Positions 1 to 64,000 of a stretch of DNA of 64,000 nt are shown one piece after another. Under the pieces are notes generated by a model. That model saw only the letters and a program-made list of their open reading frames with translations, was not told where the DNA came from and searched no databases. The stretch is taken from positions 4,815 through 68,814 of the forward strand of contig VFZU01000014.1 in assembly GCA_016870995.1 (NCBI GenBank). The letters are read 5' to 3'. Made by a program: the position numbers and the translations under genes. Position 1 is the stretch's first letter. The number at the start of each line of letters is the position of its first letter. This DNA comes from Acidobacteriota bacterium. Its GTDB lineage: Bacteria; Acidobacteriota; Terriglobia; Bryobacterales; Bryobacteraceae.

Positions 1-596
1 ATGTGAACTGCGAGGATCTTTGTGGTTGGGTGACGAAGCGCAATTGTTTCTAGACCGCTGGCGGGAGTAAACGGAGTATCGGCGCCGAAGTGAAAGGCAG
101 GGATGCCTCCCGCTGCGACGATGTGGTCGACAACGGCGATGACTTCTGGTGAATCGATGGGGTATCGATTTTGAGCGGGGTTCAGCTTGACGATCAGGAA
201 ATCGAATTTGTGAATGCACTGATCGACGATGCGGCGAGCGTTGTCGACACCGCAGGCCTTGGGGTCGGTCCAACCGGAGGCGATGAGGCGTCTTGGGTAG
301 GCCTTGGCGGATCGCCAGACGTAGGCATTGGCCTCGAGAAGCGCCTCGTAGTTGAATAGGGGATCTTCGGTGTATGTGGTTGCGGCAGGATTCTGCCAGG
401 TGTTGGCGAGAGTCACGTTCGCCCGGTCCATTTCGGAAATCAGATCTTCGGCTGAGAGCGAGCGGCCGTGGTAGTAGTGCGGTGTTTGGCGATGTGGATA
501 GCGAACAGTGTTTGTGATGTGTGTGTCGGCGTCAATGACAGAGCGGTTCTGATTTTGATCGAGAAACTCGAGGAGGCTAAGGACGTGAGGCTGCAT
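1..596 (-). CDS. Amidohydrolase_2-family metal-dependent hydrolase (runs off the left edge)
   Basis: Not in the ORF track because it has no stop in the window. Manual translation from ATG 596 is open to position 1: MQPHVLSLLEFLDQNQNRSVIDADTH...IVKLNPAQNRYPIDS...GIPAFHFGADTPFT...ILAVHM. The IDxDxH, KLNP and FHxG motifs fit the amidohydrolase TIM barrel. Confidence 0.8.
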   Translation of the reverse strand, partial: MQPHVLSLLEFLDQNQNRSVIDADTHITNTVRYPHRQTPHYYHGRSLSAEDLISEMDRANVTLANTWQNPAATTYTEDPLFNYEALLEANAYVWRSAKAYPRRLIASGWTDPKACGVDNARRIVDQCIHKFDFLIVKLNPAQNRYPIDSPEVIAVVDHIVAAGGIPAFHFGADTPFTPASGLETIALRHPTTKILAVH

Positions 597-654
597 CTGA
601 GTGAAATGGTATGCCAGCCGTTTCGTCCCAGGCTGGTAGTATCCGAAAGTTCCT

Positions 655-1734
655 ATGATCGAGATCCTCTTGTTTGCGTTGAGTTTTCAGGACGGTGGCT
701 TTGCCGCGCAGTGGGATTTGTGGAATCAGAAGGCTCTAGAAGCCTCTGCCGCAAAAAATAAAGGCAGATTGATTGAAGCACTGGAAGAGTTGAACCGGCT
801 TGCGCCTGGCAACGAACGGATGGTTCAAATGCTAGCCGCGGCAAAGGGGACAAAGCCAGGGACTTCATTCGTGAAGCCAGTGACAGCAGCCCGCCTTGAG
901 CAGAGAGTGGAGGGCCGCGATTGGATTGCGGAAGATCTGGTTTGGGATGGGCGTCGGTTTCTTGTGAGTAGCGTGCGGAAGGGCGTGATTCTGGCTGCGG
1001 ATGGAACGGTGTTCGCGAAGGTTGACGTAGGCGTATTTGGACTGGGGATTGACAGAAAACGTAAGTTGCTTTGGGCTGCGCTTGGATCCGTGCCGCAATG
1101 TAAAGAGTGCCGCCAAGGAAAAGAAGGTGCGCTGGCTGCATTCGATTTGAAGACGGGTCGCGAGGCGAAGAGGATCGTGGCTCCCATTGCAGAAGGGCTT
1201 GGTGATTTGACTGTGGGCCCAAAGGGCGATGTCTATGTGACCAGCAATGTTGGAGGCGCGCTGTTCCAATTGCGAGCTGGAGCAGATCGAATGGAGCGAC
1301 TGGATCGGGAGGGAGAATTACCATCTCCGCAAGGGCCAGCGCTGAGCGCGGATGGCAAATCGCTGTTCCTGGCAGACTATCGGCGTGGCATCGCGAAAGT
1401 TGATTTGGCAACGAAGCAATGGACTTGGTTGAAGCCAGCGCCCGGAGTGATCGTTAACGGTATCGATGGATTGTATGCGTTTCAAGGCGGATTCGTTGCA
1501 GTGCAGAATGGGGTTGCCAAACAGAGAATCACCTGGTTTTCGCAGAATCTGGAATCAGCAGGTGTGCTTGAATCCGGCTGGAATGGATTGGGAGAACCAA
1601 CACATGGAACCATCATTGGGAAGCGCTTTTGCTTTATCGCCAATAGCGGATGGGAGGCTTTTGATGAGAAGAGGGAGCGTAAGCCTGGCGTAGCGCCAGT
1701 GGAGTCTGTGATCTACTGCCGCCCAATGCCATAG
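655..1734 (+). CDS. Secreted SMP-30/gluconolactonase-like beta-propeller protein
   Basis: Signal peptide; repeated blades (AEDLVWDG, LGDLTVGPKGDVYVT, PQGPALSADGKSLFLAD, GIDGL, EPTHG). Confidence 0.65.
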   Translation: MIEILLFALSFQDGGFAAQWDLWNQKALEASAAKNKGRLIEALEELNRLAPGNERMVQMLAAAKGTKPGTSFVKPVTAARLEQRVEGRDWIAEDLVWDGRRFLVSSVRKGVILAADGTVFAKVDVGVFGLGIDRKRKLLWAALGSVPQCKECRQGKEGALAAFDLKTGREAKRIVAPIAEGLGDLTVGPKGDVYVTSNVGGALFQLRAGADRMERLDREGELPSPQGPALSADGKSLFLADYRRGIAKVDLATKQWTWLKPAPGVIVNGIDGLYAFQGGFVAVQNGVAKQRITWFSQNLESAGVLESGWNGLGEPTHGTIIGKRFCFIANSGWEAFDEKRERKPGVAPVESVIYCRPMP

Positions 1735-1737
1735 AAT
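1732..1737 (+). promoter_or_regulatory. -10 element (TAGAAT), likely leaderless promoter
   Basis: 8 nt before ATG 1746; no SD. Confidence 0.55.
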
Positions 1738-1745
1738 CAAAGCGA

Positions 1746-2984
1746 ATGACACGCAGAGAATGGTTGGCGATGAGTGCGAGTCTGGCTGCGCCCAGCGACC
1801 GGATTCGGGTTGGATTTATCGGCACGGGTGGAATGGGGATGAACCGGCTGCGAGGCTTCCTCAAGCATGCCGACATCGATGCGGTTGCCGTGTGCGATCT
1901 GGATCCACACCATGTGGATCAGGCCATAGAACAGGTACGAAAAGACAGGGGCACAGCACCGAAGACTTTTAGCGATTACCGGCGGCTGCTTGAGATGAAA
2001 GATGTGGATGCGGTGTGTATTGCGACACCGGATCACTGGCATGCGATCCCGACCATTCAGGCATGCGAGGCCAATAAGGATGTGTTTGTGGAGAAGCCGC
2101 TGAGTTATTCGATCGGCGAAGGCCGCGCGATGGTTAACGCGGCGCGCAAGGGCCAACGCATCACTCAGATGGGGAATCATATCCACAACGATCTGCCGAA
2201 CTATCGGCGGGTGGTGGAGTTGATTCAAGCGGGCACGATTGGGAAAGTGAATCGAGTGTCGGTTTGGAGAACATCTGAAACCAAAGGTCTCGGACGCCCA
2301 GCTGATGGAACGCCACCCAAGGGATTGGATTATGACTTCTGGCTTGGGCCAGCACCTGCGCGGGCGTTCAATCAAAACCGCTGTCACTTCAACTACCGCT
2401 ATTTTTGGGACTACAGCGGGGGGATGTTCATCGACTTCTGGTGTCACATTACGGATGTTGTGTACTGGGCGCTTGGGCTAACCGCACCCAAAGCGATTGC
2501 AGCGACGGGGCGGCGCGAATTGACGGACGACAACGGCGAGACGCCGAACTTCCTGGAAGTGCAGTACGAGTATCCGGGGCTCGATATGGTGTGGTCGATG
2601 AATCCGCAAGGTCCGCCGGGATTTGAGAATTGGGGCATTGGGGCTGCGTTTCAAGGCCCAGAGGGAACGATCGTAACGAATTACAGCGAACATAAGTTGA
2701 TCCGCAAGGGCAAGGAGGTGCTCGATTTCATTAGGCCCGCGGCAAGCATCGCCGACAGCCCTGGCCATATTCGCGAGTTTCTCGATAGCGTGAAATCGAG
2801 AAAGAGAACTACCTGCGATGTCGAATACGGGCATCAGCTGACCAAGGCCGGATTGCTCGGCAATATCGCATTGAGAACTGGCCGCAGAATTCAGTGGGAC
2901 GATGCCCGGGAGCATATCGTTGATGACAAGAACGCTGACAAATTGGTAACACGGCGCTATCGCAAACCTTGGAAGATGGCTTAA
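1746..2984 (+). CDS. Gfo/Idh/MocA family oxidoreductase with twin-arginine signal
   Basis: MTRREWL start; VGFIGTGGMG Rossmann motif; IATPDHWH and VFVEKP motifs. Confidence 0.9.
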   Translation: MTRREWLAMSASLAAPSDRIRVGFIGTGGMGMNRLRGFLKHADIDAVAVCDLDPHHVDQAIEQVRKDRGTAPKTFSDYRRLLEMKDVDAVCIATPDHWHAIPTIQACEANKDVFVEKPLSYSIGEGRAMVNAARKGQRITQMGNHIHNDLPNYRRVVELIQAGTIGKVNRVSVWRTSETKGLGRPADGTPPKGLDYDFWLGPAPARAFNQNRCHFNYRYFWDYSGGMFIDFWCHITDVVYWALGLTAPKAIAATGRRELTDDNGETPNFLEVQYEYPGLDMVWSMNPQGPPGFENWGIGAAFQGPEGTIVTNYSEHKLIRKGKEVLDFIRPAASIADSPGHIREFLDSVKSRKRTTCDVEYGHQLTKAGLLGNIALRTGRRIQWDDAREHIVDDKNADKLVTRRYRKPWKMA

Positions 2985-2986
2985 GT

Positions 2987-4663
2987 ATGGAAACCCTCGG
3001 GCGATACGAGATTCGCAGAGAATTGGGCCGTGGAGGAATGGGTGTGGTTTACCGCGCCTATGATCCGACGCTGGAGCGTGAAATTGCGATCAAGAGTGTG
3101 CGCCTGGACGGAGTGGACGAAGAAGCCAGAGCGAGCCTGGAGCAAAGGCTGAGCCGCGAAGCGAAGGCTGCGGCACGGCTGCAGCATCCGAACATCGTTG
3201 CGGTGTATGACTTCTTTCGCGTCGAGGATCGAGCTTACATCGTCATGGAGTTTGTTCGGGGTTCGATGCTGGATGCGATGGTTGCTGCTGGCAACCGACA
3301 GAATACCGAATCCATTCTGAGAGTTTTGAGGCAATGCGCCAGTGCGCTCGACGCTGCGCATAAGCAAGGAATCGTTCACCGGGACATCAAGCCCGGTAAC
3401 ATCCTGATCGACGAATCCGGGCATGTCAAGATCACCGATTTCGGAATCGCCCGGATCACTTCGGCGGGTGCAACCGAAACGATGTCTTCAGGAATGGGCT
3501 TTACCGTAGGGACGCTGGGCTACATGGCACCCGAACAGATTCGGGGAGAGGCTGTGGATGGCAAGGCAGATCAGTTTTCGCTAGGCATCGTTGCTTACCA
3601 GTTGTTCACGGGGGTGATGCCCTTTGAGGCGGATACGTGGATCGCCTTGTCCTACAAGATCATTCACGATGAACCTCCAGTCCTCGTAGGCAAACATCCA
3701 GCGGTCAATGCAGCAATGGAGATTGCGCTGAAGCGCTCAATCTCGAAAAAGCCAGCTGATCGATTTGAATCCTGCACGGCGTTTGCCGATGCGTTGAGCA
3801 CGCCTGTGGTGGCGAAAGAGCCACGGAATTGGATCCTTGTGGGAGCGGCCCTGGCCGTGGTGGCCGCCGGGCTGGCGTGGATGTACCTGATGCCGAAAGC
3901 CGCATCAACGCCTGAGGTGAAGCCTCAAGCTCAAGCCGAGATGGCGTATACGCCGGCACCCCCGGCGCCAGCTGCTCCCGCTCCAGCAACTACTGCCATT
4001 GTGGAGCAGCCCAAAACTGAAACGATCGAATTTGTTCGCATTCCCGCAGGGCAGTTTTTTATGGGATCGGATACGGATACCGAGGATCAGCGTCCGAAAC
4101 ACATGGTGCGCCTCACCAAACCCTTCGAAATGGCTAAAACCGAAACTACAGAAAAGCAGTGGAGCGAAGTGATGGGGGGCGCGGCCGGATCGGATTTACC
4201 GAAGGTAAATGTGAGTTGGCGTGAGGCACAGAGCTTCATTGGCAAGTTGAATCAGCGAGGGGATGGATACACGTATCGGCTGCCTACTGAGGCCGAATGG
4301 GAATATGCAGCGCGCGGAGGCGGCGAGCAAGAACGCCCGCGAAATCTGGATGATGTGGCTTGGAATTCCAACAATAGCGGCCGAACCAGGCAGAAGGCGG
4401 GCACGCTTGCGGCCAATGGATATGGCCTTCACGACATGCTTGGAAATGTCTTTGAATGGACCGGCGATTGGCTGGAAGAAGGCTACTATGCCAACTCGCC
4501 GGCAGCGAATCCGCAAGGTGGCGCTACGGGGACCATGCGGTTGAATCGCGGCGGTTGCTTCGAAACTCAGGCTATGTTGATTTCCACGGCCTATCGGTTC
4601 GCCGATCCACCCGAGACCAGGTTGCCCACATTGGGCTTCCGCGCGGTGCGGGAAAAACGCTAG
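2987..4663 (+). CDS. Hanks-type Ser/Thr kinase fused via a TM helix and Pro/Ala linker to an FGE-sulfatase-like domain
   Basis: LGRGGMGVVY, AIK, HRDIKPGN, DFGIA, GTLGYMAPE; TM segment WILVGAALAVVAAGLAWMYL; C-terminal RLPTEAEWEYAARGG, DMLGNVFEW, RGG, GFR. ATG 2987 preferred over the track start 2969. Confidence 0.9.
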   Translation: METLGRYEIRRELGRGGMGVVYRAYDPTLEREIAIKSVRLDGVDEEARASLEQRLSREAKAAARLQHPNIVAVYDFFRVEDRAYIVMEFVRGSMLDAMVAAGNRQNTESILRVLRQCASALDAAHKQGIVHRDIKPGNILIDESGHVKITDFGIARITSAGATETMSSGMGFTVGTLGYMAPEQIRGEAVDGKADQFSLGIVAYQLFTGVMPFEADTWIALSYKIIHDEPPVLVGKHPAVNAAMEIALKRSISKKPADRFESCTAFADALSTPVVAKEPRNWILVGAALAVVAAGLAWMYLMPKAASTPEVKPQAQAEMAYTPAPPAPAAPAPATTAIVEQPKTETIEFVRIPAGQFFMGSDTDTEDQRPKHMVRLTKPFEMAKTETTEKQWSEVMGGAAGSDLPKVNVSWREAQSFIGKLNQRGDGYTYRLPTEAEWEYAARGGGEQERPRNLDDVAWNSNNSGRTRQKAGTLAANGYGLHDMLGNVFEWTGDWLEEGYYANSPAANPQGGATGTMRLNRGGCFETQAMLISTAYRFADPPETRLPTLGFRAVREKR

Positions 4664-6441
4664 GTCTTGACGCGGAGCTGAATCCCGAGTTCGCGGAGAT
4701 TCTTGTCGGGAACCCTGCTGGGAGCTTCGCACATGAGGTCTGTGCCCTTGCTGGTCTTGGGGAATGGGATGACGTCGCGGATACTGATTTCACCAGCAAG
4801 CATCATCACCAGGCGATCAAAGCCGAGAGCAATGCCTCCGTGGGGCGGTGCGCCATACTCAAGCGCATCGAGCAGGAAGCCGAAGCGGTTCTTTGCTTCA
4901 TCCATCGAGAAACCGATCGCAGAGAAGATCTTCGACTGCACGTCCCTGCGATGGATACGAATCGAACCTGAGGCGATTTCGACACCGCTGATGACCAGGT
5001 CGTAAGCCTTGGATCGGACATGCGCCGGATTGGTTTCGAGCAGCGGGATGTCTTCTTCAAAGGGCGAAGTGAAGGGATGATGCGCTGCCTGCCAACGTTC
5101 TTCTTCAGCATCCCATTCGAACATTGGAAAGTCGGTGACCCAGAGAAGACGGAGGTCTTTGGGGTCAAGCAGCTTGTGGCGGTCATTAAACTTCTGCGCC
5201 ATGTGCAGGCGGAGTTGGCCAGCGGCAAGATAAACGGTTTCTTCAGGGCGGTGACCCGTCGGCTCACTCGGCCAAGCGGCGATCATGAGGGTGTCTTCGT
5301 CCGTAGCTCCAGTGCGGCGCTTCACTTCGGCCATGACTTCGGGCATGTCACGTTCCAGGCGCTTCAAATCGTCGAGAACGCGAAGGCCCTTCTCGACTCC
5401 GAAGGCCTTTACGTCGTCACGCTCTTTGCGCGACAACTGCAACCGGGGAATGGTGATAGCCAACATGGGAAGCCCCTCGGTGCCGAGGCCCTGGCCAGCG
5501 AAGAGTTCCGTAACATCGACCATGGGAGGCACGCGAAGGTCGGGCTTATCAATGCCGTACTGCTCGATTGCCTGCTTGTAATTCAGACGGAGGAACGGGG
5601 CGGTGATGTTGTAATCCGCTTCGGCGAAGATCGCAATGACGAGCTTCTCGACGGTCTCGAAGATGGTCTCCTGTTGAGGGAAGCTCATTTCGATATCAAT
5701 CTGGGTGAATTCCGGCTGGCGGTCTGCGCGGAGATCTTCGTCGCGGAAGCAGCGGACGATCTGGAAGTACTTGTCGAACCCAGAGACCATCAACAACTGT
5801 TTGAAAATCTGAGGGCTCTGCGGCAGAGCGTAAAAGCTGCCGAGCGACATGCGGGAGGGCACGAGGAAGTCACGTGAGCCTTCGGGCGTCGACTTCGTCA
5901 TGAACGGGGTTTCGATCTCAAGGAAGCCCGAATCGTACATTGCCTTGCGCGCAGCAAGGGCGATCTTGGAGCGCAGCATGATGTTGTGCTGCATGCGCGG
6001 GCGGCGCAGGTCGACGAAGCGATACTTGAGCCGCGCCTCTTCGCTGATCGTATTGTCGTCGTCCATCGGGAATGGGGCTGGCTTTGATTCGTTCAAGATC
6101 CAAAGCTTGTCCACAACGACTTCCACCTCGCCAGTGGGGATTGCGGGATTGATGGTGTCGGCGCTGCGCTTCTCAACCACGCCCTCGACGGCGATCACAA
6201 ATTCAGGACGGAGGTCTTCAGCGCGGGAATGAACCTGAGCGTTTTCTTCAATCCGGAAGACACACTGAGACACGCCAGCACGGTCTCGCAAGTGAATGAA
6301 AATGAGAGCTCCGAGGTCGCGGCGGCGATGGATCCAGCCCATCAACAGAACGCGCTGGCCTTCGTGAGCCAGTCGGATGGCGCCGCAGTCATGCGTGCGC
6401 TTGAGGTCACCGAGAAAATCGAGCGTTAAGGCTTCGGACAT
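4660..6441 (-). CDS. aspS: Aspartate--tRNA ligase
   Basis: RTHDCG, FIHLRDRAG, TPEGSRDF, LPQSPQIFKQLLM, CFRDEDLRADRQPEFTQID, PPHGGIALGFDR. Confidence 0.97.
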   Translation of the reverse strand: MSEALTLDFLGDLKRTHDCGAIRLAHEGQRVLLMGWIHRRRDLGALIFIHLRDRAGVSQCVFRIEENAQVHSRAEDLRPEFVIAVEGVVEKRSADTINPAIPTGEVEVVVDKLWILNESKPAPFPMDDDNTISEEARLKYRFVDLRRPRMQHNIMLRSKIALAARKAMYDSGFLEIETPFMTKSTPEGSRDFLVPSRMSLGSFYALPQSPQIFKQLLMVSGFDKYFQIVRCFRDEDLRADRQPEFTQIDIEMSFPQQETIFETVEKLVIAIFAEADYNITAPFLRLNYKQAIEQYGIDKPDLRVPPMVDVTELFAGQGLGTEGLPMLAITIPRLQLSRKERDDVKAFGVEKGLRVLDDLKRLERDMPEVMAEVKRRTGATDEDTLMIAAWPSEPTGHRPEETVYLAAGQLRLHMAQKFNDRHKLLDPKDLRLLWVTDFPMFEWDAEEERWQAAHHPFTSPFEEDIPLLETNPAHVRSKAYDLVISGVEIASGSIRIHRRDVQSKIFSAIGFSMDEAKNRFGFLLDALEYGAPPHGGIALGFDRLVMMLAGEISIRDVIPFPKTSKGTDLMCEAPSRVPDKNLRELGIQLRVKT

Positions 6442-7682
6442 ATGTGGTTTCTGAGATCTTCCTTGGGAACGGAGATTTGTTCTCCTGTAGCCATGTTCTT
6501 GAGGCTGTATTGGCCGTTGGCGACTTCCTGTTCGCCGACAAGCAAGGCAAAGCGGGCGCCGAGTTTGCTAGCCAGTTCCATGGATCGCTTGAGCTTGCCA
6601 GCGCCGGCCAGTTCCACCACGATCCCATGATGGCGCAGGTCACGCGCAATCAGACTGGAGTGGCGGAAGCTGGGTTCGTCCATCGGTGCAATGAACAGAT
6701 CGAGGGTATGTGTGTACTTGCCGGGGTGAGCTTCTTCAACTGTCATGACAAGACGGTCTTCGCCGATTGAAAAGCCGATTCCAGGTGCGGCAACGCGGCT
6801 GCCGAGGCTTTCAGCAAGGCCGTCATAACGGCCACCGCCCAGCACGGAATTCTGTGAGCCGAGGGCACCTTCATGAACAATTTCAAAAGTGGTGCGGGTG
6901 TAGTAATCAAGGCCGCGAACCATGCGTGGATTCAAGGTGTAGGCAATGCCCCGGTCTTCGAGATACTCTTTCACTCGCGCGAAATGGAGCTTCGAATCTT
7001 GGTCGAGGTAATCGTGAATCGAAGGCAGTGCGTCGATATGGGCTTGATCTTCAGGAGCCTTGGAATCGAGGATCCGAAGCGGATTGGTTTCGAGGCGGCG
7101 CTGGGAATCGGCACCGAGCTGATCCTTCACTGGTTCCAGCCGCTGGCGGATGGCTTCGACAAACGCTGGCCGGGATTGAGGTGTACCAACGCTGTTGATC
7201 ATCAACTTGTAGCCCCTGACGCCGCACGCATCGAGCAGGACACAAACCATCTCGATCACCTCAGCATCAATCGAAGGTGAATCGCTGCCGATTACTTCCG
7301 CACCGATCTGGCTGAACTGGCGATAGCGCCCCTTTTGAGGACGCTCCCGACGAAACATCGGACCGACATAGAACAGCTTTTGCAGCCCCGGAATTTGATC
7401 GAGGCGATGTTCGATGTAGGCACGAATTACGCTTGCGGTGTTTTCGGGTCGAAGGGTAAGGCTCGAGTCGTCGCGATCCTTGAAGGTGTACATCTCCTTG
7501 GTGACGATGTCGGTTTCTTCACCAACACCTCTGGCGAACAAGGAGGTTTCCTCGAAAATCGGAGTGCGAATTTCCTGGAAGTTGTAGCTGCGGAAAACGT
7601 CGCGAGAGATGGCTTCGACATGGTTCCAGACCGAAATCGCCGGAGGAAGAATGTCGCGAGTGCCTTTGACTGCTTTGATCAT
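6426..7682 (-). CDS. hisS: Histidine--tRNA ligase
   Basis: KGTRD, TLRPENTAS, FRRERPQKGRYRQF, RGLDYYTRT, GGGRYDGL. Confidence 0.97.
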   Translation of the reverse strand: MIKAVKGTRDILPPAISVWNHVEAISRDVFRSYNFQEIRTPIFEETSLFARGVGEETDIVTKEMYTFKDRDDSSLTLRPENTASVIRAYIEHRLDQIPGLQKLFYVGPMFRRERPQKGRYRQFSQIGAEVIGSDSPSIDAEVIEMVCVLLDACGVRGYKLMINSVGTPQSRPAFVEAIRQRLEPVKDQLGADSQRRLETNPLRILDSKAPEDQAHIDALPSIHDYLDQDSKLHFARVKEYLEDRGIAYTLNPRMVRGLDYYTRTTFEIVHEGALGSQNSVLGGGRYDGLAESLGSRVAAPGIGFSIGEDRLVMTVEEAHPGKYTHTLDLFIAPMDEPSFRHSSLIARDLRHHGIVVELAGAGKLKRSMELASKLGARFALLVGEQEVANGQYSLKNMATGEQISVPKEDLRNHICPKP

Positions 7683-8194
7683 GCGGACTCCTCGCGATAG
7701 AGGGCGCGCGCTTGCACGTAGTGTTGGGCATTGACGCGGAAACGTTCGGCTTCTTCAGCCGTGACTTCACGACGAACCTTGGCGGGTACGCCCATGGCCA
7801 AGGTGCCTGCGGGGATTTCCATGCCTTCTGGCACCAGGGTACCGGCGGCGACAATCGCGCCCTTGCCGATGCGAGCGCCATTGAGAACGATCGCGCCAAT
7901 GCCAATTAGCGCGTCATCTTCGACCGTGCAACCATGCAGACAAACTTGATGGCCCACGGTGACACGATCACCAATGATGAGAGGGAAATCAGGGCCTTCC
8001 ACATGCAGGACGCTGTTGTCCTGTACGTTTGATTCTTCGCCGATTTGAATGCGATGCACATCGCCCCGGATAGTCACCAACGGCCAGACGCTGGAGCGTT
8101 CGCCAATACAGACGTTTCCGATCACTTGTGCGCTGGGGTCGATGTAGCAGGACGAGGCAATCTTCGGCACGATGCCGCGATAAGCCCTGATCAT
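7679..8194 (-). CDS. Gamma carbonic anhydrase-family hexapeptide-repeat protein (YrdA/CaiE-like)
   Basis: MIRAYRGIVPKI start (ATG 8194); IRGDVHRIQIG, NVQDNSVLH, VTVGH, LHGC; 4-nt overlap with hisS. Confidence 0.9.
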   Translation of the reverse strand: MIRAYRGIVPKIASSCYIDPSAQVIGNVCIGERSSVWPLVTIRGDVHRIQIGEESNVQDNSVLHVEGPDFPLIIGDRVTVGHQVCLHGCTVEDDALIGIGAIVLNGARIGKGAIVAAGTLVPEGMEIPAGTLAMGVPAKVRREVTAEEAERFRVNAQHYVQARALYREESA

Positions 8195-8233
8195 TGCGTA
8201 ATTTCTCACTTTAGCATGGGCGTGAGTGGGGGC

Positions 8234-8239
8234 TAGAAT
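8234..8239 (+). promoter_or_regulatory. -10 element (TAGAAT), likely leaderless promoter
   Basis: 7 nt before ATG 8247. Confidence 0.55.
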
Positions 8240-8246
8240 GGTTTTG

Positions 8247-10274
8247 ATGCGATCCCTGATTGTTTTGGCGCTCGTTCTTGCGAACCCTTGTTTGTTTGGC
8301 CAAAAGAAGATGCTGGATGCCGAAGGGTTGTGGAAGATACAGCGCATCGGAGAGCCCTCGCTGTCTCCCGATGGCAAGACGGTCGCCTTTGTCGTGCGAA
8401 AGTTTGATGCCGACAAAAACACCTCGACACGCCAGATCTATACGGTGGCTCTTGAAGGTGGGGAGCCGAAGCAGATTACTACCGAGGGCAGCGTGAATGA
8501 ACGGCCGAAGTGGAGTCCGGATTCGAAGCGCATCTTTTGGGTATCGAACCGTGGTGGTTCGACTCAAGCATGGGGCATGAATGTAGACGGTACAGGCGCC
8601 AAGCAGATCACGAATATTTCGACTGAGGCGGGTGGGATTTTGGTGAGCCCCGACGGCAAGCTGTTGGTGTTTCAAAGCAGCGTCTACCCGGACTGCGCAG
8701 ACGATGTCTGCAACAAGAAACGCATGGATGCTGAGGCAGCATCGAAATCGAAAGCGCGAGTCTACACCGGATTGCTCTACAGGCACTGGACCGAGTATCA
8801 GGGCAAACGGCGCAATCACTTGTTCGCCGTTCCGATCGAAGGGGGAAAGGCCAAGGACTTGACCCCGGGCCCACATGATGTGCCGCCATTTTCGCTAGGA
8901 GGGCCAGATGACTATGCAATCTCTCCTGACAGCGGAGAGCTTTGCTATGCCATCAACACGGATGAGAATCCTGCCCTTTCGACAAATCATGAACTGTATG
9001 TGGTACCAACGGCTGGCGGGGAGTCCAAGAAAATCACAATCAACACGGCAGCTGATCTTTCGCCGCTCTATTCCCCAGACGGGAAATATCTTGCGTATCG
9101 GGCCCAGGCCAAGGCTGGGTTCGAGAGCGACAAGTGGCGCCTGGTCGTGATGGATCGAAGCACCGGCGTCGCCACGATCTTGACGGAGGGCCTGGACCGA
9201 GCGGTGCAGTCGATCACCTGGTCTGGCGATTCCAAGCGGCTGTTTTACACGATTGAGGATCGCGGCAGACAGACCTTGCAAATGACGCCCGTGACCGGTG
9301 GTGGATCGCAAACGGTCGTCAGCGGAGCATCGCATATCGACGATGTGCAATTTACACCCGATGGCCGCGTGATGATCTATAGCGAGCACTCCGGCTCGCG
9401 GCCCGTGGAGTTGTTCAAAACGACCTCGCGCTCGACGCCGGTCGCATTGACCAAGCTGAACGAAGCGTTGCTGTCAGGATATGAAGTGCCTGCCCTCGAA
9501 GAGTTTTATGTGGACGGAGCCGAGAAAGCCAAAGTACATAGCTTTGTTTTGAAGCCCGCAGGCTTTGATGCCAAGAAAAAGTACCCGGTGCTGTTTCTGA
9601 TCCATGGCGGTCCGCAAGGTGCGTGGGGCCAAGGCTGGAGCTTTCGCTGGAACCCGCAGGTTTTCGCCAATGCGGGATTTGTTGTGGTGATGCCGAACTC
9701 ACGTGGGTCCACTGGTTATGGCCAGAAATTCACCGATGAAGTGAGCGACGACTGGGGCGGCAAAGTCTACGAGGACATCATGGCGGTGGTGGACAAGGTG
9801 GAAAGCGAAGCATGGGCCGACAAGGATCGATTCGCGGCGGCCGGCGGTAGCTTTGGTGGCTACATGGTGAATTGGATGTTGGGCCACACGAACCGCTTCA
9901 AGGCGTTTGTGAGCCATGCAGGCGTGTTTGACCTGCGATCGATGGCTGGAGAAACCGAAGAGCTGTGGTTTGTGAACTGGGAGTTCAAAGGGATGCCTTG
10001 GGATCAGCCCGAGACCTATAGCAAGTGGAGCCCCAGCTATTTTGTAAAGGATTTCAAAACGCCGACGCTCGTGCTTCACGGCGAGTTAGATTATCGTGTC
10101 CCCGTTGGACAAGGGATGCAGTTGTTCACTGGCCTGCAAATGCAAAAAGTGCCCTCCAAGATGGTGTTGTTTCCGGATGAAGGGCACTGGATTTTGAAGC
10201 CCCAGAACAGTTTGCTCTGGTACAAGAGCTTCATTGATTGGGTGACGGAGTTTACCGCCAAAAAGGCGGAGTAG
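8247..10274 (+). CDS. S9 family peptidase (TolB-like propeller plus alpha/beta hydrolase)
   Basis: Signal peptide MRSLIVLALVLA; WD40/PD40-like repeats; IHGGPQ, GGSFGG nucleophile elbow, DYRVP, DEGH. Confidence 0.92.
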   Translation: MRSLIVLALVLANPCLFGQKKMLDAEGLWKIQRIGEPSLSPDGKTVAFVVRKFDADKNTSTRQIYTVALEGGEPKQITTEGSVNERPKWSPDSKRIFWVSNRGGSTQAWGMNVDGTGAKQITNISTEAGGILVSPDGKLLVFQSSVYPDCADDVCNKKRMDAEAASKSKARVYTGLLYRHWTEYQGKRRNHLFAVPIEGGKAKDLTPGPHDVPPFSLGGPDDYAISPDSGELCYAINTDENPALSTNHELYVVPTAGGESKKITINTAADLSPLYSPDGKYLAYRAQAKAGFESDKWRLVVMDRSTGVATILTEGLDRAVQSITWSGDSKRLFYTIEDRGRQTLQMTPVTGGGSQTVVSGASHIDDVQFTPDGRVMIYSEHSGSRPVELFKTTSRSTPVALTKLNEALLSGYEVPALEEFYVDGAEKAKVHSFVLKPAGFDAKKKYPVLFLIHGGPQGAWGQGWSFRWNPQVFANAGFVVVMPNSRGSTGYGQKFTDEVSDDWGGKVYEDIMAVVDKVESEAWADKDRFAAAGGSFGGYMVNWMLGHTNRFKAFVSHAGVFDLRSMAGETEELWFVNWEFKGMPWDQPETYSKWSPSYFVKDFKTPTLVLHGELDYRVPVGQGMQLFTGLQMQKVPSKMVLFPDEGHWILKPQNSLLWYKSFIDWVTEFTAKKAE

Positions 10275-10275
10275 C

Positions 10276-11421
10276 CTAGCTGGTCTGCACGGATTGCCAG
10301 TTTCGTTCGCGCGCGCTCTTGAGCACGGCGTCGGTGACGTATTCCGTTTGCAGCGCATCGCGGAAGGAGGGAGCCGCAGGACTTCCCTTCTCCAGCGCAG
10401 TGACAAAATCGGCAACCTGGTGCACAAAGCTGTGCTCGTATCCAATCTGGAGACCAGGAACCCACCAGTTCTTCATGTAGGGTTGATCTCCATCAGAGAC
10501 GTGGATGCTCTTCCAGCCGCGCAGCTTTCCTTCGTCAGCATGATCGAAGTATTGGAGGCGGTGCAGATCATGGAGATCCCAGAAGAGAGAGGCCTTCTCG
10601 CCGTTCATTTCGAGAGTGTAGAGCGCCTTGTGGCCGCGGGCATAACGCGTGGCTTCAAAGGTCGCCAATGATCCGTTGGCAAATCTCGCGATGAACAAGC
10701 TGGCGTCGTCGATACCGACCTTCTCCACCTTACCTGTGAGGTTGTGCATGCGTTCTTTGACAAAGGTCTCGGTGGTGGCGCTCACCTCAGTGATCGGTCC
10801 GTTCAGCCACATGGCTGTATCGATGCAATGGGCCAGCAAATCGCCGGTGACGCCGCTGCCGGCGACATCGACATCGAGACGCCACAAAGCCGCCCCTCCT
10901 TGAGGAAGGTCTGCGTTGATGGTCCAATCCTGGAGAAACTTGGCACGATAATGGAACACTCGCCCCAGTCGGCCTTCATCGACGAGTTGTTTCGCCATGG
11001 TTACCGCAGGTACGCGGCGATAGTTGTACCAAACCATGTTGGCAACGCCGGCCTTTTCAACCGCGGCCACCATTGCTTCACTCTCAACCGCATTGCGACC
11101 CAGGGGCTTCTCGCAGAGAATCATTTTGCCGGCCGCAGCAGCAGCCAAAGCGATTTCTTTATGGGTGTCGTTGGGGCTGGCGATATCGATGACGTCGATA
11201 TCCTTACGTTCGATCAACTTGCGCCAGTCGGTCTCGATGGATTCGTAGCCCCAAGTGTCGGCAAAGGCCTGCGCCTTATCCGCGCTACGAGCGCAAGCAG
11301 CCTTGAGGACGATCTCGTGCTCAAGGGGGAAGAAGTTACCAACCTTACGAAAAGCGTTTGAATGGGCTCGGCCCATGAAGCCGTAGCCGACCATTCCGAC
11401 ATTCAGTTTTTTCTTTGTCAT
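10276..11421 (-). CDS. Gfo/Idh/MocA family oxidoreductase (cytoplasmic)
   Basis: [25 protein letters not shown]. Confidence 0.9.
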
Positions 11422-11427
11422 TCGTTG

Positions 11428-12471
11428 TTACTCCGTCCAACCGTGGGCTTCGCGCACTGCAATCATGCTGGCGAGGATGCTATTCCACGTATCCTGTTTC
11501 ATCAGCGTTTCGTTGGTGAACATGCAGCCGTCCCAGCAGATGTGACGGAATGCCTTGGTCAATTGCCCATCGGCGCCGCGCAGCCAATGGCCAGCGTCGC
11601 GAGCCACATTGAGCTTGCCATTCGGGTCGGTGGGAAGGCAGTGGCGGCCTGTCTTGTCATGTGAGCCAGATCCCTTGACGGTGGCATCGTTCTGGGCGAC
11701 GTGGAAGTCAAACGTCCAAGGCCGCAGGGCAGCGGTCATTTGAGCAAGTGCGGATTCGAGCGGTTGACGATCTTTCCAATCGTAATTTTCCGGTAAAATG
11801 CGATGTTCTGGCGCGTTGTAGCCCATCGTGTAGAGCAGCGTGTGGGCCATATCCGCCTGGAAGCCAACTGTCTCTGGCTCGCCGGTGAGCTCGAGCAATT
11901 CCTGCATGTACTTCCAGGAGTGCATGCCACCCCAGCAAATTTCACCTTCGGCAGCGAGCTTTTCGCCGTGATCTTTGGCGATGGCGGCAGCCTCTTTGAA
12001 AGTCGCGGCGATCTTCTTTTGGTTGCCCGCAGGATCCTGGGACCAATCGTGCGGAGAACAGGCCGAATCGATGCGGACAACGCCGTAGGGTCGGACGCCA
12101 AGTTTGCGCAACGATGCCGCGATACCGCAAGCCTTACGTACGCTCGACAGAAATGACGCGTGTTCCTCGGCGGTACCCATAGCTGAACCGCCACCAGTGG
12201 GCGGCCAAACGGGAGCGACAAGGCTGCCGACTACAAAACCTTTGGAAGAAATCTTGTCAGCCAGAGCCTGGATTGCATCCGCATCGGAATCAATACTCGT
12301 GTGCGGCTCGAAGAGAAACAGGTCCACACCATCGAACCGGGTACCGCCGACCTCTGCTTTTGCCGTCAAATCGAGCATCGTATCGAGGTCGATTGGAGGT
12401 TCAGAATCGGGACCCTTGCCGACCAGGCCAGGCCACATGGCGTTGTGGAGTTTAGGGAACACATTCGACAT
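11428..12471 (-). CDS. Xylose-isomerase-like TIM barrel (AP_endonuc_2) sugar phosphate isomerase/epimerase
   Basis: [26 protein letters not shown] metal-ligand pattern; 6 nt from the downstream Gfo/Idh/MocA gene. Confidence 0.8.
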
Positions 12472-12537
12472 AGCCAATACAGCATATCAACACAACACCA
12501 GTGTCTATACTATAGCATTTAGGATTGGAGGTGAGCT

Positions 12538-13416
12538 ATGCGTTGGGATCAAGGTCATGAAAGCGAAGATGTAGAAGATCGCCGCGGCGAGGGTGGTGCC
12601 GGAGGCGGCGGGATGGGGTTTGGTGGGTTTGGCGGAATGCGCGTCGGCTTCGGCGGGCTCGTCGTGCTTGGCATTCTGAGCTTTGTCTTCAAAGTCGATC
12701 TGATCAGTCCTTTCCTGGGTGGTGGAGGCTCGATGGCTCCGGTTACTGCCCGGCGAGAACCACGTCCAAGCAGCGCGCAGGAGAATACACTGGCGAAGTT
12801 TGTTGGCTTTGTTCTGGATGACGCGCAAAACACCTGGACGAAGATCCTCCCCGAACAGCAAGGTGTTTCTTATCGCAAAGCTCGACTGGTGTTGTTTCGC
12901 GACGCCGTCCGTAGCGGATGCGGAGATGCCGAGGGCGCCATGGGGCCGTTCTATTGCCCGGCCGACGAGCGCGTCTATATCGACTTAAATTTCTACGATG
13001 AACTCAAGCGTAAGTTCGGCGCACCGGGTGATTTTGCGCAGGCTTATGTGATTGCTCACGAACTGGGGCATCACTTGCAGAACGTGCTCGGGATCGAGCG
13101 CAAAGTGCGAATGCTGCAAGAACGGAATCCCAGGGCTCAGAAGCTATTGAGTGTGTTGATGGAATTACAAGCAGATTGTTTTGCCGGCATCTGGGCCCAT
13201 GAAACCCAGCAACGCGGATTGCTCGAGTCCGGCGACGTTGATGAGGCACTCAAGGCAGCCTCTGCTGTCGGAGATGACCACATCCAGCAAATGACAACGG
13301 GCCGCGTGAGACCAGAAAACTTCACCCACGGCTCGTCGGCCCAACGCAAGGAATGGTTTGCCCGCGGATTCGAAACTGGCAAGGTTAGTGCGTGCAACAC
13401 GTTCGCGGAAAACTAA
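12538..13416 (+). CDS. Neutral zinc metallopeptidase (YpfJ-like)
   Basis: GGAGG RBS; VEDRRG, GPFYCPAD, AHELGHH (HExxH), ELQADCFAG, FTHGSS. Confidence 0.9.
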   Translation: MRWDQGHESEDVEDRRGEGGAGGGGMGFGGFGGMRVGFGGLVVLGILSFVFKVDLISPFLGGGGSMAPVTARREPRPSSAQENTLAKFVGFVLDDAQNTWTKILPEQQGVSYRKARLVLFRDAVRSGCGDAEGAMGPFYCPADERVYIDLNFYDELKRKFGAPGDFAQAYVIAHELGHHLQNVLGIERKVRMLQERNPRAQKLLSVLMELQADCFAGIWAHETQQRGLLESGDVDEALKAASAVGDDHIQQMTTGRVRPENFTHGSSAQRKEWFARGFETGKVSACNTFAEN

Positions 13417-14180
13417 AACCCAAATTCAACCAATGTCTTCGACTGGTAGTCGAGTACGACGGTAGCAAGTACAGCGGGTGGGCTGAACAACGCAATGCCC
13501 GTACTGTGATGGGTGAATTGAGAACCGCGCTGGAACCCGTGCTGAAAAGCGAGATCGAATTGGTTGGCGCTGGAAGAACTGACTCGGGAGTGCATGCCCG
13601 AGGACAGGTGGCGCATGTGAAGTACTCGGCCGCAAAGCCTGCCGTGGAACCGTTTGTGCTGGCGCAGGCCAATCTGAAGCTGCCCGCAGAGATCTCGATA
13701 AGAAAACTTCACAAGGCACCCCTGGCATTTCATGCACGGCACGACGCAACCGAACGAGAGTACGTTTATCAAATCGCAACTCGCAAGACCGCATTCGAGA
13801 AGAAGCATGTCTGGTGGATCAAAGAACCTTTAAATGTCGCGGCCATGCAGGCCGGAGCGGCTCTCCTCGTGGGGCGGCACGACTTCAAGTGCTTTCAAGC
13901 GCAAGATCCGGGGCGGCCCAATGAATCCTCGATTGTGGTGGTGAATCAGGCAGCAATCGAGATACTGGAAGACCGTCTTTTGTTTCGGATTGCGACCTCA
14001 CACTTTGTCTGGAGGATGGTGAGGAGACTGACGGGCGTACTCGTGAAACTTGGCCTCGGTGAGATTTCGATCGAAGACCTCCAACTACTGTTAGAAGGCA
14101 AGGAACATTCAAGGCTGGATGTGGCGGCCTGGACGGCACCATCGGCAGGTTTGTTCTTCGAGCGGGTCAGCTACAACTAA
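13392..14180 (+). CDS. truA: tRNA pseudouridine(38-40) synthase
   Basis: EYDGS, GAGRTDSGVHARGQV, FHAR, GRHDF, FVWRMVRR, TAPSAGLF. Start uncertain (GTG overlapping the upstream gene). Confidence 0.92.
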   Translation: MQHVRGKLKPKFNQCLRLVVEYDGSKYSGWAEQRNARTVMGELRTALEPVLKSEIELVGAGRTDSGVHARGQVAHVKYSAAKPAVEPFVLAQANLKLPAEISIRKLHKAPLAFHARHDATEREYVYQIATRKTAFEKKHVWWIKEPLNVAAMQAGAALLVGRHDFKCFQAQDPGRPNESSIVVVNQAAIEILEDRLLFRIATSHFVWRMVRRLTGVLVKLGLGEISIEDLQLLLEGKEHSRLDVAAWTAPSAGLFFERVSYN

Positions 14181-14650
14181 TTCGCCTTGTCGTGGCAGAA
14201 AGTGCAGTCGTTGGACACTTTCTTTTGACGGTGGCAGTCCATGCAAGACCCCATGGACAACTCTTTCACTTTGGCCATAACTTCCAGCGACGAAACGTCG
14301 CCATGGCATTCAGAACAAGTATTGCCGCCCTCCATATGAGTTCGGTGACTCCAGAAAACGAAGGTGGGTACTTGATAGACACGCACCCAAGGCACACGCT
14401 TCTTTTCTGTGAAGAACTTGGCGAGTTTTTGAATGTCCTCTGAATCCTTCTTGATCACCTGATGACATCCCATACACTTCGCCTCCGCGGGAAACGTCAT
14501 CATCTCCCCTGGAGCAGGATTGATATGGCAGGATTCACACTTCAGGTTGAGCGAACCAGCATGCATCTTGTGGCTAAAGGCGATCGGCTGACGGGGCGGA
14601 TCCGCGCCCCACAACAATAAAGAAATCAAGATCACCGCAAAGTACTTCAT
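14177..14650 (-). CDS. Pentaheme c-type cytochrome (cytochrome c3/ActA/QrcA-like)
   Basis: Five CxxCH motifs (CESCH, CMGCH, CSECH, CMDCH, CTFCH); [10 protein letters not shown] and VPWVRVY...FWSHRTH motifs; N-terminal signal peptide. Confidence 0.88.
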
Positions 14651-16209
14651 AGGTTATTCTTTTTGGCTTGTTCAATGAGATATTCGCTGGCACGCAATGT
14701 CAGAGCAAGGATAGTCAGGGTTGGATTTTGCGCCCCACCGCTGACGAACGAGCTTCCATCGACAACAAATAGATTCTTGTGATCGTGCGTCTGATTGAAT
14801 TGATTCAGAACACTCGTCTTCGGGTCAGAACCCATACGGCAAGTGCCCAACTCATGAATGCTCTCACCGGGCGGAACCATTTCCCAATGCTTGGCGAGGA
14901 TTTCGAAGCCGGCATCTTTGCAAAGCTCTTCGGCAGTGTTCATCGAGTCTTTGGCCATTGCAAATTCGTTGGCTGTGTACTTCTGCTGAATGTGAAGCAC
15001 GGGGATGCCCCAAGCGTCGGTCTTCATGCGATTGATGCGGACAAAGCTCTCGAATCGTGGCAAGACTTCGCCCATGGTGGTTAGCGAGAAGCCGGCTCCT
15101 TGGGAGTCTGCCATTTGCTTCCACAACTTTTCGCCATACGACGAATAGTATTGAGGCCCGGGCGTATTGCCGCTGCCGAAATCGTAGGCGTATCCGCGGA
15201 TGAAGTCTTTGGATTTCGATTTCAAGTTGCGGAATCTTGGAATGTACCCGCCGCCGCCCATCAGGTTGCGAGGCGCATTGCCGCCGCGAGCTTCAGGAAC
15301 GATCGCCTGCACCACGTTCTTCACGTAGAACTGATCGAATAGATAGTGCCCCAGCACTCCGCTGGAATTGGCCAGTTTGCTGTTGAGCAGGATGCGAGTG
15401 GATTCAAGGCAGGAAGCACCCAGAACGACGGCTTTTGCCTTGACATGAAATTCACGTTTTGAAACCCGATCGACGAAATGGGCTCCGGTTACTTTGCCGG
15501 TTGCTTTGTCGCGGCTGAGCTCTCGCACAACAGCGTTTGGAACCAGAGTCAGGTTGCCGGTTGCGATGGCGTCGGGTAACAACAGATTCAAGCTGCTGGC
15601 CAGCGTACCTGTCGACCGGCGTTGCTTGGTGGTGGGAACCTCATGCTTCTTGCAACTCGCGAGAAACCTCTGCACACAAAGGCTGTCTCGCGACTCGTCG
15701 GGAAGTAAAACGCCGTCGGGAATCTGTTCGAAGCCCTCTTTGCGCCCACTGACACGAAACAGCGGCTCGACGCGGTCATAGAAAGGGACCAGGTCTTTGT
15801 AGGCAATCGGCCAGTTATCGCCGAATCCATCATGATCCTTGCACTTGAATTCGTAATCGCTTAAGCGCCAGGAAGCGCGGCCCCAAGCCAGAGTCTTGCC
15901 GCCTACAAGCCGAATGCGAACCCAGTAATACGGGTTGCCGGGATCGTAGGTATATGGATTCTGCTTCTCGTCGGCCCACATGTTGGCCGAGAATTCGTTT
16001 GCCTGCGTGACATGAGGGAAGCGTCCGGGCTTGCCAAAGCCGCGGTAGGGCAGATCGGCCACAGGTCGCAAAACTCGCTGCTTATCCGGGTCAATCATCG
16101 GGCCGGCATCGAGCATGATGCACTTGGCTCCCAATCGAGTGAGAGTATGCGCGGCCATGCCGCCGCTGGCACCGCTTCCAATGATGAGAACGTCGTATTC
16201 AGTCTTCAT
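14647..16209 (-). CDS. GMC family flavoprotein oxidoreductase (large subunit)
   Basis: [12 protein letters not shown] motif, [32 protein letters not shown]. Confidence 0.92.
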
Positions 16210-16217
16210 GCCGCACC

Positions 16218-16730
16218 CTATTCAACCGGAAGCCAGTAACTGCCGATACCCGCAGCGCTTCGGCTGCGGGTGGACATGGCTTCGGCCCATTGTCTTGAAT
16301 TGATCGTCGCTTGATGAAATGCCAGTTTCGCTGCCTGCAGGAACTTTGCATAGGGGGCAGAGGGCCCGGCGTAGGTCCACGGCTCGCTCAGTTCTTTCAA
16401 TGCCGCGTCGACACCAGCCTTGCGCCGCAGAAGATAGGTCGCGATTCCTTGCTTGTAGAGCACCTGGATCTCATTTGGGCTTTGGCCCAGAAGGAAATCC
16501 AGGAACTCGGGGGCTTCGGCTTCTTTGGCGCCCGGCCGGCCGTCAAACGGAGGGATCAACGTCTGTCCCAACTCAGCGAATGCTTCCATTTCTGGTGCGC
16601 TGAAGAACTTCGGCAGCCCCATCGAAACGGCTTCGGCTGCAGTGGTAGGGATTTGAGCATCAGACGACTGCCACCCCATGGCGGCCGGGGCCAGCCCGAG
16701 CATTGAGTAGAGAATGGAACGACGTTGCAT
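16218..16730 (-). CDS. Gluconate 2-dehydrogenase subunit 3-like small subunit (Tat carrier)
   Basis: MQRRSIL twin-arginine start; FFS...LIP...[13 protein letters not shown]; directly upstream of the GMC gene. Confidence 0.75.
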
Positions 16731-16741
16731 GCGGCTCCTGA

Positions 16742-17833
16742 TTACTTGACGAAACGGATGCAGACGGGGCTACCCACATTGACGGGTTTTCCCGCTGGGG
16801 TGAGTTTTCCGCCCGCGACATCTACCTTGAAGGAAACGACCTGATCTGAATTCTGCGCGCCAGCTACCAGGACGTTTGCTTCCGGGGACAGAACGAACCC
16901 ACGAGGAACTTTGCCGCCCAATGGCTGCTGGCCCAACAATTGCAGCCCTCCCGTAAGCGTGGAAGCGCGATAGATCGAGATGCTGTCATGCCCACGATTG
17001 GAGCTTAACAGCAAAGAACCTTTAGGATGGAGAACCACCTCGGCACCGGAAGTGTTGCCTTTGAAATCGGCCGGGATCGCAGAAACTGTGGTGATGGGCT
17101 TTGCGCTGGGTTCGCCTTTCCACCGGAACACACTCACGCTGGACCCCATCTCGTTCAGAACGTAAGTCAAGCCATCTTTGCCAAGAGCAAGATGGCGCGG
17201 CCCGCCACCCTTGGGCAATTCCAGAACGCTCTTTTCCGTGATTGCGCCGGTCTTGGCATCAAACGAGTAGATCTTTATTTCATCAAGCCCAAGGTCCGCC
17301 ACGAAGAGAAACTTGTTGTCTGCGGAAAAATTCACGGAATGGGCGTGCGGACCTTCCTGCCGTGCAGGATTCACACTCTTTCCCTTATGCTGAACCGTCG
17401 CCACGGCCTCGCCCAGCTTGCCATCCGGCCCCACAGGCAAAATCGCGGCAGTGCCACTCGAATAGTTGGCAACGGCGATCCACTTGCCAGTCTTGTCGAA
17501 ATTCAAATGGCAGGGCGCATCGCCTTTGGACTTGACCTTGTTTAACAATTGCAGCTTGCCGTCCGCACCGATCGAGAATGCCGAAACATCGCCATTGCGA
17601 ACTTCGTTTACAGCATAGAGGAACTTGCCCCCCTTACTGGTGGCGAGGAAAGAGGGATTCTCGCTCTCGGCTGCCAGAGTGGGCTCGGACAATTCGCCGG
17701 TGGATTCCTTGAGTTGAACCCGATAAATTCCCTTGCTGCCTCCTGGCTTGGTGTATGTGCCTATGTATGCAACCCGGTCGGCTGCGGCAAGGATCGTGGT
17801 TATTAGTATGGGCAATGCGAAAACGCGTTTCAT
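16742..17833 (-). CDS. Secreted lactonase (YbhE/Pgl 7-bladed propeller)
   Basis: Signal peptide; AYIGTYT, ENPSFLA, ANYSSG, PHAHS, DLGLD, GPRH, SNRGHDSI, PRGF. Confidence 0.9.
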   Translation of the reverse strand: MKRVFALPILITTILAAADRVAYIGTYTKPGGSKGIYRVQLKESTGELSEPTLAAESENPSFLATSKGGKFLYAVNEVRNGDVSAFSIGADGKLQLLNKVKSKGDAPCHLNFDKTGKWIAVANYSSGTAAILPVGPDGKLGEAVATVQHKGKSVNPARQEGPHAHSVNFSADNKFLFVADLGLDEIKIYSFDAKTGAITEKSVLELPKGGGPRHLALGKDGLTYVLNEMGSSVSVFRWKGEPSAKPITTVSAIPADFKGNTSGAEVVLHPKGSLLLSSNRGHDSISIYRASTLTGGLQLLGQQPLGGKVPRGFVLSPEANVLVAGAQNSDQVVSFKVDVAGGKLTPAGKPVNVGSPVCIRFVK

Positions 17834-18882
17834 GATGAGATGCTTTCAGATTCAGAATTCAAACCAACCACCGTGCTGTACTCCTTCAGGAGTTTGGCGA
17901 CGGCAATGGCGAGTGAAAATACGATGGGACCGGCGAATAGGCCGACCAGGCCGAAGGCGTCGATGCCTCCGAGCAATGCGAAGAACATGATCGCCGTATT
18001 CATGCGAGCGCTCTCGCTCAGCACGATGGGCCGAATCACATTATCCGCCATGCTGACGACAAGTAGTCCCCAGGCAAGAAGAATTCCAGCCTTGGCTAAA
18101 GCTCCAATGCTCGCCAGATAAATCACGGCAGGGATCCAGATCAAGCCAGCGCCGATAAAAGGCAGGACACTGAGAAGTGCTGCGAGAGATCCCCAAAAGA
18201 TGCCGGACGGTAAGCCTGTCATCCAGAAGCCTACGGTCGTGAGCGCTCCTTGTGCGAGTGCAACGGCTAAGACCCCATATACGTTGGCGAACATCAAACG
18301 GCGGGTCTCCTCAAAGAGTCCGTTGACCATTGCAGCGGGCAGCGGAATCCAGTGTTTCGACTGATCCATTAGCAATCTGCCGCCGCGAAACAGGAAGAAC
18401 ATTGTGGTGAGAGTGACGACGCTTGAAAAGACCCAGGACCCAAGCCCTTGGATGCTTTTTAATGCGTTCGAAAGAAGACTTGAAGATAATCCGCTCAATC
18501 TGCTTTGAATGAATTCATTGGTCTTTGCAGTATCCCAGCCTAGCTTGGCGCCAAAGAACTGAACGGCGCGATCGAATCGTTCGAGGCTTTCAGGCGAGCT
18601 GATGGCATCGAGTGCGTGCTTCATCTCCTGACTAATCACAACTCCCAAAATGGTCACGGGCACCAGAAACAAAATGCCTGTGCCGAGCGTGCAAATCCAC
18701 GAAGCCAGATTGGGGCGGCCAGTCTTTCGTTCGAGCCATGAGTACACGGGGTAAAACACAATGGCAAGGACGAGCGCCAAAAAGATCTCGCTAAAGAACG
18801 GCCGCAGTACAAGAAAGCATCCGTATCCGAGCCCAAGGAGAAGGATGGCGAGGACAATCCAGGTAGTGATACGAGAATTCAA
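17830..18882 (-). CDS. AI-2E family transporter (PerM-like)
   Basis: Multi-TM profile; LPFIGAGLIWIP, DNVIRP, GLVGLFAGP. Confidence 0.9.
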   Translation of the reverse strand: MNSRITTWIVLAILLLGLGYGCFLVLRPFFSEIFLALVLAIVFYPVYSWLERKTGRPNLASWICTLGTGILFLVPVTILGVVISQEMKHALDAISSPESLERFDRAVQFFGAKLGWDTAKTNEFIQSRLSGLSSSLLSNALKSIQGLGSWVFSSVVTLTTMFFLFRGGRLLMDQSKHWIPLPAAMVNGLFEETRRLMFANVYGVLAVALAQGALTTVGFWMTGLPSGIFWGSLAALLSVLPFIGAGLIWIPAVIYLASIGALAKAGILLAWGLLVVSMADNVIRPIVLSESARMNTAIMFFALLGGIDAFGLVGLFAGPIVFSLAIAVAKLLKEYSTVVGLNSESESISS

Positions 18883-18885
18883 AGC

Positions 18886-20094
18886 CTAGCTCTCCAGCCT
18901 GCGCGCCTGCTTCAGGTAATCGGGATCGAAATCCACACCAAGACCAGTTCCCGTGGGAACAGGAAGCTTGCCATTTCGAATTCTCAAATTCGGGGTGTAC
19001 CAACTGACCGGCTTGGGTATTGCACGGTGAGGAAACTCCATGAAAGGGCCAATGTTTGGAATTGCAGCAGCAAAAGCGACGATCTTCACGCCCGCAGCAT
19101 CGATTTGAGTATTGTGAGGCGTAATCGGTATCTTTGCCTTGGCGGCCATACGGGCAATACGCGCGGCGCGAACGATGCCCCCACAATAATTCAGATCAGG
19201 CTGAACGATGTCGATCACACGACGCTCGATCATGTCGGCGAACTTCCAAAGCGAACTGTCACATTCGCCCCCCGCGACCGGCATTGCAATTGCGTCAGCG
19301 ACCCGTTTGGTTTCTGATTCTTCTTCCCATGGGCACGGCTCTTCAAAGAATGCAATCTTCAAATCGGCCAGCCACTTTGCGGTGTCGATTGCCGAGGCAG
19401 AATCGTAGCCTCCATTGGCATCCACATAAATCGTGATGTCTTCGCCCATGCGCTTGCGAGCCAATTCGAGCATCTTGCGCGTGCGGCCGGGATAATGGTC
19501 GACGTTGCGGTTCATGCGACCGCCAATCTTGAACTTCACTGCCTTGGCCTGCGTCTCGGCGAGCCCCCGGTCGTACACCTCAACTTCCTCTTCGGCTGTG
19601 GTTTCGCGACCCGATCCCGACAGGTAGACCGGGATTTCGGTACGTAGAACTCCGCCCATCAATTCAGGCACAGGCTTCTTGGCAACCCGGCCCATGAGAT
19701 CCCACGTGGCTTGTTCCACCGCCGCCACCGGGCTCCAGAATGGCTGCCCAGCCAATTTGTAGTTTTTGATGTAGACGTCGTCGACGATGGATTCGAGGTC
19801 TCTGGCGTCACGACCGACAAAGCCGGGAATCACTCTGTGCAGAAGAATCGGCAGAAAGTCATCGATCTCTTTGGTGCGCACAACACCTGTCGCTCCATCG
19901 CTCGAATGGACGACAACAAACGTCGCTTTGCCGCTCTCGAGTACTTCCACTTTGGCGATTTTGATAGGAGAAGAGATTTGCTTTCGCAAATCGAACAAGG
20001 GTGCTTCGTAAGCCGGAACACGGCGAGGATAGTCTTGGGCGAATGCTTGGCAAGCGGCTGCTGCGATTGAGGGAACGAACAAGCGGCGTTGCAT
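18886..20094 (-). CDS. Mandelate racemase/muconate lactonizing enzyme family protein with possible twin-arginine signal
   Basis: MQRRLFV start; KAVKFK (KxK), YVDANG, FFEEP, GGECD, IVQPD, PHN. Confidence 0.85.
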   Translation of the reverse strand: MQRRLFVPSIAAAACQAFAQDYPRRVPAYEAPLFDLRKQISSPIKIAKVEVLESGKATFVVVHSSDGATGVVRTKEIDDFLPILLHRVIPGFVGRDARDLESIVDDVYIKNYKLAGQPFWSPVAAVEQATWDLMGRVAKKPVPELMGGVLRTEIPVYLSGSGRETTAEEEVEVYDRGLAETQAKAVKFKIGGRMNRNVDHYPGRTRKMLELARKRMGEDITIYVDANGGYDSASAIDTAKWLADLKIAFFEEPCPWEEESETKRVADAIAMPVAGGECDSSLWKFADMIERRVIDIVQPDLNYCGGIVRAARIARMAAKAKIPITPHNTQIDAAGVKIVAFAAAIPNIGPFMEFPHRAIPKPVSWYTPNLRIRNGKLPVPTGTGLGVDFDPDYLKQARRLES

Positions 20095-20113
20095 TATGAC
20101 CATTAGTATTCTT

Positions 20114-20653
20114 TCACAAGACCGGAGCGTTCAAGGTCGCTTCCGCCTGAAGAAGATGGCGGTGCTCATGGGCCAGCCAAAGATCGAGGGAAAAATCGGC
20201 GGGATACTTCATCCATGTGGCAAAGGGAGATCGGATGGGTATGCCACCCTTGTGTGACTATTGCAGTTGCGAAGCCACTTCGTACACGCGCTGCCGGACA
20301 GGCAGATACTCAGCAATAGCGGACTGCAATTCGCGACGATTTGCAGGTTCGAGGCTGCTGGGGGTTTTCGCTCTTAGCTGCGCCGGATTTGCGATGCGAG
20401 ACAGAAACCAACGCCACCAGAAGGCATAGGTTGTGCCATCACGAACCGCGGGCTCGTTCATCAGAACCGTCCAAAGATCCAGGTATTGAGTAGCGGTCAA
20501 GTTCAGATGTTCCACGCACTGGGCGGCGGACCATCCTTCTCCTGTCGGCCTTTGGTCCTTTTTTGCTTGCCCCAATCGTTCGAACCGCTGCGTGTTCCGC
20601 TCAAACTCCTGATTTCAACAATCGAGGTCGAACTTCTTCGGAGTCTCCGTCAT
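20114..20653 (-). pseudogene. DinB-family gene interrupted by two in-frame stops (TGA 20617-20615, TAG 20260-20258)
   Basis: One frame from ATG 20653 to TGA 20116-20114: MTETPKKFDLDC*NQEFERNTQRFERLGQ...WSAAQCVEHL...QLQ*SHKGGIPIRSPFATW...WLAHEHRHLLQAE. The DinB His motifs (EHL, AHExRH) lie on either side of the TAG. Confidence 0.82.
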
Positions 20654-20725
20654 CGCCCTTGATTAGATCATCGTTCGCAAGCGAATGGGCTGATTCACGA
20701 TTCATCGAATATGATAGAGGATCAA

Positions 20726-22288
20726 ATGCCAAGTGAAGTTTTTGATGTTGTTATCATTGGTTCCGGTGCTTGCGGCGGAACTTTGGCTGCGCACCTCGCT
20801 CGGGCAGGCGTCAATGTCTGCGTTGTAGAAGGTGGTCCGAAAATTGAGACGCGAACCGACTTCAACACACATGCGATGCCATACGAGTTTCCCAATCGCG
20901 GGATTCCCAAAATGCGGAATAACAAGCCGGGATTCGATACGGAACGCAGCCGAGGACTAGGCGGCAAATCGATGCTTTGGAACGCGGTGGCATGGAGATT
21001 CGGTCCGCGCGACTTTGAAGGCTACACACGCGACGGTGTTGGTTACGACTGGCCCATCAGCTACAAAGATCTTGCGCCCTATTACGATCGAATCGAACGG
21101 GAAGTTGGTGTTTGCGGGAATCTAGATGGCCTCGAAGATTTGCCTGATGGCTTCTTTCTACCGCCTGCGCCTATGAAGTGCTCCGACATTTTGATTCAGC
21201 GCGGCGCAGCCAAGCTCGGCAGGAAAGTGATCCACGTTCGCAAGGCGACACTAACCAGGCCGAAGTTTGGACGCCCGGCCTGCCACTATTGTGGAAACTG
21301 CATGGCAGGGTGTGACGTTGCCGCCAAATACAACTCATGGGATGGCCACATGCGCCCACTCATGAAGTCTGGCAAGATCACGCTGCAATTGGATAGCGTT
21401 GTCTTTGACATTCCCGTCAACGCCGAAAACAAGGTGACTGGCGTCAAGTTCGTCAATCGCACCACACTGGCTCAGGGTGAGGTGAAAGGCAAAGTGGTTG
21501 TTCTGGCAGCGGCCTGCGTGCAGAACGTGGCACTGCTATTGCAATCCAAATCGTCCCGCTATCCGAATGGGCTAGCCAACTCATCAGGCCGGGTTGGCAA
21601 AGACTTCATGCCGCATTTCACCGGCGGCGTGGAGGCCTTCCTGAAGCCGCTCATCGGAAAACAAATCACCAACGACGAAGGCTTTCTCGACCACGCCTAT
21701 CTGCCCAGCTTCATGCACACCCAGAAGCGGAACTATGCACGCAGTTGGGGAGCGCAATTCAACTATCAGAATCGACGCAGCGTCGGCTGGGCTAGAGCTC
21801 TGCCCGGAATGGGTGAGGCTTACAAGCAAGCCGTGAAAGACCGCTATCCAAGCTATTTCGTCTTCTCTCCCTATGGCGAGAAGACGCCTGACGAGAAGAG
21901 TTATGTCGATCTGGATCCCGGCAAGAAGGACAAGTTTGGATTGCCTGAAGTGCGGCGCTTCTTGTATTGGAATGAAAACGATATGAAGATTTTTCGAGAT
22001 ATGCAGCAGCAATCTCGGGCCATCCTCGAAGCCGCAGGGGCTGAGATTCATCGGGTCTATGAAGAGCCGCGACCGAATCATGAAATCGGCGGCACAATCA
22101 TGGGCAAGGATCCGCGGAAATCGGTGACCGACAGCTTTGGCCGAACCCATGACGTAAACAATCTCTACACGCTGGGCGGCAACATTTTGCCCTCCGCTTC
22201 GGAGAAGAACCCGACCCATACCTTTATGGCCGTGTCGGCCCGCACAGCCGAACATCTCATCGAACAACTGAAGAAAGGGAGCGTCTAG
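20726..22288 (+). CDS. GMC family flavoprotein oxidoreductase with a Cys-cluster motif
   Basis: IIGSGACGG, GGKSMLWNA, CHYCGNCMAGC, HEIGGTIMG, NPTHT. Confidence 0.92.
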   Translation: MPSEVFDVVIIGSGACGGTLAAHLARAGVNVCVVEGGPKIETRTDFNTHAMPYEFPNRGIPKMRNNKPGFDTERSRGLGGKSMLWNAVAWRFGPRDFEGYTRDGVGYDWPISYKDLAPYYDRIEREVGVCGNLDGLEDLPDGFFLPPAPMKCSDILIQRGAAKLGRKVIHVRKATLTRPKFGRPACHYCGNCMAGCDVAAKYNSWDGHMRPLMKSGKITLQLDSVVFDIPVNAENKVTGVKFVNRTTLAQGEVKGKVVVLAAACVQNVALLLQSKSSRYPNGLANSSGRVGKDFMPHFTGGVEAFLKPLIGKQITNDEGFLDHAYLPSFMHTQKRNYARSWGAQFNYQNRRSVGWARALPGMGEAYKQAVKDRYPSYFVFSPYGEKTPDEKSYVDLDPGKKDKFGLPEVRRFLYWNENDMKIFRDMQQQSRAILEAAGAEIHRVYEEPRPNHEIGGTIMGKDPRKSVTDSFGRTHDVNNLYTLGGNILPSASEKNPTHTFMAVSARTAEHLIEQLKKGSV

Positions 22289-22834
22289 ATGTCTGACAAC
22301 CACTACGACGACGGTCGACGCGAGACGATCAAGATCATCGGGGCGATCGGAATCCAGTGTGCTTTTCCATTTGCGGGTGACGAACTCTATGGGCAGCACC
22401 AGCATCCTGTTGCCTCTCGCGGCGCTGACCCCGGGCCACCCAAGTTCTTCAACCCTGACCAATTCGCGATTCTGAGCAAGATCAGCGATTTGATTGTTCC
22501 CGGTGCCGTGAAGGCGCAAGTGCCAAACTACATCGATCTTGTCGTGCGCAGCAATGACGGGCATCGCAAGACCTATACAGACGGGTTGGCCTGGCTAGCC
22601 GAAAAGAATTTTCTGAAGCTGACCGAAGCTGAGCAACTGGCCATCCTTGAGCCCATTTGCGTCGCAGTGGATCGTGGAGAAACCACAACGCTCGAACAGA
22701 AGTTCTTTCGCGCAGCAAAGAACATGACGGCAGACGGCTACTATACTTCCCGTGCCGGGCTTGTCGAAGACCTTGGATACCTGGGCAACCAGGTGCTTGC
22801 TGAATTTCCGGAGTGCAAACTAGATGAACACTAA
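22289..22834 (+). CDS. Gluconate 2-dehydrogenase subunit 3 family protein
   Basis: GRRETIK twin-arginine-like motif; FFNPDQF...IVPGA...VPNYID; GYYTS...LGYLGN; abuts the GMC gene. Confidence 0.85.
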   Translation: MSDNHYDDGRRETIKIIGAIGIQCAFPFAGDELYGQHQHPVASRGADPGPPKFFNPDQFAILSKISDLIVPGAVKAQVPNYIDLVVRSNDGHRKTYTDGLAWLAEKNFLKLTEAEQLAILEPICVAVDRGETTTLEQKFFRAAKNMTADGYYTSRAGLVEDLGYLGNQVLAEFPECKLDEH

Positions 22835-23951
22835 ATGGCTAACGCTTACCTTCGTTGTTGCTGCGTTGTTGCCAGGCGGTCGCCGCCCCGCAGACTTGAA
22901 TTTCAAGAAGACTATGCTCGATGGGGGTGCCGCTGAGACTGCCGCAATTGTAGACATCAATGGAGACGGCAAACCGGACATCGTAAGCGGCGAATATTGG
23001 TACGCTAACCCGACCTGGAAGAAAACTCAATTCCGCGAACTCAACTTCGAAAACAACTACATTGATGCCTTCTCAGACTTGCCTTTGGATGTAGATGGTG
23101 ATGGCAATATTGACATCATCACGGCTACGTATTTCCAAAAGAAACTCAGTTGGTACCGCAACCCGGGAAAGGGTGTCGGCAAATGGGTGGAATCGGTGAT
23201 CGACACCGCCGGGCCTGTGGAATTTGCATTTCTTGTTGATCTGGACAACGACGGCAAAGCCCATGAGATTTTGCCGCAGTACGGCGGAAAGACCGAGACC
23301 TGCTGGTATCGCTTCTCTAAAGGCAAGTGGGAAAAAGTCATCGCAAACTCCATGAATTTGGGCCATGGAATTGGCGCTGGGGACATCAACAAAGATGGGC
23401 GTACGGACATTCTGAGTCCTGCGGGCTGGCTGGAAGCACCGGCGAATCCGACGGACACAAACTGGAGACTCCACCGGGATTTCCCCACGCTGAAGGGATC
23501 GAGCTTCATGTATGTGTTCGACGTGAATGGTGATGGCCGCAATGACGTCGTCAGTGGCAATGCGCACGACTATGGTTTTTACTGGCTGGAGCAAAACGCA
23601 GGTGGCACTTTTGAGATGCGTATGATCGACGATTCCTGGTCGCAACCACACGCGATCACGATGGTCGACCTAAACAAAGATGGGCGTGCCGATTTTCTAA
23701 CGGGCAAGCGCTACATGGCTCACAATGGCAAAGACCCTGGCGAGCGCGAGCCGCTCGGCGTCTATTGGTTTGAATCCCACAAGGATTCCAACGGGAAATT
23801 GCAGTGGACCAAGCATGTCATCGACTACTCCACGCGCACCGGCGGAGGCATGCAGCTTCCGGTTGCAGACATCAATGGCGATGGACTGCTCGACATCGTG
23901 GCCCCGGGTAAGTCTGGGTTGTACCTGTTTACCGGTTCGCCTACTTTGTAA
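22824..23951 (+). CDS. Secreted FG-GAP/VCBS repeat protein
   Basis: Signal peptide; repeated DxNGDGxxD motifs (DINGDGKPD, DVDGDGNID, DLDNDG, DINKDGRTD, DVNGDGRND, DLNKDGRAD, DINGDGLLD). Confidence 0.9.
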   Translation: MNTKWLTLTFVVAALLPGGRRPADLNFKKTMLDGGAAETAAIVDINGDGKPDIVSGEYWYANPTWKKTQFRELNFENNYIDAFSDLPLDVDGDGNIDIITATYFQKKLSWYRNPGKGVGKWVESVIDTAGPVEFAFLVDLDNDGKAHEILPQYGGKTETCWYRFSKGKWEKVIANSMNLGHGIGAGDINKDGRTDILSPAGWLEAPANPTDTNWRLHRDFPTLKGSSFMYVFDVNGDGRNDVVSGNAHDYGFYWLEQNAGGTFEMRMIDDSWSQPHAITMVDLNKDGRADFLTGKRYMAHNGKDPGEREPLGVYWFESHKDSNGKLQWTKHVIDYSTRTGGGMQLPVADINGDGLLDIVAPGKSGLYLFTGSPTL

Positions 23952-24744
23952 TGCCGTGGCGCACTAGCCACTTTGCCAACAGATCTGCCCAGGAACTCAG
24001 AACCCAATCGCCGGGCGCGAGGCCAACGCCGTGTCGGCCATGCTCGAAGATGTGCATTTCTGCTTCAACGCCATTCTTACGCAATGCGGAGTAGTAGGCC
24101 AGGGCGTTCTCAACGGGCACACTGGCGTCATCTGTCGTATGGAATAAGAACGTGGGTGGCGTCTGGGAAGTCACCTGCTTTTCATTACTCAAGAACTCGG
24201 CCAGCTTCGGGTCTGGATTATCGCCGCCGAGGAGATTTCGGCAACTGCCCTTGTGCTTCCATTCTTCGGTGCAAGTGATCACGGGATAGCTGAGAATCGC
24301 AAAGTCAGGACGAGTTTCGGCGGTAAAGTGCGTGGAGATGGTGGAAGCCAGATGGCCACCGGCGCTAAAGCCCCAGACTCCGACGCGCTTCGCATCGACG
24401 CCCCATTCCCCTGTCCTGCGCCGTACGATTCGAAATGCTTCGCTGACATCATCGAGCATGGCAGGATGCTTGTGGCGAGGCCCCAAACGATACTTCAAGA
24501 CGAAAGCGTGGACCCCCATGGAGTTCAGCCATCGTGCAATTTGCACTCCCTCGTGGTCCATCGCCAACGCGCCATATCCACCCCCCGGACAAACGACCAC
24601 GGCGGAACCACTCGCTTTGGACTTTTCAGCCAGGTAGGGGGTTAACTCGGGACGATCCCGCTCGTCTTCGAAAACGCCCTTTGATGGATACAAAGGAACT
24701 GGCGTCTGAGCAAGGGTGAGAAAAAATACAATGCTGGTTAACAC
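23941..24744 (-). CDS. Secreted alpha/beta hydrolase (acetylxylan esterase/BD-FAE-like)
   Basis: CPGGGY, GFSAGGHL, LSYPVI, DASV, HGRHGVGL. Confidence 0.88.
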   Translation of the reverse strand: MLTSIVFFLTLAQTPVPLYPSKGVFEDERDRPELTPYLAEKSKASGSAVVVCPGGGYGALAMDHEGVQIARWLNSMGVHAFVLKYRLGPRHKHPAMLDDVSEAFRIVRRRTGEWGVDAKRVGVWGFSAGGHLASTISTHFTAETRPDFAILSYPVITCTEEWKHKGSCRNLLGGDNPDPKLAEFLSNEKQVTSQTPPTFLFHTTDDASVPVENALAYYSALRKNGVEAEMHIFEHGRHGVGLAPGDWVLSSWADLLAKWLVRHGITK

Positions 24745-24756
24745 TTTTCCAAGCTA

Positions 24757-25248
24757 GTGCATCGAGTAGTCTTAAGGCAACTGGTGAATCACGCCGAATT
24801 TGAAGTTCACTACAACCGCTACAGCCGCTACGTTCACGCCATCCTCATGACCCGGATGCCGCCAGCGAACGTTGAAGATGCACTACAAGAAGTTTTTATG
24901 GAAGCCTGGCGCAAGCTGCACGAACTGCGCGAAGATGCGAACTTTGGCCCGTGGGTAGCGGCAATTGCCCGCCATAAAACGGCAGACTTTTTCCGGCGCA
25001 AGCGTCCACTTGAACCTTTGCTGGACGTGCATGCAGCGCGATCGATCGAGCCTGACCCGATTCTCGACGCGCTGCAAAAGCTGCCAGAGGCATATCGGGA
25101 AACACTGGCCCTGCGCTTCATCGAAGGCATGACCGGCCCCGAGATTGCTGAAATGACGGGCCTTACTCATAGAAGTGTTCGTGTGAACCTGAACCGAGGA
25201 TTGGCGCTTTTGCGAGAGATGTTAGGAGTACAGATCGATGTCCGATAA
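24757..25248 (+). CDS. ECF sigma-70 factor
   Basis: EDALQEVFMEAW (region 2), WVAAIARH, LQKLPEAYRETLALRFIEGMTGPEIAEM (region 4). Confidence 0.9.
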   Translation: MHRVVLRQLVNHAEFEVHYNRYSRYVHAILMTRMPPANVEDALQEVFMEAWRKLHELREDANFGPWVAAIARHKTADFFRRKRPLEPLLDVHAARSIEPDPILDALQKLPEAYRETLALRFIEGMTGPEIAEMTGLTHRSVRVNLNRGLALLREMLGVQIDVR

Positions 25249-26062
25249 CTACCTGTGGGATCGCACCAGAACACCGGATCCGGAGTTGGTGAGATTGGAG
25301 CAACAGCTTGGAAAGTATAAATTCCAGCCCGCACCGCGAAAACGAAGCTTCCCTGTCTGGATCCCTCTGGCCCTGGCCGCCTCGATTGCGGCACTGACAA
25401 TTTGGCAGCTTCGGCCGCAACCCCTCTCGAACTGGACAATTGCCGATCAACCCATCGCGCTGAACAAGACCATCCACATTGATAGGGAGACTCTGGTGCA
25501 TGTGGCCTCCATCGGGCGATTGCGATTTGCGCCCGGAGCAAAGTTCAAGGTGACTCGATCAGAACCAGGCCATCAACACATGGACCTGCTTGAAGGCAAA
25601 TTCGACGCCCTTATCATTGCGGCTCCGCATGTGTTTCAAGTCAACACGCTCCCGGCAAAGCTGGATGATCTTGGTTGCGCGTTTGAAGTGAGCGTCAATC
25701 AAGCCGGCTCGGGCAGGGTCGCCGTCACATCGGGATGGCTTCATGTGAATGCCAAAGGTGAGGAATCGTTGGTCCGGCAAGGCTACGAGGTTACGCTCGC
25801 AAAGGGCAAACCTTCTTCGATACCCAGACGTGTGGAACAACACGACGATAATGACCCGCTCACTTTCCTGCAACAACTGTGGAGAGCCCCGACACCGCTT
25901 GATCGCGCCAAGGCTTTCGACCAACTGGCAAGCCAATTTCCACCTCCGCCTGGTGTCACAAGGCAGCGGGCGCTGAACGGAGATCGAAGCATTGTGAAGG
26001 ATTACTGGCCAGTGCTCGATCTGGGCCCGAATATTTCGCTGCCCAGTGTATTCTTGGACTGA
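25238..26062 (+). CDS. FecR-domain anti-sigma factor
   Basis: Overlaps the sigma gene; YLWD N-terminus, one TM helix, FecR-like region with DLGCAFEV and VAVTSGWL. Confidence 0.75.
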   Translation: MSDNYLWDRTRTPDPELVRLEQQLGKYKFQPAPRKRSFPVWIPLALAASIAALTIWQLRPQPLSNWTIADQPIALNKTIHIDRETLVHVASIGRLRFAPGAKFKVTRSEPGHQHMDLLEGKFDALIIAAPHVFQVNTLPAKLDDLGCAFEVSVNQAGSGRVAVTSGWLHVNAKGEESLVRQGYEVTLAKGKPSSIPRRVEQHDDNDPLTFLQQLWRAPTPLDRAKAFDQLASQFPPPPGVTRQRALNGDRSIVKDYWPVLDLGPNISLPSVFLD

Positions 26063-27270
26063 TGAATCGCCGCCAACTCCTGGGCCTGCTCGCCGCCACT
26101 TCGTTGAACAGCCAGCGTCCAAGCATCCGCCGCATCACGCAAGCACCAGGATTTCACTGGTTTGGATACTACGACAAGCTGCAGTTTGATCCAACAGGAC
26201 GCTTTGTTCTCGGCCAAAGAGTCGATTTCGAACATCGGTCCCCCAAGGCTGATGACGAAATCCGAATCGGTGTGATCGACACGCAATCGGCTGACAAGTG
26301 GACCGAAGTCGGCCGAACCCGCGCATGGAACTGGCAGCAAGGGTCGATGCTGCAGTGGTTACCGCAATCGAAGTCGAAGTTCCTTTGGAATGATCGGGCC
26401 GGCAACCAGTTTGTCTGCCGCATCCATGATTTGAAGAGTGGTAAGACCGAGACCATCCCGGCCCCGATCTACACATTGAGCCCGGATGGCAAATCAGCGG
26501 TCGCCCCTGACTTCAGACGACTCAACGACTGCAGGCCCGGTTATGGCTACGCCGGCATCGACGATCCCAATCGAGACAATCCAGTTCCTGGCGATGCGGG
26601 AATCTGGCACATCGATATGCGCAACGGCAAACGAAAGCTGCTCATTCCGTTTTCGCAGGCGGTGGCCGTTGCCAATCGAGAACCCTATTCCAAGGGAGCC
26701 AAACACTGGTTCAACCACCTGCTCTATTCACCCGACTCTAAGCGCTTCATTTTTCTGCATCGCTGGCGCGGTGAGAAAGAAGGTAAGGGCTTCTCGACAA
26801 GGATGTTCACAGCCGACGCGCAGGGCAAGAACCTTTACAACCTCGATCCCTACGGGAAGACATCTCACTTCATTTGGAGGGACACGCAGCATGTCCTTGC
26901 TTGGGCCTGGCACCCTTCCGTCGGCAAAGACAAGTTTTACCTCTACAAGGACCAGACTGAGCACGTCGAGGTCGTCGGTCCTGACGTAATGACCGTCAAC
27001 GGCCATTGCGCGTATCTGCCAGGCAACCGCTGGATCCTGAACGATACCTATCCGGACAAGGATCGCCTGCAGCACCTCTATATCTACGAAGTTTCCTCCG
27101 GCAAGCAAGTACCCATTGCAGACCTGCTCTCACCGCCTGAATACGTTGGTGAATGGCGCACAGACCTTCACCCGCGCTTCTCTCCCGACGGCAAGCAGAT
27201 TTGTATTGATTCGACTCACGAGAAATTGGGTCGGCAAATGTATCTGATCGACATTAGCTCCATGGTTTGA
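26062..27270 (+). CDS. Tat-exported oligogalacturonate-lyase-like/TolB-like beta-propeller
   Basis: MNRRQLLGLL; HWFGYYD, WNWQQG, FNHLLYSPD, GHCAY, DLHPRFSPDG. Confidence 0.65.
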   Translation: MNRRQLLGLLAATSLNSQRPSIRRITQAPGFHWFGYYDKLQFDPTGRFVLGQRVDFEHRSPKADDEIRIGVIDTQSADKWTEVGRTRAWNWQQGSMLQWLPQSKSKFLWNDRAGNQFVCRIHDLKSGKTETIPAPIYTLSPDGKSAVAPDFRRLNDCRPGYGYAGIDDPNRDNPVPGDAGIWHIDMRNGKRKLLIPFSQAVAVANREPYSKGAKHWFNHLLYSPDSKRFIFLHRWRGEKEGKGFSTRMFTADAQGKNLYNLDPYGKTSHFIWRDTQHVLAWAWHPSVGKDKFYLYKDQTEHVEVVGPDVMTVNGHCAYLPGNRWILNDTYPDKDRLQHLYIYEVSSGKQVPIADLLSPPEYVGEWRTDLHPRFSPDGKQICIDSTHEKLGRQMYLIDISSMV

Positions 27271-28393
27271 CGCGAAGGTCTTTGTACTCGATCCAACTGC
27301 CCTTTTGATGGGCCTGGATTAATAGCGTTCCTGACGTCAGACGGTCGAGCTTCTCACAATCCACCACCGTTTCGCCGTTGATGCGCACCACACAACGTTT
27401 GCCCTTGACGAACAGCTGAAATAAGAACCACTCTTCTGGTTTCACCTTCGGATATGGCTTCGCACGTTCCAACCCATAAAGAGACCCGGTTGGGTACACC
27501 GCTCCTGCTACATCGTGAATCTGTATCTCATAGCGAGGCTCTGTCGCCTCCTTGCCACCACGAAAGAGGATGCCACCGTTGGAATGCCGACTCGCTCGTA
27601 CATAACATTCAAAGGCAAAATCCTGATAGGTCTTCTTTGAGACTAGATACCCTAAGCCATCCGCTCGTAAGACCTCGCCCAAAGTCTCCCAGCTGGCGGC
27701 TTCGGTCGGGAACCACTGATTCATATCGCCAGGTGCCTGGTATAACCTCTCCCATTTTTCTTTCGACGCGAGCCGTGTGATAAGGAAATTACGATACCGC
27801 AGCGGATAGCTCAAGCTCTCAATCCCAATGAACCCTCGCCGCAGCCGGTGCTTGAGCTCTTCATGCTGATCCAGATTGAGCCGTTGAACTTGCTCTCCGT
27901 TCCACCACACTTCAAGCGTGGGCCAATCCATGCGGATCCGGAATTGGTTCCATTCTGCTTTGCCCTTTACGGTTACTTTCGATGGGGCAACCACGGGAAA
28001 AATCGCTCCAACACTTTCCTTTAGTGGTGGCGCATCTGCTTTGTGAAAGATGTTCAGCTTGAATCCGCATTCCGTTGCAGGGCCATGCTTCGGGGCTCCA
28101 AAGTAGAGCCCGCCGTTTGCCCACGCCTTCAGAAACACCTCTCCCGACCAATCGAAATTTTCGTATTCTTCTTCGCTACGCAGCCAGCAAGGAAAATTCG
28201 TTCCAGGATGAACGACTACATCTCCGTTTTCAACGAAGAATGCGGTTTCAGGTCCCTGTTCAATCGTCCAGCCCCGTAGTGTTTTGCCATCAAAAAGTTG
28301 TTTTTCTTGCGCCTGAAGCGATGTCGTCATCCCGCTTGCAATTACAATGAATTGACGGCGAGTCTTCTCCCCAGAACTGACAGTCGATCTCAT
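27254..28393 (-). CDS. Tandem DUF1080 (3-keto-disaccharide hydrolase-like) protein
   Basis: TRRQFIV signal; LFDGKTLRGW, EYENF, two copies of the NGG/EWN/G.I pattern, IQAH...IEYKD. Confidence 0.85.
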   Translation of the reverse strand: MRSTVSSGEKTRRQFIVIASGMTTSLQAQEKQLFDGKTLRGWTIEQGPETAFFVENGDVVVHPGTNFPCWLRSEEEYENFDWSGEVFLKAWANGGLYFGAPKHGPATECGFKLNIFHKADAPPLKESVGAIFPVVAPSKVTVKGKAEWNQFRIRMDWPTLEVWWNGEQVQRLNLDQHEELKHRLRRGFIGIESLSYPLRYRNFLITRLASKEKWERLYQAPGDMNQWFPTEAASWETLGEVLRADGLGYLVSKKTYQDFAFECYVRASRHSNGGILFRGGKEATEPRYEIQIHDVAGAVYPTGSLYGLERAKPYPKVKPEEWFLFQLFVKGKRCVVRINGETVVDCEKLDRLTSGTLLIQAHQKGSWIEYKDLRVKPWS

Positions 28394-28401
28394 GATTAGC
28401 G

Positions 28402-28407
28402 ATTCTA
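28402..28407 (-). promoter_or_regulatory. -10 element (TAGAAT), likely leaderless promoter
   Basis: 8 nt before ATG 28393 on the minus strand. Confidence 0.55.
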
Positions 28408-28422
28408 CACAAACCGGACCCC

Positions 28423-30108
28423 GTGGAACCTGTAATTCAACATTTACACACGTACTTCCTGTTCTCCTTTGCGGTGGACCGGGGAGAAGTGTTGAAACAC
28501 CACGGCAATGTCTGGCAGGGTCGCTACTGGATTGACGGTCTTGATGACTGGATCAATGCCCACCACGTTCAAGACTCTCCCATAATTGCCAACATTGGCC
28601 GCTGGCAGCGCGCTTCCTATACGCAGTTCGATCTCGAATCGCCCGCGTATCAGGACATGATCTTCTTCCACCCCTTTGTCCGGCGCATCTTTTTCGACAC
28701 TGCCGGTGTCGGCGCATCCGACAACGAAGTCGAAGCTCTCTTGCGCTGCTATCAAATCCCGCTTTCGCAAGAAAACAAGCTGTTCTTCATGGCAGAAGAT
28801 CTGCGCGAACGAGAGGCTGAGCTCGAAGTCACAGACCTGCGTCTTTTCCTGTTTGCCAACGGCATTGGAATTCTCGCCATCGGCGTGGAAGCTTTCGACA
28901 TGCCGGTCTCCAAGGCACTTTGGGTTAACGAGATGATGCGCAAGGTCTACCCAAGCTCTGGCCGTCAGTTGCGAGAAGGCCGCTCACCTTCTCGCGTTAC
29001 GCTTTCTGTCGAAACGCCCTATGGCCGAACGCAAGTCGTCGAATCGACCTTCGAAGACAGCGCCATGATTGGTTTCCTTCCGCCGGTTTCCAGCCTGATT
29101 ACTTCGCTGTTGTACTTCGCGGATTACCGGCGCGATGAGTATGAGCCGGTTCTCGACGAGCGCACCATCGTTTATTCCTATATGGCGCTCGACCCTGAGA
29201 GCGTACCGGAGAACTTTCACAAGACTGAGGATTACGACATCCTCTTCTCGCGTGCTCTTTATGTCGACCATAGCGGCGAAGACTATCGCTACGCCCGCGG
29301 CTTCACCAAACGGCTGATGGAGCAACAGGTTTATCGCCGCTGGGCTCATCAGGGCACTCTTTACGGCTTCACCAGCTACTCGAATGTCACGATGTGCTTC
29401 GGCACCTTCGACTGCGACGACCATCAACTCAGCGAAGGCTTTCTCATCCATCGCATGTTCGACTCGCGGTATTACCTGATGGCAATCATCGCGCTGTTTT
29501 ACCGCGCTACGCTGCTTGACTTCTCTGAGCGCGTCGCACTCGTGTCGCGCCGACTCTATGTCGACTTTCAGGACGCCCAGCTGTCCGATCTCAACATCGA
29601 GCGAACCAACTTGCTGCGGTATGAGTTCCTCGTTTTTTCGAACTACTGGCACTTCGACGAACTGGCCAACAAGGACGAAGAGTCGGAGCACTTCCGCATG
29701 CTCAGCACCGTGTACGACATCACTCCGATGAAGGTCGAAGTCGAGCGCGAAATCGACAAGCTCAATAGCAGCCTGCATGAGTATTACGCAGCGCGCAATA
29801 CGCAAGCCGTGAACCGTTTGGCATTTGTGTCGACCATCCTTGGTGCTGGTGCCGTCGTTACTGGCTTTTTCGGCATGAACTTTGGCAGCCACTTCGGGAA
29901 GTTGCTGTTTAACCCCAACCCCGAATCACCTTGGTTTCACTGGCTGTCCATCATCAGCGTGGCCCTGTTCTGCATGTTCGCGCTTGGAATTACCTTCTAC
30001 ATGCTGAGCCGGAACTGGAAAGACTACCGCAGCGTGTTGCGCGACGGTCAGGAAATTGCGCCTGGCGTCTCCCGCAACTCTGCAGTCCGTAAGAACGGCA
30101 AGTCATAG
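28423..30108 (+). CDS. Large CorA-superfamily membrane protein resembling CRISPR-associated CorA effectors
   Basis: About 470 aa soluble region followed by two TM helices with the CorA GMN signature (TGFFGMNF); internal motifs FFHPFV, LFANGIGIL, MRKVYP, PVLDER, YRRW...LYG. Confidence 0.8.
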   Translation: MEPVIQHLHTYFLFSFAVDRGEVLKHHGNVWQGRYWIDGLDDWINAHHVQDSPIIANIGRWQRASYTQFDLESPAYQDMIFFHPFVRRIFFDTAGVGASDNEVEALLRCYQIPLSQENKLFFMAEDLREREAELEVTDLRLFLFANGIGILAIGVEAFDMPVSKALWVNEMMRKVYPSSGRQLREGRSPSRVTLSVETPYGRTQVVESTFEDSAMIGFLPPVSSLITSLLYFADYRRDEYEPVLDERTIVYSYMALDPESVPENFHKTEDYDILFSRALYVDHSGEDYRYARGFTKRLMEQQVYRRWAHQGTLYGFTSYSNVTMCFGTFDCDDHQLSEGFLIHRMFDSRYYLMAIIALFYRATLLDFSERVALVSRRLYVDFQDAQLSDLNIERTNLLRYEFLVFSNYWHFDELANKDEESEHFRMLSTVYDITPMKVEVEREIDKLNSSLHEYYAARNTQAVNRLAFVSTILGAGAVVTGFFGMNFGSHFGKLLFNPNPESPWFHWLSIISVALFCMFALGITFYMLSRNWKDYRSVLRDGQEIAPGVSRNSAVRKNGKS

Positions 30109-31073
30109 ATCCTTCTCCAAGCCTGCCCAAACGGTCTTTCCCAAGCCAGATGCACGGTGACCCCAATGGCTACGCAGAGCAGAGTAGTCAAAATCGCGTA
30201 CGGCATTCCATGCACGCGCTCAACATACATACCCGCATACACCAACCCAATCTGTTGGCAAATGTAGATCGGATAGGAGGCATCTCCCAGGAACACCAGC
30301 AATTTCGGCATTTGAGCTGACCTCCAGGACGGAAGGACCGTACCTGCGACCACCAGCAGCGCAGGCAGCGCATATCGCTCTACACGCCATTGGTGATTCC
30401 CAAACGCAGCCTCCCAGTTAAAGCTCGGCCCAAAGGACGCACCTTGCCAGGAGAGCCAGGTCCACCAACCTAATCCCCCCAACAGCATCAGCGCACCCAA
30501 CCAACGCGGAGCAACCACCACTTTCGCCGCCTCCCCGATCGCACAACCACCAGCAAACAACAAAAGAAGTGGCCACTGATACAAACCCATTGCCAACATC
30601 ACCAGACATCCCCAGATTCCAATGCGCCTGAAGCCGAACAAAAGCAACACCGCCGTCGCCGAATAGAACCACATCTCATAAACGAGCGTCCATCCATGGA
30701 TCAAAACGGGGCCGCCGGGCTGGCGCAGAAAGACCATGCTTCGCCAAACCTGTTCGAGGGTGGGTTGATGGCCAGCTTGCGTCTTCCACTGATACTCGAT
30801 CAAAGACACCGCGTAGTAGAGCGGCACAATCTTCCAGACTCGCTTCAGCAGAAACCGGAATGGACTTGTCTCTCGCTCAGCAACGGTAGAAACAATGAAC
30901 CCACTGATCACGAAAAACACATCGACGCCAAAGATCATGCTCTTACGCCAGCTTTCGTTCTGGCACAACCAGCAGGGGTCCTTGTGCAAGGTTAAGGCGT
31001 AAAACGTGTGGTAAAAAACCACCGCTATCGCCGCCAAGGCGCGGAGCACCTGGAGTCCTTCAAGCCGCTGCAT
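30048..31073 (-). CDS. Acyltransferase family 3 (OafA-like) membrane protein
   Basis: LEGLQVLRALAAIAVVFYH, GVDVFFVISGF, FLLKRVWKIVPLY, WTLVYEMWFY, LGDASYPIY. Confidence 0.92.
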   Translation of the reverse strand: MQRLEGLQVLRALAAIAVVFYHTFYALTLHKDPCWLCQNESWRKSMIFGVDVFFVISGFIVSTVAERETSPFRFLLKRVWKIVPLYYAVSLIEYQWKTQAGHQPTLEQVWRSMVFLRQPGGPVLIHGWTLVYEMWFYSATAVLLLFGFRRIGIWGCLVMLAMGLYQWPLLLLFAGGCAIGEAAKVVVAPRWLGALMLLGGLGWWTWLSWQGASFGPSFNWEAAFGNHQWRVERYALPALLVVAGTVLPSWRSAQMPKLLVFLGDASYPIYICQQIGLVYAGMYVERVHGMPYAILTTLLCVAIGVTVHLAWERPFGQAWRRIYDLPFLRTAELRETPGAIS

Positions 31074-31079
31074 TTCCCT

Positions 31080-31103
31080 AGGATAGCCGTGATGGGGTAG
31101 AAT
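31080..31103. promoter_or_regulatory. Back-to-back -10 elements (TATCCT minus 31085-31080; TAGAAT plus 31098-31103)
   Basis: 6 nt and 8 nt from the divergent ATGs at 31073 and 31112. Confidence 0.55.
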
Positions 31104-31111
31104 AACGGTTT

Positions 31112-31243
31112 ATGGCAAAAGAGAACCTCTACAGCGCCGAATACATCGGCAGCGGAACCTTCATCATCAGCAAGCCTGGCCGCAAGAAGAAAAAGCTTCG
31201 CCAGAGCCGCGTCAAGAGCCCCCAACGCGGCGCCCGTAAGTAA
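31112..31243 (+). CDS. Small basic protein, 43 aa (unannotated)
   Basis: MAKENLYSAEYIGSGTFIISKPGRKKKKLRQSRVKSPQRGARK*; C-ending codons like its neighbours; TAGAAT 8 nt upstream; 8 nt gap to the next gene. Confidence 0.65.
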   Translation: MAKENLYSAEYIGSGTFIISKPGRKKKKLRQSRVKSPQRGARK

Positions 31244-31251
31244 TCGATCCA

Positions 31252-32568
31252 ATGACGATTAAGGAGTTGCGCCTTTACCCGCAGGCCATCGCGGATGGCC
31301 CCTTGCGCAGTTCCTACGGCCTCCACGCTCCCTACGCCCTCCGTACCATCGTTGAAGTCATCACCACTGACGGCATCACAGGAATCAGCGAGACCTATGG
31401 TGGCGAGCGCCCACTTACGGCGCTAGAGGCCGCGAAGCCTCGTGTCGTTGGGATGGACCCGTTCGACCTCACACGTTTTTGGCAGGATCTTCACGGGGAC
31501 CTCGACCGCAAAGTCGACCCCAGCGGTGCCCGCTCTCAAACGATGTTGGTGCCAGGTGAGAATCCCCTCGACGAAGCTACGCGAACATTTGCAGCGATAG
31601 AAGTAGCCTGCCTCGATGCGATCGGACAGGCGGTGAACAAGCCGCTTTGTGATCTCGCGGGCGGACGTGCTCGCGAAGCAGCTCCCTTTTCGGCCTACCT
31701 GTTTTACAAGCACGCCGGCGGCGGCGGCATGGGCGAGGACGTTCGTGACGACAAGTATGGCGAGTGCTTGAGCCCAGAGACCATCGTCGAACAGTGTCGC
31801 CGCTTCATTGCTGAGTACGGTTTCAAAGAGATCAAACTCAAGGGTGGAGTGCTCGACCCCGACGTTGAGATCGAAACCATTCGCCAGTTGCGCGTCGAGT
31901 TCGGGCCGTCGCTGCCTCTTCGCATCGACCCGAACTGCGCCTGGAGCGTTGACACCAGCGTTCGCGTCGGCCTGGCTTTGCGCGACGAACTCTCTGGCGG
32001 TGGCTATCTTGAAGACCCCTGCGCTGCGCTGGAAGGCATGGCCGAGGTGCGCAAACGCCTCCTCGCCGAAGGGGTAAAAACACTGTTTGCCTCCAACGTC
32101 GCCACCACCTGCTTCGCGCATGTTCCGCAAGCACGCGAACTCGATGCAGTTCAGATCATTTTGAGCGACCCGCACTATTGGGGTGGCATTCGCAAGCAAA
32201 AGCAGTTGAGCGAACTTTGTGAAGTGCTCGGCATGGGATTGTCCATGCATAGCAACAATCACTTGGGCGTCAGCATGATGACCATGGCTCACGCCGCCTG
32301 CGCTTCGCCGCATCTCACCCACGCCTGCGATACTCACTACCCCTGGCAGACCGAAATCGACGAAGTGATCGAAGGCGGACGCGTGGAGTTCACCGAAGGA
32401 ACGGTGCCTATCCCCAATAAGCCCGGCCTTGGCGTGAAGCTCGACTATGATCAGGTCGCCCGCGGAGTGGAACGATATCGAAAGATGCCACTTCGTAAGC
32501 GCGACGACGAAGCCGAAATGCAAAAGCACGTCGATCCGAATTGGAAGCGCATCCTCCCCCGCTGGTAG
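31252..32568 (+). CDS. Glucarate dehydratase-family enolase-superfamily enzyme
   Basis: FSAYLFYK, IKLKGG, LRIDPN, YLEDP, ILSDPHYWGG, MHSNNH, DTHYPW. Confidence 0.88.
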   Translation: MTIKELRLYPQAIADGPLRSSYGLHAPYALRTIVEVITTDGITGISETYGGERPLTALEAAKPRVVGMDPFDLTRFWQDLHGDLDRKVDPSGARSQTMLVPGENPLDEATRTFAAIEVACLDAIGQAVNKPLCDLAGGRAREAAPFSAYLFYKHAGGGGMGEDVRDDKYGECLSPETIVEQCRRFIAEYGFKEIKLKGGVLDPDVEIETIRQLRVEFGPSLPLRIDPNCAWSVDTSVRVGLALRDELSGGGYLEDPCAALEGMAEVRKRLLAEGVKTLFASNVATTCFAHVPQARELDAVQIILSDPHYWGGIRKQKQLSELCEVLGMGLSMHSNNHLGVSMMTMAHAACASPHLTHACDTHYPWQTEIDEVIEGGRVEFTEGTVPIPNKPGLGVKLDYDQVARGVERYRKMPLRKRDDEAEMQKHVDPNWKRILPRW

Positions 32569-32571
32569 TCC

Positions 32572-33597
32572 ATGCGGCTCACGGTCGTTTATCCATCTTC
32601 GAGTGAAGCTCTTGCTTCTCTCCTTCGCACTACACTTTCACGCATCGCTGCTCTCGACCTCACCTGGATCGGTACGGACGCATCTTCTTATCTGGAAGAC
32701 CTAAAGGAAGCCACCGAGGATGATGGTGCACTTCTGCTCGTGCTCAGCAATCAACTCATCGATGCCAAGCTTCCGCCTCGTCTCGCCTTCAAGCCGCTTC
32801 TGGAAAAGATCGAGCGCGAGGAGACCAGTCGGATTGGGTTGATTGAACTGGATTCCGTACAACTCCCCAGACTCCTTGAGAAGTACCCCATCACAGCTCA
32901 TGATCAAGCAACAAGATCCGCCAATAACTGGGCTTTGCACTGGCTTGGCCATAGTGTCGCGATCAAGCAGCCCTTGTGCGACACGCTGGCTCCCTTGGTC
33001 GACCACTCCACCATTGTTCAGGTGGAAGCTCTCTCCACATCGGATTGCCTGGAGCAATTACAGCCTTACTTTGAATCGATCGAAATCCTCGAAGCCCATC
33101 AACAGGCTGAACCACTGATCCAGGCTCAGCTCAATCGCATTCAACCGCAGGGCCGCATCCTTTACATCGTCGAAGGCTACCCCGCGCCGTTACCTTCAGT
33201 TCCCAAAGACGCCTCGATCCTGCACCTGCCGCACATCACAGCGCCACCGGTCGCAGACGTCACCACTCACGCTGCAAAACTCATTCCACAAATCCCTAAT
33301 GTCGAAGGCCAACCACTCCCCTTCTCGACATACCATCTGGAACATTCGCTCCCCATTTTGTTTGAGCAGAATTGGCCTCTCGCCGAGCGCCTCGCCCGCC
33401 GGGCTGGTTCATTTTTCCGCATGAATCACCGCGTCCTCGAAGCGCTGTGGCTGTACGAAACACTCCATCGCGCCGCTCTGGCCTCAGGGCAAACCACCTG
33501 CGCTGAGTTCGCTGCCAACGAGCTCGATTGGCTGCGTGCCGGTGGCAAATCGAAACAGAAATTGAGTCAAGCCACTCAGGGAAGCCTCTTTTTCTAG
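32572..33597 (+). CDS. Hypothetical protein, possible degenerate TIR-like N-terminus
   Basis: Long ORF filling the gap between two dehydratase genes; alternating beta/alpha N-terminal pattern. Confidence 0.6.
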   Translation: MRLTVVYPSSSEALASLLRTTLSRIAALDLTWIGTDASSYLEDLKEATEDDGALLLVLSNQLIDAKLPPRLAFKPLLEKIEREETSRIGLIELDSVQLPRLLEKYPITAHDQATRSANNWALHWLGHSVAIKQPLCDTLAPLVDHSTIVQVEALSTSDCLEQLQPYFESIEILEAHQQAEPLIQAQLNRIQPQGRILYIVEGYPAPLPSVPKDASILHLPHITAPPVADVTTHAAKLIPQIPNVEGQPLPFSTYHLEHSLPILFEQNWPLAERLARRAGSFFRMNHRVLEALWLYETLHRAALASGQTTCAEFAANELDWLRAGGKSKQKLSQATQGSLFF

Positions 33598-33608
33598 TAC
33601 ACTCAAAC

Positions 33609-35297
33609 GTGGTGCGAAAACTTCGTTCACTCGACTGGTTTGACTCTCGCGAATACTATTCATTTGCCCGTCGCTCCACGCTCAGAGCTCAAGGGCTCAC
33701 GCGAGCCGCAACAGAGGGCAAACCTGTCATTGGTATCTGCAACACTGCCTCCGACCTGAACCCTTGCAACCGTCACCTGACGCAGGTCTCTGAAGCTGTC
33801 AAACGTGGCGTCTGGGGAGGTGGTGGCTTCCCTTGCGAATTCCCCGTCATCAGCCTCGGCGAGATGTTCCTGAAGCCAAGCGCCATGCTCTATCGCAACC
33901 TCATGAGCATGGATGTCGAGGAGATGATTCGCGCCAATCCGCTGGATGCAGTTGTTCTGTTGGGCGGTTGTGACAAGACAATTCCGGCCCTGCTGATGGG
34001 AGCGGCTAGCGCCAACATCCCAGCTATCGTCGTACCAGGCGGGCCGATGCTGAGCGGTACTTTTCGCGGAAAGACCCTTGGCAGCGGTACGGACGGGCGC
34101 AAGCATTTCGATCTTTATCGCTCTGGCAAGCTCGACGAAGAAGACATGCAGGAACTTGAGTGTTCGATCGCACGCTCCCCGGGCCACTGCATGGTGATGG
34201 GTACTGCCTCCTCCATGGCACTTGTGGCGGAATCGCTTGGCATGACTCTCCCTGGTGCGGCAGCCTGGCCAGCGGTTGACGCCAGACGCAACGCGATTGC
34301 CGAGCAAAGTGGCACTCACGCTGTCCGCATGGCAACCCACGGTCCCACGCCATCGGAAGTTCTCACACGGCCAGCATTCGAGAACGCGATCACCGCACTG
34401 ATGGCTGCCGGAGCCTCAACGAACGCCGTAGTCCATCTACTTGCGATCGCCGGTCGCCTTGGCGTCCCACTGACGCTCGACGATTTTGAATTCATCTCTT
34501 CCAAGTCGCCATTACTGGCCGACCTCAAGCCTCACGGCCAATACCTGATGGAAGACTTCGCTTATGCAGGCGGGGCCGAGACTCTTCTAAAGTACCTGCT
34601 GCCACTGCTCAACACGGACGCCCTTACGATCACCGGCCAACCGCTCGCCAAACAACTTGCGACTCACAACACCCACGAGCAACAAGTCATTCGATCACTC
34701 AACGACCCGCTTTCGCCAGATGGCGGCATCAAGGTCCTTCGCGGCAACCTCTCTCCCAACGGCGCTCTCATCAAGACCAGTGCTGCCTCCGAGCATCTGC
34801 TCGTTACACGCGGTCGTGCCATCGTCTTCGAATCGAAGGACGAAATGCTGGAAAAGGTGAACGACGAGTCCTTTCAAGTAGCGGAGGATCAGGTTCTCAT
34901 CCTTCGCAATGCCGGACCCCACGGCGGCCCGGGCTTCCCCGAATGGGGCCAGATTCCCATGCCAAAGTCTCTGATGGTGCGCGGGGTCACCGACGTAGTT
35001 CGCATGTCCGATGCGCGCATGTCTGGTACGAGTTATGGCACCGTCGTGCTTCACATTAGCCCTGAGGCCGCGGTCGGAGGTCCACTCGCGATCGTGCAAA
35101 ATGACGACATCGTTTCACTGAACGTTCACGAGCGCGCGATTAACCTTGAGCTCTCCCAGGACACGATTTCTCAACGCCTCGCTTCCCTGCCCCCGCGCAC
35201 GCCAGCCTACACTCGCGGCTACGGCAGCCTCTTTTTGAAGCATGTTGAGCAGGCGCATCTCGGTTGCGATTTTGACTTCCTCAAACACAACCGATGA
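33609..35297 (+). CDS. IlvD/Edd family dehydratase (sugar-acid, L-arabinonate dehydratase-like)
   Basis: IGICNT, NPCNRHL, LYRNL, GGCDKT, GHCMVMGTAS, GASTNA, PGFPEWG, SDARMSGTSYG, HISPEAAVGG. GTG 33609/33612 preferred over the track start. Confidence 0.92.
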   Translation: MVRKLRSLDWFDSREYYSFARRSTLRAQGLTRAATEGKPVIGICNTASDLNPCNRHLTQVSEAVKRGVWGGGGFPCEFPVISLGEMFLKPSAMLYRNLMSMDVEEMIRANPLDAVVLLGGCDKTIPALLMGAASANIPAIVVPGGPMLSGTFRGKTLGSGTDGRKHFDLYRSGKLDEEDMQELECSIARSPGHCMVMGTASSMALVAESLGMTLPGAAAWPAVDARRNAIAEQSGTHAVRMATHGPTPSEVLTRPAFENAITALMAAGASTNAVVHLLAIAGRLGVPLTLDDFEFISSKSPLLADLKPHGQYLMEDFAYAGGAETLLKYLLPLLNTDALTITGQPLAKQLATHNTHEQQVIRSLNDPLSPDGGIKVLRGNLSPNGALIKTSAASEHLLVTRGRAIVFESKDEMLEKVNDESFQVAEDQVLILRNAGPHGGPGFPEWGQIPMPKSLMVRGVTDVVRMSDARMSGTSYGTVVLHISPEAAVGGPLAIVQNDDIVSLNVHERAINLELSQDTISQRLASLPPRTPAYTRGYGSLFLKHVEQAHLGCDFDFLKHNR

Positions 35298-36937
35298 TCT
35301 CGCGCGTCTTTGCTATCGTCGCAATTCTCGCGCTATTCCTCATTGCGAATCGCGCCGCCTTTGAAGGCTATTTCTCCGACGATGACCTCGACAACCTCAG
35401 TTGGGCCACTGTAGCCGGCATTGACTCGTTCGTTTCTGAACTCATCACCCCGGTCTTTTCCAAAACCAACACACGCCCCACCGGAGGGCTCTTCTATCGC
35501 TGGGCCGGGCATGCCTGGCAATGGCAATTCGAACGGTACCTGATCCCTCTGTTTGCACTACATTGGCTTAACTCAGTTCTCATTTTCCTGCTCCTACGCC
35601 GCAAAGACATTCCAGAATTCCCCGCAGCTGTGGCAACGCTCTTTTTTCTCTTCCACTCGGCACTGCTCGAGGCGTGGTGGAAGCCCATGTACATCTTCGA
35701 TCTTCTTGCCGCCACTTTCTGTCTGCTCACTTGGCTGCTGTACGGGACGCGCCTCTGGATTGCAGCGATAATCACCTTCTGGCTCGCCTACAAATCGAAA
35801 GAGGTGGCCCTTTTTTTTTCCATCGTTCTCGCGCTCGAGAACTGGCGTCGAGCCATTCCTTTTCTGCTCATTAGCGCAAGCTTCGGACTGCAGGCAATGC
35901 AAGTGAATACAAAGCGCGACACAGTTTACACTCTCCGCTTCACTCCAAAGGCGCTGCTGACCACAATTCCTTTCTACGGCAAGCAATTCCTGCTCAACAA
36001 ATTTGGCGCACTCCTCGTCGCGCCCATTCTTTTGTTCGCGAGGCAGCGCGAAGTCTGGATCAGCTTTGCAGGAGCGGCCGCGCTATGCATCCCGTTGCTG
36101 TTTTTGCCGGGCAGGCTCTTTAGCGTCTACCTATACGTCCCTATGCTGGCACTCATGCCCGGGCTCGCCGCAATCTTCAAGCAAATCCCCAAGCGCTCGC
36201 TCGCCGCTGGGCTGATCGCATTCATAGCCCTCGACTACATCTCGCTCAAAGAGAAGCGCAAGCTGGAACTCGCAAGCGGACACGAGACGCGTTCCTACAT
36301 CAGCCAACTGCAAGCAGCTGCCCCAATTGAAGCAATCGCCTACTTCGAAAATTCCCCCCTCAACTTTCGCCTTCACGGTATGACTGGCGCACTTCGGCTG
36401 ATCACGAAAAATCCGAATGCCAAAGTACTCAATCCGGAAGTCGAAGCCAATCGCCTTGAAGCTAAAGGCAAAGAGCTCCCCACCTTCCACTGGTTCGCGC
36501 CCAAGCAGAAACTCACCATCGCCAACCATCAATTTGGTGAGGCCAAACGCAGTGAGCTTGAATTCAAAGACCCATCTTCGGCCTGGCAACTCGTCGAAGG
36601 ATGGTTCGATCGCGAAGGCCACTTCCGCTGGGCCGCCCCGAATGCACGTCTCAACCTCAGAGCAGCCAAGGATCACACAAGGCTTCGAGTTCAGTTCAAC
36701 AACGGGCCAGTGTTTATGAATGCTGTGAAGCAACTAAACGTCACCATCCGCATCAATGGCGAAGAACTTGGCGAAGCCGCCTTCACCACGGCAGGTACGC
36801 CCATCATCGACTTCCCTCTCAAACACTCCATTGAGGGTCCTGCCCAAATCAAATTTCTTTCAAAACCAGGCTACCTTCCTCCGGGTGACGATCGCACGCT
36901 TGGTGTTGCCATCATCAGCGTCGCCCTAATTCGGTAA
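35294..36937 (+). CDS. Multi-TM membrane protein, GT-C-like glycosyltransferase candidate
   Basis: FSDDDL luminal acidic motif after TM1, many TM helices, AYKSKE motif, soluble C-terminal beta domain. Confidence 0.55.
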   Translation: MISRVFAIVAILALFLIANRAAFEGYFSDDDLDNLSWATVAGIDSFVSELITPVFSKTNTRPTGGLFYRWAGHAWQWQFERYLIPLFALHWLNSVLIFLLLRRKDIPEFPAAVATLFFLFHSALLEAWWKPMYIFDLLAATFCLLTWLLYGTRLWIAAIITFWLAYKSKEVALFFSIVLALENWRRAIPFLLISASFGLQAMQVNTKRDTVYTLRFTPKALLTTIPFYGKQFLLNKFGALLVAPILLFARQREVWISFAGAAALCIPLLFLPGRLFSVYLYVPMLALMPGLAAIFKQIPKRSLAAGLIAFIALDYISLKEKRKLELASGHETRSYISQLQAAAPIEAIAYFENSPLNFRLHGMTGALRLITKNPNAKVLNPEVEANRLEAKGKELPTFHWFAPKQKLTIANHQFGEAKRSELEFKDPSSAWQLVEGWFDREGHFRWAAPNARLNLRAAKDHTRLRVQFNNGPVFMNAVKQLNVTIRINGEELGEAAFTTAGTPIIDFPLKHSIEGPAQIKFLSKPGYLPPGDDRTLGVAIISVALIR

Positions 36938-36947
36938 GCTCATTGGA

Positions 36948-37778
36948 GTGCATTGGCTCATTCCAACCCTGCTGCTTATCGCCGAAACCGTCACGGTGAA
37001 CGGAGGCAAAGTGTCTTATGACACCAAAGGCTCTGGCGCCAACACGATGGTCTTCATCCACGGCTGGGCCGCAGACCGCAGCTTCTTCGACTCGCAGATC
37101 CAGGAATTTTCGAAGACTCACCGGGTGATCGCACTCGATCTCCCAGGTCACGGACAATCTCAGCAAGTCAAGTCCGCAAACATCGACTCCTTCGTTGCAG
37201 CAGTCGAAGCCCTGGCCAGCAAACCTGTCATTCTGGTGGGGCATTCCATGGGCGCCATCGTTGCTCGCGAGTTCGCGCGCCGCAAGCCGAACCACGTCAA
37301 AGGCATCATCCTCGTTGACGGTAGTATTTTCCAATTACCTCCCGGCCAAGCCGACCGAGAGCGCGCCATGGAGAGTTTTCATCGACTCGCGAAGTCTTTC
37401 GGCCCTTCAAGCGAGAAGCCGATCCGCGAGCGGCAAATCAGTGTATTCCTCTCCAACCTCTACGCCGACTCGACACCTCGCGAATTACAGATGTCGGTGC
37501 TTCGCAAAGTGCTAGCGACATCGCCGGAAACAGCTGAATCTGCCATGTACTCCATCGGAGATCTTCGCTACTGGTCTGACGATAAACTCAACTGCCCTGT
37601 TCTGGCTCTTCGCGCAGGCAAGCAACAACCGCCAAACGACGAAGCCTATCTCCGCTCCATCTTCCCGAAGCTCACCTATCAATTCATGCCCGGTCTGAGC
37701 CACTTCCTGATGATGGAGCAACCTGCAAAAGTCAATTCTGAAATTCGCACATTTCTGAAAGCGAGCAAACTCGAATGA
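36948..37778 (+). CDS. Secreted alpha/beta hydrolase
   Basis: FIHGW, DLPGHG, GHSMG, SHFLMME. Confidence 0.88.
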   Translation: MHWLIPTLLLIAETVTVNGGKVSYDTKGSGANTMVFIHGWAADRSFFDSQIQEFSKTHRVIALDLPGHGQSQQVKSANIDSFVAAVEALASKPVILVGHSMGAIVAREFARRKPNHVKGIILVDGSIFQLPPGQADRERAMESFHRLAKSFGPSSEKPIRERQISVFLSNLYADSTPRELQMSVLRKVLATSPETAESAMYSIGDLRYWSDDKLNCPVLALRAGKQQPPNDEAYLRSIFPKLTYQFMPGLSHFLMMEQPAKVNSEIRTFLKASKLE

Positions 37779-38140
37779 GTCTCATCATCCGCTGGGCCGC
37801 CAGTGCCATCGCGCTCTTTCTCGTCACAAAGCTTGTCGGCGGCGTCTACGTCGATGGCATCATGGCAACGATCATCGCTGCCCTGGCTATTGGCCTTGTC
37901 AACGCGACATTGGGCAGCCTCATCAAGCTTCTGACGCTCCCCATTGGTTGCCTCACTCTAGGCATCTCGGGCATTGTGATCAATGCTTTGATGTTCTGGG
38001 TTGCATCTGCAATCGTGCCTAGCTTCCACGTCAATGGGTTTATCCCAGCGCTGCTCGGTTCGATCGCTATGTCTCTTGTTGGTGCCGCTGTGAACTTCCT
38101 GTTGCAGCAGGTGTTCACGAGCGACAACAAAGAGAAGTAA
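37775..38140 (+). CDS. 4-TM phage holin family IV (YvlD-like) membrane protein
   Basis: GLVNATLG..IKLLTLPI..LTLG...VINALMF pattern. Confidence 0.85.
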   Translation: MSLIIRWAASAIALFLVTKLVGGVYVDGIMATIIAALAIGLVNATLGSLIKLLTLPIGCLTLGISGIVINALMFWVASAIVPSFHVNGFIPALLGSIAMSLVGAAVNFLLQQVFTSDNKEK

Positions 38141-38142
38141 AC

Positions 38143-38784
38143 CTAGCTTTCGCGAATCCGAATTTTACGGAATTCCACACGTGTGCCGTGCCCGAGGAAT
38201 CCGATATGGCCGCTCTTGCGAGACAGCCCCGGATGTTTCTTCAGCACGGCTTCGTCTTTTACAGAATCCAGATCTACATCCGTGACTACGACGTCGTTCA
38301 AAGTCACCTTGATTTTTCGGCCCTTGGCTTGAATCTCATAAGTGTTCCAGACGCCATCGCGCTTCACGTGTCCGCTCTTGGCTGCAAACACATCGTAGAC
38401 CGACCCCGTCATCTGAGTTGGCTTCAGCCCGGCACCTTTCTTGTACTTCTCTGAGGCCTCATCAAGCACCTGAATTTCCATGCCAACGTAAGCCGCGTCG
38501 CCTTCGAGCGGGGCCCGAATCCCTATGCCGTTGTTGCCGCCATCCCATAGGCGCCACTCCAGTCGCAAAGTGAAATCCGAATACTCTTTTACGGTATACA
38601 GATTGCCGCCGCCATCCTGCGGGCAAACGATCACGTCATTCTCAACGACGTACCCTTTTCCGCGCCCCCCAACCAGCTTCCAACCGGTCAAATCTTTTCC
38701 ATTAAACAAAGAGGTAAAACCCTTTTCCTGCGCAGACAACAATTGAGCCCCAGCGAGGGTAATTACAAAGTCACGTCGGTTCAT
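38143..38784 (-). CDS. DUF1080 protein with twin-arginine signal
   Basis: MNRRDFVI; [40 protein letters not shown]. Confidence 0.9.
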
Positions 38785-38813
38785 ATGGGGAGATTATCAA
38801 ACATTCTTTAACT

Positions 38814-38822
38814 TGATAGAAT
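38814..38822 (+). promoter_or_regulatory. Extended -10 element (TGaTAGAAT)
   Basis: 7 nt before ATG 38830. A mirror TGaTAATCT on the minus strand precedes ATG 38784. Confidence 0.6.
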
Positions 38823-38829
38823 TTCACTT

Positions 38830-41800
38830 ATGATTCGCTGGTGTTTTTTGCTTCTGGCCCTGCCACTGCTCGGCCAGCAAGACGGTGCAGAATTCTTCGA
38901 AAAGAATATAAGGCCCTTGTTCATCGCGAAATGCCTTGGATGCCATTCTGCCGCAAGCCAGCCGATCATGGGCGCTCTTCGCCTCGACACTCGGGAAGCT
39001 CTCCTCAAGGGGGGCAGTCGCGGGGCCGCTGTCAACTTCACCAATCCTCAAGAAAGCCTGCTTCTCAAGGTGGTTCTCCACACTGCGGGCCCTCTCAAGA
39101 TGCCTCCGGGCCCTAAGCTGAAAGATGCCGAGGCAGCCCTGATTGCGCAGTGGATCTCTATGGGCGCCCCCTACGGAAGCGCTGCTGTCGTTAGCAGCAA
39201 CAAGAAGTTCTGGTCTCTAGTTCCGCCGACGGATCCCAAAGTTCCCCAAGTCAAAAATTCCGCATGGGTTCGTTCACCAATCGACGCCTTCATTCTTTCG
39301 TCACTCGAAGCCAAGGGTCTCTCGCCAGCGAAACCCGCTGATCGACGCACTTTGATCCGCCGCGTCACTTACGACCTCACTGGTCTTCCGCCCACACCGG
39401 CGGAAGTGGACAACTTCCTCAACGACCAATCACCCGAAGCTTATGCGAAGCTGGTCGATCGCCTGCTTGCTTCGCCCCGTTACGGTGAACGCTGGGGCCG
39501 CCACTGGCTCGATGTTGCCCGCTACGCCGACTCCAATGGCCTCGACGAAAACCTCGTGTACAAGAACGCGTTCCGTTATCGCGATTACGTCATCAACGCT
39601 TTCAATCAGGACAAGCCTTTCAATCAGTTCATACACGAACAACTCGCCGGCGACCTCCTCCCTCCCACCAACGATCTCAAACAACAATTCGAACGCTGGA
39701 CCGCCACCGGCTTCCTGAGTCTCGGCGCGAAGATGCTCGCCGAAGACGACCCCATGAAGATGCAAATGGATATCGTCGACGAACAGCTCGACACCACAGC
39801 CAAAGCCTTCATGGGCCTCACCGTCGGTTGCGCCCGCTGTCACGATCACAAGTTCGATCCCATCCCCACCGCTGATTATTACGCTCTCGGCGGCATCTTC
39901 AAAAGCACCCGCACCATGGACCACTTCAAGGTTGTCGCCAAGTGGCACGAGCACGTCCTCGCCCCCAAGGAAGATCGCGACCGCCTCGCCGCCCACGAAG
40001 CAAAACTCGAAGCCAAGCGCAAGCAAATCGCAGACCTCACCAAAGAGGAAAACAAGAAGCTCACCGACCGTGAGCATCAGCGCATCGGCGCATACCTCCG
40101 CGCCGCCCGCGAAGTCATCGAAGGCGACAAGGTCCGCATCGCCCCGGTCGAAGACGATCCCGCCGCCCTCACCCTCAATGCAACCACAGCCACCAAGGGC
40201 GAAAAGACACTCGACTTCACTCTAGAAATCCCTAAGGCCGGCAACTACCAGCTCGACCTTCTCAACGAAGAAAAAGCCGCCGGCACCTCCGACATTTACG
40301 TCAACGGCACTTGGCACAAACAAGGCGATTTTCCCATCGAAAACCGCGTCGCCTCACCGGAATCAAAAGGCTGGAGGTACATCGCCATCGTCCCCCTCCG
40401 CCAAGGCTCAAACACCATCCGATTCGAACATCGCACAAAGACTCCCAAGTTCGACAAGCTTCTCCTCGCCCTCCACACCGGCCCCTACACACCGCCCACC
40501 ATCGTCCAGGCCGCCACCAAACACCAAGTCAATCCCAGCATCCTCGACGAACTCCTCTACTACTTCGAGCAATCCCAAGCCGCCTCCTCCTCCGTCTTCC
40601 ACGATTGGGAACTCAACCCGCGCGACGAACTCGTCCCCCAATACGAACAGCAATTCAAAGACGCCCTCCTCGCCGGCAAGGACACCAAGGACCCAAAACT
40701 CAAAGCCGCCTATGACTTCCTTAACGAGAAGTTCAGCCCCTTCCGCGCCCCAGACAGTCCCTGCCGCTACTTCCCCTCTGAGGTCCAAGCTCGACTCAAA
40801 CATCTGGACGACGAGGTCAAAGAGATCGTTGCCGCCACCCCTGACTTCCCCAAAGCCATGGGCGTCGACGACTACCAGAAGGCCGAAGACATCCCCATAC
40901 ACATCCGCGGCAGCCACTGGAATCTCGGCGCCAAAACGCCTCGCGGAGTCCTCACCGCCATCAATACAAAATTCGAAGCCACCCTCGACGACAAGCGCAG
41001 CGGCCGCCTCGATCTTGCCCAATGGCTCACGAAAAAAGACCATCCCCTCACCAGCCGCGTCCTGGTCAATCGCATCTGGCGCGGCCACTTCGGCCGCGGC
41101 ATCGTCTCCAGCGTCGACAACTTTGGCCGCCTCGGCGACAAGCCATCCCACCCTGAACTCCTCGATTGGCTCGCCCTCAACTTCATCGACAACAGCTGGT
41201 CGATGAAATCCATGCACCGCCTGATCCTCCTCTCGAGCACCTATCAAATGAGCAGCGATCACAACCCCAAGGCCGTCGAAACCGATCCCGAAAACATCTA
41301 CCTCTGGCGCATGCCCCGGCGCCGCCTGGAAGCCGAAGCCATCCGCGACGCCGTCATGAGCGCCTCCGGCGGCATCACCTTCGACATGGGCGGCAGCCTC
41401 CTCAAATACAAAGACCGCCAGTACGTCGCCAACACCTCCAAGGGCAGCGACGTCGATTACGACCGTCCGCTTCGCGCCGTCTACATCCCCGTGCTCCGCA
41501 GTTCCATGTACGACGTCTTCTCCGCTTTCGATCTCCCCGATCCCACGATGTCCAACGGCGACCGCGATTCCACCATCGTCGCCCCCCAAGCCCTCTTTAT
41601 GATGAACAGCTCTGTCATCCTCAAGCACAGCCTCAAGATGGCCGAGTCTCTCAAACCCCTCGAACCGCAGCAGCGTATCGCCGCCGCCTACGAGCGCGCC
41701 CTTTCACGGCCTCCCACCAATCAGGAAGTCGATCAAGCCCTCACCTACATCGCTAAAATGCAAAAGGAGTGGAACGGAGACGAACTCAAAGCCTGGCAGA

Positions 41801-41850
41801 GCTTCTGTAAATCCCTGCTCGCCTCAAGTGAATTTATCTACCTCAACTAA
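38830..41850 (+). CDS. Planctomycete cytochrome c / DUF1549 / DUF1553 (PSD1) protein
   Basis: FFEKNIRPL, CLGCH, PIDAFI, YGERWGRHWLDVARY, CARCHDHKFDP, HPELLDWLA, RRLEAEAIRD, PQALFMMN. Confidence 0.93.
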   Translation: MIRWCFLLLALPLLGQQDGAEFFEKNIRPLFIAKCLGCHSAASQPIMGALRLDTREALLKGGSRGAAVNFTNPQESLLLKVVLHTAGPLKMPPGPKLKDAEAALIAQWISMGAPYGSAAVVSSNKKFWSLVPPTDPKVPQVKNSAWVRSPIDAFILSSLEAKGLSPAKPADRRTLIRRVTYDLTGLPPTPAEVDNFLNDQSPEAYAKLVDRLLASPRYGERWGRHWLDVARYADSNGLDENLVYKNAFRYRDYVINAFNQDKPFNQFIHEQLAGDLLPPTNDLKQQFERWTATGFLSLGAKMLAEDDPMKMQMDIVDEQLDTTAKAFMGLTVGCARCHDHKFDPIPTADYYALGGIFKSTRTMDHFKVVAKWHEHVLAPKEDRDRLAAHEAKLEAKRKQIADLTKEENKKLTDREHQRIGAYLRAAREVIEGDKVRIAPVEDDPAALTLNATTATKGEKTLDFTLEIPKAGNYQLDLLNEEKAAGTSDIYVNGTWHKQGDFPIENRVASPESKGWRYIAIVPLRQGSNTIRFEHRTKTPKFDKLLLALHTGPYTPPTIVQAATKHQVNPSILDELLYYFEQSQAASSSVFHDWELNPRDELVPQYEQQFKDALLAGKDTKDPKLKAAYDFLNEKFSPFRAPDSPCRYFPSEVQARLKHLDDEVKEIVAATPDFPKAMGVDDYQKAEDIPIHIRGSHWNLGAKTPRGVLTAINTKFEATLDDKRSGRLDLAQWLTKKDHPLTSRVLVNRIWRGHFGRGIVSSVDNFGRLGDKPSHPELLDWLALNFIDNSWSMKSMHRLILLSSTYQMSSDHNPKAVETDPENIYLWRMPRRRLEAEAIRDAVMSASGGITFDMGGSLLKYKDRQYVANTSKGSDVDYDRPLRAVYIPVLRSSMYDVFSAFDLPDPTMSNGDRDSTIVAPQALFMMNSSVILKHSLKMAESLKPLEPQQRIAAAYERALSRPPTNQEVDQALTYIAKMQKEWNGDELKAWQSFCKSLLASSEFIYLN

Positions 41851-41854
41851 CGCC

Positions 41855-43237
41855 ATGATCCACAAGCCATCCCGTCGCGACCTTCTTCGAAACACCGCCA
41901 CCGGCTTCGGCAATCTCGCCCTCGCCGCTCTGCTCCAAGGCTCTAGCACAGACCCCCTCGCCGTCCGCGCCCCCCACTACCCGGCCAAGGCCAAGCGCGT
42001 AATCTTCCTCTTCATGCACGGCGGCCCGTCCCAGGTCGACACCTTCGATTACAAGCCCCTCCTCAAGCGCGACCACGGCAAGCCTCTCCCCTTCGCCCGC
42101 CCCAAAGTTGTCTCCGGCCAGACCTTCAACCTCCTGCAATCCCCCTGGGCCTTCAAGCAATACGGCCAAAGCGGAGCCTGGGTCAGCGACCTTTTCCCCG
42201 AGCTCGCCAAATGCGTCGACGACATGTGCTTCATTAAATCGATGCACGGCTCCAATTCCCGACACGGCGGCGCGCTCCTCGAACTCCACACCGGCTCGGA
42301 CACTTTCATCCGCCCCAGCATGGGCTCCTGGGTCACCTACGGGCTCGGCACCGAGAACGCCTCCATGCCCGGCTTCCTCACCATCTGCCCTACCCAGTCC
42401 CATGGCGGCGCGAACAACTTCGGCTCGGCCTTCCTCCCCGCCCCCTATGCCGGCACCGCGATTGGCTCCGTCGGCATCCCTTCGAAAGAAGCCCGCATCC
42501 CCTTCATCTCCAACTCCGAAACTCCACGCAACATCCAGCGCCAGGAGATCGACTACACCCAAGTCCTCAACCGCAAGCAACTCGAACTCACCGGCCCGGA
42601 CCGCGCCCTCGAAGGTCGCATCGAAAGCTTCGAGCTCGCCTTCCGCATGCAGTCGGAAGCCCCTGGCCTCCAGGACATCTCCAACGAATCCGAAGCCACT
42701 CGCAAGCTCTACGGCCTCGACAACCCGGTCACCGAAGACTTCGGGCGCCAATGCCTCATGGCCCGCCGCTTCTCTGAAAAAGGCGTCCGCTTCGTTCAGG
42801 TCAGCCACACCTACAAGTGGGATCAACACGCCAACCTGAAGCGCGACCACACCAGTAACGCCGCCGAAGTCGACCTCCCCATCGCCGGCCTCCTCAAGGA
42901 CCTCAAGTCCCGCGGCCTCCTCAAAGACACCTTGGTGCTCTGGGCTGGCGAATTTGGTCGAACCCCCACCGCCGAAGGCTCCGATGGTCGCGACCACAAC
43001 CCGGAGGCATTCACGATCTGGATGGCGGGCGGCGGCGTCAAGCCTGGCCTATCGTATGGCGCCACCGACGATTACGGCTACTACTCGGTCGAGAAGAAAG
43101 TTCACTTTCACGACCTCCACGCGACGATCCTGCATCTCCTTGGCCTTGACCACTTAAAACTCACTTATCGCTACGCTGGCCGCGACTTCCGGCTCACCGA
43201 CGTCCACGGCAACGTCGTCCACGACATCATTGCCTGA
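41855..43237 (+). CDS. DUF1501 protein (twin-arginine signal)
   Basis: SRRDLL; AKRVIFLFMHGGPSQVDTFD, GRQCLMARR, EFGRTP, GRDH, HDLHATILHLLG; canonical partner of DUF1549/1553. Confidence 0.93.
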   Translation: MIHKPSRRDLLRNTATGFGNLALAALLQGSSTDPLAVRAPHYPAKAKRVIFLFMHGGPSQVDTFDYKPLLKRDHGKPLPFARPKVVSGQTFNLLQSPWAFKQYGQSGAWVSDLFPELAKCVDDMCFIKSMHGSNSRHGGALLELHTGSDTFIRPSMGSWVTYGLGTENASMPGFLTICPTQSHGGANNFGSAFLPAPYAGTAIGSVGIPSKEARIPFISNSETPRNIQRQEIDYTQVLNRKQLELTGPDRALEGRIESFELAFRMQSEAPGLQDISNESEATRKLYGLDNPVTEDFGRQCLMARRFSEKGVRFVQVSHTYKWDQHANLKRDHTSNAAEVDLPIAGLLKDLKSRGLLKDTLVLWAGEFGRTPTAEGSDGRDHNPEAFTIWMAGGGVKPGLSYGATDDYGYYSVEKKVHFHDLHATILHLLGLDHLKLTYRYAGRDFRLTDVHGNVVHDIIA

Positions 43238-43308
43238 CAGGTTCGCGAAGTAAGCATTCAAAACATTTTCGGGAACGTTTGTCGGATTCATTCGTAAGAA
43301 CCCTTAGC

Positions 43309-44223
43309 ATGCTCCGCCGCCACTTTCTCTGCGCCCCAGCGCTCCTTGCTCAGATCAAGGTCGAGGTCAACCTCGTCAATGTTCCCTTCACGGTTCGCGA
43401 CGAAAGCGGCAAATGGATTACGAACCTCTCGGCGAATGATTTCGATGTTTTCGAAGATGGCATCCAGCAGAAAGTATCTTTCTTCTCCCGCGCCTCCGAG
43501 TCACCCCTCTCCATCGCTGTCGTCGCGGACGTCTCCGGCTCCCAGGAAGAGTTCCTAAAAGACCACCGCCGCGATCTTCGAGACTTCCTCAAAACCGTCA
43601 TTACCAACCGCGACCAGGCCGCCCTGGTTTGTTTTGGAAACAGCATCCGCCTGGCCTCCCCCTTCCAGGGAAATGTCGACCGCTTTGACGAAGCGCTCAA
43701 GGATTACCAGAAAGGGAAGAACATCTCCCAATACGCGAAAATTGCCGAGCCAGAAATTCGCAGCGGCGGCACCGCTTTTTACGACGCAATCGTCGCCGCC
43801 AGCGCTCAACTCAAAGAACAACAGGGCCGCCGCGCGATGCTGATCTTCTCCGATGGCGAAGATAACTCAAGCGCTCGGAACCTGATGGATGCCGTGGAAC
43901 TCGCGCAGCTAGCCGGCGTTACGGTCTTCTCTCTCCGCTACACAGAAATTAAGAAGGGCGTCTGGACAGCTCGCAACAAGTATGGTCGCTCTGTCATGTC
44001 CAGGCTCGCCATCGAAACCGGCGGCCTCGAATTCGATGCTGGGGAGTCAAGCGACCTCCGCGATTCCTTCCGTCAGATCGCCGATCTCCTCCGCGCCTCC
44101 TACGATCTCGCCTACCAGAGCTCCCAATCCGAGCGCGACAACACCTTCCGCAAGATTCGTATCCGTGCCAAACAACCCGGCCTGATCACGCGCCACAAAT
44201 CTGGCTACTACGCCCGCCCCTAA
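43309..44223 (+). CDS. Acidobacterial VWA-domain protein
   Basis: VNLVNVPFTV, EDG..Q, DVSGS MIDAS, GTAFYDA, IFSDGED, ETGG, YDLAY. Confidence 0.9.
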   Translation: MLRRHFLCAPALLAQIKVEVNLVNVPFTVRDESGKWITNLSANDFDVFEDGIQQKVSFFSRASESPLSIAVVADVSGSQEEFLKDHRRDLRDFLKTVITNRDQAALVCFGNSIRLASPFQGNVDRFDEALKDYQKGKNISQYAKIAEPEIRSGGTAFYDAIVAASAQLKEQQGRRAMLIFSDGEDNSSARNLMDAVELAQLAGVTVFSLRYTEIKKGVWTARNKYGRSVMSRLAIETGGLEFDAGESSDLRDSFRQIADLLRASYDLAYQSSQSERDNTFRKIRIRAKQPGLITRHKSGYYARP

Positions 44224-45929
44224 GGCGTGCAAGCCTGCCCGGGCGCAACTCCAAACGTCGCCTTGCCTCGCAACACGTTCATCGTCGCGTCGCCGTTCTG
44301 ACAACGCAATCGATACACTACGGCCTCTTTGCCGTCGAAAGACACGACATCCCCGAGCGAACAGGCACCAAACGGTGTGGACTTGGCCTGCAACTCGGCC
44401 GCCGCCCTTAATTCAGCGCCTGGATTCTTTACCCCGTTAAACCGCAACATCTGCACCTTGGGCGGCTGTGTTGGCGCCAGCGTAAAAGTCACATCTACGC
44501 GCCCCTCCTTACAGCCAAGAGCAAACGTCCCCCGCAACCAATTCTCAGGCTTCAGATCCCTGCTTGGCTGGCACTCTGTAAACTCGCTTTTCAGATCCGC
44601 AACAGACTTGCGGTACAGTTCCACTGGAAAATCCAAAAACAGATTGTCTGCAGCAATCGCGTCCAACTTACGATCGCTCCAGGAACCCCACAAATCGACC
44701 AGCGCCTTCTGAGTGGAAAGCAAAACGGGCGACACCGGCAACTCTCGAGGTTGCAACGCCCCTGTGCCTGACATCAATTCGAGCGCCTGCCGCATCGGTG
44801 CTGACGGGCCTGAATACGTCAGATTCGCCATGGCAAACATCCCAACGCCGTACTCAGGCAACCACATCATGTATGACCCAAACCCGGGCAAACCACCACC
44901 ATGGGCGACAATCCTTGAAAACCGGCAATCCCTGCTGACCGACAAGCCGTACCCATAACCGCCCGCACCTCCACGCACTCCGCCTCCCGTACTTGAAGCC
45001 GCCGAGAATCCAGAAGTTCTCCATACGCGCTGCATCTCTCGAACCGAGCTGCGCTTCACAGGGCCCGCTTCGGCATCATCCCGAGCAGGCTCCGCCGCCA
45101 GATGAAACGCTACATACTTTGCCATGTCTCGCGCCGTCGTCACCAGCCCTCCCATCGCTCCAAACGATCCATGCTCGAGAGACGGAATCATAAAGTACTT
45201 TCCATCTCGCATCCCATACCCCAAAGCCACCCGATCCCCGGGCACCTTCGATGGAGAAAGCGTCGTCGATGTCATCCCCAACGGCCGCAAGATCTCGCGA
45301 TCCAGATACTGCTCGTAGCTGATTCCCGAGGCCTTCGCAACGATTCTCCCCAACAAAGCAAACCCATAGTTCGAATACTCGTAGCTCGAATCCGGCACGG
45401 TCGAGAAAGGAATCCCCCGGTCCACCCATTTCCCCATCTCCGCATCGGGGATCGCCAGTTGCCGGTCGCCCCACGGATTGTCTTCTGGAAATCCTGCTCC
45501 GTGCGTCAACAGCTGCAGCACCGTAATCGCCCTGCTATCCCGTGTAGGCAACTTCATCGATCCCAGTTCACGCACCCACTTCGAAGCGGCGTCGTCCAGC
45601 GACAACTTGCCAGCATCCCGCAACTTCAAAATCGCTAGCGCCGTGAAGCTCTTCGTCATCGACGCGATGCGGAATCCCGTATCCGCCGTTACCGCGGCCT
45701 TCGAATCCATTTCACGAATTCCCATCGCTTTCACATGCACCAGCTCCCCATCAATCACCACGCCGTAAACCAGCCCTGGCACCTTGCGGGTCTGGAAGTA
45801 CGTCTCAAACAACCCATCCACCTTCGGCAGCACCGCTATCAGTTTCTGCTTCCGCTCAAGGTCTGCAAACCTTGGTGCCTGCCCCAGGCCCAATCCCAAA
45901 AACACGCAAAACAGAAAAGCGAATTTCAT
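44220..45929 (-). CDS. Serine hydrolase (beta-lactamase class C family) with C-terminal extension
   Basis: Signal peptide MKFAFLF; IASMTK (SxxK), YSNYG, HGGGLPG. Confidence 0.9.
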   Translation of the reverse strand: MKFAFLFCVFLGLGLGQAPRFADLERKQKLIAVLPKVDGLFETYFQTRKVPGLVYGVVIDGELVHVKAMGIREMDSKAAVTADTGFRIASMTKSFTALAILKLRDAGKLSLDDAASKWVRELGSMKLPTRDSRAITVLQLLTHGAGFPEDNPWGDRQLAIPDAEMGKWVDRGIPFSTVPDSSYEYSNYGFALLGRIVAKASGISYEQYLDREILRPLGMTSTTLSPSKVPGDRVALGYGMRDGKYFMIPSLEHGSFGAMGGLVTTARDMAKYVAFHLAAEPARDDAEAGPVKRSSVREMQRVWRTSGFSAASSTGGGVRGGAGGYGYGLSVSRDCRFSRIVAHGGGLPGFGSYMMWLPEYGVGMFAMANLTYSGPSAPMRQALELMSGTGALQPRELPVSPVLLSTQKALVDLWGSWSDRKLDAIAADNLFLDFPVELYRKSVADLKSEFTECQPSRDLKPENWLRGTFALGCKEGRVDVTFTLAPTQPPKVQMLRFNGVKNPGAELRAAAELQAKSTPFGACSLGDVVSFDGKEAVVYRLRCQNGDATMNVLRGKATFGVAPGQACTP

Positions 45930-45937
45930 AGCCAACA

Positions 45938-45960
45938 AGTATAGCCACAACGGTTACAAT
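45938..45960. promoter_or_regulatory. Back-to-back -10 elements (TATACT minus 45943-45938; TACAAT plus 45955-45960)
   Basis: 8 nt before ATG 45929 and 7 nt before TTG 45968. Confidence 0.6.
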
Positions 45961-45967
45961 GCAGAGT

Positions 45968-46738
45968 TTGGATATCCTCAGCGCAGTCACCGCTTTCGCC
46001 GCGGCGTTTACAGCAGGTGCAATTAACTCCGTCGCCGGCGGCGGCACCCTTGCCAGCTTCCCCGCCCTCGTTTGGCTCGGCGTCCCGAGTATCACGGCAA
46101 ACGCCACCAACACGGTCGCCATGTGGCTCGGCTCCCTGGGCTCTTTCTGGGGCTACCGCCGTGAAATGAAGGGCCTCAACCAGCGCATGCTGCTGCTGAT
46201 CATCCCCAGTTTCGCGGGCGGTATTCTGGGCGCAATTCTGCTCAAACAAACACCCCCGGGCACCTTCGATCGCCTGGTCCCCATCCTGATCCTGTTTGCG
46301 ACACTTCTCTTCCTCGCCCAGGACCCCATGCAGCGCAAACTAAAATCATCGGATCCCAATGCCCACAACACACCTCTGTGGCTCTATTGCTCGATCGGCT
46401 TCCAGTTCCTTGTCGCCGTCTACGGCGGCTACTTCGGCGCAGGGATCGGTATTCTGATGCTCGCCGCCCTTAGCATCATGGGCCTCACAGACATCCATCA
46501 AATGAACGGGCTCAAGAATATCTATGCGGCCTCGATCAACGGCATCGCGGCGATTTACTTCATCGCCACCGGCCTAGTAGATTGGCCCTTCGCACTGATC
46601 ATGATCGCCGGTGCGATCGCTGGCGGCTATCTCGGCGCCGGCGCGGCCCGTCGCATGGGCCGCACCATCGTGCGTCGTATCGTGATCGCTATCGGCTTCT
46701 CCATGACGATCGCTCTCGCACTCAAGACTTGGCTCTAG
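45968..46738 (+). CDS. Sulfite exporter TauE/SafE family
   Basis: AGAINSVAGGG, ANATN, YGGYFGAGIG, NGLKN. TTG 45968 preferred because it is 7 nt after TACAAT. Confidence 0.9.
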   Translation: MDILSAVTAFAAAFTAGAINSVAGGGTLASFPALVWLGVPSITANATNTVAMWLGSLGSFWGYRREMKGLNQRMLLLIIPSFAGGILGAILLKQTPPGTFDRLVPILILFATLLFLAQDPMQRKLKSSDPNAHNTPLWLYCSIGFQFLVAVYGGYFGAGIGILMLAALSIMGLTDIHQMNGLKNIYAASINGIAAIYFIATGLVDWPFALIMIAGAIAGGYLGAGAARRMGRTIVRRIVIAIGFSMTIALALKTWL

Positions 46739-47112
46739 CTTGCACCGACCCGAATGTCATCTTCGATCTCATAGATCCGATCTTCAATCGCCTTGGTGGG
46801 CTTGCCGGCCGCTTTCGCCTCAGCCAGTTTCTTCTTCTGCGCCTCAAGCTTCTTCTCAAGCGGAGTCAGCTTTTTCTCCACCACAGGTGCTGGAGCAACT
46901 GCCACTGGTGCAGCCACCTTCTTGGCCATTGCCTTTTTCGGCTTCGCTGCAATCGTTACTTTTTCGCCGAAGTCTTCGAGCAGCTCTCGTTGAATCTGCT
47001 GCAGCTCCGCCGACACTTCATGAAATCGCGCAATCAGTTCTTTCTTCGCCTGGTTGCGCAGTTTCAGCCAATTCTGTTTTGCTTCACGGTATTGATCAAG
47101 GGTTGAGGACAT
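46735..47112 (-). CDS. Lys/Ala-rich coiled-coil hypothetical protein
   Basis: 125 aa; helical N-terminus, KPKKAMAKKVAAPVAVAPAP linker, KKLEAQKKKLAEAK C-terminus. Confidence 0.7.
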   Translation of the reverse strand: MSSTLDQYREAKQNWLKLRNQAKKELIARFHEVSAELQQIQRELLEDFGEKVTIAAKPKKAMAKKVAAPVAVAPAPVVEKKLTPLEKKLEAQKKKLAEAKAAGKPTKAIEDRIYEIEDDIRVGAS

Positions 47113-47138
47113 ATCAGGACAAACCGTCATTATAAGAC

Positions 47139-48920
47139 TCAAGCCGCGATTTGTTGGCTCGGCGATTCAACAATTTGTCGAAGACGCCCCAAGTTCTCCG
47201 GCGTCACTAGTACAAACTCCGGATCCAACTTTGAAAACCGCCTCACCTCAACAAGCATCGAGTCGCGAGGAATCTCCGAAGTCGCAATCAGAATCCTGTC
47301 ACGCTCCATCCGCACCGGCTGGATCCTCGCCTCCTCCATCAACCCTCGGGGCAAGCATCTCCCCACAGCCAGATCCACCTCGAGGGTGCCCACGGTCCGC
47401 ACCTCAAGCCCGCATAACATCGACAACGCCTCGTAGAGCCGCTCCCAACTCAAAGCCCCCTCGGCGACAAGAAACTCACCCAACCGTACCCCTTGCGGCT
47501 TGCGCGTCGCAGCCGCCTCCACGACATCCAACGGCACAAATCCATGGTCCGACAGCACCTCTCCGATCCGGCGCGTGCAAACGCCCAGGGCCTCCCGGTT
47601 CGGATACGCATGTTCCGTCTTCAGCCACACCATCGGCTCGTTGCGCCAGCGCGCTTTGGCAAATCTCGCGAGCGCAGAAAGAGTCGCCAGAGTGTTCACC
47701 AGGTTTGACCACGGAATCCGCAACGGCACGAACATTGCATAGAACACCCCGTACACCTTTCCTGAAAAATACATTCGCGAGACCATTCGGATCGACTGCA
47801 ATACCAACCCGACGGAAGTCACCATCAACAAATTGCCTTCGAGCACCGGAACCAATCCCAACAGCCCCAGGCAAAGCATCAGATTCGCAAGCAAGCTGAG
47901 CGGGTTGCCCACGATCCCCTTGCGGTCCCGCCAGAACCAGTAGTTCTCACGCCAATCGCGGCTCCAGCCGATCTTCTGCCAGGTCTGCAATGCGATGCCG
48001 GTAACCCAGCGCGTCCGTTGCCGCACCGAAGCATGAAACCGACGCGGAAAATACTCACGCGTCGCCACCGGCTGACCCTTCGCCCAGGCGACGGTCAGAT
48101 AGATTTGTCGCATCCCCAGTCGGTGCATGCGCAGCCCGTTCAAGTAATCCTCAGTCAGGCTATCCGGCTCGAACAACCGGTTCGACTCAGCCTCTGCAAG
48201 CTTCTCCAGCGCATCTCTGCGGTACCCCGTCCCCACACCGCAAGACGGCGCAAAACCGCCCATCCGGTTCCGTGTTGGCAAATCCTTCTGTTGCGTCTCA
48301 GCGAATTCATCGCAATAAATCCCGTGCGTTAATTCCCACCAAGGCGTCGGCAATGCGAGTACCGGGAACTGCACAAAGTCATAGTCGCGGCAATAGTGAT
48401 TCAGCCAGCGGAATTCGTCGGGGTGAATCAGATCCTCGCTGTCGTGGATCACCACAATGTCAAAGCGCTCCCCAATCCGCTCTTCCACCAAACACAGATT
48501 CTGGTAAATCCAGTTCAGGTTGTCCGCCTTCGATGTCGGCCCATCGTGAGGCGTCAACGACACGTGCAGATTCGGATATTGTGCCTCAATACTCCGCAAC
48601 ACATCGAGCGTCGCTTCATCGTTTGGATAGGTCCCCGCAAAGATGTGATAGCGACGATACCGGATTGAAGCAACATTATGCGCCACCATTTGCGCGATCA
48701 CCTCGTCCTCCCGCCAGGCGGGAATCCAAAGAGCGATCAGGGCCTCTTCAAGCCCCGCAGGATCGCCCGGCGGAGGAACGGGTGTGGTGGATGGGTTTAT
48801 TTCACTAGCGGTTCGTGGCTTTGCAATCCGGCCTGCCAGATAACAAAAGTCGAGCCAAAGATCGTCAATCCCGCTCACGATCATCCAGCACGCTAACAGT
48901 AGGTAGATCGCTTCAACCAA
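47139..48920 (-). CDS. nfrB: NfrB-like GT2 glycosyltransferase with C-terminal MshEN (GSPII_N) repeats
   Basis: IPAWRE, YPND, GPTSKADNLN, IHDSED, LTEDY, RQRTRW, WxKTEH; RIGEVL...G and RLGEFLVAEGAL motifs. Confidence 0.85.
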   Translation of the reverse strand: MVEAIYLLLACWMIVSGIDDLWLDFCYLAGRIAKPRTASEINPSTTPVPPPGDPAGLEEALIALWIPAWREDEVIAQMVAHNVASIRYRRYHIFAGTYPNDEATLDVLRSIEAQYPNLHVSLTPHDGPTSKADNLNWIYQNLCLVEERIGERFDIVVIHDSEDLIHPDEFRWLNHYCRDYDFVQFPVLALPTPWWELTHGIYCDEFAETQQKDLPTRNRMGGFAPSCGVGTGYRRDALEKLAEAESNRLFEPDSLTEDYLNGLRMHRLGMRQIYLTVAWAKGQPVATREYFPRRFHASVRQRTRWVTGIALQTWQKIGWSRDWRENYWFWRDRKGIVGNPLSLLANLMLCLGLLGLVPVLEGNLLMVTSVGLVLQSIRMVSRMYFSGKVYGVFYAMFVPLRIPWSNLVNTLATLSALARFAKARWRNEPMVWLKTEHAYPNREALGVCTRRIGEVLSDHGFVPLDVVEAAATRKPQGVRLGEFLVAEGALSWERLYEALSMLCGLEVRTVGTLEVDLAVGRCLPRGLMEEARIQPVRMERDRILIATSEIPRDSMLVEVRRFSKLDPEFVLVTPENLGRLRQIVESPSQQIAA

Positions 48921-48952
48921 TACAGGTTAGTGGCCGAAGCAGGAGAATCCTC

Positions 48953-49687
48953 TCAGGAATTCTTGCGCAACAACCGGCTCGCCGCCACATCCACAAACCA
49001 CTCGGTCGGATACGGAGGTTTCGCCGCAATCTGGCAAGGATGCGCCATGATGTCCGGCTTGCCTTCAAGCACATCCCAGAGAGCCTCAGCCTTGTCCGCC
49101 CCAGGCGCGAGGATCACCGTGTGCCGCGCCGCTTTCAACACACCAGGCAGCAAGGTTACGCGATGCGAATTGAACTTCGCGACATAAGTATTCGCCGCGA
49201 TCTCATAGTCGTCCTCGATCAACGGGTCATTCGGAAACAGGCTCGCGGTATGCGAATCCGCTCCCATCCCGCGGTGAATCAAATCGAACTTCGGCAGCTC
49301 GCCCTCTTTCAATTTGAAGTCCACTTGAATTTCAGAGATGTAATGCGCCGATGCCTCTTCCGGATAACGCTCCCCGGCGATCCGGTTCAAGTGCTGGATC
49401 GGGATGCCGGCAGGAAGGATCAGATGCTCCATCGCCATCTTGTAGTTGGAATCCGGATGATCTGGCGGAACCACACGCTCATCCACCCAATACAACCAGA
49501 CGTGCTCCCAGTCCAGCTTCAACTTTGCAATTTCCCCAAACATCATCTTCGGGCTGGAGCCGCCGGAGAGAGCGATTCTTGCCACACCTCGTTGCTCAAT
49601 GTTCTCGCGGACAATTTCCACAATTCGCTCGGCGCAAGCTTTTGCTGCAGCTCCGGCATCAGGAAGAATATTCAAATAGGACGACAT
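48953..49687 (-). CDS. pgl: 6-phosphogluconolactonase (DevB type)
   Basis: ALSGGSSP, WVDERVVP, SNY, GMGADSHTASLFP, RVTL. Confidence 0.93.
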   Translation of the reverse strand: MSSYLNILPDAGAAAKACAERIVEIVRENIEQRGVARIALSGGSSPKMMFGEIAKLKLDWEHVWLYWVDERVVPPDHPDSNYKMAMEHLILPAGIPIQHLNRIAGERYPEEASAHYISEIQVDFKLKEGELPKFDLIHRGMGADSHTASLFPNDPLIEDDYEIAANTYVAKFNSHRVTLLPGVLKAARHTVILAPGADKAEALWDVLEGKPDIMAHPCQIAAKPPYPTEWFVDVAASRLLRKNS

Positions 49688-49689
49688 GC

Positions 49690-50682
49690 TTAGATTTGTG
49701 ATGCAATTTCCAGTGCCCGGGCAAAGATCGGGTCTCGCCCAAGAATAGCCAATTCCTCGCGCACTAGGCGCGCTTCATCCAACTCTTCAAATACGGTTCG
49801 CGCAGAAAAGTGCTGGATGTGTGTTTCCACAATCCCCTTCTCGCTCCGGTCAATTTCAACGTCGGTCAGCGCAGTCTCAAAGCGAATCTTCTTGATCTGC
49901 CATTTCGCACCCGACTCAACATGGATGCAATCTACGGGGAATTTCGCACCGAGCACGCTCTTGAGCCACCCGCTCAAATAGTAGGCGGCCTGTGGTTCCG
50001 GGCAATGAGCATACTCAATCACTGCCCGGTTCAATTGATTGAAAAACTCCTTGCAATCCATCCGCTCAAACACATTCGCCACGGTTTCGCGCCATCGCGT
50101 CAGCCGCGTCCACGAAAGGTCGCCATAGAGATGCCCTGCCGCAAGTTGCTGATGCAGAAACCGCAGCCCTGCTTTCGGGTTCGGCAAGTTTCGCGAATCC
50201 ACGATGACCTTGTCGGCCATCCCGGCAAGGGTCGCGAAGGAAGGATGCTCAAAGAGTCGCCCGCAGCGGCACCAAAAAACCACAGGCAAATCGGGCGCGA
50301 TCAATCCTCTTAACAGAGAGGCTATATCCTCAAACGCCGCCCCACCCGCACTCAACTCAATTTGTTCACAACAAATCTGCTGGCGCCTCCCAAACGGCAT
50401 CCAGCACTGAGCAAACGCCCGTCCTTCGATCACAGCGCCGTCATCCTTGCGCAACTTCAAGACAATCGCCCGGCTTGGATGCTCGTGCATCAACTGTGCC
50501 AGCGCCTCACCGGCGGCCACCTCGTCTTCGCCTTCGTCGACACCCAGCAGGAAGGTCATCGTAACAGCGCGCAGCACACCAGCCGACCGGTCACTGCCTT
50601 CTGTCTCTTCCTTGCCAAGCTGCACCCAAAGTCCGCTCAAGTCTTTAAGCAGCTTTTCGGGTTTGACAACCGTGGCGCTCAT
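49690..50682 (-). CDS. opcA: Glucose-6-phosphate dehydrogenase assembly protein OpcA
   Basis: HPSRAI, CEQIEL, PDLPVVFW, DLSWTRLTRWR; lies between zwf and pgl. Confidence 0.88.
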   Translation of the reverse strand: MSATVVKPEKLLKDLSGLWVQLGKEETEGSDRSAGVLRAVTMTFLLGVDEGEDEVAAGEALAQLMHEHPSRAIVLKLRKDDGAVIEGRAFAQCWMPFGRRQQICCEQIELSAGGAAFEDIASLLRGLIAPDLPVVFWCRCGRLFEHPSFATLAGMADKVIVDSRNLPNPKAGLRFLHQQLAAGHLYGDLSWTRLTRWRETVANVFERMDCKEFFNQLNRAVIEYAHCPEPQAAYYLSGWLKSVLGAKFPVDCIHVESGAKWQIKKIRFETALTDVEIDRSEKGIVETHIQHFSARTVFEELDEARLVREELAILGRDPIFARALEIASQI

Positions 50683-52235
50683 GGAATTCTCCATTCGTGT
50701 CCGCGCCGCGCCAGCATGTCATCGCTCGCCTTAGGTCCCCAACTCCCGGCCGCATAGTTCGGAAAGTCAAACTTGGTGTTGTTCCAATGATTCAAGATCG
50801 GTTCAACCGCCCGCCAGCTTGCTTCCACCATGTCCTGCCGGGTGTAGAGCGTGCTGTCGCCAGCGAGGGCATCGAGCAGCAGAGTTTCGTAAGCGGAAGG
50901 AGTTCTCGTCCCGAAGCTTGAGCCATAGTTGAAGTCCATCGACACCGGCCGCAACTTCATCCCACCGCCCGCAGGATCCTTCGATTGGAACCGCAATGAA
51001 ATCCCCTCGTCCGGTTGAATCCTCAAGATCAATAGATTCGGTGCAGCCAGAGGTGAATCCTCTGCGCCTGGCATCGAAGAAAACAACGCCAGCGGGGCCT
51101 TGCGAAACCGGATCGCGATATCCGTCACGCGCTTCGGCATTCTCTTGCCTGTCCTCACATAAAAAGGAACACCAGCCCATCGCCAGTTATCCACAAAGAA
51201 GGTCACGGCCGCATACGTATCCGTCTGCGCCTCCGGGCTTACGCCCGGTTCCTGGCGGAACCCCAACAAATTCTCATTGCCAACTCGCGCCGGTCCGTAC
51301 TGGCCCTTCACCGCGTGTTGATCTACTTCTTCGGTCTTGAGGATCTTGATGGATCGCAATAACTTCGCTCGCTCATCACGCACCGCATCCGATCCGAAGT
51401 AAGGCGGCGCTTCCATCGTCACCGTCGCCATCACTTGCAAGAGATGGTTCTGGATCATATCCCGCAGCGCCCCAGCCTCCTGGTAATACGCGCCACGGCC
51501 CTCCACGCCGATGCTCTCCGCCGCCGTCACCTGCACATGGCTGATGTATTGCCGGTTCCACAAGGGCTCAAAAATCGTATTGCCAAAACGGAAGGCTAAA
51601 ACGTTCTGTACTGTTTCCTTGCCCAAGTAGTGATCGATACGGTAGACGTCGCTTTCAGGCAACACCTTACTGATCCGGGAATTCAATTCCTGAGCGCTAG
51701 CCTGGTCATGTCCAAACGGCTTCTCGATCACGACGCGACGCCAGCCGCCGCCTTCGTGATTGGCCAGCCCTGACGCACCAATATGCTCGACTACACTTGC
51801 ATAGAAACTCGGCTGCGTCGAGAGATAGAACAGAACATTCCCACCCGTGCCGCGCTCTTTTTCGATTTCCTCGAGTTGTTTCTTGAGTGCTAGGTAGAAT
51901 GCGGGGTCCGACAAATCCCCAGGCACATAGTAAATGCCTCGCGCGAAGTCTTCCCACAATTGTGCGTCGAATGGAGAGTTCTCAATAAACTTTTCCACGC
52001 TGACGCGCATCTTTTCACGAAACTGCTCATGCGTTAATGCCGTTCTCGAATTGCCCACGATCGAGAAGCCCGGTGGCAACTTGCGCTCATAAGCCAGCCG
52101 GTACAACGCCGGCAACAGCTTCCTCATCGTCAAGTCCCCATTAGCGCCAAAGATCAGCACACTACATGGCGGGATCCGTCTTTCAAACCGAATCGGATCT
52201 TGAAATGGATTGGCAGAATCAGGAGTCTGCTGCAT
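50679..52235 (-). CDS. zwf: Glucose-6-phosphate 1-dehydrogenase
   Basis: IFGANGDL, IEKPFG, RIDHYLGKE, RDMIQNH, WAGVPFYVRTGKR, QPDEG. Confidence 0.97.
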   Translation of the reverse strand: MQQTPDSANPFQDPIRFERRIPPCSVLIFGANGDLTMRKLLPALYRLAYERKLPPGFSIVGNSRTALTHEQFREKMRVSVEKFIENSPFDAQLWEDFARGIYYVPGDLSDPAFYLALKKQLEEIEKERGTGGNVLFYLSTQPSFYASVVEHIGASGLANHEGGGWRRVVIEKPFGHDQASAQELNSRISKVLPESDVYRIDHYLGKETVQNVLAFRFGNTIFEPLWNRQYISHVQVTAAESIGVEGRGAYYQEAGALRDMIQNHLLQVMATVTMEAPPYFGSDAVRDERAKLLRSIKILKTEEVDQHAVKGQYGPARVGNENLLGFRQEPGVSPEAQTDTYAAVTFFVDNWRWAGVPFYVRTGKRMPKRVTDIAIRFRKAPLALFSSMPGAEDSPLAAPNLLILRIQPDEGISLRFQSKDPAGGGMKLRPVSMDFNYGSSFGTRTPSAYETLLLDALAGDSTLYTRQDMVEASWRAVEPILNHWNNTKFDFPNYAAGSWGPKASDDMLARRGHEWRIP

Positions 52236-52299
52236 GAAGAATAGAGCATAGCAAGAGAACCACTGCACCAACCACGCGATACACTAAAAGCGTTCACCT

Positions 52300-54976
<2,677 letters not shown>

Positions 54977-54981
<5 letters not shown>

Positions 54982-55006
54982 TCAAGTTGCGCCTATAGTA
55001 AAGTTG
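54977..55006 (+). repeat. 13-bp direct repeat TATAGT(C/A)AAGTTG x2, 4-nt spacer
   Basis: TATAGTCAAGTTG 54977-54989 and TATAGTAAAGTTG 54994-55006, between acnA and the DUF1592 gene. Confidence 0.8.
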
Positions 55007-55010
55007 GACT

Positions 55011-57296
55011 GTGCGTGCGGATTTACTGTCTTTTGCACTAAGCTCTCTCGTCGCGGCAGCTCAGGATTTCGGCCGCGACATCAAACCCGTTCTCTCTCAG
55101 AACTGCGCCGGTTGCCACAACCCTTCGAACCCGCGCAATCGCCTCAACTTCCTCGCAGCCAACACAGCCGCTGATCTCAATACCAGCCGTCTACTTTGGC
55201 GCGATGTAGCAACGCAATTGCGCAATCGCACCATGCCCCCCATGGCTTCGAAACTCACCGAGGCCAACCGCTTGCGCATCTCCACCTGGATCGACAATCA
55301 GCTCAAGCAAACCGCTTGCCTCGCAGGCGAGAGCTCTGCCGCCGTTCCGCCCCGCCGCCTCAACCGCCGCGAGTATCACAACACCATCCGCGACCTGCTC
55401 GGCGTCGACATTGTCGCTGCCGATCTCTTCCCTGCCGACGAGTCTGGCGGCAATGGTTTCGACACCAACGGCGACACGCTCTACCTCCCGCCCATGCTGC
55501 TCGAGCGCTATCTCGAAGCCGCCAACAAGATCCTCGACCGCGTCATCATTACCCCCCCGATGAGCCGTCTCTTCCCTTCCTCGGAATTGCTGCCGGCCAA
55601 GCCCTCCACCAAGCCGGCAAGAAAGCTTGCCCCTGGCGAATCCCTCAAAGCAGAAACAATCATCTTTGTCGAAGGTACATATAACCTCCGCGTCTCCGCT
55701 GAGCGCCCCAAGCTCACGCCCTTCTCGATCGACGTCATCGTCGACGGTGGCCTACCCAACAACATCCCCTACAACAACATTGATCGAAACGGAGGCGCGA
55801 CCGCTCGCTCCGTGACACTCCAGCTCACACGCGGCGTGCACTCGATCCAACTCGTCAACAAGAACGAACCCATCGACCTTTACAGCCTCACCGTCGAACA
55901 AAAAACCGACGCCATTCCACAGGACAAACGCGCACTCCACTATCGTCTCTTCGGCATGGAACCCGGTGAATCCCCCGCAAACCCCAACTCCACGGCCCGC
56001 CGTCTTCTCGATCGTTTCCTCACAAAGGCCTATCGACGCCCCACAACCCCAACGGAAACCGAACCCTTCTACAAGATCTACGAACGCGCAGCCGAACGGG
56101 GAGACCCCTACGAAGAAGCTCTCAAGATGGCGCTCAAGGCGATCCTCGTCTCGCCTCGCTTCCTGTTCCGCGTTGAAGACAACCCAACTCCCGCTAAGGT
56201 CACTCCCGTTTCTCACTACGACATGGCCTCACGCCTTTCTTATTTCCTTTGGTCCACCAGTCCAGACGAAGAACTCCTCTCTCTGGCCGCACAAAACAAG
56301 CTCCAGGATCCAGTGATCCTCCGTGGACAAGTGCAGCGCATGATCGAAGACCCTCGATCCCGCGCCTTTGCCAATAGCTTCGTAGGCCAATGGCTCGGCA
56401 CTCAGGAAGTCGGTGGACGCGTCGTACCCCTGCTCACCGAGCTCCAGCACTACTACACACCCGAGGTCGCCTCTGAGCTCCGCGAAGAACCCGTTCTGCT
56501 GTTCCATCACATCGTCTCTACAGGCCGCAGCCTTCTCGAACTCCTCAACTCGAACTACACCTTTCTCACCGCGCGCCTCGCCAAGTTCTACCAGGTCGAC
56601 GACAAGGTCCAGCTCACCGATCGCTTTACCCGCGTCGAGTGGCCCGATCAACGCCGCGCCGGCGTCCTTGGTATGGCAAGCGTCCTCGCCATGACCAGCC
56701 ACTACAAAATGGCCAGCCCTGTCTTACGAGGAGCCTGGGTGCTCGACACGATCCTCGGCACCCCAGTCCCGCCCCCACCTCCCGACGTCCCGCCGCTAGA
56801 GAAAGCCGCCAAATCCGAAAAGGGCTTATCGATGCGCGAGATCCTCTCGAAGCATCGGGAGAATCCCGCCTGCTCCAGTTGTCACAACCTCATGGACCCG
56901 ATCGGCTTCGCCATGGAACCCTTCGATTGGATGGGCCGCTTCCGCGATGCCGATCTGAACGGCAAGCCCATCGACGCCAAAGGCACTCTCCCCTCGGGCG
57001 AATCCTTCGACGGCCCCATCGAACTCCGCAATGTCCTGCTCAACAAGCGCGAAGACTTCCTCCGCCACATGAGCGGCAAACTTCTCGGCTACGCCCTTAG
57101 CCGCGCCACTGGCGACGAAGACCAATGCACGATTCAACGCCTCGTCGACAAGCTCGAGCAAAGCAACTTCAACGCTAAACTCCTCATCGAAGAAATCGTC
57201 CTCAGCAGCCCATTCCGCAACCAGCATCCGGGACAGATCAGCTCAAGTCGTTCCGGCAACAAACCCGTCCGTACTCGCCTTCTGGGGGATAAATGA
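55011..57296 (+). CDS. DUF1592/1588/1587/1585/1595 protein with planctomycete cytochrome c domain
   Basis: CAGCH, RRLNRREY, AYRRP, LVSPRFLF, ASRLSYFLW, SPVLRGAWV, HRENPACSSCH, DPIGFA. Confidence 0.9.
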   Translation: MRADLLSFALSSLVAAAQDFGRDIKPVLSQNCAGCHNPSNPRNRLNFLAANTAADLNTSRLLWRDVATQLRNRTMPPMASKLTEANRLRISTWIDNQLKQTACLAGESSAAVPPRRLNRREYHNTIRDLLGVDIVAADLFPADESGGNGFDTNGDTLYLPPMLLERYLEAANKILDRVIITPPMSRLFPSSELLPAKPSTKPARKLAPGESLKAETIIFVEGTYNLRVSAERPKLTPFSIDVIVDGGLPNNIPYNNIDRNGGATARSVTLQLTRGVHSIQLVNKNEPIDLYSLTVEQKTDAIPQDKRALHYRLFGMEPGESPANPNSTARRLLDRFLTKAYRRPTTPTETEPFYKIYERAAERGDPYEEALKMALKAILVSPRFLFRVEDNPTPAKVTPVSHYDMASRLSYFLWSTSPDEELLSLAAQNKLQDPVILRGQVQRMIEDPRSRAFANSFVGQWLGTQEVGGRVVPLLTELQHYYTPEVASELREEPVLLFHHIVSTGRSLLELLNSNYTFLTARLAKFYQVDDKVQLTDRFTRVEWPDQRRAGVLGMASVLAMTSHYKMASPVLRGAWVLDTILGTPVPPPPPDVPPLEKAAKSEKGLSMREILSKHRENPACSSCHNLMDPIGFAMEPFDWMGRFRDADLNGKPIDAKGTLPSGESFDGPIELRNVLLNKREDFLRHMSGKLLGYALSRATGDEDQCTIQRLVDKLEQSNFNAKLLIEEIVLSSPFRNQHPGQISSSRSGNKPVRTRLLGDK

Positions 57297-58156
57297 CCCG
57301 CACCAGTCTCATTCTGTTTACCGTCTCAACCGCCCTGCTGGCTCAAAACGAAATGGAGCTCCGCCGTCACTTTGAAGGAATGTCGGTGGTTGTCCGTGTC
57401 GACATGCCAGGCTCAAGCGAAGGCGTCTCGATCCATCCTTCCGCCGAGATCCCCCTCGACTTTCGCAAACTCGCGAGCGACCTCAAGCGCTTCACCACCG
57501 CCGTTCACGATGGCGACAGAATCCTCGTCACCAAAGTCTTCGTCAAGAAGAATCACATCGAGTTTCACTTGGGTGGAGGTGGTTACGGCACCTTCGGCGA
57601 CATCATGTCGACGCCTTCAGCCCCTTCTTCCAGCTACACATCAAAAAGCCGCTACGAACGCGATCTCGAAGATCGCCTGAAGTCCGCTACAGGCTCCGAG
57701 CGGGACCGCCTCCGATCCGAACTCGATCGAGAGCGCCGCAGCCGAAGCCGTGAAGACGCTGCCAATGCGAGCCAGGTCGCCATAGCTCGCCAACAGCACG
57801 AGGCCCTTGTGATGGAAAAGCGCCAGCGTGGAGGCAGTCGCTTTAACATCCACTACCGCGAAGGCATCCCTGCCGAGGCGCTGACCATCGACGGCATTAA
57901 GTCGGCACTCGCGAAGTACATCGAGTTCCCCGACGCTCCGTCAAGCAAAGGCGGCTACATCGACGAACAACCCACCTTGCGTAAAGGAATGACCATCGCC
58001 GAGGTCGAGCAGCTCCTCGGCCCCGCGCAGGACATCACGCGCCAATCACGAGACGGCATCGAAATCGTCATGCGCAAATACACACCTCAAAATCGCCCTG
58101 CCTTTTCCGCACGGTTCGTCAACGGGGTTCTCATCGACTTCAACATCGAAAAATGA
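57293..58156 (+). CDS. Secreted hypothetical protein with a C-terminal SmpA/BamE-like motif
   Basis: Signal peptide; charged coiled-coil centre; LRKGMTIAEVEQLLGP. Confidence 0.65.
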   Translation: MTRTSLILFTVSTALLAQNEMELRRHFEGMSVVVRVDMPGSSEGVSIHPSAEIPLDFRKLASDLKRFTTAVHDGDRILVTKVFVKKNHIEFHLGGGGYGTFGDIMSTPSAPSSSYTSKSRYERDLEDRLKSATGSERDRLRSELDRERRSRSREDAANASQVAIARQQHEALVMEKRQRGGSRFNIHYREGIPAEALTIDGIKSALAKYIEFPDAPSSKGGYIDEQPTLRKGMTIAEVEQLLGPAQDITRQSRDGIEIVMRKYTPQNRPAFSARFVNGVLIDFNIEK

Positions 58157-59102
58157 TTCGGCTGCTACTTTACACGCTCGGTGCAGGCTTGGCTCTAGCT
58201 GCCACGCCCACGAGTCATACATGACGGTAAATGGCGCCAAGCTGGAATATCTCGACTGGGGTGGCAAAGGTCCCACGATGATCTTTCTAGCCGGCTTCGG
58301 CGATACACCGTACATCTACAACGACCTCGCACCCGAGTTCACATCCAGATTTCATTGTTTAGGGCTAACTCGTCGTGGCCATGGCAATTCTGAACGAACG
58401 GCGACTGGCTACACCCTCGACGAGTTGACCAGCGATATTTCAGAATTCATCAAGACGCCGGATCTTCGCGAGGTGACACTAGTGGGCCATTCCTATGCCG
58501 GCTTAGAGATCATGCGGCTTGCCGAGCTTTATCCACAGAGGATTCGGCGCGCTGTTTTGCTGGATAGTGCTTGGGCGTTTCAAAATGAAAGCATCAGTGC
58601 GCTGTTGAATCGCACTGTCGGCAAATTGGGCCAAAAACACCTGGCTGGCTCGAGTCCAATGCAGTCGATCGACAACTACCGTAACTTCCAAAGGTTCGTA
58701 CACCGCAGCTGGTCAGAGGCTGCGGAAGCAAACCTGAGGCAACAAGTAGATCTGGGCGCTGACAGCAAGGTCAAGATGCGATTGCCTCAAGCAGTCGGAA
58801 GCCAGATTCTTTCTCAGCAGAAGGAATGGTGGAAAATGACCCGCATTGCGATCCCCTCCCTATTCGTTTTTGCAGAACAGAGATTAACGGATATTGCTGC
58901 CGGGATGGAGATCGACGACCTGCTGCGAAAAGAGCTGGTCGGGGCTGACGCGCAAGCTCTCGCAGCCCGCCAAACCCAGATTGACTCGATCCGTCGCGAT
59001 TCACCCCAGGCTCAGATCGTGCAACTGGAACATACAGCCCATCGCTGCTTCATCTTCGCCAAGGATCGAGTCGTCAAAGAGATGCGTCAATTTCTGCAAT
59101 AG
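58153..59102 (+). pseudogene. Alpha/beta hydrolase whose signal peptide (58153-58224) is out of frame with the catalytic ORF (58221-59102)
   Basis: ATG 58153 overlaps the upstream stop (ATGA) and gives MIRLLLYTLGAGLALAATPTSHT*. One missing base at ...agt cat ac atg... would fuse it to MTVNGAKLEYLDWGG...GHSYAG. Confidence 0.6.
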
Positions 59103-59116
59103 AAACCGGTCACCAC

Positions 59117-62100
59117 TTAGGGCACATGAATGGCCGGCGCCTTGGCTGCATTCACTGCCGCATTCATCGCAGCGACATCCTCGGCAATCAGCTTGGTGAC
59201 TTTCTGTGACGCATCTTCGACAGCCTTTTTCACCAATTCCATTTGTTCCAATTGCGTCTTCGATGGTGCCGCTGAGTAATTGTCTAGCCCCATGATCAGC
59301 ATGTTCACACGCTGACTCAATCCCGGCAACACAAACTTTGGCTCGGGCCGCTCCATGCGCTCGCGCAATTCCTCGGGCGACACTGGTGCGCCTCCGCCAC
59401 GGCCGCCTGCAGCGAACAGCGGACGCATCTCATCCAGTTTTCGCTTCAAATCGCCCGCCTGCTTCGTCAAGCTTGTAGGAGCCTTCCACGAATCCGGCTT
59501 CTTCCAGCCATCCATCAGCGAACGCAAGCCACCATCGGCTGCAGCAAACTTCCGTCGAACCTCTGACACGCGCTTCGATACTTCCATCAACTCGCTTATC
59601 ACCGCTCGTCGCTTCACTCGATCCGCCTGGCTGAACCACGTCACCCTCGGATCTTCTTCCACAACAAAAGGTTTGCTCACCTTCGTCGCGCCCTGCGTGA
59701 TCTCAGCGGTGTACTTGCCCGGGTCCACCATCGGTGCGGCAGCACCGAAACCAAATCCAGCCTGTGACTCTTCTTCACCACCAGCGGCCCCAGCGGAACC
59801 TTCGGCCCCAGCCCGATCCATGCGCAGATTCCAAACGATGCGATTCACACCTGCATCCAGCTTCAGAGTGCGCGTCTCGATATTGCGCACCACCTTGCCC
59901 GCGCTATCCAGAATCCTCACCTTCACATCTTTCATTTCCGGCTTAGCCGCGAAGTGCACGTCAAGAATCGCACCGTACGGAGGATTCTTCGCGAAGAACG
60001 TGTCATGCCCATCGAAGCCACGCTTGTTCGCGAGCCGCCACATCGTCGCCGGCCTCACGTCATAAAGCTCAACCGCCGCCGGCGTCGCCTTGGCCTGCTC
60101 CAACGCCGAAATGCTATCGAGGATCCACACAGACCTTCCATGTGTCCCCAACACGAGATCGTTCTCACGCGGATGAATCGCAATATCGTCCACCGGCACT
60201 CGCGGCAAATTGTTCTTCAACTCCTGCCACGATTCGCCTGCATCAAACGATACGTACAAACCAAACTCTCCGCCTGCGAAAAGCAGATTCGCATTCTTGG
60301 GATGCTCGCGAATCACATTCAAAACTCCGCCCGCCTCAGGAATCCCGCGCTTGATCGCCTTCCAGCTCTTGCCGTAATCCGTCGTCTTGTACATGTAGAT
60401 CTTGAAGTCATTCGTACGATGACCATCGAAAGTCACATACGCCGTTCCCTGATTGTGTTGAGAAGCAATCACGCGGCTCACGTATGTCCCCTTCGGTACG
60501 CCCGGCACATTGGCCACAACGTTCTCCCAAGTCTCGCCATCCTTCGACACATGCAAGTTGCCATCGTCGGTGCCCGCCCAAACCACACCAGCCCGCGACG
60601 GCGATTCGCTCAATGTCGTCGTGGTCGGATAGTTGGCAACACCGTCGTTCCGCGCCAACATCATGCGGTCCCCAACGCTCTTGCCCATAATCGAAAGCGT
60701 ATTCCGATCCACATTCGACGTCAGATCCGGACTCGACCGCCGCCAGCCATCGCCCTGATCCGTCGACTTGAACACAAAGTTGCCACCGTAGTAAAGCGTC
60801 TTGCGATCGTGCTTCGAAATCAAGATCGGAGAATTCCACTGGAACCGGAAGCGGTCCATGGTGTCGTTTTCCTCGCGTGGGCGAATCGAACGCGACTCAT
60901 GCGTCCGCAGATCTCGTCGCACCAGATTTCCATCCTGCGATTCCGCATAAACAATCCACGGCTCCTCTGAATCGATCTGCGCATAGAACCCGTCCCCGCC
61001 CTGCACGGTATACCAATCCTCGTTCGTGATCCCGTGGGAAAAGGTCGTCGCCGAAGGCCCACACCATGTGTAGTTATCCTGCAGGCCACCACAGATCTTG
61101 TAGGGCTTCGCGTTATCAAGCCCGATCTCGTAAAACTGCCCCAGCGCAATCTGCGCTCTCTGATCCCAATGCCGTCCGGCATCCCTCGAAAAGTGAATCC
61201 CTCCATCGCAACCCGTGATCATGTTCGCCGAGTTGTTCGGATCGATCCACATCGCGTGATGATCCGAGTGCAGGTTCGAGCCGCGCTCAGTCTTGAAGGT
61301 CTTGCCGCCATCCTCCGAGTAATGCAGCAACACGCCCAGCACCCAGATGCGCTGGTCATTATTCGGGTCAATCCGCACGTTCGAGAAATACATCGGCCGC
61401 GGATTCGTATTCGACATCTTCGTCCACGTCTCGCCCTTGTCGTCGCTGCGATAGAGGGCCGGGGTTTGCGACTCGACAAGCGCATACACAATGTCCCCGT
61501 TCCGCCGGTACACATCGAGACCAATTCGCCCCAGATCTTCCTGCGGCAACCCCTTCGTCATTTTCTTCCAGGTCGCGCCGCCATCCGTGGTGCGATAGAT
61601 CGCGCTACCCGGCCCACCGCCATTCATGCCAAACGGAGTCCGCCTCCGCTGATACGCCGCCCCGTAAATCGTATCGGGATTCTGCGGATCCATCGCAAGG
61701 TCGTTCGCACCCGTATCAGCGTTGATCCCGAGCGCTTTGGTCCAGGTCTTGCCGCCATCCACGGTCTTAAACACGCCGCGCTCTTCATTTGGTCCCCACA
61801 GATGGCCCGCCGCCGCCACATACACAATGTTCGGGTTCGTCGGATGGATCAAAATCCTCCCAATGTGGTGCGTATCCCGGAGCCCCATGTTGGTCCAAGT
61901 CTTGCCCCCATCCTGAGATTTGTAAACCCCATTCCCCCAGGAAGAGCTCTGCCGGTTGTTCGATTCCCCGGTCCCCACCCAAACCGTCTCCGGCTCCGAA
62001 GGGGCAACCGTCACATCCCCGATTGACGACAACGATTGATCGTCGAAGATCGGCGTCCAGGTAATTCCGCCATTCAACGTCTTCCAAACCCCCGCCGACG

Positions 62101-62278
62101 CTGTACCGGCATAGATGGTGTTGGGATTCGACTCGACAACAGCCAAGTCATCGATACGGCCCCCCATATTCGCAGGTCCCACATCACGAAACTGCAGCGA
62201 CTTGAACTGCCCAATATTCTGAGCATTCAAACCCACACCAACCAGCATCAGCGGAACAAGCAAAGCACGGTGAATCAT
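59117..62278 (-). CDS. VPS10/BNR-repeat (sortilin-like) glycosyl-hydrolase-like secreted protein
   Basis: GPANMGGRI, repeated S/TxDGGKTW Asp boxes, DHHAMWIDP, GGLQDN, GGDG, RFQWNSP, GTHGRS. Confidence 0.88.
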   Translation of the reverse strand: MIHRALLVPLMLVGVGLNAQNIGQFKSLQFRDVGPANMGGRIDDLAVVESNPNTIYAGTASAGVWKTLNGGITWTPIFDDQSLSSIGDVTVAPSEPETVWVGTGESNNRQSSSWGNGVYKSQDGGKTWTNMGLRDTHHIGRILIHPTNPNIVYVAAAGHLWGPNEERGVFKTVDGGKTWTKALGINADTGANDLAMDPQNPDTIYGAAYQRRRTPFGMNGGGPGSAIYRTTDGGATWKKMTKGLPQEDLGRIGLDVYRRNGDIVYALVESQTPALYRSDDKGETWTKMSNTNPRPMYFSNVRIDPNNDQRIWVLGVLLHYSEDGGKTFKTERGSNLHSDHHAMWIDPNNSANMITGCDGGIHFSRDAGRHWDQRAQIALGQFYEIGLDNAKPYKICGGLQDNYTWCGPSATTFSHGITNEDWYTVQGGDGFYAQIDSEEPWIVYAESQDGNLVRRDLRTHESRSIRPREENDTMDRFRFQWNSPILISKHDRKTLYYGGNFVFKSTDQGDGWRRSSPDLTSNVDRNTLSIMGKSVGDRMMLARNDGVANYPTTTTLSESPSRAGVVWAGTDDGNLHVSKDGETWENVVANVPGVPKGTYVSRVIASQHNQGTAYVTFDGHRTNDFKIYMYKTTDYGKSWKAIKRGIPEAGGVLNVIREHPKNANLLFAGGEFGLYVSFDAGESWQELKNNLPRVPVDDIAIHPRENDLVLGTHGRSVWILDSISALEQAKATPAAVELYDVRPATMWRLANKRGFDGHDTFFAKNPPYGAILDVHFAAKPEMKDVKVRILDSAGKVVRNIETRTLKLDAGVNRIVWNLRMDRAGAEGSAGAAGGEEESQAGFGFGAAAPMVDPGKYTAEITQGATKVSKPFVVEEDPRVTWFSQADRVKRRAVISELMEVSKRVSEVRRKFAAADGGLRSLMDGWKKPDSWKAPTSLTKQAGDLKRKLDEMRPLFAAGGRGGGAPVSPEELRERMERPEPKFVLPGLSQRVNMLIMGLDNYSAAPSKTQLEQMELVKKAVEDASQKVTKLIAEDVAAMNAAVNAAKAPAIHVP

Positions 62279-62324
62279 CTTGCCTTTGTACCAAAAATCG
62301 AATTCACCCTGCTAGAGTCCTGTT

Positions 62325-62966
62325 ATGGTTCCTCCCGATTACGTACAGGTCCCCGCCATTTACTGTTCTGAGTTCAAGACCTGTCTCGATCAACTTCCCC
62401 AAGGCAAAACCGTCGCGACCACCGTCTTCCTCAAAGACATCAAAGACTACCCGGCCATGAACGCGGTTTACGAAAAGCGTTTCCCCGGCCTCAAGCCCGC
62501 CCGCAACACGGTCTCAACAGATCTGCCCAAGGGCATGCGCATGGGTATCAACGCGATCATCTACACCGGTGCGGAAACACCGAAAGGCCTCACCCCACCC
62601 AACACCACCAACATCGTCCCCATCACACCTGGAATCCTCACCCTCGGCCGCCTATTCATCGCCGGCATCCTCGGCCGCGATTCGAATACGGGCACCATCC
62701 CGTCCGCGCCCAATGATCAGATCGAGATGTGCCTCACCCGCCTCACCCGCGTCCTTGCCACCGCTCAGCTCGACCGCTCGAACCTAGTCCAGGCCACGCT
62801 GTATCATACGGCCGAGATTCCCCGAGAACTCATCGACACCCAATTGAAACTCTATTTTGGATCGAGCCCCACCATCGCCATCACGATCCTTGAGGTCCCC
62901 GCCCTGGCCCTCGGCGCGAACATCGGCATCAACGGAATTGCCCATTTTTTACACAGTGGTGTGTAA
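62325..62966 (+). CDS. RidA/YjgF family protein with two Rid-like modules
   Basis: TTVFLKD..DYPAMNAVY..RF...PARNTV, then a second module LFIAGILGRD...DQIEMCL...LVQATLY. Confidence 0.75.
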   Translation: MVPPDYVQVPAIYCSEFKTCLDQLPQGKTVATTVFLKDIKDYPAMNAVYEKRFPGLKPARNTVSTDLPKGMRMGINAIIYTGAETPKGLTPPNTTNIVPITPGILTLGRLFIAGILGRDSNTGTIPSAPNDQIEMCLTRLTRVLATAQLDRSNLVQATLYHTAEIPRELIDTQLKLYFGSSPTIAITILEVPALALGANIGINGIAHFLHSGV

Positions 62967-62969
62967 AAA
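62946..62969. terminator. AT-rich hairpin between convergent genes, possible bidirectional terminator
   Basis: TTTTTACACA-GTGG-TGTGTAAAAA: perfect 10-bp stem with T/A runs at both ends. The stem is weak. Confidence 0.4.
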
Positions 62970-62980
62970 CGAGACGATAG

Positions 62981-63076
62981 TTATGAATCCAGCTCTTCTT
63001 CCTTCGGCGCTCCCGAAAGCATTGCAAAGAAAAGACCTACAATCACCAATCCACAAGTTAAAGCGACTAAAGTCAT
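62981..63076 (-). CDS. Small single-TM protein, 31 aa (unannotated)
   Basis: AGGAGGA at 63087-63081, 4 nt before ATG 63076; MTLVALTCGLVIVGLFFAMLSGAPKEEELDS*. Confidence 0.6.
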   Translation of the reverse strand: MTLVALTCGLVIVGLFFAMLSGAPKEEELDS

Positions 63077-63150
63077 ACTGTCCTCCTAACAGATACGCGT
63101 CACAAGAGCACGTTTAGGGCCATCCGAAAAAAATATGTTACGTTGCAGAG

Positions 63151-64000
63151 ATGAAAGTGGATTTGGCCTTCGGCAAAGCGGGCCTCGAAGCAACGCTGCC
63201 CTCTGGATTCGAATATCGTTTTTTGGAGGCGAAATCAGCAGCACCCCTGCCAGACGAGCAAGCCGCTCTCGAGCACGCTGTCGCCAACCCCATCGGCACC
63301 GCTCCCCTCGCCGAACTCGCCAAGGGTAAGAAATCCGCAGCGATTTCCGTCTGCGATATCACTCGCCCCGCACCCAACCGCAAGACCTTGCCTGTCATCT
63401 TGCGCACCCTCGAATCGGCCGGGATCCCCAGCGAAAACATCACCATCTGCATTGCTACCGGCCTGCACCGCATCGCCACGCCAGCCGAGCTGGACGAGAT
63501 CCTCTCGCCAGAAATCGCCGCCAAGTACCGCATCTTCAACCACGACGCCAAGATCCTCTCTGACCATCGCTACCTCGGCGAAAACTCAAGCGGCATCCCC
63601 GTCTACATCGCCGAAGCCTTTGTTTCCGCCGACCTGCGCATCACCCTCGGCTTCATCGAACCCCATCTCATGCTCGGCTACTCTGGCGGCAGAAAACTGA
63701 TCGCCCCCGGCCTTGCAGCCCAGGAGACCATCAAGGTCATCCACAGCCCCCGCTTCATGCGGGACGTCCGCTCTGTCGAAGGTTCGATCGAAGACAATCC
63801 CCTCCATCGGGAACTTCAGGAGATCGCCCGCATGGCAGGCCACACCTTCATGCTCGACGTCGCACTCACCCGCAAGCGAGAGATCGCCCAGGTCTTCGCC
63901 GGCCACCCAGAGAAAGCTCACGCCGCTGGAGTCGAGTTCGTCAGCAAGGTCATGCTCGAAAAGCTCGAAAAGCCCGTCGACGCGGTCGTCACAACGTGCG
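63151..64000 (+). CDS. larA: Nickel-dependent lactate racemase family protein (runs off the right edge)
   Basis: Manual translation from ATG 63151: MKVDLAFGK...NPIG...VCDITRP...IATGLHR...NHD...GFIEPHLMLGYSGGRKLIAPG. Confidence 0.9.
   Translation, partial: MKVDLAFGKAGLEATLPSGFEYRFLEAKSAAPLPDEQAALEHAVANPIGTAPLAELAKGKKSAAISVCDITRPAPNRKTLPVILRTLESAGIPSENITICIATGLHRIATPAELDEILSPEIAAKYRIFNHDAKILSDHRYLGENSSGIPVYIAEAFVSADLRITLGFIEPHLMLGYSGGRKLIAPGLAAQETIKVIHSPRFMRDVRSVEGSIEDNPLHRELQEIARMAGHTFMLDVALTRKREIAQVFAGHPEKAHAAGVEFVSKVMLEKLEKPVDAVVTTC

Follow-up and report, generated by a model that had tools for sequence, protein, structure and literature searches.

The locus at positions 14177-20094 on the minus strand of the window, the whole stretch of 64,000 nucleotides analysed here, places the gene of a GMC flavoprotein beside that of a small multihaem cytochrome. 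This arrangement raises the question of whether the cytochrome is the enzyme's own electron acceptor, where the electrons would go from there, and what substrate the pair would oxidise.

Layout and conservation of the operon

The locus comprises six tightly packed genes with intergenic gaps of 3, -4, 11, 8 and -4 nt, as the sequence-only reading had described it, and since this arrangement was found again in dozens of genomes, it is not a product of chance. In the direction of transcription, the genes encode an enolase-superfamily (MR/MLE) enzyme exported by Tat through an RR signal (18886-20094), an AI-2E (PerM) family inner-membrane transporter (17830-18882; 350 aa, TTG start), a Sec-exported lactonase (16742-17833; 363 aa), a small subunit with a twin-arginine signal (16218-16730; 170 aa), the GMC flavoprotein, which is the catalytic subunit of an FAD dehydrogenase (14647-16209; 520 aa), and a secreted, stand-alone, ActA-like pentahaem cytochrome (14177-14650; 157 aa). 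The longest open reading frame of the enolase-family gene spans 18886-20103; the ATG of its MQRR start lies at 20094, which is likely the true start because orthologues begin at the same residue, in agreement with the endpoint proposed earlier. The cytochrome gene is flanked by the GMC gene and, on the opposite strand, by TruA.

A weak point allowed for in the sequence-only reading was that the cytochrome might not be conserved beside the GMC gene in relatives, and it proved to be conserved there. Of 47 cytochrome-centred loci, about 33 contain the core of small subunit, GMC protein and cytochrome, and the cytochrome stands immediately downstream of the GMC gene in 20 of the 30 GMC-centred loci drawn from 151 genomes of the order. 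The cultured relative Bryobacter aggregatus has a 68% identical cytochrome orthologue. The same order was likewise found in three further families of the phylum and is kept at 47-83% cytochrome identity, and the identities of the GMC proteins and the cytochromes to the window copies co-vary (Spearman 0.78 over 53 loci). In addition, the stop codon of the GMC gene and the start codon of the cytochrome gene share an ATGA, which suggests translational coupling of the two genes.

These patterns bear on the proposal that the cytochrome is a general periplasmic carrier that happens to be encoded beside the GMC gene and is not its dedicated partner. No adjacent cytochrome or CxxCH reading frame was found at 10 of the 30 GMC orthologues, indicating that the enzyme can use another acceptor and that the cytochrome is not obligatory; this third of the orthologues favours a general carrier, as do the unrelated neighbours of two close cytochrome homologues and the sheer size of the family, with 1381 representative clusters at E<=1e-10. 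Nevertheless, the start-stop overlap, the order retained across wide divergence, the co-variation of the two proteins, the partner-specific subclades of the cytochrome tree and the existence of a PQQ dehydrogenase with the same module fused to it (see below) all argue for dedicated partnership, and a general carrier is considered very improbable.

An ActA-like cytochrome of a separate clade

The cytochrome contains exactly five haem-binding motifs (CESCH, CMGCH, CSECH, CMDCH and CTFCH), the number that had been counted before. Its N-terminus has a 13-residue h-region, as in cleaved signals, and orthologues keep this Sec-type N-terminus; predicted cleavage at about the junction of LLLWG and ADPP would leave approximately 141 aa, corresponding to an apoprotein of about 16 kDa. 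With a transmembrane threshold of 1.6 on the Kyte-Doolittle scale, no 19-residue window of the cytochrome reached transmembrane strength, the maximum of 1.19 lying at the N-terminus, which accords with the previously described signal-peptide-like N-terminus and lack of any further membrane segment. The genome's own ActA, which is 35% identical to the operon cytochrome, reaches 1.68 at residues 26-45.

The resemblance to ActA and QrcA that had been noticed in the motifs extends to both sequence and fold. Phmmer matched the cytochrome to solved ActA chains at E-values from 1.9e-28 to 5.5e-21 (8k9e at 1.9e-28 and 6f0k at 1.2e-25, with 6btm and 6lod also matched), and a Foldseek search with its AF2 model (pLDDT 91.4) returned ActA of alternative complex III (ACIII) as the best four matches (E 5e-9 to 9e-8, TMq 0.65-0.77), followed by a fifth at E 0.2. 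The predicted distal ligands, four His (H27, H30, H102 and H105) and one Met (M133), are invariant in 95 homologues; as a count, with ligands not assigned haem by haem, they agree with Rhodothermus marinus ActA, in which four haems are bis-His and one is His/Met (PMC5928083). Two more specific identities were rejected. The protein is not a QrcA equivalog, as it scored 84.4 bits against a cut-off of 180 for NCBIfam NF041781 with near full-length coverage of the model, nor is it the ActA subunit of an act operon, given that it has neither an N-terminal transmembrane helix nor ActB or NrfD-type neighbours.

In phylogenetic trees, the dehydrogenase-linked cytochromes separate from ActA and from ActB-linked homologues (SH-aLRT 87 in a quick tree; UFBoot/SH-aLRT 89/76 and 85/61 in a careful tree), so that the apparent split between stand-alone and complex-embedded cytochromes has moderate support. 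Partner-specific subclades are visible in the tree. On contig C86 of the same genome, a 42%-identical cytochrome paralogue overlaps the end of a PQQ dehydrogenase gene by 4 nt, and PQQ dehydrogenase-cytochrome pairs were found at no fewer than eight further loci, together with pairings with ThuA at two loci and with an amine-oxidase-like flavoprotein at another two. An 824-aa metagenomic protein (P0286) is a PQQ dehydrogenase fused to a pentahaem domain of this type at residues 686-821. Since its relatives occur next to other periplasmic dehydrogenases or as fusions with them, the ActA-like cytochrome looks like a reusable electron-acceptor module, and we know of no earlier description of a stand-alone module of this kind. 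The sequence-only reading had overlooked that the cytochrome belongs to a separate clade, whose members also partner PQQ dehydrogenases and other enzymes.

The dehydrogenase and its proposed electron route

The GMC flavoprotein matches Pfam GMC_oxred_C (1.9e-21) and GMC_oxred_N and has no signal peptide. Its nearest solved structures are those of the fructose dehydrogenase large subunit (7w2j; 1.1e-33 to 1.8e-33), and it matches the FAD-dependent glucose dehydrogenase of Burkholderia cepacia (6a2u) at E 4.7e-27. Known three-subunit enzymes pass electrons from FAD on to their cytochrome subunit through a 3Fe-4S cluster in a cysteine loop, a role ascribed to Cys212, Cys218 and Cys222 (PMC6719666). 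This cysteine loop is absent from the operon's protein, where the alignment shows a gap of 17 residues opposite the CHYCGNCMAGC of a paralogue, and none of 62 GMC orthologues has the cysteine motif; the enzyme has lost the 3Fe-4S relay of three-subunit FAD dehydrogenases. The paralogue, a divergent GMC protein encoded next door (20711-22288), keeps CHYCGNCMAGC in alignment with the fructose dehydrogenase motif and has no cytochrome gene. Neither the missing cluster nor its retention in the paralogue had been noted before.

The small subunit has a weak and partial match to Pfam Gluconate_2-dh3 (PF13618), with 25.3 bits against a cut-off of 23.4 and coverage of residues 46-98 only. In those GMC-centred loci that reach far enough upstream, its gene immediately precedes the GMC gene. 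A profile built from 46 orthologues matched no PDB chain, and its AF2 model (pLDDT 79.9) gave no significant Foldseek match, so that neither its sequence nor its fold could be matched significantly to any solved chain, those of hitchhiker subunits included. The RR signals reported earlier are genuine in the sense that both are kept in orthologues, namely M[KQ]RR in about 50 orthologues of the small subunit and MQRRTFL in those of the enolase-family enzyme. The small subunit is presumed to be a Tat hitchhiker that carries the folded flavoprotein.

The core is best read as a three-protein dehydrogenase of the periplasm, in which the cytochrome probably serves as the electron acceptor dedicated to this Fe-S-less enzyme. 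The flavoprotein would fold and bind FAD in the cytoplasm and ride the small RR-signal subunit through Tat, and the cytochrome would be exported by Sec and mature in the periplasm, where the enzyme would oxidise an alcohol or hemiacetal group of its substrate. As the GMC lineage has no 3Fe-4S cluster, FADH2 would have to pass its electrons straight to a haem of the cytochrome, whether bound or docked, and the cytochrome would then act as a linear ActA-type five-haem wire taking electrons off the enzyme; the haem wire of solved ActA is about 45 A long. Because the cytochrome has neither a membrane anchor nor a quinone-site partner, its electrons are likely to be handed to a c-type acceptor without entering the quinone pool. 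Candidates for this acceptor are ActE and the cytochrome c domain of the caa3 oxidase; contig C107 contains an act operon encoding ActA-F and caa3, the bona fide ACIII of this genome, and the CoxII of this oxidase has a fused cytochrome c domain.

The electrons might instead enter an existing complex, with the cytochrome docking on ACIII or a Qrc-like complex and feeding its Fe-S wire, and thereby the quinone pool or an ACIII-caa3 supercomplex. The protein is, after all, an ActA homologue, QrcA homologues take up periplasmic electrons for quinone reduction, ACIII is encoded in the genome, and the R. marinus structure has a surface-exposed FeS4 for which exchange of electrons with an external carrier has been proposed (PMC5928083). 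However, no ActB, ActC or NrfD-type gene was found near any dehydrogenase-linked copy of the cytochrome, the stand-alone clade lies apart from the ActB-linked ones, and both the N-terminal region of ActA and an insert of approximately 35 residues between haem motifs 4 and 5 are absent from the stand-alone protein, all of which makes docking of this kind improbable. Extended to the whole clade, the same idea would turn stand-alone ActA-like cytochromes into an adaptor family that docks many periplasmic dehydrogenases on ACIII or ACIII-caa3, for instance at the orphan Fe-S cluster on the surface of ActB, and this too is regarded as a long shot. If true, it would make ACIII a hub for periplasmic electrons in addition to quinol electrons, with GMC, PQQ, ThuA-like and amine-oxidase-like enzymes all plugged into the respiratory chain by one cytochrome family.

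Substrate chemistry and comparison with known systems

The remaining genes provide the clues to the substrate. The lactonase, a 7-bladed beta-propeller, matches Pfam Lactonase over its full length (1.3e-108) and the periplasmic gluconolactonase PpgL (PDB 6igb) at 2.1e-44, and its hydrophobic Sec-type N-terminus is kept in orthologues; its likeness to PpgL fits the lactone step that had been proposed. The transporter matches Pfam AI-2E_transport (6.8e-47), and its gene is syntenic in Bryobacter-level loci. The enolase-family enzyme has both the N- and C-terminal MR_MLE domains (MR_MLE_C 1e-49). Its best NCBIfam models are arabinonate, gluconate and galactonate dehydratases, and its nearest PDB chains are 3u4f and 3tcs, which have no assigned function, with the galactonate dehydratase 5olc at 2.5e-30. 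All the equivalog scores fell far under their cut-offs (130 bits against 650 for arabinonate dehydratase and 126 against 311 for galactonate dehydratase), which rules out identity with a characterised dehydratase equivalog. The enzyme is probably an acid-sugar dehydratase.

Non-phosphorylative pathways of sugar oxidation begin, as a standard, with a dehydrogenase, a lactonase and a dehydratase, and a route from aldose through lactone and aldonate to dehydration in Bryobacter is nearly an even call, falling slightly on the doubtful side. In this route, the flavoprotein would most likely oxidise C1 of an aldose to the lactone, the PpgL-like lactonase would yield the aldonate, the Tat-exported enolase-family enzyme would convert it into a 2-keto-3-deoxy acid, and the AI-2E permease may carry the product. 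The lactonase, AI-2E and enolase-family genes join the core only in near Bryobacter relatives (GMC identity of at least about 77%), where the three stay syntenic with it in about 12 genomes, and in more distant loci the core is surrounded by unrelated genes; this genus-level restriction makes the inference of the substrate weak.

It is accordingly conceivable that the pairing is real and its chemistry a different one, the GMC enzyme acting not on C1 of a free aldose but on a glycoside (at C2 or C3), on a polyol or on an alcohol that is not a sugar, with the lactonase and the enolase-family enzyme catalysing a different or loosely related step. The core is widespread without either neighbour, the closest relative with a solved structure is fructose dehydrogenase, whose site of oxidation on fructose is the non-anomeric C5, the C-terminal domain of the GMC protein shows matches to pyranose 2-oxidases and glycoside 3-oxidases as well, and the low equivalog scores of the enolase-family enzyme point the same way. 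Against this stand the packing of the extra Bryobacter genes with the core (overlapping or separated by 3 to 11 nt) and their shared synteny, a lactonase most similar in type to a periplasmic gluconolactonase, and the agreement of the gene set with the top of a standard pathway. Such other chemistry is held to be less likely than the aldose route, but it is the most serious of the alternatives considered.

Among known systems, the FAD-dependent glucose dehydrogenase of B. cepacia (6a2u, 8grj; gamma-alpha-beta) and the fructose dehydrogenase of Gluconobacter japonicus (7w2j) have a homologous GMC flavoprotein, a small RR-signal subunit encoded just upstream and a c-type cytochrome in the same operon, and likewise operate in the periplasm. 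The cytochrome subunit of these three-subunit dehydrogenases is trihaem (PMC5979317, PMC8601194). The operon described here differs from them in the deletion of the 3Fe-4S cysteine loop, in a small subunit that is barely recognisable as PF13618, and in replacing their class-I cytochrome of about 45 kDa with an unrelated 16-kDa pentahaem protein of the c3/c7/ActA type that has no membrane anchor.

The cytochrome itself shares its fold, the order of its five haem motifs and its predicted ligand set with ActA (6f0k, 6btm, 8k9e, 6lod) and with QrcA of the Qrc menaquinone reductase. It departs from both in having no N-terminal transmembrane helix and no ActB-F or QrcB-D neighbours, in its separate clade and in its score below the QrcA equivalog cut-off, and its haem motifs 4 and 5 are spaced by 13 residues compared with 49 in ActA. 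The lactonase resembles Pseudomonas aeruginosa PpgL (6igb) in its beta-propeller family, its export and its position functionally downstream of a periplasmic sugar dehydrogenase, the match being one at the family level only (E 2e-44).

In respiratory logic, the closest parallels are the PQQ dehydrogenases, in which methanol dehydrogenase passes electrons to cytochrome cL and the ethanol dehydrogenase ExaA to cytochrome c550 (ExaB), both bypassing the quinone pool, and the type II quinohaemoprotein alcohol dehydrogenases, which have a fused cytochrome c domain. As in these systems, the window's enzyme would pass its electrons to a small cytochrome of its own, encoded next to it, and the genome contains a PQQ-pentahaem pair as well. 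In contrast to the monohaem class-I partners of methanol and ethanol dehydrogenases, the acceptor here would be a multihaem ActA-type wire, and the donor in the window is a flavoprotein rather than a quinoprotein.

Operon structure and identity of the pentahaem cytochrome

The six tightly packed minus-strand genes proposed in the sequence-only reading are present as open reading frames at the coordinates it claimed, with spacings of 3, -4, 11, 8 and -4 nt, and Pfam and NCBIfam uphold the families that it assigned to them. The names attached to the nearest homologues and loci place the window in a Bryobacter genome (Acidobacteriota). They comprise an enolase-family enzyme (longest ORF 18886-20103, in which the MQRR start shared with its orthologues corresponds to 20094), an AI-2E transporter (17830-18882), a lactonase (16742-17833), a small subunit (16218-16730), a GMC flavoprotein (14647-16209) and a cytochrome (14177-14650), the last two sharing an ATGA that serves as GMC stop and cytochrome start. 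A consensus scan for promoters and terminators over 13300-20800 was uninformative, its matches being no commoner than in shuffled sequence. Just upstream of the enolase-family gene, a DinB_2-like frame on the minus strand (20114-20575; Pfam 20.6 bits, a weak match below cut-off) is broken by an in-frame TAG at 20258-20260, past which it runs for 47 codons, including HEHRH, to a TGA located 10 nt before the longest-ORF start; this interrupted frame may represent a pseudogene or a sequencing error.

The cytochrome carries the five CxxCH motifs ascribed to it, and its likeness to ActA and QrcA, the pentahaem subunits of alternative complex III (ACIII) and of the Qrc menaquinone reductase, is borne out by both sequence and fold matches to ActA. 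All four solved ACIII ActA chains match its sequence (8k9e, 1.9e-28; 6f0k, 1.2e-25; 6btm, 7.6e-23; 6lod, 5.5e-21), and a fold search with its AlphaFold model (pLDDT 91.4, from an alignment of 95 homologues) returned the same four chains as the only significant matches, the next having an E-value of 0.2. The alignment with the QrcA equivalog model spans almost the entire model, yet its 84 bits fall short of the cut-off of 180. Besides the five CxxCH motifs, H27, H30, H102, H105 and M133 are invariant in the 95 homologues, which gives four histidines and one methionine as the predicted distal haem ligands. This is the same ligand pattern as in R. marinus ActA, in which four bis-His haems and one His/Met haem form a linear wire of about 45 Å (PMC5928083).

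Another contig of the same genome, C107, encodes a complete act operon (ActA, ActB, ActC, ActD, ActE and ActF) followed by caa3 oxidase genes, and the CoxII of this genome carries a fused cytochrome c domain. Since this operon has its own anchored ActA, of 232 aa and 35% identical to the cytochrome, the possibility that the latter is the organism's ActA moved out of its operon was rejected. Compared with this ActA, the cytochrome lacks the N-terminal region of about 55 residues that holds the transmembrane helix, and its haem motifs 4 and 5 are separated by 13 rather than 49 residues. Its hydropathy maximum (1.19 versus 1.68 for ActA) upholds the earlier view that no transmembrane segment exists beyond the N-terminus and led to the rejection of membrane anchoring of the ActA kind.

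Conservation of the core and loss of the iron-sulfur relay

The sequence-only reading had made the pairing of GMC protein and cytochrome depend on their remaining neighbours in relatives, and searches centred on either protein show that they do so at most loci. The cytochrome-centred search, using an 8-sequence alignment of close homologues against one-genome-per-species contigs, yielded 47 loci, about 33 of which preserve the order small subunit-GMC-cytochrome, down to 47% identity for the cytochrome and 64% for the GMC protein. The GMC-centred search gave a match in 97 of the 151 genomes of the order; among the best 30 loci (55-100% identity), the cytochrome lies immediately downstream of the GMC gene in 20, and the small subunit lies upstream in every locus reaching far enough in that direction. 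The ten loci without the pentahaem gene include all four with identity of 57% or less, and no other cytochrome was found downstream, in GMC orientation, in any of the ten; one of them (L080) has a single monohaem ORF on the strand opposite to the GMC gene. Among 401 scanned genomes from the phylum, the pair turned up in three further families (L088, L089 and L111). Across 53 loci the divergence of the two proteins co-varies (Spearman 0.78, a raw figure that includes shared ancestry). The three-gene core is widespread, while the lactonase, AI-2E and enolase-family genes join it only in Bryobacter-level relatives. Around distant core loci (L026, L031 and others), the neighbouring genes, encoding homoserine dehydrogenase, FAA hydrolase, peptidases, AMP-ligase and AAA ATPase, offer no consistent theme as a common clue to the substrate.

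Among solved structures, the GMC protein is closest to the fructose dehydrogenase large subunit and to FAD-glucose dehydrogenase from B. cepacia (alpha subunit). In such enzymes a cysteine loop holds a 3Fe-4S cluster via Cys212, Cys218 and Cys222, which relays electrons from FAD to the multihaem subunit, and this loop is stated to be conserved in the FAD dehydrogenase complexes reported (PMC6719666). The alignment places a 17-residue gap in the GMC protein of the operon exactly at the position of this loop, and the cysteine motif was found in none of 62 orthologues. A second GMC flavoprotein (20711-22288, plus strand), transcribed divergently from the operon and 29% identical to the first, contains CHYCGNCMAGC, which aligns with the FDH motif, and has no cytochrome gene beside it. 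It is followed by its own small subunit (22289-22834, plus strand; PF13618, 60 bits) and an FG-GAP repeat protein (22824-23951, plus strand), and the whole cluster (20711-23951) is conserved in L005, L006 and L008, three homologous loci. Thus, the GMC protein with the cytochrome has no relay and the one with the relay has no cytochrome, which is the opposite of what the textbook complex predicts. The pair therefore cannot simply copy the Burkholderia/Gluconobacter system, and electron flow would have to proceed by reduction of haem by FAD either directly or via the protein matrix.

The cytochrome beside other dehydrogenases

Relatives of the cytochrome are numerous: when 1.84 billion representative proteins were searched exhaustively, 2871 clusters reached E<=1e-3, 1381 reached E<=1e-10 and 67 reached E<=1e-30. 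Several relatives adjoin dehydrogenases of other classes. In the same genome, contig C86 (4511-14446) encodes a TonB-dependent receptor, a 593-aa PQQ dehydrogenase (Pfam PQQ, 7e-181) and a cytochrome paralogue of 159 aa (42% identity) whose gene overlaps the end of the dehydrogenase gene by 4 nt, followed by a Tat-signal Gfo/Idh/MocA oxidoreductase, DUF6807, a 3-hydroxyisobutyrate-dehydrogenase-like protein and a sodium-solute symporter. This locus (L086) is a second periplasmic oxidation cluster of this genome with the same cytochrome module. Elsewhere in the phylum, the pairing with a PQQ dehydrogenase recurs at a minimum of eight loci, and in two other lineages (L037 and L084) the cytochrome follows an amine-oxidase-like flavoprotein. 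In two Blastocatellia MAGs (L033 and L036) it follows a ThuA-family protein; these loci (L033:7198-10045 and L036) encode a type II dehydroquinase, ThuA, the pentahaem protein (4-nt overlap) and a shikimate-dehydrogenase-like protein, a cluster that may form a quinate/shikimate-type module, either periplasmic or redox-linked.

Natural fusions classically count as support for two proteins being functionally linked, and one was found in P0286, an 824-aa library protein consisting of a full PQQ dehydrogenase propeller and a C-terminal ActA-like pentahaem domain (residues 686-821), with P0321 being a fragment of the same kind. P0286 would be a multihaem quinohaemoprotein. In trees of 119 and 78 cytochromes, all dehydrogenase-linked copies fall on one side, with ActA proper and the copies preceding ActB-like genes on the other; support for this split is moderate (SH-aLRT 87 in the quick analysis; UFBoot/SH-aLRT 89/76 and 85/61 in the careful one). 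In many Acidobacteriota (L094, L096-L103, L105-L108, L110, L112-L115 and L134-L136) a member of this cytochrome family lies directly upstream of a gene whose ActB-like product is only 23-28% identical to ActB of this genome, and these loci may encode a second, divergent type of ACIII/Qrc-like complex. Both the pairing with the GMC protein and the notion of a shared module rest on comparative evidence.

Export, putative electron path and relation to known systems

The RR signal attributed to the small subunit is supported by an M[KQ]RR start kept in about 50 orthologues, and the GMC protein has no signal and begins with its FAD-binding fold, a combination that fits hitchhiker export. Single-sequence and profile searches of the PDB with the small subunit returned nothing meaningful, and a fold search with its AF2 model gave no significant hit. 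The RR signal of the enolase-family enzyme likewise withstood comparison: MQRRTFL is kept in all Bryobacter orthologues, and the enzyme is therefore predicted to be Tat-exported and periplasmic, a location unusual for the enolase (MR/MLE) superfamily. Its best family-level matches are aldonate dehydratases, all far below cut-offs, and its nearest structures carry no assigned function. The lactonase, described earlier as secreted, begins with a Sec-type signal, and its resemblance is to PpgL, a periplasmic gluconolactonase (6igb, 2e-44). The predicted Tat export of the enolase-family enzyme hints at a periplasmic version of a non-phosphorylative sugar-acid pathway. Synteny with the operon in Bryobacter, at 82-95% identity, extends to a Gfo/Idh/MocA oxidoreductase and to a TIM-barrel protein of xylose-isomerase-like type (10276-12477, minus strand), although TruA and an M48-like peptidase, encoded on the other strand, lie in between; the two may be a related keto-sugar processing pair.

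In the mechanism that we infer, covering complex formation, electron flow, acceptor and substrate, the flavoprotein would oxidise its substrate in the periplasm, FAD would pass electrons directly to a haem and into the ActA-type wire, and the cytochrome would deliver them to a c-type acceptor and then to a terminal oxidase. The product formed in Bryobacter is probably a lactone, which would undergo hydrolysis and dehydration in the periplasm and may be transported by the AI-2E permease.

The operon would represent a natural alternative electron path, joining an FAD-dehydrogenase scaffold without an Fe-S cluster to a small, probably soluble, five-haem wire of the ActA family, in a lineage abundant in soil and freshwater. 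To our knowledge, the coupling of periplasmic oxidation to respiration in Acidobacteriota is poorly known, and a functional pairing would suggest how these bacteria link the oxidation of sugars and other substrates to it. It would also provide a compact flavoprotein-multihaem system for testing direct electron transfer, and would imply that the fold of an ACIII subunit has a second use away from that complex, as a portable acceptor serving several classes of dehydrogenase. The main interest lies in this Fe-S-less design and in the ActA fold as a candidate portable electron-acceptor module.

The literature searched yielded no account of ActA-type cytochromes paired with GMC or PQQ dehydrogenases. 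Compared with ACIII ActA, the cytochrome has no anchor, lies outside the act operon and forms a separate clade. Three-subunit FAD dehydrogenases are the enzymes most relied on in direct-electron-transfer biosensors for glucose and fructose, and their accepted hallmark is an electron path that runs from FAD via 3Fe-4S to a trihaem subunit, whereas the operon has neither the 3Fe-4S loop of the DET-type complex nor its trihaem subunit. In function, the system resembles these three-subunit enzymes on the one hand and, on the other, quinohaemoproteins and those soluble dehydrogenases of the periplasm that have a dedicated cytochrome, for example cL or c550 in the case of methanol or ethanol dehydrogenase.

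What the first reader, a model, noticed from the sequence alone, without database searches (positions are those of the whole stretch)
28423..30108. Stand-alone homolog of the CRISPR-associated CorA second-messenger effector, with no cas genes in the window
Seen: a 561-aa protein with a large soluble N-terminus, two C-terminal TM helices and the CorA GMN motif (TGFFGMNF). It is much longer than a canonical CorA Mg2+ channel. Its motif order (HTYFLFSF; YQDMIFFHPFVRRIFFD; LRLFLFANGIGIL; NEMMRKVYP; EPVLDERT; RALYVD; YRRWAHQGTLYGFTSYS; YYLMAIIALFYRATLLDFS; FSNYWHFDEL; EREIDKL; VVTGFFGMN) matches, as I recall it, the CorA effector of type III CRISPR systems such as Bacteroides fragilis Cmr, which binds the second messenger SAM-AMP. 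A basic pair (RK in MRKVYP) and an acidic pair (DE in PVLDER) sit where I recall the ligand-implicated RR and DD. Its neighbours are a DUF1080 gene and an acyltransferase; I see no cas10, NrN/DEDD nuclease, SAM lyase or array in 64 kb. Codon usage looks native. Inference: a ligand-gated membrane effector either activated in trans by a distant type III locus or another nucleotide synthase, or serving a non-CRISPR function. Either would be an undescribed context.
Basis: partly seen in the sequence, partly recalled or inferred. Interest (0 to 1): 0.8.

Follow-up and report, generated by a model that had tools for sequence, protein, structure and literature searches.

The report
Stand-alone CRISPR-type CorA channel gene
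This gene encodes a membrane channel of the kind that type III CRISPR systems use as an alarm-triggered weapon, but in the Bryobacteraceae it survives as a well-conserved lone chromosomal gene, even in genomes whose only CRISPR signal-making enzyme is dead or absent, so it has probably taken on a job outside CRISPR.

Summary
Window 28423-30108 (+) encodes a 561-aa protein with a large soluble N-terminus, two C-terminal TM helices and GMN. The 64-kb window has no cas genes or array.

It is homologous to CRISPR-associated CorA. PADLOC CorA-like gives E 6e-57 over nearly the full length. It is 26% identical over 430-530 aa to proteins inside type III loci. The family-wide Arg and Asp-x-Arg columns are kept, as RK and DER. 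All 6 sampled relatives outside the family lie beside type III cassettes.

The window's clade is confined to one family, Bryobacteraceae. It occurs in 41/121 genera, single-copy, never next to cas genes, and under strong purifying selection.

The genome does carry a type III-A-like csm cassette on another contig, with no array, and that cassette is present in about 92% of the family's genera. In this genus its Cas10 cyclase motifs are destroyed. Presence of the CorA-like gene is unrelated to csm presence, to cyclase integrity or to canonical CorA.

Best reading: an exapted, probably ligand-gated CorA-fold channel that no longer depends on Cas10 here. Its ligand is unknown. This is a new variant of a known kind. 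The family-wide array-less csm module is a notable by-product.

The parts
28423..30108 (+). CorA-like gene (561 aa), a stand-alone member of the CRISPR-associated CorA superfamily
   Evidence: ORF. PADLOC CorA-like PDLC01174 gives E 5.9e-57 over aa 68-523, and PDLC01043 gives 3.7e-52. BLASTP gives 26% identity, E 7e-39 and 4e-38, to CRISPR-embedded P0181 and P0273.
28423..29469 (+). N-terminal soluble (putative sensor) domain, aa 1-349, mixed alpha/beta
   Evidence: AF2 secondary structure, with most blocks at pLDDT 70-90. Many residues are invariant across 38 orthologs. The domain aligns to the N-terminal domain of CRISPR-linked CorA proteins.
28939..28944 (+). R173-K174, at the superfamily's conserved basic pair position
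   Evidence: R173 is invariant in all 89 aligned superfamily members. The second position is R in 56/78 distant relatives and K in this clade. Chi et al. (PMC10600005) showed that R152A/R153A abolishes B. fragilis CorA function. Equivalence of the positions is inferred.
29155..29163 (+). D245-E246-R247, at the superfamily's conserved DDR position
   Evidence: D245 and R247 are at least 90% conserved. The motif is DDR in 69/78 distant relatives and DER in this clade and 5 others. D219A/D220A abolishes B. fragilis CorA function (PMC10600005). Equivalence is inferred.
29470..29817 (+). Long stalk helices (aa 350-465) leading into the membrane, CorA-like
   Evidence: Pfam CorA match covers aa 352-520. 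AF2 helices lie at 350-383, 389-408, 418-430 and 433-496. Foldseek hits are all to canonical CorA channels.
29818..29883 (+). TM helix 1 (aa 466-487), ending in the GMN motif (aa 484-486, nt 29872-29880)
   Evidence: The sequence is LAFVSTILGAGAVVTGFFGMNF. T480-F487 is invariant in 38 orthologs. GMN is kept in 42/78 distant relatives.
29941..30006 (+). TM helix 2 (aa 507-528)
   Evidence: Hydrophobic stretch WLSIISVALFCMFALGITFYML. AF2 helix at 503-530.
27254..28393 (-). Divergent neighbour: secreted 3-keto-disaccharide hydrolase/DUF1080 protein. Its start codon is 29 bp from the CorA-like start codon.
   Evidence: Pfam PF06439, E 2e-50. The same divergent pairing occurs in B. aggregatus and in two more distant genera (loci L019, L022, L024) but not in L021 or L023. 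No functional link is shown.
30048..31073 (-). Convergent neighbour: Acyl_transf_3 membrane acyltransferase. Its 3' end overlaps the CorA-like 3' end by 61 nt.
   Evidence: Pfam PF01757, E 2e-23. The same arrangement is seen in B. aggregatus. It is not conserved in other genera.

Best explanation
The gene is a domesticated descendant of the type III CRISPR ancillary effector CorA. An ancestor of the Bryobacteraceae probably acquired a CorA-cas10-csm locus of III-A type. The CorA gene then separated from the cas genes and has been kept, single-copy and under strong purifying selection, in about a third of the family's genera.

The protein keeps both halves of the effector. One half is the N-terminal sensor domain, with the superfamily's conserved pocket residues (R173, D245, R247 and about 15 more). 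The other half is a CorA-type two-helix pore with an intact GMN filter. It therefore most likely still works as a ligand-gated, probably pentameric, cation channel: a small molecule binding the cytoplasmic domain opens the pore.

In this genome the trigger cannot be the resident type III module, because its Cas10 has lost both cyclase motifs. The channel must respond to something else, such as another nucleotide-type ligand or a metabolite, or act as a regulated divalent-cation channel.

Shown: homology, architecture, conservation, distribution, lack of cas linkage, and the dead cyclase motifs. Inferred: oligomeric state, gating by a ligand, the identity of the ligand, and the physiological role.
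For: Homology:
- PADLOC CRISPR CorA-like models give E 5.9e-57 and 3.7e-52 over nearly the full length.
- The family profile finds 1098 relatives at E<=1e-10.
- All 6 sampled relatives outside the family lie next to type III cassettes.
- BLASTP identity is 26% over 430-530 aa.
- In the tree the clade has 100% support and groups with P0146 at 97%. P0146 is followed by a Csm1-type Cas10 and Csm2.

Pocket and pore:
- R173 is invariant in 89/89 sequences, D245 and R247 are at least 90% conserved, and GMN is invariant within the clade.

Stand-alone and vertically inherited:
- The gene is in 41/121 family genera and single-copy.
- It is absent from 173 genomes of other families in the class.
- Its neighbours are ordinary metabolic genes, and it is never on the same stretch as the csm cassette.
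- Synteny with B. aggregatus is conserved.
- Its dN of 0.11 is as low as that of a neighbouring enolase-family enzyme.

Independence from Cas10:
- This genome and its congener have MTVAVDALE and DSGIEGF where 14 other genera have LRGDVDNFG and YSGGDDF.
- Cyclase motifs are altered in 8/38 CorA-like-positive and 6/26 CorA-like-negative genomes.
- G119 (98% complete) has the gene but no Csm3 or Cas10 of any kind, and G215 lacks the Cas10-like gene.
Against: - No biochemical data exist for this clade. Ligand gating is extrapolated from B. fragilis and III-D2 CorA (PMC10600005, PMC13294483).
- The AF2 model is only moderate (pLDDT 70), and no CRISPR-CorA structure is available to confirm the pocket.
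- Most CorA-like-positive genomes (30/38) do have an apparently active Cas10 elsewhere, so a trans link in those genera is not excluded.
- The gene is lost repeatedly, even within genera, which is more typical of accessory or defence genes than of core physiology.
- No candidate alternative ligand synthase or ligand-degrading enzyme was identified.
Confidence: 0.5

Rival explanations
1. It is a trans-encoded effector of the family's own array-less csm module. In this reading the conserved Cas10-Csm2-5 complex senses RNA and makes a nucleotide signal that opens the distant CorA-like channel. In Bryobacter, where the cyclase is dead, the gene would be a recent relic or be fed by another source.
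For: - The CorA-like gene and the csm cassette are both confined to the same family.
- The closest outside relative of the CorA-like protein is encoded immediately upstream of a Csm1-type Cas10 and Csm2.
- That Cas10 scores 58 bits against the family's Cas10-like profile, whereas the large subunits beside other CorA clades score about 0.
- 30/38 CorA-like-positive genomes keep intact GDxD and GGDD motifs.
- The csm cassette has no effector gene of its own within 8-10 kb.
Against: - The gene is never adjacent to the cassette in 38 genomes. In the complete genome G012 they are 4.8 Mb apart.
- Only about 35% of csm-positive genomes have the gene: 39/41 CorA-like-positive and 74/80 CorA-like-negative genomes carry Csm3, so there is no association.
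- Cyclase erosion is equally frequent with and without the gene.
- The gene stays under strong purifying selection (dN 0.11, 84% aa identity) in the two species with a dead cyclase, and it persists in G119 and G215 without the module.
- No SAM-AMP-degrading partner lies nearby, although the literature describes such a partner as obligatory for III-B CorA (PMC10600005).
Confidence: 0.25
2. It is simply this lineage's Mg2+/Co2+ uptake channel: a divergent CorA whose large N-terminal domain senses intracellular cations as in canonical CorA, with no nucleotide ligand.
For: - GMN and the flanking TGFFGMNF are invariant in the clade.
- This genome and B. aggregatus have no canonical CorA.
- The only PDB fold matches are CorA Mg2+ channels.
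- A CRISPR VI-B-associated CorA of this superfamily transports Zn2+, Ni2+ and Cd2+ in liposomes without an added ligand (PMC11662929).
- Genomic contexts are housekeeping.
Against: - TIGR00383 corA scores 14.8 bits against a cut-off of 200.75.
- The N-terminal domain is homologous to the CRISPR sensor domain and keeps that domain's conserved pocket residues.
- There is no complementary distribution with canonical CorA: both genes are present in 8 genomes against 9.5 expected, and 60/121 genomes have neither.
- The fold match to CorA is weak (TM 0.2-0.3).
Confidence: 0.15
3. It is the effector of a different, unrecognised defence or signalling system, for example a non-Cas10 nucleotide synthase encoded elsewhere, and acts as a suicide pore during phage infection.
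For: - The distribution is patchy, with within-genus presence and absence.
- CorA overexpression is toxic in E. coli (PMC10600005, PMC12255297).
- Earlier notes of this scan report other orphan CorA-like genes. These are leads only.
Against: - There is no conserved partner gene and no defence genes nearby.
- Sequence conservation is unusually high for a defence effector (57-60% across genera, against about 40% for Cas10-like).
- The gene stands alone as a monocistronic unit between ordinary chromosomal genes, in the same place as in B. aggregatus.
Confidence: 0.07

Closest known systems
Type III-B CRISPR-associated CorA (clade CorA-1; Bacteroides fragilis CorA, SAM-AMP-binding; Chi et al. 2023, PMC10600005)
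   Same: Same superfamily and architecture: a unique soluble N-terminal domain plus a CorA-like two-TM C-terminus. The conserved basic pair and acidic pair columns are kept (RK/DER here, RR/DDR typically). PADLOC CorA-like models match nearly the full length. A III-B-linked member (P0234, beside Cmr2-Cmr6) falls in the same alignment and tree.
   Different: It belongs to a different deep clade of the tree. It is not encoded in a CRISPR locus and has no adjacent NrN, DEDD or SAM-AMP lyase. It is vertically inherited within one bacterial family. Its ligand is untested.
Type III-D2 CRISPR-associated CorA (Gammaproteobacteria HyVt-522; SAM-AMP/SAM-AMP2; PMC13294483)
   Same: The 35-member sister group of the window's clade is encoded beside ~500-aa 'WGGDE' large subunits and multi-RAMP genes, an arrangement that looks III-D2-like. 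That subtype assignment is my inference. Identity to the window protein is 26%.
   Different: Those proteins are locus-embedded. Many carry an extra ~300-aa N-terminal extension, and several lack GMN. The window's protein is stand-alone and keeps GMN.
CorA linked to III-A/Csm-type loci (third CorA cluster; Actinomyces clade with Csm6-2, proposed cA6-activated; Hoikkala et al. 2024, PMC11229360)
   Same: The nearest outside relative (P0146) is followed by a Csm1-type Cas10 and Csm2. Known SAM-AMP-degrading enzymes are absent beside the window's gene, which recalls the clade for which a non-SAM-AMP ligand was proposed.
   Different: I did not establish whether P0146 and the window clade belong to the published Actinomyces clade. 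No Csm6-2 was seen.
Type VI-B1/RT-Cas1-associated CorA (PMC11662929)
   Same: It is another case of this CorA family functioning away from Cas10. It was shown to transport divalent cations without an added ligand.
   Different: It is still CRISPR-locus-encoded (beside cas13b) and derives from clade CorA-1. It occurs in gut Bacteroidota rather than as a conserved chromosomal gene.
Canonical CorA Mg2+/Co2+ channel (T. maritima, M. jannaschii; PF01544/TIGR00383)
   Same: Two C-terminal TM helices, a GMN motif and long stalk helices. These channels are the only fold matches in the PDB.
   Different: It has about 200 extra residues. The N-terminal domain is not recognisably CorA by sequence (TIGR00383 scores 14.8 bits against a cut-off of 200.75). 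It has no MPEL loop motif.

Membership tests
CRISPR-associated CorA (type III ancillary effector superfamily) | Soluble N-terminal domain homologous to the unique domain of CRISPR CorA | tested here: met
   PADLOC PDLC01174 aligns aa 68-523 to model positions 42-437 of 446, E 5.9e-57. BLASTP to CRISPR-embedded P0181 and P0273 covers aa 51-534 and 76-467.
CRISPR-associated CorA (type III ancillary effector superfamily) | C-terminal CorA-like two-helix transmembrane domain | tested here: met
   Pfam CorA matches aa 352-520 at 33.5 bits, above the cut-off of 27. AF2 helices and Foldseek hits to CorA channels agree.
CRISPR-associated CorA (type III ancillary effector superfamily) | Conserved basic pair and acidic pair at the interdomain pocket (B. 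fragilis R152/R153, D219/D220) | tested here: met
   R173 is invariant in 89/89 sequences, and D245 and R247 are at least 90% conserved. This protein has RK and DER, conservative variants of RR and DDR.
CRISPR-associated CorA (type III ancillary effector superfamily) | Encoded within or beside a type III cas gene cassette | tested here: not met
   There are no cas genes in the 64-kb window. No ortholog context shows cas genes. The csm cassette lies on another contig, and in G012 it is 4.8 Mb away.
CRISPR-associated CorA (type III ancillary effector superfamily) | Adjacent or fused signal-degrading enzyme (NrN, DEDD or SAM-AMP lyase) | tested here: not met
   The neighbours are DUF1080 and an acyltransferase. 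No DHH, DEDD or lyase domain appears among the flanking genes of five ortholog loci. The rest of the genome was not searched for these enzymes.
CRISPR-associated CorA (type III ancillary effector superfamily) | Binds and is activated by a Cas10-made messenger (SAM-AMP) | not testable with these tools
   This needs ligand-binding and in vivo assays. The only Cas10 in this genome has lost its GDxD and GGDD motifs.
Canonical CorA Mg2+/Co2+ transporter (TIGR00383 / PF01544) | Full-length match to the CorA family model above its curated cut-off | tested here: not met
   TIGR00383 scores 14.8 bits against a cut-off of 200.75. Pfam covers only the last ~170 residues.
Canonical CorA Mg2+/Co2+ transporter (TIGR00383 / PF01544) | GMN selectivity motif at the end of TM1 | tested here: met
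   G484-M485-N486 is invariant in 38 orthologs.
Canonical CorA Mg2+/Co2+ transporter (TIGR00383 / PF01544) | CorA-type alpha/beta/alpha cytoplasmic funnel domain with divalent-cation sensing sites | tested here: inconclusive
   Foldseek aligns the model to T. maritima and M. jannaschii CorA only weakly (best E 7.5e-4, TM 0.2-0.3, rmsd 13-17 A). Profile searches of PDB sequences find no CorA.
Canonical CorA Mg2+/Co2+ transporter (TIGR00383 / PF01544) | Homopentameric channel that conducts Mg2+ | not testable with these tools
   No multimer modelling or transport assay was available.

The most novel reading that the evidence does not exclude
The CorA-like gene and the array-less cas10-csm2-5 operon may be two surviving halves of one ancestral CorA-type III-A locus. 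In this reading the Bryobacteraceae have domesticated that locus into a CRISPR-array-independent signalling pathway. The Csm complex would be guided by something other than a CRISPR array, or by the type II array or an endogenous RNA. It would sense RNA and, through a Cas10-made nucleotide, open a conserved membrane channel in the genera that keep both parts. In lineages such as Bryobacter the channel would since have been rewired to a different input. This would be the first type III effector complex plus ancillary effector fixed as near-core genes of a whole bacterial family.
Probability: 0.2. Interest if true: 0.9.

Novelty: new variant of a known kind. Interest (0 to 1): 0.62.

Why it matters
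CRISPR CorA is the only known receptor class for the SAM-AMP messenger. Its structure and gating mechanism are unsolved, and the literature describes it as obligately tied to type III loci and to a signal-degrading partner.

A clade that has shed both ties shows that the sensor-pore module can be exapted. This clade keeps the pocket and the pore, is highly conserved, and occurs in a cultured organism (Bryobacter aggregatus). It offers a stable, well-aligned target for structural work on the sensor domain. It also poses a direct question: which ligand opens the channel when no Cas10 cyclase is present?

The by-product could matter more. An HD-less, array-less csm operon is present in about 92% of the genera of one family. 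CRISPR-Cas normally does not distribute this way, so the pattern suggests a domesticated type III complex with a host function.

Tried and rejected
1. Sequence searches of the PDB with the protein and with a 38-sequence profile found nothing relevant. No CRISPR-CorA structure is available, so the pocket could not be checked in 3D.
2. Foldseek against the PDB gave only weak canonical CorA matches. This does not discriminate between the readings.
3. I tested for complementary distribution with canonical CorA, which would have favoured a housekeeping Mg2+ channel. None was found: 8 genomes have both, against 9.5 expected.
4. I tested for association with the csm module or with cyclase integrity, which would have favoured a trans effector. 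None was found.
5. I looked for an array, cas6 or effector genes beside the csm cassette in three genomes and found none.
6. I asked whether the family's Cas10-like protein resembles SAM-AMP synthases. Its profile hits only III-A Csm1 structures, so this was uninformative about the product.
7. A search for RNA-seq runs found only lake metagenome DNA runs, so there is no expression evidence.
8. The sigma-70 promoter scan found nothing around the gene. One terminator-like hit lies inside the coding region and was disregarded.
9. dN/dS could not be used because dS is saturated (1.4-2.6 or undefined). Only the dN comparison is used.
10. My first script for the Cas10 motifs picked the wrong ORFs. 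I replaced it with an HMM-guided extraction.
Full report
**Observation.** The ORF at 28423-30108 (+) starts with GTG and encodes 561 aa. Pfam CorA matches only aa 352-520 (33.5 bits). The canonical corA equivalog TIGR00383 scores 14.8 bits against a cut-off of 200.75. The last ~100 residues form two hydrophobic helices (about 466-487 and 507-528), with GMN at 484-486. The flanking genes are a divergent DUF1080/3-keto-disaccharide hydrolase gene and a convergent Acyl_transf_3 gene.

**Homology to the CRISPR effector.** PADLOC's two CRISPR 'CorA-like' models match almost the whole protein (E 5.9e-57 and 3.7e-52; aa 68-523 on model positions 42-437 of 446). These models also ring on ordinary CorA in control genomes, so I tested the link directly.

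A profile of 38 orthologs (A1) was searched against 1.84 billion representative proteins. It found 2158 relatives at E<=1e-3 and 1098 at E<=1e-10. I looked up the genomic context of six relatives from outside the window's own clade, and all six lie immediately beside type III cassettes:
- Cas6-CorA-large subunit-4 RAMPs-Cas2-RT-Cas1 (P0271)
- CorA-large subunit-4 RAMPs (P0181, P0273, P0158)
- CorA-Csm1-type Cas10-Csm2 (P0146)
- CorA-Cmr1-like-Cmr2-Cmr3-Cmr4-Cmr5-Cmr6 (P0234)

Pairwise BLASTP of the window protein against two of these gives 26% identity over 430-530 residues (E 7e-39 and 4e-38). The match includes the N-terminal domain.

In an 89-sequence alignment the Arg aligned with R173 is invariant. 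D245 and R247 are at least 90% conserved. The distant relatives read RR in 56/78 and DDR in 69/78, whereas the window's clade reads RK and DER. Chi et al. showed that R152A/R153A and D219A/D220A abolish B. fragilis CorA function (PMC10600005). I infer that these are the same two pairs, but I could not align the B. fragilis sequence itself.

The PDB holds no CRISPR-CorA structure. Sequence and profile searches find nothing. The AF2 model (pLDDT 70.4, pTM 0.62) matches only canonical CorA channels, and weakly (best E 7.5e-4, TM 0.2-0.3).

**Where the protein sits in the superfamily.** In a maximum-likelihood tree the window's clade has 100% support and groups with P0146 at 97%. This pair is sister to a 35-member group holding the four proteins whose loci have ~500-aa 'WGGDE' large subunits. 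Those loci look III-D2-like; that subtype assignment is my inference. A separate 42-member clade (99%) holds the III-B-linked P0234. This layout resembles the three CorA clusters described in the literature (PMC10600005, PMC11229360). Every sampled neighbour lineage is CRISPR-linked and spans many taxa, while the window's clade is confined to one family. The stand-alone state is therefore most parsimoniously derived. The tree is only midpoint-rooted, so this direction is inferred.

**Distribution and context of the window's clade.**
- Orthologs are 84% identical in Bryobacter aggregatus and 47-60% identical across Bryobacteraceae.
- Among one genome per genus of the family, 41 of 121 have the gene. 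It is single-copy in all but one genome, which shows a second, fragmentary hit.
- In a 201-genome sample of the class, all 11 hits fall in this family and none in 173 genomes of other families. Presence varies within genera.
- In five ortholog loci the neighbours are ordinary chromosomal genes and never cas genes. The divergent DUF1080 gene recurs in four loci, counting the window.
- The window itself encodes aconitase, G6PD, tRNA synthetases and similar genes. The PADLOC families listed for the window (25 of 35 shown) are kinase-type models, each hitting a single ORF.
- Between this genome and B. aggregatus, the gene's dN is 0.110. That is as low as the neighbouring enolase-family enzyme (0.100) and lower than the other neighbours (0.158-0.243). 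dS is saturated.

**The rest of the genome.** The assembly (5.72 Mb, 215 contigs, 99% complete) has one CorA-like copy and no Cmr2.

Contig C128 carries cas10-like (457 aa, no HD domain), csm2, csm3, csm4 and csm5. The contig has no array and no cas6.

The only assembled array has 12 repeats of 37 nt. It is split between the ends of C129 and C154 and belongs to a type II-C Cas9-Cas1-Cas2 locus.

Unexpectedly, the csm cassette is nearly universal in the family:
- Csm3 is in 113/121 genera, and in 92/95 high-quality genomes.
- Cas10-like is in 111/121 genera and always lies on the same contig within ~1-2 kb of the Csm3 hit.
- In the class-level sample Cas10-like is in 25 of 28 family genomes, with a single hit outside the family.
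- In three genomes, two of them complete, no array, cas6, cas1/2 or CARF gene lies within 8-10 kb, and the flanks differ.

The Cas10-like profile matches both palm domains of solved III-A Csm1 proteins (best E 2.8e-16).

**Is the channel fed by that module?** Several results argue against it.
- In 14 other genera Cas10-like keeps LRGDVDNFG and YSGGDDF. In this genome and B. aggregatus the same columns read MTVAVDALE and DSG(I/L)EGF, with a ~15-residue deletion. The resident Cas10 therefore almost certainly cannot make a nucleotide signal, yet the CorA-like gene is intact and constrained.
- Across the family, cyclase motifs are altered in 8/38 CorA-like-positive and 6/26 CorA-like-negative genomes.
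- Csm3 is present in 39/41 positive and 74/80 negative genomes.
- The two genes are never adjacent, and in the complete genome G012 they are 4.8 Mb apart.
- G119 (98% complete, 4 contigs) has the CorA-like gene but no Csm3, Cas10-like or Cas10 palm domain. G215 also lacks the Cas10-like gene.

On the other side, both genes are family-specific. The sister CorA's partner Cas10 scores 58 bits on the family's Cas10-like profile, whereas the other CorA-adjacent large subunits score about 0. This fits joint acquisition of a CorA-csm locus by the family's ancestor and leaves a trans link possible in genera with an active cyclase.

**Is it just a Mg2+ channel?** GMN is invariant in the clade. This genome has no canonical CorA. 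A VI-B-associated member of the superfamily transports divalent cations (PMC11662929). However, canonical CorA (28/121 genomes) overlaps with the CorA-like gene in 8 genomes against 9.5 expected, and 60 genomes have neither. There is thus no sign of functional replacement, and the conserved sensor-pocket residues argue for retained ligand control.

**Conclusion.** The most likely account (about 0.5) is an exapted, family-restricted descendant of a type III CorA effector. It would still work as a ligand-gated CorA-fold channel but no longer depends on Cas10 in this genome, and its ligand is unknown.

The rival readings are:
- a trans link to the family-wide csm module (0.25)
- an ordinary cation channel (0.15)
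- an effector of an unrecognised system (0.07)

No paper in the searched library describes conserved non-CRISPR members of this family or the family-wide array-less csm operon. I rate it a new variant of a known kind, with interest 0.62. The csm by-product deserves its own follow-up.

Noticed in passing
G000:C128:1441-6459 (locus L004), outside the window; orthologous cassettes in L056, L057, L058: A five-gene cas10-like/csm2/csm3/csm4/csm5 operon has an HD-less ~480-aa Cas10 and no CRISPR array, cas6, cas1/2 or CARF gene nearby. It is present in about 92% of genera of the family (Csm3 113/121, Cas10-like 111/121) and essentially absent from the rest of the class. Most genera keep GGDD, but several lineages, including this genus, have lost it. 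It looks like a vertically inherited, domesticated type III-A-derived module, and I found no description of it in the searched literature.
   Followed up: partly
G000:C154:4612-8929 and C154:8980-9016; G000:C129:11876-12653 (loci L006, L005): A type II-C locus (Cas9 1028 aa, Cas1, Cas2) with a CRISPR array of at least 13 repeats of 37 nt (GCTTTGGATGGCCTGGAATCCGCTTCTTGATAGACTC) and 29-30-nt spacers. The array is split across two contig ends and is the only array assembled in the genome.
   Followed up: partly
G000:C129:6428-10270 (minus strand, locus L005): A 1280-aa DpdF-like helicase (PADLOC DpdF, 1583 bits) lies about 1.6 kb from the CRISPR array, which suggests a small defence island around the type II locus.
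   Followed up: no
Ends of about 30 contigs of G000 (e.g. C13, C19, C30, C49, C56): The same ~80-nt sequence (…GGCTGGAGGGGGAAGCACCCGATGGCCTGGAAAGAGACTTGTGTGATCGAGC…) terminates many contigs. This indicates a high-copy IS-like element that fragments the assembly.
   Followed up: no
G000:C128:~520-1420 (minus strand), just downstream of csm5: An AAA_22-type ATPase gene follows csm5. In this genome it carries an in-frame stop (…ALNQ*LIQQ…), whereas in B. aggregatus it is an intact 293-aa ORF (L058:5515-6396). The adjacency is not conserved in G012.
   Followed up: partly
window 28391-28425 and 30048-30108: The start codons of the DUF1080 gene and the CorA-like gene are only 29 bp apart, which could mean a leaderless or internally promoted transcript. 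The CorA-like 3' end overlaps the convergent acyltransferase gene by 61 nt. Both features recur in B. aggregatus.
   Followed up: partly
window ~22000-26000: Cumulative GC skew peaks here: the skew is positive before about 24 kb and negative after it. This is compatible with a replication origin or terminus, or a strand-bias switch. An earlier first-reader note on this window says the same.
   Followed up: no
L049:12736-14187, L051:11575-13077, L052:11675-13216, L053:12425-13954: The ~500-aa genes immediately downstream of CRISPR-linked CorA genes have no Pfam hit but carry a 'WGGDE' motif. They are probably the divergent HD-less Cas10 of III-D2-like systems that current Pfam models miss.
   Followed up: partly
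L056:7783-8184 (G012 csm4): Five tandem copies of an 81-nt unit lie inside the csm4 gene of a complete Bryobacteraceae genome and lengthen Csm4 to 505 aa.
   Followed up: no
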